Notes: a model not told the origin generated them from the letters alone. A stretch of DNA of 35,721 nucleotides from an uncultured Methanosarcinales archaeon (GCA_964362485.1 CAYIEX010000002.1:1-35721); one strand, 5' to 3'; positions 1 to 35,721 are shown, counted from the stretch's first letter. Numbers and translations are program-made.

Positions 1-1391
1 ATTGCCTCTTGCATACGAGTGTGGGTAACATAACCACCGTTATACTGCTCGCAAAGATCACGTACAGCAGCGTGAATTTCAGCATAATCACGCGTTTGAT
101 TAACATTTCCCATGATTGCATACCTACTAGTGAGATCGCTCACCATATTAGTAACATCATCAGACCCATACTGATCTTTTCTTTTAACCTGGTAAGCATG
201 CGGTGTTGAAGCAACCGGAACTGTCCTAAATAGAGCCTCAGAATCTTTAACTCCTTCGTCAATCCCATACGTAACCCCAATCTCCAATTGCCGACCATGA
301 AATTCAAGAGTATCCCGCCAGGTTCTCCCACCAGTATTAGGAGTAAAATCAGTTGCCAGTAACGCAATTGCTGCATGCGACGCATCACTTGCCGGAGTAT
401 CCACTAAACCAACGAAATCCCGTTCACAAGTAGCAATCCCTAGTTGCCCCATTGCATCAAGGAACACTTGACGTGTCGAACCACTCGTAATCCAATCATC
501 ATATCCCCGAACTTTCATACCAGTACCAAGAGTAGGATATTTTTCGTTGAGCGCATCAACTAACAGCATTAAAGCAACATTGCGATCATTTCCTTCTCCA
601 CATTGCTCAAGCGCAGCCGTAATTTTATCATACCCGCAAAACTTAAAATTCATCACCCGTGGCCCACGTTCAAAATGAGCTAAACCAAGAAGCTCCTGCA
701 CACCCATTGCAGCACTGTGAGCTCCTCGATCTACAAACATCATCACCTCAACACCGTCCTCATAAGCTTGGCGCACAAGAGGAAGCATACTCTCAACTAT
801 CTGTTCAGCATCAACAAATTTCATTTGACGCTGTCTCCCGCGGTAATCATTTCCAGCCCCCACAGTGCCAATTCGAGATGCCAAGGTATTCAAAAAGTCG
901 CCCAAATCTCTAAGTGGTGCACCCCCGCCACGTAGGGGTTCCCCTTCAAATTCCTCTTTTGGGATAAGTGATCCCACACCATAAGATCCAATAAGCCACT
1001 CCAATTGACTTCCCATTCCGTAATCCAATCCTTGAACGGATTGTATGAATACCGCTAATGACTCCCGTTCCTTATCTGATAAAGGAGAAAGTTCTTTTTC
1101 AAATAGCTGATTTTGAATTCTCAAAGAAGCTGGCCCGTAAGGTATTGCACCCGCAAAATCACCGGCAAAGTCCCAGACAGAAAGAACAGATCGATCTGCA
1201 AAATAGCGCTGTGCTATTTCATCCAACAATGCAGCATTCTGGTGATAAACACGAGCCCCCGCTCGGATAAGACTCATTCCCTGTCCAGCAAACGAATCCT
1301 CTAGAGGGCGATTGATAGGTATCGATAACCCTAAGTATCCTGCAGCAAGAAAACTAAGTGTCCGACCGGAAAATTCAGATCGCCGACTCAT
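1..1391 (-). CDS. Hypothetical protein, C-terminus beyond the left window edge (>=463 aa), with a central phosphoribosyltransferase-like segment
   Basis: Absent from the ORF track because it has no stop in the window. Manual reverse-complement translation from the ATG at 1391..1389 runs stop-free to base 1: MSRRSEFSGRTLSFLAAGYLG...VEVMMFVDRGAHSAAMGVQELL...MKVRGYDDWITSGSTRQVFLDAMG...YVTHTRMQEA. The VRGYDDWITSGST stretch resembles the PRPP-binding loop of type I PRTases (weak, by eye). The short + strand ORFs listed at 9..1512 are shadows of this ORF. Confidence 0.6.
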   Translation of the reverse strand, partial: MSRRSEFSGRTLSFLAAGYLGLSIPINRPLEDSFAGQGMSLIRAGARVYHQNAALLDEIAQRYFADRSVLSVWDFAGDFAGAIPYGPASLRIQNQLFEKELSPLSDKERESLAVFIQSVQGLDYGMGSQLEWLIGSYGVGSLIPKEEFEGEPLRGGGAPLRDLGDFLNTLASRIGTVGAGNDYRGRQRQMKFVDAEQIVESMLPLVRQAYEDGVEVMMFVDRGAHSAAMGVQELLGLAHFERGPRVMNFKFCGYDKITAALEQCGEGNDRNVALMLLVDALNEKYPTLGTGMKVRGYDDWITSGSTRQVFLDAMGQLGIATCERDFVGLVDTPASDASHAAIALLATDFTPNTGGRTWRDTLEFHGRQLEIGVTYGIDEGVKDSEALFRTVPVASTPHAYQVKRKDQYGSDDVTNMVSDLTSRYAIMGNVNQTRDYAEIHAAVRDLCEQYNGGYVTHTRMQEA

Positions 1392-1525
1392 TGTTTTTGC
1401 TCCACAAACTGTAAAATGGCTTCTTCTACTAAATGAGAGCGATTGCGATACGTACGTCTATGTGCTGATGCCAAGAGCTTCTGCATTGTTCCTTCCTCGA
1501 GCGATACACTGAGCCGTATTTTCAT
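1388..1525 (-). CDS. Ribbon-helix-helix (CopG/Arc/MetJ-like) small DNA-binding protein, 45 aa
   Basis: Below the ORF-track size cutoff. Manual translation gives MKIRLSVSLEEGTMQKLLASAHRRTYRNRSHLVEEAILQFVEQKQ*. This fits a classic RHH layout: N-terminal beta strand (RLSVSL) followed by two helices. Its TGA stop overlaps the ATG of the downstream 1..1391 ORF (ATGA, 4-nt overlap). A TATA-like box lies about 27 nt upstream. Confidence 0.6.
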   Translation of the reverse strand: MKIRLSVSLEEGTMQKLLASAHRRTYRNRSHLVEEAILQFVEQKQ

Positions 1526-1548
1526 TATGTAAGAAAAAGTATTACTAC

Positions 1549-1556
1549 TTTAAATA
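1549..1556 (-). promoter_or_regulatory. TATA-like box (TTTAAATA) about 27 nt upstream of the RHH ATG
   Basis: AT-rich box in the divergent 1526..1660 intergenic region. The spacing fits a leaderless archaeal transcript. Confidence 0.4.
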
Positions 1557-1660
1557 CTTTTCTAAAATTAACCACTAATGAGAGACAACGACAAAATATG
1601 TAATTTCTCATCCAATACCTTTAAAAATAACCCCCTATAATCATCTCATGAGGTACTCTC

Positions 1661-2275
1661 ATGACAGCAAAAAAAGCAACTACCACAGAAACAAAAACAA
1701 CTACAAAATCAACTGGCCCATTACAAGCAGGCGATACCGTCACATTACACTATACTGGCACATTATCCGATGGCTCCGTCTTTGACTCATCCGAAGGTCA
1801 ATCACCACTCTTCTTCGCTGTAGGCTCCGGCCAAGTTATTCCCGGATTCGATAAAGCAGTTGAGGGCATGAAAGTAGATCAAGAAAAAACATTTACTATT
1901 CCCGTAAGTGAAGCCTATGGACCTGTACGAGCAGAGCTACTCAAAGAATTTCCAAAAGATAAGCTTCCAAAAGAAATTGAACCCAAAGTAGGAATGCAAC
2001 TGGTAATGCAAGGGCCTAACGGGCAAGCAATACCTGTTAAAATCGCCAAAGTAGCAAGTGATGCAATCACAATCGACTTAAACCATCCACTTGCAGGAAA
2101 AGATCTTACATTTAAAATTAAAATAGTCGGAATTAACGAAGAACCTCCCAAGCATGACCACGAAGGTGGTTGTTGTGATGAAAAAGAAGACAGTGAAGGT
2201 GGTTGTGGTTCTGGAAACTGCGGTTCTGGCAGTTGTGGATCAGATACCTGCGGATCAGGGAACTGTTGCAAATAA
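1661..2275 (+). CDS. slyD: FKBP-type peptidyl-prolyl cis-trans isomerase, SlyD-like, with a Cys/Gly/Ser-rich C-terminal tail
   Basis: FKBP core: GDTVTLHYTGTLSDGSVFDSS...FAVGSGQVIPGFDKAVEGMKV. It has an insert-in-flap segment and LNHPLAGKDLTFKIKIVGI. The tail is HDHEGGCCDEKEDSEGGCGSGNCGSGSCGSDTCGSGNCCK. A TTTAAAAATA box lies about 35 nt upstream. Confidence 0.85.
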   Translation: MTAKKATTTETKTTTKSTGPLQAGDTVTLHYTGTLSDGSVFDSSEGQSPLFFAVGSGQVIPGFDKAVEGMKVDQEKTFTIPVSEAYGPVRAELLKEFPKDKLPKEIEPKVGMQLVMQGPNGQAIPVKIAKVASDAITIDLNHPLAGKDLTFKIKIVGINEEPPKHDHEGGCCDEKEDSEGGCGSGNCGSGSCGSDTCGSGNCCK

Positions 2276-2283
2276 ATACGTGA

Positions 2284-2841
2284 ATGAAACCACGCCTTTA
2301 TCTTTTTTCTTTCTTCTTTACCATTCTAATTCTCTTTCTATCCTACAAAATAGCAATTATCGTCACTCCCCTAACCCCACACCAGCAAGAAACATTTAAT
2401 TTTGTATACAATAACCAACCGCTATCGCTCAACTATACCAGTAACGAAGTTTCCCATCTAAGCGATGTCAAGAATGTAACATTCATTGCCGACCTTGTTT
2501 TCTATCTAAGCCTAGCTGTAACAACACTCATTCTCACTTCCATACGCAATAAAAAAGAGTGGCCTCATTTCTTATGGAACGCGAGTATCCACGGAATTTG
2601 CTTTATTGTCCTCACCATCATCGCAATAAGTATCAGCTTTGAAACTATTTTTACCTATTTTCACTACCTTTTTTTTCCACAAGGAAATTGGACCTTCCCT
2701 TTCAATTCATTATTAATTCAGACATTTCCAGAAGAATTCTTTCAGACCATCGCCCTTACAATTTTTGGGTTAGCCATAGCTATCCTAATAGTAATAGCAA
2801 TATTGAGTAGAATAAGAATCAAGAGAATGGGAAGATCATAA
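2284..2841 (+). CDS. Integral membrane protein, possibly DUF1461/TIGR01906-like
   Basis: Four or five hydrophobic segments. The SNEVSHLSDVKNV stretch resembles the conserved H..DVK motif of that family (by eye only). It lies 9 nt after the slyD stop, so it is probably co-transcribed. Confidence 0.45.
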   Translation: MKPRLYLFSFFFTILILFLSYKIAIIVTPLTPHQQETFNFVYNNQPLSLNYTSNEVSHLSDVKNVTFIADLVFYLSLAVTTLILTSIRNKKEWPHFLWNASIHGICFIVLTIIAISISFETIFTYFHYLFFPQGNWTFPFNSLLIQTFPEEFFQTIALTIFGLAIAILIVIAILSRIRIKRMGRS

Positions 2842-2897
2842 AGCAAATGTTAACAAAAACTGTCTTTGTCTTCCCCATTCTCGAGAAATATGAAAAA

Positions 2898-2931
2898 CCC
2901 CTGACAAACCGCTTGCGCGGTTTGCTCGGGG
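2898..2931. other. GC-rich hairpin in a gene-less gap
   Basis: CCCC-TGA-CAAACCGC-TTGC-GCGGTTTG-CTC-GGGG forms an 8-bp perfect stem plus a 4-bp outer stem. An A-run lies 5' on the + strand, which is a T-run following the hairpin on the - strand. Confidence 0.4.
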
Positions 2932-3157
2932 AAAAAGAGGTGATAGATGTTTAATATTCTAAAATGCACGGCTCTATATAAACCTTTCGGCCAATTTAGT
3001 ATTTTTTAGTAGTGAACCAATTTCTAGTCTACTATCTAGTCAGTGAAAACGAGTTGTACTCAGCAATTAAGAGCGACGCGCCGTCACCATCCCCCAGTCA
3101 AATAAACATGCTTCAAACTCGATGTTGGCGTAGTGCTCTTAGTAGAGAATCGATACG

Positions 3158-3175
3158 TTTTTATAATTTAAAAAA
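3158..3175 (+). promoter_or_regulatory. TATA-like box TTTTTATAATTTAAAAAA upstream of the ATG at 3188
   Basis: Centred about 22-25 nt upstream of the first ATG. The track start at 3179 is a TTG that would sit inside or adjacent to the box. Confidence 0.45.
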
Positions 3176-3187
3176 CCATTGTACCAT

Positions 3188-3937
3188 ATGAATATACCCA
3201 AAATAATGGCCCTTATTACCACTATTCTTCTAATCCTGCCTCTTTTTGAGGCTGCAACTCTCAAAGGAACAATATATGACAGTAATTTGGAACTAGAAAA
3301 CAATGTTTTCGTCCAAATCAACTCAACCCCAGCTCAGCAATACCTTGCCAAAGAAGGAACATATCTTTTTGAACTGCTTCCGGGAACCTATCTGCTTACG
3401 GCCAACACAGAAACAACACGGATTCGTGAAACAATCGAAATCAAAGAAGAAGGCTCATTCATCTACGACCTTTTCATGCTCCCCTCCCTTGAAGAAGAAG
3501 AACAACTCTGGCAAGATACCCAAGAAAATCCGCTCGCTTCCATTGAAGAACCAAATTATGGCATTTGGCCGTATCTAGTCGCAGGGATCCTCTTTGCAAT
3601 TGCCCTTATCCGTATCATCTATTACCGCAGAAAATATGGCTCCGTAAGCTTCTTTCGAAAAAAAATAAAAGCCGAGAGTGTCAAAAGTCTTGATGAAGTA
3701 AAAGCAGAATTAGCACAAGAACCCGCCTATTTCGACCAAGCGTTAGATATCATCCATAAACATGAAGGAAGAATCTCCCAAAAAGAATTGCGTAGAGAAA
3801 TGAACTATCTCTCTGAAGCGAAAGTGAGTCTCATCGTTGCAGAGTTAGAACATCGTGGAAAAATCGAGAAGATTAAAAAAGGACGGGGCAACTTGATCTT
3901 TATTCGCAACAATGAGATCAAAACAGAGACCCGTTGA
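3188..3937 (+). CDS. Membrane-anchored protein: signal peptide, carboxypeptidase-regulatory-like beta domain, one TM, cytoplasmic winged-helix domain (COG2512-like architecture)
   Basis: Signal peptide MNIPKIMALITTILLILPLFEAA. Beta domain GTIYDSNLELENNVFVQI...EGTYLFELLPGTYLLTA. TM helix WPYLVAGILFAIALIRIIYY. C-terminal wHTH: ISQKELRREMNYLSEAKVSLIVAELEHRGKIEKIKKGRGNLI. Start trimmed from TTG 3179 to ATG 3188. Confidence 0.6.
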   Translation: MNIPKIMALITTILLILPLFEAATLKGTIYDSNLELENNVFVQINSTPAQQYLAKEGTYLFELLPGTYLLTANTETTRIRETIEIKEEGSFIYDLFMLPSLEEEEQLWQDTQENPLASIEEPNYGIWPYLVAGILFAIALIRIIYYRRKYGSVSFFRKKIKAESVKSLDEVKAELAQEPAYFDQALDIIHKHEGRISQKELRREMNYLSEAKVSLIVAELEHRGKIEKIKKGRGNLIFIRNNEIKTETR

Positions 3938-5138
3938 CCAAGGATTTGACCTTGCTGGCAGATACCACGATGAAATAGGACAGGTCCGACTTCTCAGTAC
4001 AGCTGAAGAATATGATCTAGCCGATAAAATTGAAGCAAGTTATTACCAAATCTTTGATGTACTATGTAACACTAGAATCAGTGACAGAAGACCACATTAT
4101 TATGGACTAAAACTTCTACGTGAATATCTCGAAAGCGGGATTAGAAAACAAGATATCGAAAAGTATGATGGATCCTTGCGTCGACGCCGAATATTGCCAC
4201 ACCAAGAAGAAGATGCAGAAGAGAGAGAACCTCCGCTTCGCAACAAACATCCAACAAAGCGTCAAGAAGCTTACTTTAATTATTGTTACAGAGAGATTTA
4301 TCTTCGTAAACCCATCCGCCAGGCAGGAATAAGTCTCAGTTCCATCCTCACAAAAAGCCACCACCATGAAGCTAAAAGTCTCTTACTACACGCTGAAAAA
4401 CAACTTGAAAAAGACCGAGAAGATTTCATCCTCGCCAATCGTCGTCTAGTAGCAAGTATCGCCAAAAAATATGTAAACTATGGTCTAAGCTATCTTGATT
4501 TAAATCAGGAAGGGTCCACCGGTCTCATGAGTGCAATCGATAAATATGACCATAAAAAGGGTCATAAATTCTCAACCTATGCAACCTGGTGGATCAGACA
4601 AGCCATGACTCGCGCCACTGCCGATCAAGGAAAGACCATCCGTCTTCCCGTGCACATCCATGAACTCCTTACAAAAATCTACCGAGTACAAAACCAGCTT
4701 TGGCAAGAATTGCATCGTGAACCAACCACCCAAGAGATTGCAGATACACTTGATTTGAAAATTGACAAAATCGTGCGATATATAGACCTAAAAGACCCCC
4801 TTCCCACTTCTCTTCCCGTAGGGGAAAATGAAGAATCTGAACTAGGAGACTTCATCCCCGATACTGATCCTAGTCCCGAAACAAATGTAAATCAACTAGA
4901 AGAGCAACGGATCCTTGACAATCATCTTAGAAAGCTCACGCCGCGCGAAGAATTTGTCATACGAGGACGCTTCGGTCTAGGTTCGTTAAGTATGCCGCAA
5001 TCCTACGGAAAAGACAAAACACTTGATGAAGTAGGAAATGATTTTGATCTGACAAGAGAAAGGATTCGTCAAATTGAAGCCAAAGCAATCCGAAAATTAC
5101 GACAAAAACTAAAATCCAAAGGATTAAATGATGACTAA
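3912..5138 (+). CDS. RNA polymerase sigma-70 family protein, RpoD/SigA-like (regions 1.2, 2, 3 and 4 present)
   Basis: Region 1.2: YHDEIGQVRLLSTAEEYDLADKI. Region 2: NRRLVASIAKKYVNYGLSYLDLNQEGSTGLMSAIDKYDHKKGHKFSTYATWWIRQAMTRATADQGKTIRLPVH. Region 3: LTKIYRVQNQLWQELHREPTTQEIADTL. Region 4.2: TLDEVGNDFDLTRERIRQIEAKAIRKLR. The ATG at 3912 overlaps the upstream gene by 26 nt, and there is no other in-frame start. Confidence 0.85.
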   Translation: MRSKQRPVDQGFDLAGRYHDEIGQVRLLSTAEEYDLADKIEASYYQIFDVLCNTRISDRRPHYYGLKLLREYLESGIRKQDIEKYDGSLRRRRILPHQEEDAEEREPPLRNKHPTKRQEAYFNYCYREIYLRKPIRQAGISLSSILTKSHHHEAKSLLLHAEKQLEKDREDFILANRRLVASIAKKYVNYGLSYLDLNQEGSTGLMSAIDKYDHKKGHKFSTYATWWIRQAMTRATADQGKTIRLPVHIHELLTKIYRVQNQLWQELHREPTTQEIADTLDLKIDKIVRYIDLKDPLPTSLPVGENEESELGDFIPDTDPSPETNVNQLEEQRILDNHLRKLTPREEFVIRGRFGLGSLSMPQSYGKDKTLDEVGNDFDLTRERIRQIEAKAIRKLRQKLKSKGLNDD

Positions 5139-5204
5139 AGTAGTACCATGTTGAGCAATAGCAGAAGTACAAAGTGAATAAAATAGCAGCAATTCACAAT
5201 TAAC

Positions 5205-5216
5205 TTTTTATATAAG
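5205..5216 (+). promoter_or_regulatory. TATA-like box TTTTTATATAAG about 25 nt upstream of the ileS ATG
   Basis: Position and composition fit a leaderless transcript. Confidence 0.45.
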
Positions 5217-5234
5217 AGCTTCTCCGCTAGAGTA

Positions 5235-8200
5235 ATGAAATTTCCAACCTATAAAGCCCAAGAAGCTGAACTTGAAATTCTAAAACATTGGAAAACACAT
5301 AAAATTACCGAATCACTCAGAATAAGGAATGAAAACGGCCCAAAATTTTATTTTCTCGAAGGACCACCTTATACCTCTGGTCGCGTACATGTTGGTACCG
5401 CATGGCAAACATCAATGAAGGATATTGTTCTGCGTTATAAACGCATGCAAAAATTCAATGTCTGGGACCGCATGGGTTATGACATGCACGGTTTACCAAC
5501 AGAACAGAAAGTAATGGCTAAACTCGATCTCAAAAACAAAGAAGACATCGAAAAATACGGCCTAAAGAAATTCACTGATGAGTGTGAAAAATTCTGCAGC
5601 GAAATGATGCACAAGATGAATGAAGATTTCATCCGCCTTGGTATTACCATGGACTTCAGTGATCCTTATCAACCAATTAAAAAAGAATTTATGGAAGGAG
5701 AATGGTGGCTTATTAAAAGGGCCCATGAAAAGGGTAGACTCTATCAGGGTCTTCGAACCATGCACTGGGATGCAGCAACGCAAACCGCCGTTGCCAAACA
5801 CGAAATCGAATATAAATCTGTCAAAGATACATCCATTTATGTTAAATTTCCTCTCAAAAACAAAAGAAAGACTTTTTTTATCATTTGGACCACGACACCT
5901 TGGACCATACCTCTTAATCTCGCTATTATGGCCAATCCCGATTTAACGTATGCCGAAGTCGCCGTAAATGGTGAAACCTGGATTATGACCGAAGCTCTAG
6001 TGAAATCCGTCATGACAAAAGCGAAAATTACAGAGTATCAAATCAAAAATACGTACGTCGGAAAAATGATTGAGGGCCAAGAATATGAACACCCCCTGAA
6101 CATAAAAAGCAATCTCCCAAAAGAGCTCCAACATAACAAGCGCCTTTTCACTGTACTTTTAACAACTGAATACGTTGACGCAAGTACGGGAACAGGACTT
6201 GTTCACTGTGCACCAGGCTGTGGACCTGAAGATTACGAAGTTGGACATCTTCATCATATCCCTCCATTCAATTGTGTAAATGAAGAAGGATTTTTCGAAA
6301 ATTTTGGTGATTTCACTGGTCTCAAAGCTAAAAGTGATGACCCTAAATTCATTGCTGCAATTAAAGCAGCAGACGCACTCATCGCAAAAGAATCCTATGT
6401 GCACGATTATCCGCATGGAGAGCGCAGTCACGAACCAATCATCTTTAGAACGACAAAACAATGGTTCTTCAAAGTTGAAGACCTTAAAGAAAAGATGTTA
6501 AAAGCCAACGAGGATATTAATTGGAATCCTATTGCCGCTAAAAATGGTTTTAACGCTTGGTTGGAAAACCTTCGTGATAATTCTATTACCAAACAACGCT
6601 ATTGGGGTACACCTGTTCCCATATGGCAAGCACCGGATGGTGATTATCTGGTTGTTGGCTGTATTGCTGAACTTGAAGAGCTTTCCGGCCAAAAAATCAC
6701 CAATATGCACATACCTGATATAGATAAAATCATAATTGAAAAAGACGGAAAAGTCTACAAACGGGTTCCCGACGTTCTTGATGTCTGGATTGATGCTGGA
6801 ACCGCCTCGTGGAACTGCCTTGACTTCCCAAAAAACAAAGAACTTTTTGAAAAATTCTTTCCCGCTGATTTCATTTTAGAAGGAAAAGATCAGATCCGCG
6901 GCTGGTTCAATCTTTTAATGATCGCATCATTCCTTGCTTTTGATAAACCAGCTTTCAAGAATGTCTACATGAACGGTTTTGTCACCGATGTCAACGGTGT
7001 AAAAATGTCAAAATCACTAGGGAACATCATTTCTCCATACGAACTCATCGATAAATATGGAGCAGATGTCCTTCGCTATTACATGTTCCAAACTAACGCC
7101 GGCGAAGATATTAACTTTAGCTGGGATGAGTGTGCCATAAAATCACGCTATCTCACTATTATGTGGAATGTGCATAAACTACTCCTCAATCTTGCTGAAG
7201 AAAATAAAATCAACCCATTCACTTTAAACAGTGAAATCATCCATAACGTAATGGACTCAGAAGAGCGCTACATTATATCCAAACTTCACAGCGCAATTGA
7301 AACAGTAACAGCGCTCCTCGAAACCTATCGTCTTGATGAGATAATCGCTCCGATTGAAGATCTTTTCTTAGAACTATCAAGAACCTATATTCAAATGGTT
7401 CGTGAAAAAAGTTCGCAAGGAGAAGATCAGGACAAAGAAGTCTGCGCCTACACCATTGCTCACGTCCTCCTCGAGACCCTCAAAATGTTCCATTTGGTAG
7501 CTCCATTCATGACTGAAGCAATTTATCTTAATCTTAAGGATGCATTTAATCTCCAAGAGGAAAGTCTTAGCCACTTCAATTGGCCAAAGGCAGACCACGC
7601 TAAGATCAATAAAGATCTCGAACGAGATTTTGAAATTACAAAATCAGTTATCCAAGCAGCCCTCGGTGCACGAGAAAAAGCACAACTCGGTGTCCGTTGG
7701 CCAGTTAAAGAAATAATCGTTGTCAGCAAAAATAGAGATACAATAACCGCGGTTGGAAAGTTACGTGATATCATCAAAAAGCAAACCAATACAAAATCAA
7801 TAAGCGTACTCGATAGTCTCCCCGGCATGAAATTCAAAATTCGTCCTGATTACAGCAAAATCGGACCGGTCTACGCTGAACATTCACCCCAAATTATTAC
7901 CAAACTAACTATTGATAGCCCGCAAACCATCTTGACTCATTTCGAGCGCGAGGGTGTCTATCGATTCGAGTTAGACGGGCGCTCAGTTGAAATCAAACCC
8001 GAGATGGTTTTAATCGAACGTGAAGTTCCTGCCGGTTTTATTGAGAGCGAAGCAAAAGGCGGTTTTGTATATCTTGACACCCATCGAACCCAAGACCTCG
8101 AAGCAGAGGGCTTCGCTCGCGAAGTAGCCCGTAATATCCAAGAAATAAGAAAGAAAAGTGGTCTGCAAAAGCTTGAACGCATCGCACTCTATCTTAAAAC

Positions 8201-8369
8201 TAGCGAAACCCTCAAACCATTGCTCGACTCATTTAAAGTAGATATGGCCGAAAAAGTCGGCGCTGAAAAGTTTGATGTAGGTTCCGTCGATCCTCTGCGC
8301 AAACACCAAATTCATATCGATTTTAAAGTCAAGCAAGAGAGTTTCACGGTATGCTTTGATAAGTTGTAG
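5235..8369 (+). CDS. ileS: Isoleucine--tRNA ligase (archaeal-length, 1044 aa)
   Basis: HIGH-type motif PPYTSGRVHVGTAW, KMSKS motif VKMSKSLGN, a CP1 editing-domain-length insertion, and the WTTTPWT motif. Confidence 0.95.
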   Translation: MKFPTYKAQEAELEILKHWKTHKITESLRIRNENGPKFYFLEGPPYTSGRVHVGTAWQTSMKDIVLRYKRMQKFNVWDRMGYDMHGLPTEQKVMAKLDLKNKEDIEKYGLKKFTDECEKFCSEMMHKMNEDFIRLGITMDFSDPYQPIKKEFMEGEWWLIKRAHEKGRLYQGLRTMHWDAATQTAVAKHEIEYKSVKDTSIYVKFPLKNKRKTFFIIWTTTPWTIPLNLAIMANPDLTYAEVAVNGETWIMTEALVKSVMTKAKITEYQIKNTYVGKMIEGQEYEHPLNIKSNLPKELQHNKRLFTVLLTTEYVDASTGTGLVHCAPGCGPEDYEVGHLHHIPPFNCVNEEGFFENFGDFTGLKAKSDDPKFIAAIKAADALIAKESYVHDYPHGERSHEPIIFRTTKQWFFKVEDLKEKMLKANEDINWNPIAAKNGFNAWLENLRDNSITKQRYWGTPVPIWQAPDGDYLVVGCIAELEELSGQKITNMHIPDIDKIIIEKDGKVYKRVPDVLDVWIDAGTASWNCLDFPKNKELFEKFFPADFILEGKDQIRGWFNLLMIASFLAFDKPAFKNVYMNGFVTDVNGVKMSKSLGNIISPYELIDKYGADVLRYYMFQTNAGEDINFSWDECAIKSRYLTIMWNVHKLLLNLAEENKINPFTLNSEIIHNVMDSEERYIISKLHSAIETVTALLETYRLDEIIAPIEDLFLELSRTYIQMVREKSSQGEDQDKEVCAYTIAHVLLETLKMFHLVAPFMTEAIYLNLKDAFNLQEESLSHFNWPKADHAKINKDLERDFEITKSVIQAALGAREKAQLGVRWPVKEIIVVSKNRDTITAVGKLRDIIKKQTNTKSISVLDSLPGMKFKIRPDYSKIGPVYAEHSPQIITKLTIDSPQTILTHFEREGVYRFELDGRSVEIKPEMVLIEREVPAGFIESEAKGGFVYLDTHRTQDLEAEGFAREVARNIQEIRKKSGLQKLERIALYLKTSETLKPLLDSFKVDMAEKVGAEKFDVGSVDPLRKHQIHIDFKVKQESFTVCFDKL

Positions 8370-8371
8370 AA

Positions 8372-8926
8372 ATGAACACACTCAAATATCTTAGCAACAC
8401 AGAACAATTTCTGTTTCATTCCTCTAAACTTCACTATATAACCCAGCATGCTCTCGAACACATGGAGCAACAAAACCCTTCTGTGCCAAGATCATTTTCC
8501 CGCAAGGAAAAAATCCAGAGTTGGTTTGCTGCAAACATCTTCTCACCTTTTCTCGAGGATGAAATTGACGTGCGATACTGCGAACGGATACAACAAGAAA
8601 GACCTTACAATGAATATGCAGAATATGGTAGACTATACAATGAGGTTACCGGATCAGAAGTTCCATCAACTGAGACCTACGATTCGATTAAAAGTCTCGG
8701 TCGGCTCTATCGCGAATGCCATGAAGTAAGCACCGTTCTGCTTTCCGTTAAGAGATGGTATCAAACACGAGGGTGGGACATTAGTGAATTAAATAAAGTA
8801 GAGGCAGAAATTAACGAGCGCGTTCTGGAAGTAGTCGAGAAAATAGATTTACTAAAAGCAAGACCAGAGGAGATAAATCACCATAACATATACGATAAAG
8901 AAAATGACCATATGAAATTCACATAA
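8372..8926 (+). CDS. Hypothetical protein (184 aa)
   Basis: The ATG lies 3 nt after the ileS stop, so it is likely co-transcribed. No recognisable motif. Confidence 0.5.
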   Translation: MNTLKYLSNTEQFLFHSSKLHYITQHALEHMEQQNPSVPRSFSRKEKIQSWFAANIFSPFLEDEIDVRYCERIQQERPYNEYAEYGRLYNEVTGSEVPSTETYDSIKSLGRLYRECHEVSTVLLSVKRWYQTRGWDISELNKVEAEINERVLEVVEKIDLLKARPEEINHHNIYDKENDHMKFT

Positions 8927-8950
8927 TCGCATCGAGATCCAAAAACGATC

Positions 8951-9529
8951 CTATTTTCTTCTCATTTCAGAATAAAAAACTTCAAAATGTTTGCGAAACG
9001 TCGGCGCGCATTCATCCGGCGTCTGATCAATTATCCGACTCATGTCTTGCAGTGAAAAAGCCTCAATGTGAGCAATTTCACCCCTATCAATCTCAAATGT
9101 ATCAATCGTAAACTCATCACAAGTGGTATAAATTTTCACTATTGCCCTCTCAGCGGGCAAATCCAATTTAGATGTCCCCACATACTCCAGTTCACCTAAA
9201 CAGCCAACTTCCTCTTTCATTTCCCGAAGAGCTGCTTCCTCATAACTCTCATCCGCTCGCACTTTGCCGCCAATAGCGAACATCCATGTATTGGGAAATG
9301 GAAATTTATGTTTCGCACGTCGCGAGAAGAGGAAAGTACCATGAGGACCCCTTGGCACGACAACTGCAATCCTAATTCGAAAGTTCTTCTCATTGAGAAC
9401 CGATCGAGGATGAATCGCAACTACATTGTCATCAGTATCGACTTCCGCCAAGAATTCTTCGGACATGATTTTATCAAAGTAACTCCCATTAATAACAATT
9501 TCCATTCCTAGGTTCACCAATAAAGACAT
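8951..9529 (-). CDS. Nudix hydrolase family protein
   Basis: Nudix box GGKVRADESYEEAALREMKEEVG (G-x5-E-x7-REUxEExGU). Confidence 0.8.
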   Translation of the reverse strand: MSLLVNLGMEIVINGSYFDKIMSEEFLAEVDTDDNVVAIHPRSVLNEKNFRIRIAVVVPRGPHGTFLFSRRAKHKFPFPNTWMFAIGGKVRADESYEEAALREMKEEVGCLGELEYVGTSKLDLPAERAIVKIYTTCDEFTIDTFEIDRGEIAHIEAFSLQDMSRIIDQTPDECAPTFRKHFEVFYSEMRRK

Positions 9530-9562
9530 TATTCAAAACAAAAATCACCCCCCCCAAAGCAA

Positions 9563-9572
9563 CCTTTATATA
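9563..9572. promoter_or_regulatory. Shared or bidirectional TATA-like box (CTTTATATAA) between divergent genes
   Basis: Lies about 25 nt upstream of the + strand ATG near 9594 and about 35-40 nt upstream of the - strand ATG at 9529. The latter also has a G-rich, SD-like run. Coordinates are +/-1. Confidence 0.4.
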
Positions 9573-9593
9573 ACATCAAACAATCACCTGGTT

Positions 9594-10121
9594 ATGCCAC
9601 GAGAATCAGTTCCCCAAATGACATTGCGGTATACTGGAATTTTTGACTGGGACGGAATGTACGCAGCTGTCGTTGACTGGGCAAAAATGTATGGCTACAA
9701 ATGGCATGAAAAAGCCTACAAACATAAAGTGCCATCTCCTGATGGCGCCGAAATTGAGTTAGATTGGGAGCTCGAAACTGTTGCAACAGAATATATCAAA
9801 TACAAAATTACCTTTGCCATTCACGCCTACGACTTATCCGATATAGATATTGATGTGAACGGTAAAAAAAAGCGCCTTACGAATGCAAGGGTGTCTATTA
9901 TTATTAATGGTGACCTTGACTACGATTGGCAGTTACGTTTTACAGGATCACCATTCCGCCAAAAGCTCGGTGAACTCTACCGCAAATGGACGGGCTCAGT
10001 CGATCAAACGTATATGGACCAACTATACTATCGAATGTGGAATCTTCATGCTATGCTTAAAAAATACTTTGATATGCAAGGCAAAAAGCATGTTTACAAG
10101 AACTATTTAGGAGAAAGCTAA
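9594..10121 (+). CDS. Hypothetical protein (175 aa)
   Basis: Clean ORF with a TATA box at the right distance. No recognisable motif. Confidence 0.55.
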   Translation: MPRESVPQMTLRYTGIFDWDGMYAAVVDWAKMYGYKWHEKAYKHKVPSPDGAEIELDWELETVATEYIKYKITFAIHAYDLSDIDIDVNGKKKRLTNARVSIIINGDLDYDWQLRFTGSPFRQKLGELYRKWTGSVDQTYMDQLYYRMWNLHAMLKKYFDMQGKKHVYKNYLGES

Positions 10122-11338
10122 TCTGAGTGTATATCTAACTCAAGTATACCTAAACTTAAAAAATTCGGGGCTTGATAGAGGCTCTCCATAATATCACTTT
10201 CTTGTACAATGATTTTACCACCCCAACGCAAAGAGCGAGTAGCAAACGGGACCAACCCTCCAACCGTAAATGAATATCCGGTTTTTCCTTTATCTCGCGC
10301 AGTTATAGCCCCACCAAGTTCTACATCAAAAGGTAAATAAGGAATTAAATCAAGGGCCCGCGCTTTAATATAATGGATTTGCGGTGAATCACCATGTAAT
10401 AAAGAATAATCTTGAGCATACATGATCTGAAATGGGAAAGTTTCAAAAACCCCAAAAAATGAGCTTGCAAAAAGAGGGTTTTCGGAAGTTAAGTAAACAC
10501 TAAAAACGGGAGGCATCAATTCCAATCCACCAACTTCAACCATCCAAGGGCGATATTCTTTATTTCCGGTTGTTCCGTAATGACCAAGTGTATAAACCGC
10601 ATGATAGTTTTCCCATGTTAAAAGCTCAGCAAGAAACTGTCGCGCAGCAATTTCATGAGCATTAACTCGATCATTGACATAAGGCCTCTCTTTCTCCATC
10701 CCTAGGTTCATAAACATTGTATAAAGTTCCAAGTCCCAAGTTCCTACTGGCACCGACCCAGTGTATATTTTATTCGGAGGATGAGAATCAAGCGGCCCCT
10801 GTGTATACGTTGCTAAAGTATAACCCGTCTGCGAAAATCGATTGATCAAATAATACAGCGCATCATGGATATCCCCGCCAAAAAGAGAGCGTTCAATGGT
10901 ATATTCTGCCGAAAGCGCATGAAAATTATATCCACTGCCATAATTGAGACGAAGCAATTCTACATCCTGTTGTGTTCTTACTTCACCTAATTCAACGTCT
11001 GGGTTAAAACACATCCCCGACCCCGCAAGGTGAAATCCCCCCGTTCTCTCAAAAAAGAGTGCATGGCTAAACTCATGACCAGAGCAGGCCATAAAACCAT
11101 CAAAGAGACCCACAACCGTCATCTCTCCCCAACGGCCAAGAGGAGTATTCGGCTCTACCATATCTACAATCGCACCAGCCCCTTCACTTGCCGATTGCGC
11201 CAACGATACAATACCACGTAAAGAATTGTAAGGCAGCGTCTCTCCCCATGATAATTCGAGAGTATGTACGGGTTCATGCGCGCGTGCCGAAGTTGAAAGC
11301 ATTGCCACAAGACCAGCCATTGCAGTATAGAATCTCAT
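10118..11338 (-). CDS. Secreted hypothetical protein with an HExxH motif (possible zinc metallopeptidase)
   Basis: Signal peptide MRFYTAMAGLVAMLSTSARA and HEFSH within ACSGHEFSHALFFE. It starts 3 nt after the upstream gene's stop, so it is the last gene of a 3-gene unit. Confidence 0.5.
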   Translation of the reverse strand: MRFYTAMAGLVAMLSTSARAHEPVHTLELSWGETLPYNSLRGIVSLAQSASEGAGAIVDMVEPNTPLGRWGEMTVVGLFDGFMACSGHEFSHALFFERTGGFHLAGSGMCFNPDVELGEVRTQQDVELLRLNYGSGYNFHALSAEYTIERSLFGGDIHDALYYLINRFSQTGYTLATYTQGPLDSHPPNKIYTGSVPVGTWDLELYTMFMNLGMEKERPYVNDRVNAHEIAARQFLAELLTWENYHAVYTLGHYGTTGNKEYRPWMVEVGGLELMPPVFSVYLTSENPLFASSFFGVFETFPFQIMYAQDYSLLHGDSPQIHYIKARALDLIPYLPFDVELGGAITARDKGKTGYSFTVGGLVPFATRSLRWGGKIIVQESDIMESLYQAPNFLSLGILELDIHSD

Positions 11339-11341
11339 GAA

Positions 11342-11941
11342 TCACTCTACCTCATGAAGAAATTGATGGTAGTTATCCCGAATCGCCAGCGCAAACTTTC
11401 GATCATAGTCAAAAGCAAATTGTTCGTACCGCCTTCCAATTCGCGCACACTCACCATTGCGTAAAACTTCGTGTGGTGGAACAACAAACTGACAATACGG
11501 AATCCATGAAGGCACAGTAACACCATCTTTATCAAGAGTCCGCAAATATCGACGCGTCATATATCCATTTCTCTTAGTAGGATGAAACCATGTTCGGGCC
11601 TCGAGCGGGAAATCCAAAGCTTCACCAATACGTTGATGATCTTTCTGTTCAAAAGCACACAGGAGACTAGAAAGTGGTTCGGGGACCTTGGAGAACATGA
11701 AATGAATGTGATAAGGGTGCTGCTGAGGATATAGTTGAAGACCAAGATTACGAAGATAGTACTGTGCCGAATTAAGAATTTTTGGTCTTCTCGAATCATC
11801 ATCCATAAACAAATCAAGCGTGCCAGCCCGTTTCAATTCCGCAGAGACTAAACAAACCGCGAGATGCTGGTTGGGAAGAACCCGTAATTGCGAATCAATT
11901 CCCACCCACCACTCCTGATCTTCTTGAATCAATTTCATCAT
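11342..11941 (-). CDS. Hypothetical protein, paralog B of a tandem pair
   Basis: Shares GVTVPSWIPYCQFVVP with GIEIPSWIPYLSHIPEP, and IGEALDFP with IGYLLGYP, in the upstream gene. Start set at ATG 11941 (MMKLIQED...), which gives a 199-aa protein matching the 200-aa paralog and avoids a 101-nt overlap. ATG 12052 remains possible. Confidence 0.5.
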   Translation of the reverse strand: MMKLIQEDQEWWVGIDSQLRVLPNQHLAVCLVSAELKRAGTLDLFMDDDSRRPKILNSAQYYLRNLGLQLYPQQHPYHIHFMFSKVPEPLSSLLCAFEQKDHQRIGEALDFPLEARTWFHPTKRNGYMTRRYLRTLDKDGVTVPSWIPYCQFVVPPHEVLRNGECARIGRRYEQFAFDYDRKFALAIRDNYHQFLHEVE

Positions 11942-11951
11942 CGTAACAATC

Positions 11952-12554
11952 TTAACACGGAAATACGAATTTACCATTTTCATAGAAAGGAACATACACA
12001 TTATGTTCAATTTCCCATCGTAGGGGAAGTTCTCTAAAAAGGGGATACGCATCTAACCGGGATGCCAGATTAGGATTACGCGCACGCACAAATTCCTCAC
12101 GTACAAGACCAACCTTTTGGCTCTCTATACACATTTGTCCTGCAACAAGATCAAATGGTTCAGGAATATGGCTCAAATAAGGAATCCATGAAGGAATCTC
12201 AATCCCTTCATCCCGAGCTCGAGCAAGTTGCACCAGCATTGCACATAAATCCCAACGAATACCCCCCTCAGCTGGTTGACAAAACGATTGTACTGCTACA
12301 GAAGGATAACCCAGTAGATACCCTATTTGATTTGGAAAACGCACAATGTCATTAACAATCTCCAGAGTAGGACCAACCACAAAATTATGTTCCAGTTCAA
12401 TTGATTTTAACGAACTTTCACGCAAATATTGACGAAAACGAGGGATATATTGAGTAAAAGTAGGCCATATCCTTGCACACGGCTTCATCCCTTGTTCCAC
12501 AAGATATAAATCTAACTCCTTTTGAGGATCCAATAATTTTGACAGTAAAGCCAT
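11952..12554 (-). CDS. Hypothetical protein, paralog A of a tandem pair
   Basis: Start set at ATG 12554 (MALLSKLL...). A TTTTTAAATTT box at 12578..12588 is centred about 29 nt upstream of it and would abut the alternative ATG at 12578. Confidence 0.5.
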   Translation of the reverse strand: MALLSKLLDPQKELDLYLVEQGMKPCARIWPTFTQYIPRFRQYLRESSLKSIELEHNFVVGPTLEIVNDIVRFPNQIGYLLGYPSVAVQSFCQPAEGGIRWDLCAMLVQLARARDEGIEIPSWIPYLSHIPEPFDLVAGQMCIESQKVGLVREEFVRARNPNLASRLDAYPLFRELPLRWEIEHNVYVPFYENGKFVFPC

Positions 12555-12593
12555 AAAAGAAAAGATAAACTCCCCCATTTTTAAATTTGATCA

Positions 12594-12613
12594 CTAAAAA
12601 GAAATAAAAATAG
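12594..12613 (-). terminator. Oligo-T tract downstream of proS
   Basis: The minus strand reads CCTATTTTTATTTCTTTTTAG, 15-35 nt after the proS stop. Archaeal termination commonly uses oligo-T. Confidence 0.35.
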
Positions 12614-12628
12614 GAAACAATCACACCC

Positions 12629-14110
12629 TCAGTAACTCTTCCCAAAATAATGAAAGCGAAGCGCACCAGCAGAACAGGCAAAACATTTCTGTCCTTTCTT
12701 CAAAGTAGGCTGCTCAAACGGTTCATTGAGTGACTTGATACCCGTCTTATCCTTAAATGCTTCCTCACATTTCACGCCACCACACCAAGGAACAAGAGCC
12801 ATCTTTCGCAACTCCACTTGCTTTATCACATCAGCTGATGTCTCTACTCGAACAATACTCCCGCTCAACAGAGCCTCCGCCTTCGCAAGCATCTCCGATT
12901 GCATCGTTACAAGTAATTTTGGAACTTCTACACCAAGTGTACTCAATCCAAGTGGAATTTTTTCACCAGTATCACGACGTACCGCCATCGCTTGTTTTTT
13001 TTCTACATCTTTTGGTCCAATTTCCAGGCGTAGACATACTCCCTTCACTTCCCACTCGTTATATTTCCATCCAGGAGTATACCCCTCCCGATCATCAACA
13101 TGCACCGTAACACCTGCATTTTTCAAGCGCAGAGCAGCACCTTCAACAGCCGCCATCACCGCTTCACGTCCCTTATCAAAGAGGATTGGAACGATCACCA
13201 CCTGCAAGGACGCAACCCGAGGAGGGAGGACAAGACCTTTATCATCTGAATGCATTAAGATAGCGACCCCTATTGAACGGGTAGTGAGTCCCCACGAATT
13301 CTGATGTGCAAATTGTCGCTCTTGTTTTTCATCAACAAACTCAATTCCAAAAGCTTTTGAGAAATTTTGTCCAAGATAATGAGAAGTACAACCCTGGATT
13401 GCTTTGCCGTTCGGTAAAAATGCTTCACAGGAAAGCGTAAATTCTGCTCCTGCAAACTTCTCCCCTTCCGATTTCTGACCTTTAAGAACAGGAACTGCAT
13501 ATAACTCACGAAATACCTTTTCATAAAACCCAAGAATCTTATGTGCTTCAGCAACCGCCTCTTCCTGGGTGGCAAAAACAGTGTGCCCTTCTTGCCATAG
13601 AAACTCCCGACTTCGTAAAAACGGAGTGCAATGCTTAAATTCCCAGCGAACCACATTACACCATTGATTCAAACGTAAAGGCAAATCCTTATGCGAGCGA
13701 ATCCATTTGGCATAGGCATCATACATAATCGTCTCGGATGTGGGTCGAACCGCAAGTCTCTCACCAAGTTTAGTATCGCCGCCAAAATCCACCCATGCTA
13801 CTTCAGGAGCAAACCCTTCCACGTGATTTTTCTCCTTTGTTAGAAGTGATTCAGGAATAAACAGAGGAAAATAACAATTGCGAACGCCATCCGCTTTAAT
13901 CATCGCATCAAAATATGCCTGCACCTTCTCCCAAATCGCATACGCATTCGGCCGTAGGATATAACAGCCCGAAACCGGGCTATATTCAATCAGTTCCGCT
14001 TTTTGGATAAGCTGCGTGAACCATTCGGAGAAATCAGACTCCTTCGTTGCCGTAAGACCTTTGATATCCTTCTTTTCGGAAGTTACTTGCTTTGGCTGCG
14101 CTTTAGACAT
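12629..14110 (-). CDS. proS: Proline--tRNA ligase, archaeal/eukaryote-like type
   Basis: Class II core (FPLFIPESLL, RPTSETIMY, RLNQWCNVVRWE), anticodon-binding domain, and a C-terminal Zn-binding-type domain ending ...FGKSY (terminal Tyr). Confidence 0.92.
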   Translation of the reverse strand: MSKAQPKQVTSEKKDIKGLTATKESDFSEWFTQLIQKAELIEYSPVSGCYILRPNAYAIWEKVQAYFDAMIKADGVRNCYFPLFIPESLLTKEKNHVEGFAPEVAWVDFGGDTKLGERLAVRPTSETIMYDAYAKWIRSHKDLPLRLNQWCNVVRWEFKHCTPFLRSREFLWQEGHTVFATQEEAVAEAHKILGFYEKVFRELYAVPVLKGQKSEGEKFAGAEFTLSCEAFLPNGKAIQGCTSHYLGQNFSKAFGIEFVDEKQERQFAHQNSWGLTTRSIGVAILMHSDDKGLVLPPRVASLQVVIVPILFDKGREAVMAAVEGAALRLKNAGVTVHVDDREGYTPGWKYNEWEVKGVCLRLEIGPKDVEKKQAMAVRRDTGEKIPLGLSTLGVEVPKLLVTMQSEMLAKAEALLSGSIVRVETSADVIKQVELRKMALVPWCGGVKCEEAFKDKTGIKSLNEPFEQPTLKKGQKCFACSAGALRFHYFGKSY

Positions 14111-14133
14111 AAAAAAGAGAAAACATACACTTT

Positions 14134-14143
14134 CTTATAAAGA
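14134..14143 (-). promoter_or_regulatory. TATA-like box (minus strand CTTTATAAGA) about 28 nt upstream of the proS ATG
   Basis: Position and composition. Confidence 0.4.
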
Positions 14144-14252
14144 TTTGGAGTTGAACTCGGCTAATTAATAATTCCCTTGCGTCACAATAGTATTAACTTG
14201 TAAGTGACAAGCTTCAGTAAGATTTAAAAAGTGGCATTGGTAAGAGAACTAA

Positions 14253-15086
14253 ATGCGAGTACGGCCATTAATTTCAATCACGAGTCTAGTATATTTTCTT
14301 AGCTGCAATACTACATCAGACAATCAATCAATCGAAAGATTTTTGCCAAGCACGCTTCTCAACATATTGGCAGAGGTGCCAAACCCTACTAGCAAATCCA
14401 ACAAACGTAAATCAAACCAGCCTACAATAGATAATGGTGGGGTTTCAAATGAGGAAAAGGAGTTCACCATAAATTGGGACAATATCCCCGTTAGAAGCTC
14501 ATTCGTTAGTTACTCTGAAAGATTAGCCATCTCCAAAATAGAGGTTAAAGCTTCACAAGAATCAGCTCAAGCAGTTCTCCACTTAGAAGAGCTAGCCAAG
14601 GTTAGAACTCCTTCCCAGTACCACCGTTTTCTTCGTGAACATGGGATCCATCATTTTGGTGACGACCCAAAAACACCAGCAAATAAAAGAAGATATAACA
14701 TTGCGCATGATCAGATTTACGGTTCACCCAAAAAAACGATTCAACAAAAAGGTGGACTATGTGATGAACTCGCCACACTAAGCGCCGCTGCAGCCCTCAA
14801 TTTCACTAATACCGGGCGGGTAGAGATTGTAGAAGTAAGACAGAATGGCAACAGCCATGCCTTCACCATACATCAAACAGATGAAGGGGATTGGTTTTAC
14901 ATTAATAATACCACCGTTGATTCCACGCCTTACCAAGATAAAGAAGAAGCAATCTTTGCTGCAGCACAAGATACCGGCTATGACCCACATAATCAAAAAT
15001 TCAAGTTCCACTATAAGACCAAAATAGTTCAAAGTGGAGGCGCATGGCTTACAAACAATAGAGAGTCCCGTAAATTAAGACCTTAA
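14253..15086 (+). CDS. Putative lipoprotein or secreted protein with a transglutaminase-like (Cys-His-Asp/Asn) core
   Basis: N-terminal LVYFLSC is lipobox-like. GGLCDELATLSAAAAL...NGNSHAFTIHQTDEGDWFYINNT follows the C...H...D spacing of transglutaminase-like cysteine peptidase folds (by eye). TATA box GATTTAAAAA lies 27 nt upstream. Confidence 0.4.
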   Translation: MRVRPLISITSLVYFLSCNTTSDNQSIERFLPSTLLNILAEVPNPTSKSNKRKSNQPTIDNGGVSNEEKEFTINWDNIPVRSSFVSYSERLAISKIEVKASQESAQAVLHLEELAKVRTPSQYHRFLREHGIHHFGDDPKTPANKRRYNIAHDQIYGSPKKTIQQKGGLCDELATLSAAAALNFTNTGRVEIVEVRQNGNSHAFTIHQTDEGDWFYINNTTVDSTPYQDKEEAIFAAAQDTGYDPHNQKFKFHYKTKIVQSGGAWLTNNRESRKLRP

Positions 15087-15163
15087 TAAAAAACGCTTTC
15101 TCTAAACGATAAAAAAAGAAAAAAACAACGTCCAACAAACAATTAATATAAAATTAAGCCTCA

Positions 15164-15613
15164 CTACAAGCGAAATTCATGATCCAGATAGTACATAACC
15201 CCTTTACTTCCATCCGTACCCCCAGTATCCATTCTTATTCCTCTCACCAGAAAAGGATCTACAGGTCTGAAGTTGGTGGGCAACGTATACCACACTTTGA
15301 CGCTGTCACCCTGACGCACAGCAAGTGCACCTTCATAATGAAAAATAGCCCCCATTCGTTTAAGAAAACCCTTAACCTCCTCAGATCCTAACTTCCTGGG
15401 ATTAGGATCATGGCAATAAAAATCCGCACTAAGTGACTCCATAGGCACAATGGGATAACCCAGCGTCTGAGTGCGAAAAAATGATTCTCGGCCAAGAATA
15501 GCTCCATCCATAACTGTACCCTCAGTACTCGCGAACTTTGACTGATCCAGCATTTCTTCTACACCCTTAAAATTCTTAGAACCCAAAATCTTCTGTAATA
15601 ACGTCTCTTGCAT
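15164..15613 (-). CDS. Hypothetical protein (149 aa)
   Basis: The track start at 15646 is a GTG. ATG 15613 has a CTTTATAAT box about 40 nt upstream. Confidence 0.45.
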   Translation of the reverse strand: MQETLLQKILGSKNFKGVEEMLDQSKFASTEGTVMDGAILGRESFFRTQTLGYPIVPMESLSADFYCHDPNPRKLGSEEVKGFLKRMGAIFHYEGALAVRQGDSVKVWYTLPTNFRPVDPFLVRGIRMDTGGTDGSKGVMYYLDHEFRL

Positions 15614-15706
15614 AGTTAACCACCAGTTAGCGTTACGATAAACCACATTATAAAGATTATTGCGTCAAATAATATAGAAACCAAAATTGTAAATTACCCA
15701 AGAATC

Positions 15707-15737
15707 AGAAAAAAAGAAAAACCTTGCCCAAGGGTTC
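15707..15737 (-). terminator. Hairpin plus T-run about 105 nt downstream of ftsZ
   Basis: The minus strand reads AACCCTTGGGCAAGGTT followed by TTTCTTTTTTTCTG. The stem is imperfect, 6 bp with one bulge. Confidence 0.35.
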
Positions 15738-15840
15738 TACAGGGGGGTGTAGAGGAGAAAGAGATGGGCAAGATTTTCTAAAAATGTGAAATGAAAAGAA
15801 GAACGGACAAAACTCAGCCCGTCCTCTCCTACCCATCTAC

Positions 15841-16905
15841 TTATACAAGCTCAATCCCAAGCTCTCGGCTAAGAGACTTAGCGCGTGCTTCGGACTTGCG
15901 TGCATCGATTTTACCCAAGATCCAAGGGCTGTTAACACCAGTAATAATGGTCATAACAGTTAATTTTCCCTTCATCTCATCAGCAACACGTGCACCCCAG
16001 ATAACGTTTGCATCGTCATCAAGAGACTCAGTTACAAGTTCACCAATGCGGCTAACCTCATCAAGAGTCATGTCAGGTCCACCTGTGATGTGGATAAGTG
16101 CACCGGTTGCTCCCTCATAGTTGATATCAAGAAGAGGGTTAGATAAAGCACCTTTAACAGCTTCTTCAACTCGGTTGTTGGTGTCAGATGATCCAACACC
16201 AATAGCAGCTACACCACCATTGGACATGATTGCTTTAACGTCTGCATAATCCAGATTAACAAGGCTAGGTACAGCAATGGTCTCAACGATACCCTTGATC
16301 ATGGTTGCAATAAGCTCGTTTGCGACAGCAAAAGCTTGCTGAATAGGCAAGTTTCCTGCAATTTGAACAAGGCGGTTGTTATCAATTACAATAACAGTAT
16401 CCGAAACTTGTCTTAACTGCTGTAAACCAAACTCAGCTTTATCACAGCGTGCTCTTTCAATGTTAAAAGGCATAGTTACTGTTCCAATAACAATAGCACC
16501 GGTATCTTTTGCAACTTGTGCAACAACAGGAGCAGCACCCGTACCAGTTCCACCACCCATACCAGCACAAACGAAGACCATGTCTGAAGTCTTAAGAGCT
16601 TCTTTGATCTGGGTTAATGACTCTTGAGCAGCTTCAGCACCTTTGTTAGGAAATCCGCCACAGCCAAGACCACGGGTACAATCCTTTCCAATCAGGAACT
16701 TGCGATCAGCACCAGTGATGTTAAGATGTTGGTAATCAGTATTAGTTGCAATAATCTCTGCACCTTTGATTCCCTTCTTATACAACCAGCCAACCATGTT
16801 GTTGCCAGCACCGCCAACACCAATTACTTTAATGTTAGCTTGGTTCATACTTTCAAAGTCATGCTCAGGCACGCTTTGTAACGCTTTTTCTACAATAAAT
16901 TCCAT
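15841..16905 (-). CDS. ftsZ: Cell division protein FtsZ
   Basis: [10 protein letters not shown] and the tubulin signature [15 protein letters not shown]. An SD-like AAGGGGTG lies 7 nt upstream of the ATG. Confidence 0.95.
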
Positions 16906-17002
16906 TTTTTACACCCCTTATATTCCCTCATTTTTTGTTGTTTTCTTCTTCCCCCCTACATGCGCATTGCGCGTTAGGTAGCATACAATCATTTGACATA
17001 TA

Positions 17003-17019
17003 TTTTGCACTATGCAAAA
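17003..17019. promoter_or_regulatory. Perfect inverted repeat TTTTGCA-cta-TGCAAAA about 100 nt upstream of ftsZ
   Basis: 7-bp arms with a 3-nt spacer. A second palindrome, GCGCAtTGCGC, lies at 16962..16972. Confidence 0.3.
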
Positions 17020-17311
17020 GATTATATACTAGTGGAACATTATATCTCTTAGAAACCCAACCAAAGTCTATAGTATAACCTAAGTGTTAAGAAATTAACC
17101 AAACCGAATTTTTAACCTAAACCTGTAAACCTGAACCCTAAAACCCATTGTTATACAAGTCTAAGTGATATATAAACATTTCTATGCAACAGAATATACA
17201 ACTGCATCAAATCACCACAGATTCTTATTGTTTATGTGAAAATCTTAAAACATTCTATCAAATCAGCACATATCTACTGCTAAAAAACATATTCTCAAAA
17301 TCTAACAATTC

Positions 17312-18001
17312 TTACTTTTTATCCTCTTTTTTCCCTTGTAAATCGTGAACACCATCTCTCGTTTTATCGACAATAACACGACCAACTTCAGAAACAGCAT
17401 CTTTGATATTCCCTATCTTTCGGTCAAGTACTCCCGCTATATCATGCGTATATTTGGCGGAATTACGCATTTTTCCGCGCCATCGGTTGATATAAACAAC
17501 CGTCTCCATTGGGTACTTTGGAGGCTTTGGAGGAATCTCACGGGGATAACCAATAGCGACGATAGCTTGGGGTCTTGCATCCTCAGGAATTCCCAATGTT
17601 CCTTTCACAATTTCTTCATCAAACGCGCCTATCCATGCTCCACCTAGACCCAAAGAATGGGCCTCTAAAAGCATATTTTGCACAGCAGCCGCGCAGTTTT
17701 GAACAGTATAGAGTCGTTCCCCTCGAAGTCCATAATACCGCTCTACCTTCTCAGGCTCGGCACAAACGACAATTAAAGCGTGAGCGGAGATAATTTCTAG
17801 CTGATCATAGCAAGCTCGAGCAATTATTTGCTTCTTTTCCCCATCATCAACGACAATAAACTTCCAATTTTGTAAATTGCCACAGCTTGGAGCATGCCGC
17901 CCAGCATCTATGACTTTTGTAACATCCTCCCATGAGACATATTTTGGCAAGAAATTCTTAATCGTACGCCGTGATTTAATAAGCTCGAGGATATCACCCA
18001 T
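17312..18001 (-). CDS. Nitroreductase family protein
   Basis: RRTIKNFLPKYVSWEDVTKVIDAGRHAPSCGNLQNWKFIVV plus GLGGAWIGAF. Start moved to ATG 18001 because the ATTATATATAGG box at 18024..18035 is centred about 28 nt from it and only about 16 nt from ATG 18013. Confidence 0.8.
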   Translation of the reverse strand: MGDILELIKSRRTIKNFLPKYVSWEDVTKVIDAGRHAPSCGNLQNWKFIVVDDGEKKQIIARACYDQLEIISAHALIVVCAEPEKVERYYGLRGERLYTVQNCAAAVQNMLLEAHSLGLGGAWIGAFDEEIVKGTLGIPEDARPQAIVAIGYPREIPPKPPKYPMETVVYINRWRGKMRNSAKYTHDIAGVLDRKIGNIKDAVSEVGRVIVDKTRDGVHDLQGKKEDKK

Positions 18002-18081
18002 AAAGTCAAACATTCCTTTTTCCTATATATAATTACCGTTTTAAGGAAGGCAATTGCCCAATTTGAACGGGATTACCATCT

Positions 18082-18138
18082 TTTGGAATCTAATTCCAAA
18101 TATGAAAACCAATTCCATTGGCGAAAATATATTCCAAA
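18082..18138. promoter_or_regulatory. Operator-like array: palindrome TTTGGAATctaATTCCAAA plus three ATTCCA(A/T) copies at 19-bp spacing
   Basis: Perfect 8-bp-arm inverted repeat at 18082..18100. ATTCCA begins at 18093, 18112 and 18131. CCAATtccATTGG is at 18109..18121, and the 10-bp palindrome GGCAATTGCC at 18049..18058. It lies between the divergent nitroreductase and wHTH regulator genes, just upstream of the regulator's TATA box (AGTTATAAACC, 18147..18157). Confidence 0.45.
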
Positions 18139-18178
18139 ACAGAAATAGTTATAAACCGAGAACGACTTCAATTGTATC

Positions 18179-18700
18179 ATGGTTAAAAAAGAGGTTCTCG
18201 CTCAATTAATTGATGACAAAAAGGGAGCCATCCTTCGAGTCCTCCTTAAGACCAGCGATGAATTGACCCTTAATGAAATCGCTCAACAATCTAATGTTTC
18301 ACTTACCTCCACCTTTCGCATTCTCCAGGAACTCGTAACCATGGAAGTGCTGGCCCGAAGGGTATGGAAAAATAGCAAAGTCTACCGTTGCCATGATAAC
18401 GAAAAAGTGGAGTTCCTCAAAACCCTCTTTGATGAAGACATCGATGGCATTGCCGAATTTGTCAAAGCCGCCGAAGATATTGCCGGTGTCCAAAACATCA
18501 TCCAGTATGGCAATGTCAAAAAAGGAAAAGCCAATATCTTGCTAATTGGTGAAAATATTAATGCCACTCCCTTAGATCCTTTAAAATCGAGTTTGAAAGA
18601 GAGAGGATTTGAGATAGGCTTTCTAGCCCTTACCAAAGAGCAATACGACAAGATGGTCACAATGGGACTCTATTCAGGTGAGAAGAAGATATTGAAGTAA
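18179..18700 (+). CDS. Winged-helix transcriptional regulator (ArsR/TrmB-like N-terminal domain plus uncharacterised C-terminal domain)
   Basis: ILRVLLKTSDELTLNEIAQQSNVSLTSTFRILQELVTMEVLARR has an HTH-wing pattern. Confidence 0.6.
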   Translation: MVKKEVLAQLIDDKKGAILRVLLKTSDELTLNEIAQQSNVSLTSTFRILQELVTMEVLARRVWKNSKVYRCHDNEKVEFLKTLFDEDIDGIAEFVKAAEDIAGVQNIIQYGNVKKGKANILLIGENINATPLDPLKSSLKERGFEIGFLALTKEQYDKMVTMGLYSGEKKILK

Positions 18701-18745
18701 AGTGATACGAACTCATGCCTCAATCAGTTATTGAACCATACCATT

Positions 18746-19087
18746 TCACTCCCCCACATCCTTCCAGTTCGGCAGTGGACCACGGGAGACAGCAGCAATC
18801 GAAAGATATGGCTCCGTATTCACACGAAGAGTTTGATAGTACAGACGCATTCCATCTTCTAGCGATGTTTCATGATGTTGAAGGGTAACCGACCTACCCT
18901 CATAATTCTGTGGTACAACCCCATACACAATAGCATCCACCACTCGTGTTTCTATTTCTGGTGATACCATCTCAATACTGACCCGGGTTAAGTACAAACG
19001 GTGAGGAACAACAAGAATAGGCCCTTCCTCAAGAACACTGCAAGCATACACCTGTGCCAGTTTTCCTTCAAGAATAAGAGAATCCAT
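18746..19087 (-). CDS. Hypothetical protein (113 aa)
   Basis: The track start at 19093 is a TTG. The first ATG is at 19087. Confidence 0.4.
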   Translation of the reverse strand: MDSLILEGKLAQVYACSVLEEGPILVVPHRLYLTRVSIEMVSPEIETRVVDAIVYGVVPQNYEGRSVTLQHHETSLEDGMRLYYQTLRVNTEPYLSIAAVSRGPLPNWKDVGE

Positions 19088-19140
19088 CAACAAACAAGAA
19101 TAAGAAAGAAAATAAAAAATGAGAATATATACCCCATATC

Positions 19141-19941
19141 CTAACCTTCCAAATTCATCTCCTTGCGATCCGAAGCCATCTGTACATCTGCCTCATCAAA
19201 TAAGACAATTGTAACTTGTACCGACTTAAGATCACCCGCAGTTACCTTATTATACGCCCAACCACCAGGAACCGTTACAAACAAACTCTTTGTTTGACCA
19301 GCTTTGATGATAATGGGGTCCCCATTTGCAAGTGGAACTTTCTTATCATAATCGTATCCTTCAACGATCATAGTAATATAACTTGGTTTAATTGTTCCTT
19401 GCGCGTTGTTGCGAAAACTCACTTCCAAAGTATTAATTCTACCCCACGTTTCAAACCACTCCTTTTTAACACCAGTAAGTGTCATCGCCATCGTTCCCGA
19501 AGGGTAAGCAGTAATAATTGTTTCCGGAACACTTGCCTCAGCAGGAGGAGCTACAGCAGGAGTTGTATTAACCGGTGCTGGGGTTGGATCAGCCGTTGGT
19601 GCTACCACCGCTGCTTGGAGTGGTGTAGAATTCCGAGACGATTCCGTACTATTTGATTGATTAACCTTCGCTACTGGCTCTTCTAAGTCGGAAGAACTCC
19701 CATCACTTCCAAAAAGTCTCTTAATAAAACTAACCTTTTCTAATTTAGCTGAATCATCCTCATCAGATCCAAGCTCGGTAGGTAACGTTGGATCTACACT
19801 CCATCGGCCAAGCATAAACACGCCCACAAAAAGAGCAGCAATAATAACCGCTTTGAGTAATTTCCCAAGATTAAATTTCAGTGTCACGTCCTTATTCATT
19901 AAACCCTCAGGTTTTTGATTATCCCATTGATGTTGTGTCAT
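19141..19941 (-). CDS. Membrane-anchored protein with a Pro/Thr/Ala-rich linker and C-terminal beta-rich domain
   Basis: TM helix LLKAVIIAALFVGVFMLG, linker APTADPTPAPVNTTPAVAPPAEA, and a C-terminal segment of about 120 aa with alternating hydrophobic residues. Confidence 0.5.
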   Translation of the reverse strand: MTQHQWDNQKPEGLMNKDVTLKFNLGKLLKAVIIAALFVGVFMLGRWSVDPTLPTELGSDEDDSAKLEKVSFIKRLFGSDGSSSDLEEPVAKVNQSNSTESSRNSTPLQAAVVAPTADPTPAPVNTTPAVAPPAEASVPETIITAYPSGTMAMTLTGVKKEWFETWGRINTLEVSFRNNAQGTIKPSYITMIVEGYDYDKKVPLANGDPIIIKAGQTKSLFVTVPGGWAYNKVTAGDLKSVQVTIVLFDEADVQMASDRKEMNLEG

Positions 19942-19942
19942 G

Positions 19943-20107
19943 TTAAATCACTAATAATACCAATCCTAGAATGATGAGAAGTAAACCTAGAAAAACACTC
20001 ACAAATCCCCCTTGTTCACCACGCGACAATGTAGGAAAATCTCGGAGTTTTTCTGCAACAAAAGCAAAGAACTCATTAATACTATCATTAACTTCTGCTA
20101 AACCCAT
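19943..20107 (-). CDS. Small membrane protein (54 aa)
   Basis: MGLAEVNDSINEFFAFVAEKLRDFPTLSRGEQGGFVSVFLGLLLIILGLVLLVI. The track start at 20179 is a TTG. A minus-strand TTTTTATAC box (20140..20148) lies upstream of ATG 20107. Its stop is 1 nt from the next gene's ATG. Confidence 0.4.
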   Translation of the reverse strand: MGLAEVNDSINEFFAFVAEKLRDFPTLSRGEQGGFVSVFLGLLLIILGLVLLVI

Positions 20108-20252
20108 CTCATCACCTAACCTAAAGAACGAGAGTGGGGTATAAAAAGTTTTTGTAAATGGAAGAGATAATACAACCAAAAATGACCCACAAAGAAGATA
20201 GCTAAGAAAATTGCAATAAAAATCAAAGATTCAATACCAGATTCAAAACTGT

Positions 20253-20654
20253 TCACCCTTTCTTCTGAGCAGGTTCGTGAACTAATGGCTCACTACCTTC
20301 CTTCAGAACTTTCAGATTAACCTGTTGAATAGCTCGTGTAACAGCTTCGCCACATACTGTTCGTCTTTGAACAAGACCGGGCTGCTTTTTACCGTTACGA
20401 TCATATCCATTAAAACCAACACCGCGACCAGTTAAAATTCGTTTACGAGGACTCTGAATACCTTTTCGCATTGGAAAACCAGCTTTATCGGATCCTCCCG
20501 TTACTTGAAATTCATAACCAGCAAGACCAATTTTATCTCCAGAAATAACATCCCCTAATTTTACTTTCATGAGAACTTCACCAGCATCGCCAGTAATTTT
20601 CTTTTGGTAGGACTTTCCATCCTTCGCACCCAATACAACAACTAAATCTGCCAT
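20253..20654 (-). CDS. rps6e: 30S ribosomal protein S6e
   Basis: MADLVVVLGAKDGKSYQKKI...GYEFQVTGGSDKAGFPMRKGIQSPRKRILTGRGVGF... is the typical S6e signature, found only in archaea and eukaryotes. The track start at 20669 is a TTG. Confidence 0.9.
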   Translation of the reverse strand: MADLVVVLGAKDGKSYQKKITGDAGEVLMKVKLGDVISGDKIGLAGYEFQVTGGSDKAGFPMRKGIQSPRKRILTGRGVGFNGYDRNGKKQPGLVQRRTVCGEAVTRAIQQVNLKVLKEGSEPLVHEPAQKKG

Positions 20655-20739
20655 GTTTAAATCTCCCAAGACTAAAGAGTTCTTCTGAACCCAGGCTCAA
20701 ACGGCCGTCTCAGCAATATAAGATCATTTTTTAGAGTAC

Positions 20740-20770
20740 TATAAAAAGCCTTCGGTGGGAAATAAGGCTT
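20740..20770 (-). terminator. Hairpin (AAGCCTT / AAGGCTT, 7 bp, 11-nt loop) followed by T5 on the minus strand, downstream of the VOC gene
   Basis: Stem at 20746..20752 and 20764..20770. The minus strand continues with TTTTTAT. It lies 25-50 nt after the stop at 20795. Confidence 0.45.
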
Positions 20771-20794
20771 GTGGTGTATAACCTTACCGACTCC

Positions 20795-21232
20795 CTACTC
20801 CAACTTCAACCGTTTTGCTGGCTGTAAAATTGCCTGCGGGTTCCGCTTCCACTCATCCGATACATCTACATACAGCTCAAGTTCATTACCATCTGGATCT
20901 AAAACGTACAAACTATTCGTCACATGATGATCAGCAATACCTTGAATAGGTACACCTTTCGATTCACACTTACGAATTGCTGCTTTCAACTCCTCAAGGG
21001 TATTACCAACTTTGAATCCAATATGATAGAGACCAGGGCGAACTCCTCGCTTTTGTGACTCGCCACCAATTTCGATTAAAAGAAGCTCATGATGGGTTCG
21101 CCCTCCTGAAAATGCCATAAAACCAGGAATCTCACCAACAACCTCAAAACCAAGAACATCTCGGTAAAAAGTACCAACCTTCTCAAGACTCGTAACATAT
21201 AAAACCACATGACCTAACTCTTTAATCTCCAT
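20795..21232 (-). CDS. VOC (glyoxalase/bleomycin-resistance/extradiol dioxygenase) family protein
   Basis: LGHVVLYVTSLEKVGTFYRDVLGFEV, HHELLLIE, GLYHIGFKV and YVLDPDGNELELY. Confidence 0.8.
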   Translation of the reverse strand: MEIKELGHVVLYVTSLEKVGTFYRDVLGFEVVGEIPGFMAFSGGRTHHELLLIEIGGESQKRGVRPGLYHIGFKVGNTLEELKAAIRKCESKGVPIQGIADHHVTNSLYVLDPDGNELELYVDVSDEWKRNPQAILQPAKRLKLE

Positions 21233-21254
21233 GATCTCACCATAAATTAATAAT

Positions 21255-21437
21255 TCAATTTTTTAATAGTATGTCAAGCTCGCGCTCAAGTTCATCACGT
21301 TGAACTTTCAACCTACCTAATTCTTGTTTTCGAAATTCATTAATCTGATTTCGACTTAAATCCCATTCCAATGGTCGTATTTTTTTCTCAAGGGCAATTA
21401 TAGTACCCCTAATTACAGTAATACGTTCTTGGCTCAT
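21255..21437 (-). CDS. Small coiled-coil protein (60 aa)
   Basis: MSQERITVIRGTIIALEKKIRPLEWDLSRNQINEFRKQELGRLKVQRDELERELDILLKN. The track start is a TTG. ATG 21437 has a GTTTATATAATC box (21457..21468) centred 26 nt upstream. Confidence 0.45.
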   Translation of the reverse strand: MSQERITVIRGTIIALEKKIRPLEWDLSRNQINEFRKQELGRLKVQRDELERELDILLKN

Positions 21438-21529
21438 ATTCCAACTCAACTCACTGATTATATAAACATTTGGCAGTAGGAAGATACAAAATCGACAATA
21501 TTATTAATCTAAAAGCTAAAACCTAGCCA

Positions 21530-21871
21530 ATGGATGAGAAAACCCTCATTATAATCTCTACGGTAACTATGATCATTGGTTTTACCATCCTTATTATTTT
21601 TGTTGAAGATTATACTCCCTCATCCGTTACCAAAATTGAAGAGATAGAGCCCACCCAAGCAACATTGCGTGGCATAATCACTGATATCCACCTCAGTGAT
21701 AAAGCAATCTTTCTCAAAGTTAATGGTGAGCGTATCGAAGAAACAAGCGTAATCCTCTTTACCAAAGAAGACGTTTTTGTAAAAGTGGGTGATCATGTAG
21801 AAATTACAGGAACAGAAGAGATATATCAAGGGAAAAAAGAAATCATCGCTGAACAAATCATGCTTCGCTAA
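21530..21871 (+). CDS. Membrane-anchored OB-fold-like protein
   Basis: N-terminal TM helix LIIISTVTMIIGFTILIIFV. Then ATLRGIITDIHLSDKAIFLKVNGERIEETSVILFTKEDVFVKVGDHVEITGTEEIYQGKKEIIAEQI, which is an OB-fold (tRNA_anti-like) pattern by eye. Confidence 0.45.
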   Translation: MDEKTLIIISTVTMIIGFTILIIFVEDYTPSSVTKIEEIEPTQATLRGIITDIHLSDKAIFLKVNGERIEETSVILFTKEDVFVKVGDHVEITGTEEIYQGKKEIIAEQIMLR

Positions 21872-21918
21872 GATCCTCCTAAACCTTTTTAAATGAACCT
21901 CCATCACCCAGACGCTTT

Positions 21919-22428
21919 ATGTCACTCGAAGAAATTGCGCTGCAAGAGCAAGACGAATCAAAACCAGAAAATGAACCAACAGGAGCAAGCCGCCTACGTA
22001 AAACCATGATCGATATCTCCGCAAGTTGCGTCTTTTACACACCCATCATGGCCCCCATAGAATACTTTTATGCAGGAAAAACCGGTGAAGAGGTGGCGTA
22101 CTCTCGACTTGCAGGAATCGGATTTGCATTTCTTACCGCTCGCTACACCGCTCGCTTTGGTGATTGGTGGCAAAAAATTCACAACTACACAACAAGTTCT
22201 GCACTCAAGCAATTTATAACTGACACCTCAGGCACATTACTTCTCCATATTCCTCTTTATGGCACAGCCCTATACATCACTTCAAGATCATATTCCACCG
22301 GTGAAGCAGCCATGATAGCAAGCCTTCCCACTGTTATCGCAACCGCGTGGCCCTACCGCCGATTTTTACGCCATTGGAGAGAAATATGGCGAAAAACACA
22401 CGCACCACAAAAACCAGTTAACAAATAG
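21919..22428 (+). CDS. Membrane protein, L-alanine exporter AlaE-like
   Basis: DISASCVFYTPIMAPIEYFYAGKTGEEVAYSRLAGIGFAFL parallels E. coli AlaE [36 protein letters not shown] (alignment from memory). TATA box CCTTTTTAAATGAA lies about 28 nt upstream. Confidence 0.45.
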   Translation: MSLEEIALQEQDESKPENEPTGASRLRKTMIDISASCVFYTPIMAPIEYFYAGKTGEEVAYSRLAGIGFAFLTARYTARFGDWWQKIHNYTTSSALKQFITDTSGTLLLHIPLYGTALYITSRSYSTGEAAMIASLPTVIATAWPYRRFLRHWREIWRKTHAPQKPVNK

Positions 22429-22451
22429 GGACATACATCATAGATGACGGG

Positions 22452-23651
22452 CTATCTTCCCGCAACTATTTCCACAACATCACGATGATGAAGCAAATGC
22501 TCTTTTCCAACAGTTCTTTTTGTACGAACATCCTTAGCACAAATAAAATTCTTGCCCAAATCCGTATGCAGCCTATAGGCAAAATCGAGTGCTGTACTTG
22601 CCGCAGGGAGCAAAAAACAATCAGGTAGACAATTCCCATCTTTATCTTCTAATTTCGTAACTCCACCAGGAAAAATTGCCATATACCCCAAAATATCAAA
22701 GACAGCCGTATCAAGAACCTGCTGAACTCCCGTCCCATTACCCTTTTGCAACACGTTAGAGCGAATAAATTCAAGCGCTGCAATCTGTCGAGGGTTCAAC
22801 TTCTCAAGACCAATAATTGCAAAATCAGTGTCCCCAGGAACATAGGAGATCAGCCCCGCACGTGCTGCCTCTTTAAGCGCAAGCTCCGAATCCCCCGAAC
22901 ACGCAATAAAACGATAATGAGGAAACTCTTGTTTCAGGCGCTCAAAATTCTCACGAGCACCCGCTAAATCAATTTTATTGCATGCCATCACCATTGGTTT
23001 AGTTTTAGTACGCAATACTTGTGCCAACTTCATTAAATTTTCATCCGACCAGCCAATTGGTTTATGAGGATCAAGACTCAACTTCTCAACAGCCTCTTCC
23101 ACCATCGCTTCTGTTACTCCAAGACCCGATAGTTGCTTTGCAAGTGCCATATGAATTGCAGCCTTCTCCTGAACAACAGTGCGCGCAAATTTCTCCCAGC
23201 CCCTCTTCAAGATACCAAGATACCACATATCAAGCTCAACTTCCAAAAAACGAACATCAGCAGCCGGATCATAACTACCCACATTGACCGGCTCACCTTT
23301 TTCATTGGTGGATCCTGCAACATCAATAACATGAACCAAAACATCTGCTTGGCGTAAATCATCTAAAAACTGGTTACCCATACCAAGACCCTCATGAGCT
23401 CCAGGAACAAGACCAGCCACATCAATAAGTTGAACGGGAACAAAACGCGTACCGTGAGTACAAAAACCCGTTCGGGGATGACACTGTTTACTAAAGTCTT
23501 TATCTGCACACTCTAATTTCACAAAACCAACACCAGAGTTAGGTTTTATAGTCGCAAAAGGATAATTTGCAATAAGAGCATCAGCTAACGTCGCCGACTT
23601 AAAAAACGTACTTTTCCCAACATTGGGTTTTCCAACTATACCAACTAGCAT
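22452..23651 (-). CDS. YchF/OLA1-type Obg-family GTPase with a C-terminal TGS domain
   Basis: G1 GKPNVGKST, G3 DVAGLV, G4 NKID, and a C-terminal TGS-like segment. TATA box (minus strand AATTTAAAAAG) lies 28 nt upstream of the ATG. Confidence 0.85.
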   Translation of the reverse strand: MLVGIVGKPNVGKSTFFKSATLADALIANYPFATIKPNSGVGFVKLECADKDFSKQCHPRTGFCTHGTRFVPVQLIDVAGLVPGAHEGLGMGNQFLDDLRQADVLVHVIDVAGSTNEKGEPVNVGSYDPAADVRFLEVELDMWYLGILKRGWEKFARTVVQEKAAIHMALAKQLSGLGVTEAMVEEAVEKLSLDPHKPIGWSDENLMKLAQVLRTKTKPMVMACNKIDLAGARENFERLKQEFPHYRFIACSGDSELALKEAARAGLISYVPGDTDFAIIGLEKLNPRQIAALEFIRSNVLQKGNGTGVQQVLDTAVFDILGYMAIFPGGVTKLEDKDGNCLPDCFLLPAASTALDFAYRLHTDLGKNFICAKDVRTKRTVGKEHLLHHRDVVEIVAGR

Positions 23652-23907
23652 AGAAAAAGAAACTTAAGCCCTCTTTTTAAATTATTTGTTTCGTAATACG
23701 CAGTCTATAACAACTCAGCAAACCGCTTAATATCCTTATTTGCCACATGGGTATAAATCTGCATCGTCTGATAGACATAAAAACATTTCACCTAACATCC
23801 CCATTTAGCAACATTAACGAATTAATCTCGCCAAATAGTTGTTATGTTCAATTTTCGAATTACTATTTTGTAATATACGGGAGTTCCTAAAAAGAACGAA
23901 GATAATG

Positions 23908-25737
23908 TCACTTTTTCTTATTTAATCTCTTCTCTAGCTTTAATCTTTTCTCTTTCAAATCAGATGCGCGCTCACGATAATTTAACATTAATTTGTCGTA
24001 ATCTTCACGTGGAATAGAATGACGTTTGAAATATTTCCGTTGCGTGTCTTTTTCCATTTCAAGAACATCGCTTTCTTCTGCTTTTGTTCTTCGCAAGCTT
24101 CCTTTCAGATGTGCCCAGTACCACAAAGGTTCAGTAACTAAGATTAGTAGTAAGAACCCCAACGCAAAAAAATACCAATAGCGAACAAAAACATGGTGAT
24201 AAAACAATCGTGCTTTCAGTTCTCTAGGACCAATATTCTCTATTGTAACTGCTTTCGGATTAAGAGCAATAGAATTTCCATAAATATCAGCAGCACCAAA
24301 GCCAAACGATTTAAGATCCAAATCTCCAGTAGTAAGAACATATGAAGATTCATAAATCCCCGGTGATCTTTCCTGAAGAGTAACTGTTGTGTTCCCAACC
24401 ATAAACAATGCTTCTGCATTCTCAACTTCTGTCCCGTCATCATACTGTAGCTCAACTTCAATCTCAATCCGTTCCCCTACATAATACGTTGTTCGTGTTG
24501 GTCTTACCAATGTAGCATCAATCTGTGCAGATCGGATAATAATGGGAACGCTATTCCCTCCTGCTCTGGTGATATTCTTAATTGTTTTTACCGCTTGTAT
24601 CCTCAATGGCCACTTTCCTAACGCGTCAGTATACTCAATAACGTATTTTCCGCTATACATTCCTGGCTCAACTTCAGCAAGAGTGATTAGTTTTCCATCT
24701 CGATTTCGATAATGTACTTGCGCATTATCAACAGCCTCACCCTCTTCTTTAATTTCTACTGTGATAGGGATGGTTTCACCACGTAAAAACTCACTATTCT
24801 TTGATGGGCTAAGAAACATTACGGCATAAAATACAACTTCTTTCGGTGTTGAAATTTCAGGGGTGAATAGTATTTCTCCTTCATTGCCATCTTCATCTTG
24901 CATGGATATTTGAATGTTCCACTTTCCATCTGGCTCGGCAAAACTGATGAGGAAGCTCGTATCAATTCCTCCTTTGTTGGTTGTATTTAATGTAGTATTC
25001 AAAAGAACTTCACCTGCAGAAATAAGAACAGTTACAGGAACTCCTATAGCAGGAGTGCCGTCAAAATAAGATGCAACACCTTGAATATTAATACGCTCTC
25101 CTTTTTGATATGAATCATCTAACGACATATTAATGTGAATAGTTGGATCAATTGTTACTTGAATCCTCTCTTCATCATACGACGCACGTTCTCCTTTAAC
25201 CGAAATTTCGTATGTTCCAGCTTCAATATCTTTGCCAAGTGTTATGTTCGCCCCATAAATATCACTGCCACGTTTTTCAAAATTACTTACTAAATCTATT
25301 TCTCCAAATAGATTTGATGTGGCACTTACTTTTAAATTTGAATTAGGATAACGCCCTTCAAAACCCTGCACAAGCAAGGGGAACGTTCCTCGTTTGAATG
25401 TCTGCCCTTCGCGAGGAGTTTCAAAAACTATTTTTACAGGAGTTGGACCACTTCCTCCACCATCACTAGTGGCGCTGTCGCTTGGAGCTTCTGAGGAAGG
25501 ATTTGCATCAGGAGGAGGATTTTCATCAGGAGGGGGATTTGCATCAGGAGGAGTAGTTCCACCGTCTCCACCGCCTCCACCGCCTCCACCGCCAGGAGGG
25601 TCGTGTCCTGGTTTATGAGCCATTCCTGTAGGTGCGGCAAGAGGTTCAAAGAATATTAGTGAAGCCATACCAAAAATAACGATAACTAAAGATACAACCA
25701 GAAATATATTCAAAGAGGGCTTCTTTTTCCGGTTCAT
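23908..25737 (-). CDS. Doubly membrane-anchored surface protein: N-terminal TM, Gly/Pro low-complexity region, about 4-5 beta-sandwich-like repeats, C-terminal TM, basic coiled-coil tail
   Basis: TM1 LNIFLVVSLVIVIFGMASLIFF. Low-complexity HDPPGGGGGGGGGDGGTTPPDANPPPDENPPPDANP. Repeated units of about 90 aa with the pattern G(E/T)..I.V.V...G..V..A.V......PG.Y.....G.W.I (for example ERINIQGVASYFDGTPAIGVPVTVLI, ETIPITVEIKEEGEAVDNAQVHY, ERIEIEVELQYDDGTEVENAEALF). TM2 YWYFFALGFLLLILVTEPLWYW. Tail ...RERASDLKEKRLKLEKRLNKKK. Its ATG overlaps the upstream stop (ATGA). Confidence 0.65.
   Translation of the reverse strand: MNRKKKPSLNIFLVVSLVIVIFGMASLIFFEPLAAPTGMAHKPGHDPPGGGGGGGGGDGGTTPPDANPPPDENPPPDANPSSEAPSDSATSDGGGSGPTPVKIVFETPREGQTFKRGTFPLLVQGFEGRYPNSNLKVSATSNLFGEIDLVSNFEKRGSDIYGANITLGKDIEAGTYEISVKGERASYDEERIQVTIDPTIHINMSLDDSYQKGERINIQGVASYFDGTPAIGVPVTVLISAGEVLLNTTLNTTNKGGIDTSFLISFAEPDGKWNIQISMQDEDGNEGEILFTPEISTPKEVVFYAVMFLSPSKNSEFLRGETIPITVEIKEEGEAVDNAQVHYRNRDGKLITLAEVEPGMYSGKYVIEYTDALGKWPLRIQAVKTIKNITRAGGNSVPIIIRSAQIDATLVRPTRTTYYVGERIEIEVELQYDDGTEVENAEALFMVGNTTVTLQERSPGIYESSYVLTTGDLDLKSFGFGAADIYGNSIALNPKAVTIENIGPRELKARLFYHHVFVRYWYFFALGFLLLILVTEPLWYWAHLKGSLRRTKAEESDVLEMEKDTQRKYFKRHSIPREDYDKLMLNYRERASDLKEKRLKLEKRLNKKK
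25499..25592 (-). repeat. In-frame coding tandem repeats: 3 x 18 bp (PPPD[A/E]N) and about 3 x 9 bp (Gly run)
   Basis: On the + strand, GGATTTGCATCAGGAGGA / GGATTTTCATCAGGAGGG / GGATTTGCATCAGGAGGA at 25499..25552, and TCTCCACCG CCTCCACCG CCTCCACCG at 25565..25591. Confidence 0.8.
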
Positions 25738-26846
25738 TTTCCAATCTCCGCGAATACTTCTTGTTCCGGATAGACAGTTATTCCCTTATCGTTAATTGAC
25801 ATAGCAACAATATTCTTCTGATGTTTTGCCCCCCTCATCTTCAACACTTCAATGGCATTTTCTCTCATATCACTATGCTTGATTGCATACAAAACAATTA
25901 CCCCATCGGCAAGAAACTCTTCAACACCTTCCCTGGAAAATATTGTGGGTACCTGCTCAGTTTCAGAGATTAAAAACGTGGTAACATTGAGTGTTTCAAG
26001 ATAACGGAACAATTGTTCAATAAAAACCCTATACCCTTCACCTTTCCTAGGAAACGCAGCGGCTATCGCTGTAATCGAATCGATAGCAATTCTATCCGGC
26101 TTGAACCCTTTTGGAATGATATCTATTACTTCATTAATATCAATCAACAACTCCCCTTTTGCTTTAGCTAACATTGCTTCCACGCTGGTGGTCAACGCAA
26201 ATGGATCCTTGCGTACAATTCTCAGGGTTCCGTCTTTCTCCATTTTTTTCCAGTCCCATCCAAAATCATCCATGTGTTCCCTTAATCGTTGTTCAGATTC
26301 TTCAAAACTAAGATAGAGACATTTTTCACCTTTGGATGCAGCATCTGCAAGAGTCTGGAGGCAAAAAATAGTTTTTCCAGAACCAGCGCCGCCCGCAATA
26401 AGTAATGAGATGTTTTTGGGGATCCCTTTCTCAAAGAGGTCATCAAACCCAGGGATACCAGTAAGAAGATATTTTCTTCCTTTCTCTTTTAGAATGGTCT
26501 TTCCAGAAATTTTCTGAAGTGGTTTGCGCTGTTTTTTAATCTGCTGCGTAATGCCCTTCTTAATAGTAGCCATGGAAGAAGAGGAAGAAGCATCTTGTTT
26601 TGGAGAAGAGATTTTGCTTTCTTTAATATCTCTTTTAATATTTTCGTTCTCTAAATGCTTCTTGGTAGATTGTTTTATAGGTTTCTTTTCTTTTGCGCCG
26701 GAAATCTTGTTATTACTTTTCTGTTTAGGTTTTACTTTCTTCACACTAGAACTTTTGTTTTTATTTTTGTTATCTTTCTTTCTAATTTGCTCTAATTTGC
26801 TCTTGCTCTCTTTTTTTCCTTTCTTAGTAACCCCATCTTTTTTCAT
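25734..26846 (-). CDS. Single-domain KaiC/RecA-like ATPase with an N-terminal Lys-rich disordered tail of about 120 aa
   Basis: GIPGFDDLFEKGIPKNISLLIAGGAGSGKTIFCLQTL (Walker A), YLSFEESEQ (catalytic Glu pair), IAIDSITAI (Walker B), TTFLISE and LKMRGAKH. Tail: MKKDGVTKKGKKESKSKLEQIRKKDNKNKNKSSSVKKVKPKQKSNNK... Confidence 0.8.
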   Translation of the reverse strand: MKKDGVTKKGKKESKSKLEQIRKKDNKNKNKSSSVKKVKPKQKSNNKISGAKEKKPIKQSTKKHLENENIKRDIKESKISSPKQDASSSSSMATIKKGITQQIKKQRKPLQKISGKTILKEKGRKYLLTGIPGFDDLFEKGIPKNISLLIAGGAGSGKTIFCLQTLADAASKGEKCLYLSFEESEQRLREHMDDFGWDWKKMEKDGTLRIVRKDPFALTTSVEAMLAKAKGELLIDINEVIDIIPKGFKPDRIAIDSITAIAAAFPRKGEGYRVFIEQLFRYLETLNVTTFLISETEQVPTIFSREGVEEFLADGVIVLYAIKHSDMRENAIEVLKMRGAKHQKNIVAMSINDKGITVYPEQEVFAEIGK

Positions 26847-26872
26847 AGTATGTTCCTGATAGTAATTATTGC

Positions 26873-27421
26873 TTAAACCCTGATAACTTTGTCACAAAGT
26901 TGTGCAATCTCCAAACGTATTTCCTTTTCTGTTTCGGCATCCATAGAGATTATAATACCATTCGTGCTCTGATTGCGCATTTTTGTTAAGATTGAATGGA
27001 TAAACCTTGCTAAAGTTTTTGATTCATTATGGATGAGCATGGAGGTAATAGAGTCAATAAAAACAAACTTCTTCCCTTTGATGCTTTTCATGGCCTCTCC
27101 AAGAGCTACCGCCATCTCTGTCAATGCTGTGGAATGCTGGACATGAACAACATTGTCTGGTGTTTTATCTTTTTTATCTTTACCACAAACCGAGCAGATT
27201 ACAAAGAGTTTTTCCTTAGCAATGCCACTTTCTCTAAGCGATGAGATCAAACTAGAGCAGGGCTTGTTAGCAGAGAGGATAATGCCGGTATATCTCTTGC
27301 CAACTAATATCTTAAGAGCTTCCCGGCTGATTGACACAATTTTAGAAGATGTTGTTTCTAACATGACAACCCAATCTTCGGGAAGATTCTCTAATTCCTT
27401 CTTGAGCTTCGCAATGCCCAT
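26873..27421 (-). CDS. P-loop-less KaiC/RecA-like domain protein (DUF835-like), paralog 2
   Basis: Colinear with a KaiC domain but lacks GxxGxGKT (VVMLETTSSKIV instead). Keeps the Walker-B-like strand FVFIDSITSM, plus GIILSANKP and NGIIISMD. Its ATG overlaps the upstream stop (TAATG). Confidence 0.55.
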   Translation of the reverse strand: MGIAKLKKELENLPEDWVVMLETTSSKIVSISREALKILVGKRYTGIILSANKPCSSLISSLRESGIAKEKLFVICSVCGKDKKDKTPDNVVHVQHSTALTEMAVALGEAMKSIKGKKFVFIDSITSMLIHNESKTLARFIHSILTKMRNQSTNGIIISMDAETEKEIRLEIAQLCDKVIRV

Positions 27422-27999
27422 TAATTCACCTTCAGAGTTTTGTCAACTTTTAAAGCCACATCCTGGATAAATTTTTTTTGTGTAAGTCCTTGGGCAACAT
27501 TAAATATCAGCCGAACGTCTTTTTCATTTTTCACTGTCCGCATTAGAAATTCTGAAAAACGTAATGTTTCAGAAAGAGGTTTGTATAAAGTGAGTGTTGT
27601 TAACGAATCAATGAAAATAAATCTCTTCCCTTTCAGCGTATCCAGAGAAGTATATACAGCTTTTACTAGTTCATCAACATTAATGTCTTTTGAGATAGAG
27701 ATACACCTTTCATCTTTTTTCATTTTGACTTCACTTTTCTTTTTGTTCTCTTTCTCTTGCGTTAGCGCAGCAGCTACATCAATAAAAATGATCGTCTTTA
27801 AATCAACGCCATGTTTTTTCAATAAAGAAGAAATGCTAGAAAACGGACGATGAAAGCTCACATATACGCAGGAATACCCTGCTTTTTGCAGCACTTTAAT
27901 CGTGTTATAATTCTGTTCAAAATAAGATTCCTCGGGGAGCTCTAACATTATTATTTTGCTTTCTTTTAGTGTAGAATGAAGAAGTTTTCCAATTACCAT
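27421..27999 (-). CDS. P-loop-less KaiC/RecA-like domain protein (DUF835-like), paralog 1
   Basis: KIIMLELPEESYF replaces the P-loop. CVYVSFHRP, FIFIDSLTTL and VRLIFNV are retained. ATG 27999 lies 2 nt after the upstream stop. The alternative GTG at 28005 would give a GTGA overlap. Confidence 0.55.
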   Translation of the reverse strand: MVIGKLLHSTLKESKIIMLELPEESYFEQNYNTIKVLQKAGYSCVYVSFHRPFSSISSLLKKHGVDLKTIIFIDVAAALTQEKENKKKSEVKMKKDERCISISKDINVDELVKAVYTSLDTLKGKRFIFIDSLTTLTLYKPLSETLRFSEFLMRTVKNEKDVRLIFNVAQGLTQKKFIQDVALKVDKTLKVN

Positions 28000-28001
28000 T
28001 T

Positions 28002-29528
28002 TCACACCTTTTTCTTAAATTTGTTTCCTATCTTAATGCCGGATTGTTCGGTAGTATACTGCCAAATATTTTTATCATGCGATGATCCTCTCAATTTTAA
28101 CACATGAAGAAGTTTTTCCACCCTTTGCCCACGCTCTACATAGCGCAGCATGATAATACCGTCTACGATTGAACTTAAACGTAATTCGGTGGAAGCTCCG
28201 CCACCAAGAAGATTGCCAGAGCGAGATTCAAATACTGACTCGGAGAGATAGGTGAATACGCAGGTAATTCCAAACGACTTGCAAAATCCTGCGAACTGCA
28301 ACAAAAACTCCCTCACTTGATTCTTATTTATAGCAGCACTTTCCAAGGAGGAGGTTGAATCAAAGACGATTCTTTTGAGCTTCATCTTTTTTGTAGTATT
28401 AACAATATCATAGAGAATCCTATCCGGATAAATATCTATCAAACCTGGGTTCAGGAATTTTAATATTCCTGATTTTTCATATTTTTCCAAGTCCAACCCA
28501 TGCCCTGTTGCTGTCTTTTTTATCTGAGTAATGGACTCTTCCAGTGCAACATACAAACACGGCTCATTTTTTTTCAACCCAGCCATCAAAAAATGAATTC
28601 CAAAAGTTGTTTTTCCTGAGCCCGTGTTTCCGACAAGCATAACCATATGTCCTTGTGGATATCCACCACCGATAAGCTGGTTAAATTTAGGAACTCCAGA
28701 ATCCAATCTAATCTTAAATTCAGTTGAGGCAACTTTCAAATCAATTGGAATTTTTGGATAAATTATCAGGCCGTCAGAATTGATGTCAAAGATAACTGCT
28801 CCGGTTCTAAACTCAATGCCGCGCATCTTAATTACTTGTAGCCGCCGAACCATCTGGTTTTCACCAGGAATATTTGTCAGACAGATGATACCATCGGAGA
28901 TGTATTCTTCAACACCATATACTGAATAGCTACCCTCTTTTGGGATTTCACTTGTCAGGATAGTTGTACAACCAAGTGTTGCTAAGACTTTATTCAATTC
29001 AAAAATAAATGAACGCACTTTGTCACGGTCATTGATGATATAAAGAATCGCAGTAATAGAATCAATAACTAACCGCTGCACCTTATGTTTTTTGACGTGA
29101 TCCTCAATAAATTTTAATGTTTTCTCCTGGTTAAATGTTTTGTGATCCAAGATATCGCGAATGTCAAGCACCAGTAACTTCTCATCTTCTACTGCTTTAC
29201 GGTCAAAAAAACTCATCGTTTCCGCATTACGTAAGGTCATAAACAATGATTCCGTCATAGTGATATACATGCCATTCTCACCATTCTTTACCCCGTCAAA
29301 GAGCCATTGTAAACAAAGAATAGTTTTACCGGAACCTGAAGATCCGGCAAGAAGTAGTATGATATCTTTAGGCAGACCGCCATTAAGCATTTCGTCTAAA
29401 CCGACAATCCCTGTTTTAACACGAGGAAGCATGTGTCTCTCCTGTAGCGATTTTTCAGGTAGAGTTTTAGAATGTTTTTTCTTTTGAGAAGTTTTAGAAT
29501 GTGTTGTAGGATTTTTCAAATCTTTCAT
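28002..29528 (-). CDS. Two-domain KaiC-like ATPase
   Basis: Domain 1: GIVGLDEMLNGGLPKDIILLLAGSSGSGKTILCLQW, LVIDSITAI, LQVIKMRG. Domain 2: SGVPKFNQLIGGGYPQGHMVMLVGNTGSGKTTFGIHF, YVALEES, IVFDSTSSL, LHVLKLRGSSH. The track start at 29537 is a GTG. ATG 29528 has GGGGTG (SD-like) 7-12 nt upstream. Confidence 0.85.
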   Translation of the reverse strand: MKDLKNPTTHSKTSQKKKHSKTLPEKSLQERHMLPRVKTGIVGLDEMLNGGLPKDIILLLAGSSGSGKTILCLQWLFDGVKNGENGMYITMTESLFMTLRNAETMSFFDRKAVEDEKLLVLDIRDILDHKTFNQEKTLKFIEDHVKKHKVQRLVIDSITAILYIINDRDKVRSFIFELNKVLATLGCTTILTSEIPKEGSYSVYGVEEYISDGIICLTNIPGENQMVRRLQVIKMRGIEFRTGAVIFDINSDGLIIYPKIPIDLKVASTEFKIRLDSGVPKFNQLIGGGYPQGHMVMLVGNTGSGKTTFGIHFLMAGLKKNEPCLYVALEESITQIKKTATGHGLDLEKYEKSGILKFLNPGLIDIYPDRILYDIVNTTKKMKLKRIVFDSTSSLESAAINKNQVREFLLQFAGFCKSFGITCVFTYLSESVFESRSGNLLGGGASTELRLSSIVDGIIMLRYVERGQRVEKLLHVLKLRGSSHDKNIWQYTTEQSGIKIGNKFKKKV

Positions 29529-29563
29529 CAGTAACACCCCTTTATAACTAACTTAATTTCTAT

Positions 29564-29578
29564 CTATTTATAAATATT
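29564..29578 (-). promoter_or_regulatory. TATA-like box (minus strand AATATTTATAAATAG) upstream of the KaiC-like operon
   Basis: Centred about 43 nt upstream of ATG 29528. This is compatible with a short leader of about 15 nt carrying the SD-like GGGGTG. Confidence 0.4.
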
Positions 29579-29627
29579 TTTAATTTCTTCACTTGTTGAT
29601 TTGAGATAATCTCTTGATTTTGTGCTG

Positions 29628-29738
29628 TTATAGCAACTGTTTGAAATGATAGTTTATGTCCGCTGGGACAACCACTTTAAACTCAACTTCTTGTGTTTCT
29701 CCACTTTTAATAAGAGCTGATAGTTCTTCTGATTTCAT
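29628..29738 (-). pseudogene. 36-aa ORF resembling only the N-terminal tip of an AlbA_2/Schlafen-type domain (possible gene remnant)
   Basis: Manual translation gives MKSEELSALIKSGETQEVEFKVVVPADINYHFKQLL*. The SGE(T/S)..(V/L)EFK start is typical of AlbA_2-domain proteins, but the ORF stops after 36 aa. Confidence 0.2.
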
Positions 29739-29867
29739 TTTACTTTAACCCCTAATAGTAACTTTAAGTAAGTTTAAGTAAAATTAGAGTAAATCCTGAA
29801 CTAACGGAACTCCCCCTAACCTTTAGTACCATAACCTAAATAAACAAAAACCAAATAGTCCCCTCAC

Positions 29868-30386
29868 ATGTCGTTTGCCTTTGGACACATCCTTGGTGGA
29901 TGGAGCTTTGGAAAAATCGCAGAACGAGTAAGAAAAACTCAATTTTCACACTACACCTGGTTCTTTATTATCTTCGGTGCGCTCCTGCCCGATGTTGATT
30001 TTCTCATTGATTGGGTCTTCAAAACCGACCTTCATCGTACATTTAGCCATAGTATCTTCTTTCTCATCGCAGCACCACTCACAACATTCATTCTCTTTCA
30101 CATTCTGAACCATCCTGAAAAAAAGCAATTCGCCCTCGCACTAGCGATAGGAATTCTATCACATCTTACCCTCGATTTCTTCACAAACAGGGGCATCCCT
30201 CTACTCTGGCCAAGTCTACTCCACTTTTCCGTGTACAAAATCCATTATTTCGATCTCGCCACACCCTCGTTTCTGGATAATGACGCCGCACACCTTCGCA
30301 CCAGTCTCAAATTAGCAGTTCTCGATATGGCCATTGGCACAGCATTCCTATTCTACTTATGGTGGAGAAAAAAAATTAAATTCTAG
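29868..30386 (+). CDS. Membrane-bound metal-dependent hydrolase, YdjM/DUF457 family
   Basis: FGHILGGW, LLPDVDFLID, HRTFSHSIFF, SHLTLDFFT..GIPLLWP. Confidence 0.7.
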   Translation: MSFAFGHILGGWSFGKIAERVRKTQFSHYTWFFIIFGALLPDVDFLIDWVFKTDLHRTFSHSIFFLIAAPLTTFILFHILNHPEKKQFALALAIGILSHLTLDFFTNRGIPLLWPSLLHFSVYKIHYFDLATPSFLDNDAAHLRTSLKLAVLDMAIGTAFLFYLWWRKKIKF

Positions 30387-30410
30387 CGAAGAACCGATTA
30401 TAACCCCCCC

Positions 30411-30558
30411 ACCAAACCGTATGTGCATAGCATCATAAAGTCAAAACCCCATTTATTACAGAAGCGAGCTCGTCGCGAGGGGTTGCTCCATCCGGGAACG
30501 CAGAGCAATAGATAATATCATCAGGGGTTTTGAAGATGCTATGCACATACACCAAACC
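30411..30558. mobile_element. MITE-like element: 132 bp with 16-bp perfect terminal inverted repeats, flanked by 8-bp direct repeats
   Basis: Left TIR GTATGTGCATAGCATC (30419..30434) and right TIR GATGCTATGCACATAC (30535..30550) are exact reverse complements. An internal second stem pairs TCAAAACCCC (30441..30450) with GGGGTTTTGA (30524..30533). ACCAAACC is present immediately outside both ends (30411..30418 and 30551..30558). Confidence 0.5.
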
Positions 30559-30606
30559 AAAAAGGATATAAAAGCAGATCCCCCTCTTCGCAAAAAGAGG
30601 TAGCAG

Positions 30607-31056
30607 ATGATCCATTCTGAACAAGTAAAAACATTATTGTGGTCGGTTCTAGGTCTAGCTGGAATAATCACATTCTGGCGTGGAATTTGGGAAGGCGCAT
30701 CCTACATCCCAATCATTGACTCCCTTTGGATAAGTCTATTTTTAGGCCTGATCATGATGGCAATTACAGCATTCATGTTCCAAAATCAGCCGCTACAAAG
30801 TTCAGAGAAAATAATTCGCTCTCTGCAAAACCATCCTCAAAAACAGGAATTTCATCTCAAATATAGAGACAACTTAATCAATAAAGAAGTAGCCATTCCT
30901 GCCCATCACATTAAAAAAGTTCAAAAAGGTTTTGTCACCATTGAAGATAAAGACACCGGAATGGATTACTTCTTGCCCATTGAACGTATCGTAGAAACAA
31001 CCTTCCAAGGTAAAACGCATTGGAAGAAAGCCAAGAAAGCAGAGGAAGCAGCATGA
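30607..31056 (+). CDS. Two-TM membrane protein with a C-terminal DUF504/UPF0248-like domain, paralog 1
   Basis: LLWSVLGLAGIITFWRGIWEG and SLWISLFLGLIMMAITAFMF. C-terminal EFHLKYRDNLINKEVAIPAHHIKKVQKGFVTIEDKDTGMDYFLPIERIVETTFQGKTHW resembles the Y.I.Y..R......I....I....F......IPyHRI..I...G..W pattern (by eye). Confidence 0.5.
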   Translation: MIHSEQVKTLLWSVLGLAGIITFWRGIWEGASYIPIIDSLWISLFLGLIMMAITAFMFQNQPLQSSEKIIRSLQNHPQKQEFHLKYRDNLINKEVAIPAHHIKKVQKGFVTIEDKDTGMDYFLPIERIVETTFQGKTHWKKAKKAEEAA

Positions 31057-31490
31057 TAATGCGCGAACAAGACAAGCACTTTCTCTGGTCACTCTTTGGA
31101 GCCATCGGTCTGATCCTTTTCTGGCGCGGTGTCTGGGAGCTTCCCGCAGACCTTCACTTCAATGATTTACACTGGATCAGCCTTTTTATAGGTTTACTAA
31201 TCCTCACCATCTCCGGACTTGTCTTTCGTGAGTTCGATCCTCTTGGTGGACTTGAAAAAACCTTAGGCAACACATTTCGCCATATTTACAATGCCCAAGA
31301 TAAGGCAAACTATGTCATAATTTATCATCACCCCGGTTTAAAAAAGGATGTACATATCAACGGCGCTGCCTTGCGAAGTGTAGAACAAAACTACCTCATC
31401 TTTGAAGATGCTAAGAAAAAAGAATTCTTCGTGCCATTCGACCATATTACTGAAATTAATCATGACGGAAAAATGTATTGGCGATTCTAA
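31053..31490 (+). CDS. Two-TM membrane protein with a C-terminal DUF504/UPF0248-like domain, paralog 2
   Basis: FLWSLFGAIGLILFWRGVWEL and LHWISLFIGLLILTISGLVF. C-terminal NYVIIYHHPGLKKDVHINGAALRSVEQNYLIFEDAKKKEFFVPFDHITEINHDGKMYW. ATG 31053 overlaps the upstream TGA (ATGA). The track start at 31020 is a TTG. Confidence 0.5.
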   Translation: MIMREQDKHFLWSLFGAIGLILFWRGVWELPADLHFNDLHWISLFIGLLILTISGLVFREFDPLGGLEKTLGNTFRHIYNAQDKANYVIIYHHPGLKKDVHINGAALRSVEQNYLIFEDAKKKEFFVPFDHITEINHDGKMYWRF

Positions 31491-32098
31491 TGAAACACAA
31501 CACTCAAACGACCAATCATCGGCAGCCAAAAAAGCGAATTCTCAGTAAAAAAGCAATCACTGCTATAATGGGAACGGTTCTGCTCATCACCTTTGCTGTT
31601 GCTATCGGCTCCGTCGTAATGAGCTTAGGTAGTGCTGAAGTGGAAGAGGAAGCAGAATGTGCCATAGATATCAACATGAAATTAGCGCAAATCAAAGGCG
31701 TTGATCAATTATGCTATAATCAAGCTAAAAACACAATTACATTTACCATCGAAAACGGCAAGAATATCAAAGTAGAAGGTCTCATTATTAATATCCTAGG
31801 TACTGAAAAAGCAGAAACCGCAGAATTAAATGAAGCGAAAATCACCAAAGCCGGAACCTATTTGGGAAAAGTACCGTACAACAAAGTACTTGCCGGAGAT
31901 TTGCAACAGGTCAAAATTATCCCTAAAGTAACTCTCTATGATGAAGAACAAATTTGTACCGAAAAAGCACTTATCATTGAAGATTTTCCACTATGTCCCG
32001 GATCATCTGCCCCAGCTAAGACACAACCAAAAGCTCCTGCTGCGAAAAAACCAGCCACTTCTCCTGCAAAAAAAGCACCAGTGAAGATAACAAACTAA
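31490..32098 (+). CDS. Archaeal type IV pilin-like protein (class III signal peptide) with an Ala/Pro/Lys-rich C-terminal tail
   Basis: MKHNTQTTNHRQPKKRILSKKA/ITAIMGTVLLITFAVAIGSVV has a basic stretch, a small residue, then the hydrophobic I(T/S)xIxGTVLLI typical of archaeal prepilin N-termini. The ATG overlaps the upstream TAA (TAATG). The track start at 31478 is a TTG. Confidence 0.55.
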   Translation: MKHNTQTTNHRQPKKRILSKKAITAIMGTVLLITFAVAIGSVVMSLGSAEVEEEAECAIDINMKLAQIKGVDQLCYNQAKNTITFTIENGKNIKVEGLIINILGTEKAETAELNEAKITKAGTYLGKVPYNKVLAGDLQQVKIIPKVTLYDEEQICTEKALIIEDFPLCPGSSAPAKTQPKAPAAKKPATSPAKKAPVKITN

Positions 32099-32127
32099 GC
32101 CCCAACGTGGTTGTCACTTCCAGGCAT

Positions 32128-32436
32128 TCAGCGAGAAGATTGTAGATCCTCAATGAGCTTCTTAATTTCATCAATCGAACGGATTCCTTTAACAAACAGT
32201 CCTTGGGGATAAACACAAGCAACCCCGCCTTCTGCATTACAAAAACCAAGACACGAAGCCTTCGTACAATACACCTCGCCCGTCCACCCTTCACTTCGAA
32301 CCCACTCTTTTAACGTATTTACATCCTCTACTTTGATACGCGGTCCACAACTCGGCTTCGTATTACCAGCAATTCCGCTGCGATCATTAACGCACACAAA
32401 CACATGCAATTTTGGTTTAACCGGGATAAATTCCAT
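32128..32436 (-). CDS. Thioredoxin-like [2Fe-2S] ferredoxin family protein
   Basis: HVFVCVNDRSG...KPSCGPR...ASCLGFCNAEGGVACVYPQGLF. The Cys spacing and the CLGxC...P.G motif are typical of this family. Confidence 0.6.
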   Translation of the reverse strand: MEFIPVKPKLHVFVCVNDRSGIAGNTKPSCGPRIKVEDVNTLKEWVRSEGWTGEVYCTKASCLGFCNAEGGVACVYPQGLFVKGIRSIDEIKKLIEDLQSSR

Positions 32437-32449
32437 TTGCTTTTAGTCC

Positions 32450-32806
32450 TTACTTCTGCTCGCTCAAAGCCCGCTCCAATGCCGGAAAAAGCACTTTAGC
32501 AACAGTATAAGGCTTGTAACAAAAAGCAACATAATCAACACCTGCAACAAGACTAAAGCGAGATTCTATTTCCCTTCGAGTCAATGTTGATGAAATAATA
32601 AGTGGTACATGGAGTCTCTGCAATTCATCATAACATTCACGAAAATTATCAATACCAAAAGGTTCAACAATCGCCGCATCATATCGCGTGGGCGGTAGAG
32701 GAGACGGAAAATGATCATAACAATCCAAAACATGATCTTCTAAGAGATCAGTCTCTGGAAAACCAAAACGCGCCGAGCCAATATCAACAAGTAAAATGTG
32801 TGCCAT
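32450..32806 (-). CDS. Stand-alone CheY-like receiver domain with a non-canonical acceptor site (pseudo-receiver)
   Basis: ILLVDIGS (one acidic residue instead of DD), YDAAIVEPFG (Glu where the phospho-acceptor Asp is expected), PLIISST (conserved Ser/Thr) and YKPYT (conserved Lys). It lies 13 nt upstream of the ferredoxin-like gene. Confidence 0.5.
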   Translation of the reverse strand: MAHILLVDIGSARFGFPETDLLEDHVLDCYDHFPSPLPPTRYDAAIVEPFGIDNFRECYDELQRLHVPLIISSTLTRREIESRFSLVAGVDYVAFCYKPYTVAKVLFPALERALSEQK

Positions 32807-32893
32807 CTATTCTCAAGAAAAGATGCTATTTATAAGAATTACCCTCCATTTGTCACCCCAAACAAATATATACTCAAAAATATTCCTTGCATC

Positions 32894-33400
32894 ATGAACG
32901 AGTTTTGGGAAAAAGTCGAACACGTTAACGGCAAGCTAATTCCTTATTGTATTGTTCTTCTCCTCATCATCATCATTGTTGAAGTATTTTTACACATTGA
33001 AAATCATCTTGTTCATCTCATCCTTAAAATTGTAGATTATATCATTATAACCATCTTCATTGTTGATTTAGTCTGTTTAGCAATAAAAGCTAAACATCAA
33101 GGGCATGGTGTAGGTTACTTTCTTAAAAAATACTGGCTGGACATTCTCGCTGTTTTTCCCTTCGTTCTCTTTTTAGAAGGCATCAGTCGTAGTTTTCGAT
33201 TGTTCACTGCAACCGAAAGTGTCGTTTTAGGCCAAGGTATTGTTCACGAATCACTAGAACTAACCAAAGCTACATCACGAGCAGAAAAACTCGTTAAAGT
33301 GGGAAGAGGTTTGCGTATAGGCGCGCGCGTAGTACGTGTAATCACCAAAAGCAATAGTATTATTCGTTTTAAACGAAAACAAATCAAATTCCCATTCTAA
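32894..33400 (+). CDS. Ion-transport-family voltage-sensor-like domain protein (S1-S4 only, no pore domain)
   Basis: S1 LIPYCIVLLLIIIIVEVFL. S2 IVDYIIITIFIVDLVCLAIKA. S3 YWLDILAVFPFVLFL. S4-like KLVKVGRGLRIGARVVRVITK, with basic residues roughly every third position. The ORF ends about 20 aa later. The track start at 32798 is a GTG. ATG 32894 has an AAATATATAC box centred 25 nt upstream. Confidence 0.45.
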   Translation: MNEFWEKVEHVNGKLIPYCIVLLLIIIIVEVFLHIENHLVHLILKIVDYIIITIFIVDLVCLAIKAKHQGHGVGYFLKKYWLDILAVFPFVLFLEGISRSFRLFTATESVVLGQGIVHESLELTKATSRAEKLVKVGRGLRIGARVVRVITKSNSIIRFKRKQIKFPF

Positions 33401-33463
33401 TAAACAGTCTTTTCAGAAACAAGCTACTAAGTTCATCTCCGCAGCAAATACACCAGGAAATGA

Positions 33464-34714
33464 TTATGAAAACCGGAGATCGATAACCCGTTTTACTCTA
33501 TCCGCAACATACGCAGAAGCAAAAACTCTCTTGGTGGCAATACCTAAATCACGAACCTCATACGGTACACGAGCAAACAATGTACCCTCTTTAACAAACG
33601 TATCTCGATTTCTTTTCTTAAATTCAGCTGCAAATTCAACCATTGTAATGGGAGGCCCCTCACGAATAAAATGAGGAGGAAGTTCCTTCTTCTTCACAAC
33701 AAAGTACAACACAGCATGTGGTGCGACCCACTCCCATCCTTTACGATGAATCTCAAACGGTGAAAGACTAATCTCTATTTGCTCAAAGACTTTAAGTAAC
33801 TTTGAACCAACAACATCTTTTTTACCTGCGAGCGGCTCAATGACCGCAAAAACCAAGTGATGTTTTGCACGCTTAGTCTCGGCCGATAATGAATCGAAAT
33901 TTAACTGCTTTACAATAAAAAAATCCGAAGATGGCTTTTTAAGATAAGCTTTAGCACGTGCTTTAAAGAGACTAAATTTCTCTTTCCCCAGAGCCGCCGC
34001 CGCATTACGACTCTTATCCACCGGATCAATAACAATAAGTGGCGATTGCAATTTAGATTGGTTAAGCTCAAATAAAGCCATTTTTCGGGGATAATATTTC
34101 TCCACATCAATAATATGTGGTTCTTTCCAAGTGGTCGCCCCTTCTAGTAATTTTACAAAAGAGCCATAATGAACAACTACTATCTCCAGAACATAACCAC
34201 TAAAACCAGCAATATACGACTCTGCACCATAAAGATCAGCAGCTTTAGCAAATTGTTTTGCAAGACGTATCTCATCCTTAAGATTTTTAGCTTTCACATT
34301 CACCCACGCACTATGAAGAGGTGATATATCGGTAATATTTTTAGCCTCAGCCGCTTTAGAAATCTTAAGGATTGGAACAACCTCAAATGTAATGGATTCT
34401 ACTGCAAGTTGAAAATAATCTCGGCTTCCATGCAACCTTGTAATAACAGCCTTCGGAAACGCTTTTTTAAGCACAGGCTCAAGTAAATCAGAAAGTTGAG
34501 CTGACTTCTCTGCATACTTCTTGTAATCATAAATCACAAAAATATCCGCATCATGCGTAGGATTCAACCACGTATCCTTCGCACCACTTCCCCCCAAAAT
34601 AACCTGAGCATCATGTAACTTCGTTTGCAGGGTTGAAATAAAAGCCTGTACAGTACCTAAGAACACTTTTTTTTGAGTATCCGTAGGCTTAATTACTGCT
34701 AGTACCGACTCCAT
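33464..34714 (-). CDS. cca: CCA-adding tRNA nucleotidyltransferase, archaeal class I
   Basis: GGSGAKDTWLNPTHDADIFV nucleotidyltransferase motif, with length and layout typical of the archaeal enzyme. TATA box (minus strand TATATATAAAAC) is centred about 29 nt upstream. Confidence 0.8.
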   Translation of the reverse strand: MESVLAVIKPTDTQKKVFLGTVQAFISTLQTKLHDAQVILGGSGAKDTWLNPTHDADIFVIYDYKKYAEKSAQLSDLLEPVLKKAFPKAVITRLHGSRDYFQLAVESITFEVVPILKISKAAEAKNITDISPLHSAWVNVKAKNLKDEIRLAKQFAKAADLYGAESYIAGFSGYVLEIVVVHYGSFVKLLEGATTWKEPHIIDVEKYYPRKMALFELNQSKLQSPLIVIDPVDKSRNAAAALGKEKFSLFKARAKAYLKKPSSDFFIVKQLNFDSLSAETKRAKHHLVFAVIEPLAGKKDVVGSKLLKVFEQIEISLSPFEIHRKGWEWVAPHAVLYFVVKKKELPPHFIREGPPITMVEFAAEFKKRNRDTFVKEGTLFARVPYEVRDLGIATKRVFASAYVADRVKRVIDLRFS

Positions 34715-35035
34715 AATTCCCTCTAAATCAGCATTGTTTTATATATATACCGAAGGCAATATCCAAAGCAACACCGAAGGCAAGTTATTTCCGCATCGCA
34801 ACCCTAGCCTTCATATCGGCAAGGTATTAGGCAATAGTACTAATTAAAGTGAATTTTGCCTCCATTTTATCAATTATAAAAAGTTCACTATAAATTCAAA
34901 TATGGAGTATCCTTAGAGTATATTGGCGTAGACACACACCAGCACAATGTCGACCACAAAAACGCATTTCCTCGTGCTTAACCTAGTGTCCCGCGTTACG
35001 ATATCTATTTAAAGAAGGTATTCCTTGAGCCTGCT

Positions 35036-35320
35036 ATGCCTGTTTTGAGATCAAAAATAAACTGTTACAAGTGTAAAAGACCTGTTGATCGATCGCAGAC
35101 TCTCTTCTTAGGTACCGTAGGAGAGGAGCGACGTTATGAATGCTTTACATGCTACAAACAAAAAGGAAAAGAGCGAGTTGAAGACCCCATGAGTGAAAAA
35201 ATTAATCTTTATTGTGAACGATGCAATTACAAATTTAAATCACGAACATCTCTTTGTCCGTACTGCAGCAAAAGTGACAAAGTTGTCTCCGGTGATGTAT
35301 CAATGCGTGACCTCATTTAG
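35036..35320 (+). CDS. Small double zinc-ribbon protein
   Basis: Four CxxC pairs: CYKC...CFTC and CERC...CPYC. TATA box CTATTTAAAGAAGG (35005..35018) is centred 25 nt upstream. Confidence 0.6.
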   Translation: MPVLRSKINCYKCKRPVDRSQTLFLGTVGEERRYECFTCYKQKGKERVEDPMSEKINLYCERCNYKFKSRTSLCPYCSKSDKVVSGDVSMRDLI

Positions 35321-35378
35321 AAATTGAAAGTATCCTAGAAACGAACATTTATCTACTTTCATTTCTATAAAAGAATCT

Positions 35379-35721
35379 ATGAACTACTCTTTTAAATTTT
35401 ATATGGGTATCATCTTTATAATACTAAGCCTCCTCATAGGTAAAATTACCACTCTCAGTTTTTTCTTTCACTTAAACGATCCATTAATTCGTAACCTTTC
35501 GATTGTAATCTATATTCTCAGTTGGCCCTTACTCATCGTTGGTGCAATTTGGGTAGGACGCGAATACGCAAATTCCATCAAAAAATATGCCAGCTACCGG
35601 TTTTACGGCCAAACGATAAAGAAAGGAACCCAGCACGCCATCCACAAAACCAAGCAAATACACAATCAAGTTCGTGAGCAGGTTAAAACAAGGATAGAGC
35701 GGGTTAAGAAGAACCGTGACC
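35379..35721 (+). CDS. Membrane protein, C-terminus beyond the right window edge
   Basis: Absent from the ORF track because it has no stop. Manual translation: MNYSFKFYMGIIFIILSLLIGKITTLSFFFHLNDPLIRNLSIVIYILSWPLLIVGAIWVGREYANSIKKYASYRFYGQTIKKGTQHAIHKTKQIHNQVREQVKTRIERVKKNRD..., stop-free to the edge. Alternative start at ATG 35403. Confidence 0.5.
   Translation, partial: MNYSFKFYMGIIFIILSLLIGKITTLSFFFHLNDPLIRNLSIVIYILSWPLLIVGAIWVGREYANSIKKYASYRFYGQTIKKGTQHAIHKTKQIHNQVREQVKTRIERVKKNRD

What the first reader, a model, noticed from the sequence alone, without database searches (positions are those of the whole stretch)
23908..29578. Five-gene KaiC-like ATPase, pseudo-ATPase and repeat-rich transmembrane protein cluster
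Seen in sequence: five co-directional minus-strand genes are joined by TAATG and ATGA overlaps, a 2-nt gap (or a GTGA overlap if the GTG start is used) and a 26-nt gap, under one TATA box. Gene 1 is a two-domain KaiC-like ATPase with two intact Walker A motifs (GSSGSGKT, GNTGSGKT). Genes 2 and 3 are tandem paralogs of 182-192 aa. They are colinear with a KaiC/RecA domain and keep the Walker-B-like strand (FIFIDSLTTL, FVFIDSITSM) but have no P-loop and lack the C-terminal K(M/L)RG segment. Gene 4 is a single-domain KaiC-like ATPase (GGAGSGKT, FEES) with an extremely Lys-rich N-terminal tail of about 120 aa. Gene 5 is a 609-aa protein with TM helices at both ends, a Gly9/PPPDxN low-complexity region, four or five beta-sandwich-like repeats predicted outside the cell, and a basic coiled-coil cytoplasmic tail. 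Established knowledge: KaiC/RecA-like ATPases form hexamers and have been proposed from comparative genomics to act as signal-transduction hubs in archaea; DUF835 is a KaiC-related family of unknown function. Inference: this is a dedicated module in which a surface-exposed sensor or adhesin is coupled through its cytoplasmic tail to a mixed ring of active and inactivated KaiC-like subunits, and the Lys-rich tail may contact nucleic acid or membrane. In an episymbiotic DPANN-type cell this could relate to host contact. I do not recognise this exact five-gene arrangement as a described system.
Basis: partly seen in the sequence, partly recalled or inferred. Interest (0 to 1): 0.78.

Follow-up and report, generated by a model that had tools for sequence, protein, structure and literature searches.

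The report
KaiC ATPase cluster tied to surface protein
This archaeal operon joins two KaiC-type ATPases and two enzymatically dead KaiC copies to a cell-surface protein with a conserved inner tail, and it is most likely an uncharacterised signalling module that links the cell surface to the cytoplasm.

Summary
Five co-directional minus-strand genes at 23908-29537 encode:
- a two-domain KaiC (g1);
- two paralogous P-loop-less KaiC-fold proteins (g2, g3);
- a single-domain KaiC with a tail that is 31% lysine (g4);
- a 609-aa membrane protein with four beta-sandwich domains and a helical cytoplasmic tail (g5).

The cluster is not a one-off. It joins two conserved sub-modules.
- **Sub-module A** is KaiC, g2 and g3, often followed by a g4-type KaiC. 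It occurs in DPANN, Hadesarchaea and Thermoplasmatota. Of 27 g3 anchors, 22 have g2 directly upstream, and 28 of 29 have a KaiC within 5 kb.
- **Sub-module B** is the g4-type KaiC next to g5. Of 16 g5 anchors with both flanks available, 14 have g4 directly adjacent.

All five genes recur in order in L008 and L056.

Evidence for a signalling role:
- All 15 g1 orthologues keep the Ser-Ser/Thr dyad at the KaiC phosphosite position.
- Thermoplasmatota g1 orthologues are fused to PAS or to PAS-GAF-HisKA-HATPase domains.
- Other loci insert CHASE or dCache-HAMP-PAS sensors, or lie next to type IV pilus operons.
- The g5 transmembrane segment and tail recur on giant Ig-repeat surface proteins beside KaiC clusters.

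Best reading: a KaiC-centred regulatory module wired to a surface protein. The mixed-ring idea, the role of the lysine tail and the link to host contact remain untested. It is a new variant of a known kind.

The parts
29565..29574 (-). TATA-like box TTTATAAATA upstream of g1. A GGGGTG Shine-Dalgarno-like motif precedes ATG 29528.
   Evidence: Read from the sequence. Promoter function is inferred, not tested.
28002..29537 (-). g1, a two-domain KaiC-like ATPase. It is 511 aa from GTG 29537, or 508 aa from ATG 29528, which is the more likely start.
   Evidence: Pfam KaiC twice, E = 3e-98. Full-length alignment to solved KaiC structures, E = 9e-78. NCBIfam circadian KaiC scores fall below the cut-offs.
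28752..29420 (-). g1 N-terminal (CI-like) domain: Walker A GSSGSGKT, TMTES in place of FEES, Walker B LVIDS, IKMRG.
   Evidence: The Thr-Glu signature occurs in all 15 orthologues.
28014..28709 (-). g1 C-terminal (CII-like) domain: GNTGSGKT, ALEES, IVFDS, LKLRG.
28170..28175 (-). Codons for Ser455-Ser456 of g1, which align with the KaiC phosphorylation sites S431/T432.
   Evidence: Alignment to KaiC structures. The S-(S/T) dyad is present in 15 of 15 orthologues. The identity of the reference sites comes from established knowledge. Phosphorylation itself was not tested.
27421..27999 (-). g2, an inactivated KaiC-fold protein (192 aa from the ATG) with no P-loop.
   Evidence: KaiC 23.5 bits, below the cut-off. 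Conserved family. 99.8% hhalign probability against the g3 family.
26873..27421 (-). g3, an inactivated KaiC-fold protein (182 aa) of the DUF7504 type. The P-loop is replaced by ETxxxK and EES by (S/N)(R/K)P, and the K(M/L)RG end is missing.
26472..26846 (-). g4 N-terminal tail (residues 1-125), Lys-rich and probably disordered (inferred from composition), containing a KKQRKPLQK motif.
   Evidence: 31% Lys, net charge +32. Basic tails and the motif recur in g5-linked orthologues. No Pfam match.
25761..26468 (-). g4 KaiC ATPase domain (GGAGSGKT, SFEES, IAIDS, LKMRG).
   Evidence: Pfam KaiC 192 bits. Alignment to KaiC structures.
25645..25713 (-). g5 N-terminal hydrophobic segment (residues 9-31), either a signal peptide or a signal anchor.
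   Evidence: Hydropathy and flanking charge. Model helix 7-29. Cleavage-type motifs in homologues.
25447..25644 (-). g5 low-complexity linker (Gly9, PPPDxN repeats).
   Evidence: Translation. pLDDT below 50. Direct repeats D2 and D4.
24238..25440 (-). g5 ectodomain: four tandem beta-sandwich (macroglobulin/Ig-like) domains.
   Evidence: MG2 38.8 bits. AlphaFold model. Foldseek matches to complement C3, alpha-2-macroglobulin, titin and adhesin repeats.
24115..24189 (-). g5 C-terminal transmembrane helix (residues 517-541).
   Evidence: W521, Y522, T535 and W539 are invariant.
23911..24102 (-). g5 cytoplasmic helical tail (residues 546-609), carrying the conserved motif QRKYF..I.RE.YDKLM..YRER.
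   Evidence: Best-conserved region of the family. The same TM-plus-tail module occurs on giant Ig-repeat proteins beside KaiC clusters. No Pfam or PDB sequence match.
23889..23896 (-). T-run (TTCTTTTT) 12-20 nt after the g5 stop. Candidate archaeal terminator.
   Evidence: Read from the sequence. Termination is inferred.

Best explanation
The cluster is a KaiC-centred regulatory (signal-transduction) module connected to the cell surface.

**Shown.**
- g1 is a full-length two-domain KaiC homologue with intact nucleotide-binding motifs and the conserved Ser-Ser dyad at the KaiC phosphosite position.
- g2 and g3 are strongly conserved paralogues with a KaiC fold that have lost the P-loop and the catalytic glutamates.
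- g4 is an intact single-domain KaiC.
- g5 is a membrane protein with an Ig/MG-like ectodomain and a conserved cytoplasmic tail.
- The core of KaiC plus g2 plus g3 is conserved across archaeal phyla.
- g5 is linked almost obligatorily to a g4-type KaiC.

**Inferred.**
- g1 forms a hexamer whose ATPase and autophosphorylation state is the stored signal.
- The g2/g3 pair acts as a non-catalytic adaptor that reads or sets that state. KaiB or SasA on KaiC, and the inactive RecA-like subunits of Elp456 or the Rad51 paralogues, are precedents for this kind of role.
- g4 docks on the cytoplasmic tail of g5 and couples the state of the surface protein to the KaiC core, or the reverse.
- The output is probably control of surface adhesion structures.

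The direction of information flow is not resolved.
For: - **Domains and motifs:**
- **g3 fold:**
- **g2/g3 paralogy:**
- **Family size:** 1444 representative clusters at E <= 1e-10.
- **Conserved gene order:** KaiC-g2-g3(-g4) in DPANN, Hadesarchaea and Thermoplasmatota. 22 of 27 g3 anchors have g2 directly upstream, and 28 of 29 have a KaiC within 5 kb.
- **Links to signalling domains:**
  - g1 orthologues are fused to PAS, or to PAS-GAF-PAS-HisKA-HATPase_c.
  - CHASE, dCache-HAMP-PAS and HNOB/V4R genes lie inside the clusters.
  - g3-type domains are fused to KaiB-like plus V4R, to DUF835, to membrane anchors, to coiled coils, and once to a g4-type KaiC.
- **g4-g5 linkage:** 14 of 16 loci, in both tandem and convergent orientation.
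- **Tail conservation, and its reuse on giant Ig-repeat proteins beside KaiC clusters:**
- **Type IV pilus operons next to the cluster:** 12 Thermoplasmatota loci, plus one locus (L025) where T2SSE and T2SSF lie about 7 kb downstream.
- **Published context:** KaiC-family ATPases are already linked to archaeal type IV pilus loci (PMC4858521) and to motility control through CirA (PMC10983859).
Against: - There is no biochemical or expression evidence.
- No recognisable output domain, such as a DNA-binding or enzymatic effector, lies within the five genes.
- The window itself has no pilus ATPase or platform gene, so the proposed output is borrowed from other lineages.
- The g3-g4 fusion rests on a single low-coverage 2.3-kb contig.
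- Neighbourhood conservation partly reflects shared ancestry among related groundwater lineages.
Confidence: 0.6

Rival explanations
1. The ATPases are an assembly or energising accessory for a surface structure, comparable to ArlH with ArlI/ArlJ in the archaellum. On this reading g4, helped by g2/g3, drives or gates deployment, clustering or turnover of the g5 surface protein or of pili. It does not relay a signal.
For: FlaH is the top structural match of g3. The clusters sit next to complete type IV pilus operons in Thermoplasmatota. g4 and g5 are strictly adjacent. KaiC-family genes are known near T4P loci (PMC4858521).
Against: ArlH NCBIfam scores are far below the cut-off: 92 against 215 for g1 and 35 for g4. 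The window has no secretion ATPase or platform gene. The PAS/HisKA fusions and the Cache/CHASE sensors point to signalling. The conserved phospho-dyad of g1 is typical of KaiC timers and switches.
Confidence: 0.2
2. The proteins form a recombination or repair mediator complex of RadA/Rad51 paralogues. The Lys-rich tail of g4 would bind DNA, and g2/g3 would be inactive paralogues like Rad55-Rad57. g5 would be an unrelated neighbour.
For: The fold belongs to the RecA superfamily, with structural and sequence matches to RecA and to the RadA paralogue Sso2452. The g4 tail has a net charge of +32.
Against: The best matches by far are to KaiC, not to RadA or RadB. RadA and RadB NCBIfam scores are far below their cut-offs. 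No repair genes are conserved in the neighbourhoods. The conserved partners are membrane sensors, PAS/HisKA domains, pili and Ig-repeat membrane proteins.
Confidence: 0.05
3. g2/g3, with or without the KaiC proteins, form an Elp456-like inactive RecA-type ring that acts on tRNA.
For: There are weak Pfam hits to Elong_Iki1 (g3, 20.1 bits) and PAXNEB (g1). tRNA-related genes lie nearby in some loci: a CCA-adding enzyme in the window and in L004, Elp3 in L034, and TYW1 in L003.
Against: The Pfam hits are below the cut-offs. The tRNA genes differ from locus to locus, are not adjacent, and are expected by chance in small gene-dense genomes. The consistent partners are KaiC ATPases and membrane or sensor proteins.
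Confidence: 0.03
4. g5 is an ordinary surface protein that only shares an operon with the KaiC genes because the genome is compact. There is no functional coupling.
For: Small genomes pack unrelated genes into operons. The closest relative by g2 identity (L037, 75%) has only g1-g2-g3, without g4 or g5.
Against: g4 is adjacent to g5 in 14 of 16 informative loci at 40-55% identity and in different orientations. The cytoplasmic tail is the most conserved part of g5. The tail recurs on otherwise unrelated giant proteins beside KaiC clusters.
Confidence: 0.05

Closest known systems
Archaeal KaiC-like 'signal transduction hub' neighbourhoods, including inactivated KaiC (iKaiC) domains (Makarova, Galperin and Koonin 2017; cited in PMC5847659 and PMC10983859)
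   Same: KaiC ATPases are combined with KaiC homologues that have lost ATPase motifs, and with variable sensor and input domains. The whole picture was predicted from comparative genomics only.
   Different: The 2017 paper could not be read here, so I cannot say whether the KaiC2-g2-g3-KaiC1 order, the g4-g5 pair or the shared cytoplasmic tail are listed in it. g3 fits DUF7504, not the iKaiC families named in PMC5847659 (DUF835, MEDS).
Cyanobacterial KaiABC oscillator
   Same: g1 is colinear with KaiC over both domains (E = 9e-78). It keeps Walker A and B, the CII catalytic Glu-Glu and a Ser-Ser dyad at the S431/T432 position.
   Different: Scores are below the NCBIfam equivalog cut-offs. CI has only one catalytic Glu. 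No KaiA or KaiB was found in the window. The partners are P-loop-less KaiC-fold proteins instead.
ArlH (FlaH) of the archaellum, and CirA of Haloferax volcanii
   Same: These are single-domain KaiC-like proteins that regulate a surface machine (ArlH with ArlI; CirA represses motility, PMC10983859). FlaH is the best structural match of g3. KaiC-family genes sit next to T4P loci (PMC4858521).
   Different: ArlH scores are below the cut-off. The window has no arlI or arlJ. g2 and g3 lack the P-loop that ArlH retains.
Heteromeric rings of inactive RecA-like subunits (Elp4-5-6; Rad51 paralogues such as Rad55-Rad57)
   Same: They are a precedent for paralogous RecA-fold proteins without catalysis that work as obligate partners. 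g2 and g3 are a conserved tandem pair.
   Different: There is only weak sub-threshold sequence similarity, no evidence of ring formation here, and a different genomic context.
Bacterial and eukaryotic macroglobulin (MG) domain proteins and Ig-repeat adhesins
   Same: The g5 ectodomain is a string of MG/Ig-like beta-sandwiches.
   Different: There are no thioester, bait-region or A2M domains, and the protein is only 609 aa. It carries a C-terminal TM helix and a conserved cytoplasmic tail with no Pfam or PDB sequence match.

Membership tests
KaiC/RecA-like ATPase domain (Pfam PF06745) | Profile match above the gathering score | tested here: met
   g1 328 bits (two domains), g4 192 bits and g3 31.9 bits, against a cut-off of 26.6. 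g2 scores 23.5 bits, below the cut-off, but is homologous to the g3 family at 99.8% hhalign probability.
KaiC/RecA-like ATPase domain (Pfam PF06745) | Walker A, Walker B and catalytic glutamate(s) | tested here: met
   Met for g4 and for g1 CII. g1 CI keeps one Glu (TMTES). Not met for g2 and g3, where the P-loop is replaced and EES is lost. These two are inactivated members.
Circadian clock KaiC (NCBIfam TIGR02655 / NF006799 equivalogs) | Score above the equivalog cut-off | tested here: not met
   256 against 546, and 340 against 408.
Circadian clock KaiC (NCBIfam TIGR02655 / NF006799 equivalogs) | Ser/Thr phosphorylation dyad in CII | tested here: met
   S455-S456 align with S431/T432. The dyad is S-(S/T) in 15 of 15 orthologues. 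Phosphorylation itself cannot be tested with these tools.
Circadian clock KaiC (NCBIfam TIGR02655 / NF006799 equivalogs) | KaiB (and KaiA) partner genes | tested here: not met
   None of the 33 window proteins scanned has a KaiA or KaiB Pfam hit. ORFs under 120 aa were not scanned, so a KaiB-sized (~100 aa) gene could have been missed. A KaiB-like domain (23.7 bits, below the cut-off of 27) occurs fused to a g3-type domain elsewhere (P0305).
ArlH/FlaH archaellum protein (NCBIfam NF052589) | Score above the cut-off, and arlI/arlJ neighbours | tested here: not met
   g1 92 bits and g4 35 bits, against a cut-off of 215. The window has no T2SSE or T2SSF genes.
DUF7504 (PF24336), inactivated KaiC-like family | Profile match above the gathering score | tested here: met
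   g3 31.5 bits against 27. Many homologues carry the same precomputed hit. g2 has no hit.
DUF7090 (PF23365) | Profile match above the gathering score | tested here: not met
   g2 19.3 bits and g3 12.4 bits, against 27.
DUF835 (PF05763) | Profile match above the gathering score | tested here: not met
   g3 17.4 bits against 33.1. A g3-type domain is fused to a true DUF835 domain in P0236.
GvpD gas-vesicle regulator | GvpD P-loop domain as the best match, and gvp neighbours | tested here: not met
   PF07088 scores 35-36 bits, but these hits overlap much stronger KaiC hits. The window has no gvp genes.
Alpha-2-macroglobulin / complement family | MG domains together with bait, thioester and A2M domains | tested here: not met
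   Only MG2 was found (38.8 bits), with generic MG/Ig-like fold matches. No TED or A2M hits.
Known anti-phage defence systems (PADLOC) | Match to a defence protein model | tested here: not met
   Only weak local matches that lie over the Walker A positions.

The most novel reading that the evidence does not exclude
DPANN-type and other archaea have an undescribed transmembrane coupling system. Surface proteins with varied Ig-repeat ectodomains, from 450 to more than 2600 aa, share one dedicated TM helix plus cytoplasmic tail (QRKYF..Y..M..Y..R). That tail docks a specialised single-domain KaiC with a basic tail, which in turn talks to a phospho-switching two-domain KaiC through a conserved pair of pseudo-KaiC adaptors. 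This would be an archaeal counterpart of receptor or integrin-type signalling, and it may govern attachment to surfaces or host cells.
Probability: 0.3. Interest if true: 0.8.

Novelty: new variant of a known kind. Interest (0 to 1): 0.57.

Why it matters
KaiC-like ATPases are abundant in archaea and have been proposed as the main archaeal signalling hubs. Almost none has a defined partner set.

This cluster offers a compact, widely conserved partner set:
- a KaiC that keeps the phosphosite dyad;
- two strongly constrained pseudo-KaiC proteins;
- a second KaiC;
- a membrane protein whose conserved tail is a concrete candidate docking site.

That makes the hub hypothesis directly testable by co-expression, ATPase and phosphorylation assays, and complex prediction.

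The organism is known only from metagenomes. Identical proteins recur in contigs named Hain_H51, from the 0.1 and 0.2 um series. If the link to Ig-repeat surface proteins and pili holds, it would point to how such cells regulate adhesion.

Tried and rejected
- **The Makarova 2017 paper.** It is not held under its DOI or its PMC id. I could not check whether this operon is already listed there.
- **Literature searches.** Searches for DUF7504, DUF7090, DUF835, iKaiC and KaiC plus DPANN found nothing specific.
- **Defence system.** Rejected. PADLOC gives only weak local matches that lie over the Walker A positions.
- **RNA elements or structured repeats in the cluster.** Rejected. There are no Rfam hits. 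The repeats reflect only paralogy (Walker A of g1 and g4; the Walker-B strand of g2 and g3) and the low-complexity linker.
- **Known domain for the g5 tail or the g4 Lys-rich tail.** None was found in Pfam or in PDB sequences.
- **Elp456-like tRNA role.** Considered because of weak Iki1 and PAXNEB hits and scattered tRNA-related neighbours. Rejected because the hits are sub-threshold and the neighbours are inconsistent.
- **Organism names from cluster look-up.** No organism names or accessions were returned.
- **Short ORF upstream of g1.** It has no Pfam hit.
- **Bacterial-type promoter and terminator scan.** Not used, because the organism is archaeal.

Full report
**What is in the window**

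The ORF listing finds five co-directional minus-strand ORFs:
- g1 28002-29537 (511 aa);
- g2 27421-28005 (194 aa from a GTG, 192 aa from ATG 27999);
- g3 26873-27421 (182 aa);
- g4 25734-26846 (370 aa);
- g5 23908-25737 (609 aa).

g1/g2 is a GTGA overlap or a 2-nt gap, g2/g3 is TAATG, g3/g4 is a 26-nt gap, and g4/g5 is ATGA. GGTG-type Shine-Dalgarno-like motifs precede the ATG starts of g1, g2 and g3. TTTATAAATA lies at 29565-29574, and a T-run follows the g5 stop.

Independent assemblies carry identical g3 (L069-L071), and the longest, L069, has the same gene order. Their record names are Hain_H51, 0.1 and 0.2 um. Their gene calls are 192, 182 and 370 aa. The rest of the window carries archaeal housekeeping genes: ribosomal protein S6e, a CCA-adding enzyme, FtsZ, IleRS and ProRS.

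**The proteins**

- **g1** has two KaiC domains (Pfam E = 3e-98) and aligns end to end with solved KaiC structures (E = 9e-78). It scores below the NCBIfam cut-offs for circadian KaiC. The first domain has TMTES where KaiC has FEES. The second keeps ALEES and has Ser455-Ser456 at the position of the KaiC phosphosites. In all 15 orthologues that precede a g2-g3 pair, the Thr-Glu signature of domain 1 and the S-(S/T) dyad of domain 2 are conserved.
- **g4** is an intact single-domain KaiC. It follows a 125-residue tail that is 31% Lys with net charge +32.
- **g3** passes the KaiC and DUF7504 thresholds but covers only profile positions 50-186. Its AlphaFold model (pLDDT 88.6) matches FlaH, PH0284, Sso2452, KaiC and RecA.
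- **g2** is just below the KaiC threshold, but its family profile matches the g3 family at 99.8% probability over 182 columns.
- Both the g2 and g3 families are strongly conserved (mean column identity 54-62%), with motifs that replace the P-loop and the catalytic glutamates. They are constrained proteins, not decaying copies. A profile search finds 1444 representative clusters at E <= 1e-10.
- **g5** (model pLDDT 81) has an N-terminal hydrophobic helix, a disordered Gly/Pro linker and four beta-sandwich domains. One of these passes the MG2 threshold, and the fold matches complement and alpha-2-macroglobulin MG domains, titin and adhesin repeats. A TM helix and a helical tail of net charge +8 follow.

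**Conservation of the arrangement**

A scan of species-representative genomes seeded with the g3 family returned 28 loci. A metagenome scan seeded with the g5 family returned another 28. Further loci came from look-ups of single proteins.

- The order KaiC-g2-g3, often followed by a g4-type KaiC, is found in MAGs labelled Aenigmatarchaeota, Micrarchaeota, Iainarchaeum, Nanoarchaeota, Woesearchaeota, Pacearchaeota, Hadesarchaea and many Thermoplasmatota.
- 22 of 27 informative g3 anchors have g2 directly upstream, and 28 of 29 have a KaiC within 5 kb.
- g5 homologues (40-55% identity) have a g4-type KaiC directly adjacent in 14 of 16 loci with both flanks present. The orientation is tandem in some and convergent in others.
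- All five genes in the same order occur in L008 and L056.
- The closest relative by g2 identity (75%) has only g1-g2-g3.

The window therefore joins two conserved sub-modules in one operon.

**Evidence bearing on function**

- Thermoplasmatota g1 orthologues carry C-terminal PAS domains, and one carries PAS-GAF-PAS-HisKA-HATPase_c.
- Other clusters contain CHASE or dCache-HAMP-PAS membrane sensors and an HNOB/V4R protein.
- g3-type domains occur fused to several partners:
  - a KaiB-like domain plus V4R;
  - DUF835;
  - membrane anchors;
  - coiled coils;
  - a cytidylyltransferase-like domain;
  - once, through a Lys-rich linker, a g4-type KaiC. On that contig the next gene is a g5 tail.
- In 12 Thermoplasmatota loci the cluster lies next to a complete type IV pilus operon with a lectin-type pilin, and in one further locus (L025) T2SSE and T2SSF lie about 7 kb downstream.
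- The cytoplasmic tail and TM helix are the best-conserved part of g5.
- An HMM of that region also hits the C-termini of giant Ig-repeat proteins (446-2685 aa) encoded beside KaiC clusters in L006, L028, L064 and L068. These share the motif Q(R/K)KYF..I..Y..M..Y..R.
- The tail has no Pfam or PDB sequence match.
- Basic N-terminal tails carrying a KKQRxP(F/L)QK motif are specific to the g5-linked g4 orthologues.

**Interpretation**

The best-supported reading is a KaiC-centred regulatory module. It comprises a phospho-switching two-domain KaiC, a pair of pseudo-KaiC adaptors, and a second KaiC tethered to the cytoplasmic tail of an Ig-repeat surface protein. Its inputs or outputs are at the cell surface.

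Published comparative work already links KaiC-family ATPases to archaeal pilus loci (PMC4858521). It also proposes them as signalling hubs with inactivated homologues (cited in PMC5847659 and PMC10983859), and CirA gives genetic support for control of motility (PMC10983859).

The physical contacts, a mixed ring, the role of the Lys tail and any role in host contact are inference only.

Four rival readings are weaker, for the reasons given in their entries: an ArlH-like assembly accessory, a RadA-paralogue repair complex, an Elp456-like complex, and chance co-location.

**Novelty**

The general concept is known.
- the specific conserved core;
- the obligate g4-g5 pairing;
- the shared tail module;
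- the g1 subfamily signature.

I rate this a new variant of a known kind, of moderate to good interest.

Noticed in passing
window 3912-5138 (+): A full bacterial-type sigma-70 gene (Pfam regions 1.2, 2, 3 and 4, each above its cut-off) sits in a contig otherwise carrying archaeal housekeeping genes (S6e, archaeal CCA-adding enzyme, FtsZ). The upstream gene 3179-3937 has the DUF7343 domain (55.2 bits, above its cut-off).
   Followed up: partly
window 2284-2841 (+): An ORF matches Lit, the lipoprotein intramolecular transacylase (66.5 bits). I know this as a bacterial lipoprotein-modifying enzyme, so it would be another bacterial-type gene in this archaeal contig.
   Followed up: no
window 31478-32098 (+): A 206-aa protein has an N-terminal KKA/ITAIMGTVLLI segment and a weak Pilin_N match (19.1 bits, below the cut-off of 25.2). 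It may be a type IV pilin-like surface protein, about 2 kb upstream of the cluster's promoter, on the opposite strand.
   Followed up: partly
window 30607-31056 and 31020-31490 (+): Two overlapping ORFs (149 and 156 aa) have similar sequences and look like tandem paralogues. Each has an N-terminal hydrophobic region and a C-terminal soluble domain. Neither has a significant Pfam match.
   Followed up: partly
window 29628-29738 (-): A 36-codon ORF (MKSEELSALIKSGETQEVEFK...) lies in the 330-nt spacer upstream of g1. From memory it resembles the start of AlbA_2/Schlafen-type DNA-binding domains, so it may be a gene remnant. It has no Pfam hit.
   Followed up: partly
g1 residues 92-97 (window about 29247-29264), and orthologues in L001-L068: Every two-domain KaiC that precedes a g2-g3 pair has x-T-E-(P/S) in domain 1 where KaiC has F-E-E-S. 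This subfamily signature removes the first catalytic glutamate of CI.
   Followed up: yes
P0305; L001 6805-7344: One protein combines a KaiB-like domain (23.7 bits, below the cut-off of 27), a V4R domain and a g3-type pseudo-KaiC domain. An HNOB/V4R gene sits inside the Aenigmatarchaeota cluster. This suggests small-molecule or gas sensing feeds into the same module.
   Followed up: partly
L010, L011, L013, L015, L018, L020-L022, L024, L027, L029, L032: In Thermoplasmatota the KaiC/pseudo-KaiC cluster lies next to a type IV pilus operon (T2SSE, T2SSF, a small pilin, a large Laminin_G_3 pilin and DUF7289), convergent with it in most loci and divergent in L022.
   Followed up: yes
L016 (6.8-kb Micrarchaeota contig): The g2-g3-KaiC2 unit appears twice in tandem, about 4.3 kb apart. 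The two g3 copies give identical search scores. This is either a real tandem duplication or an assembly artefact.
   Followed up: no
g5 homologues P0122, P0123, P0126, P0129, P0130, P0135 (alignment A2, columns 60-100): Several g5 homologues carry Cys-rich CGDGxCxGxExCxxCxxDCGxC modules after the signal sequence, at the position where the window protein has the Gly9/PPPDxN linker.
   Followed up: no
window 33464-34714 (-); L004 5273-6412: A CCA-adding enzyme gene lies within a few kb of the cluster in the window and directly upstream of the KaiC gene in a Thermoplasmatales genome. This is probably coincidence or residual synteny.
   Followed up: no
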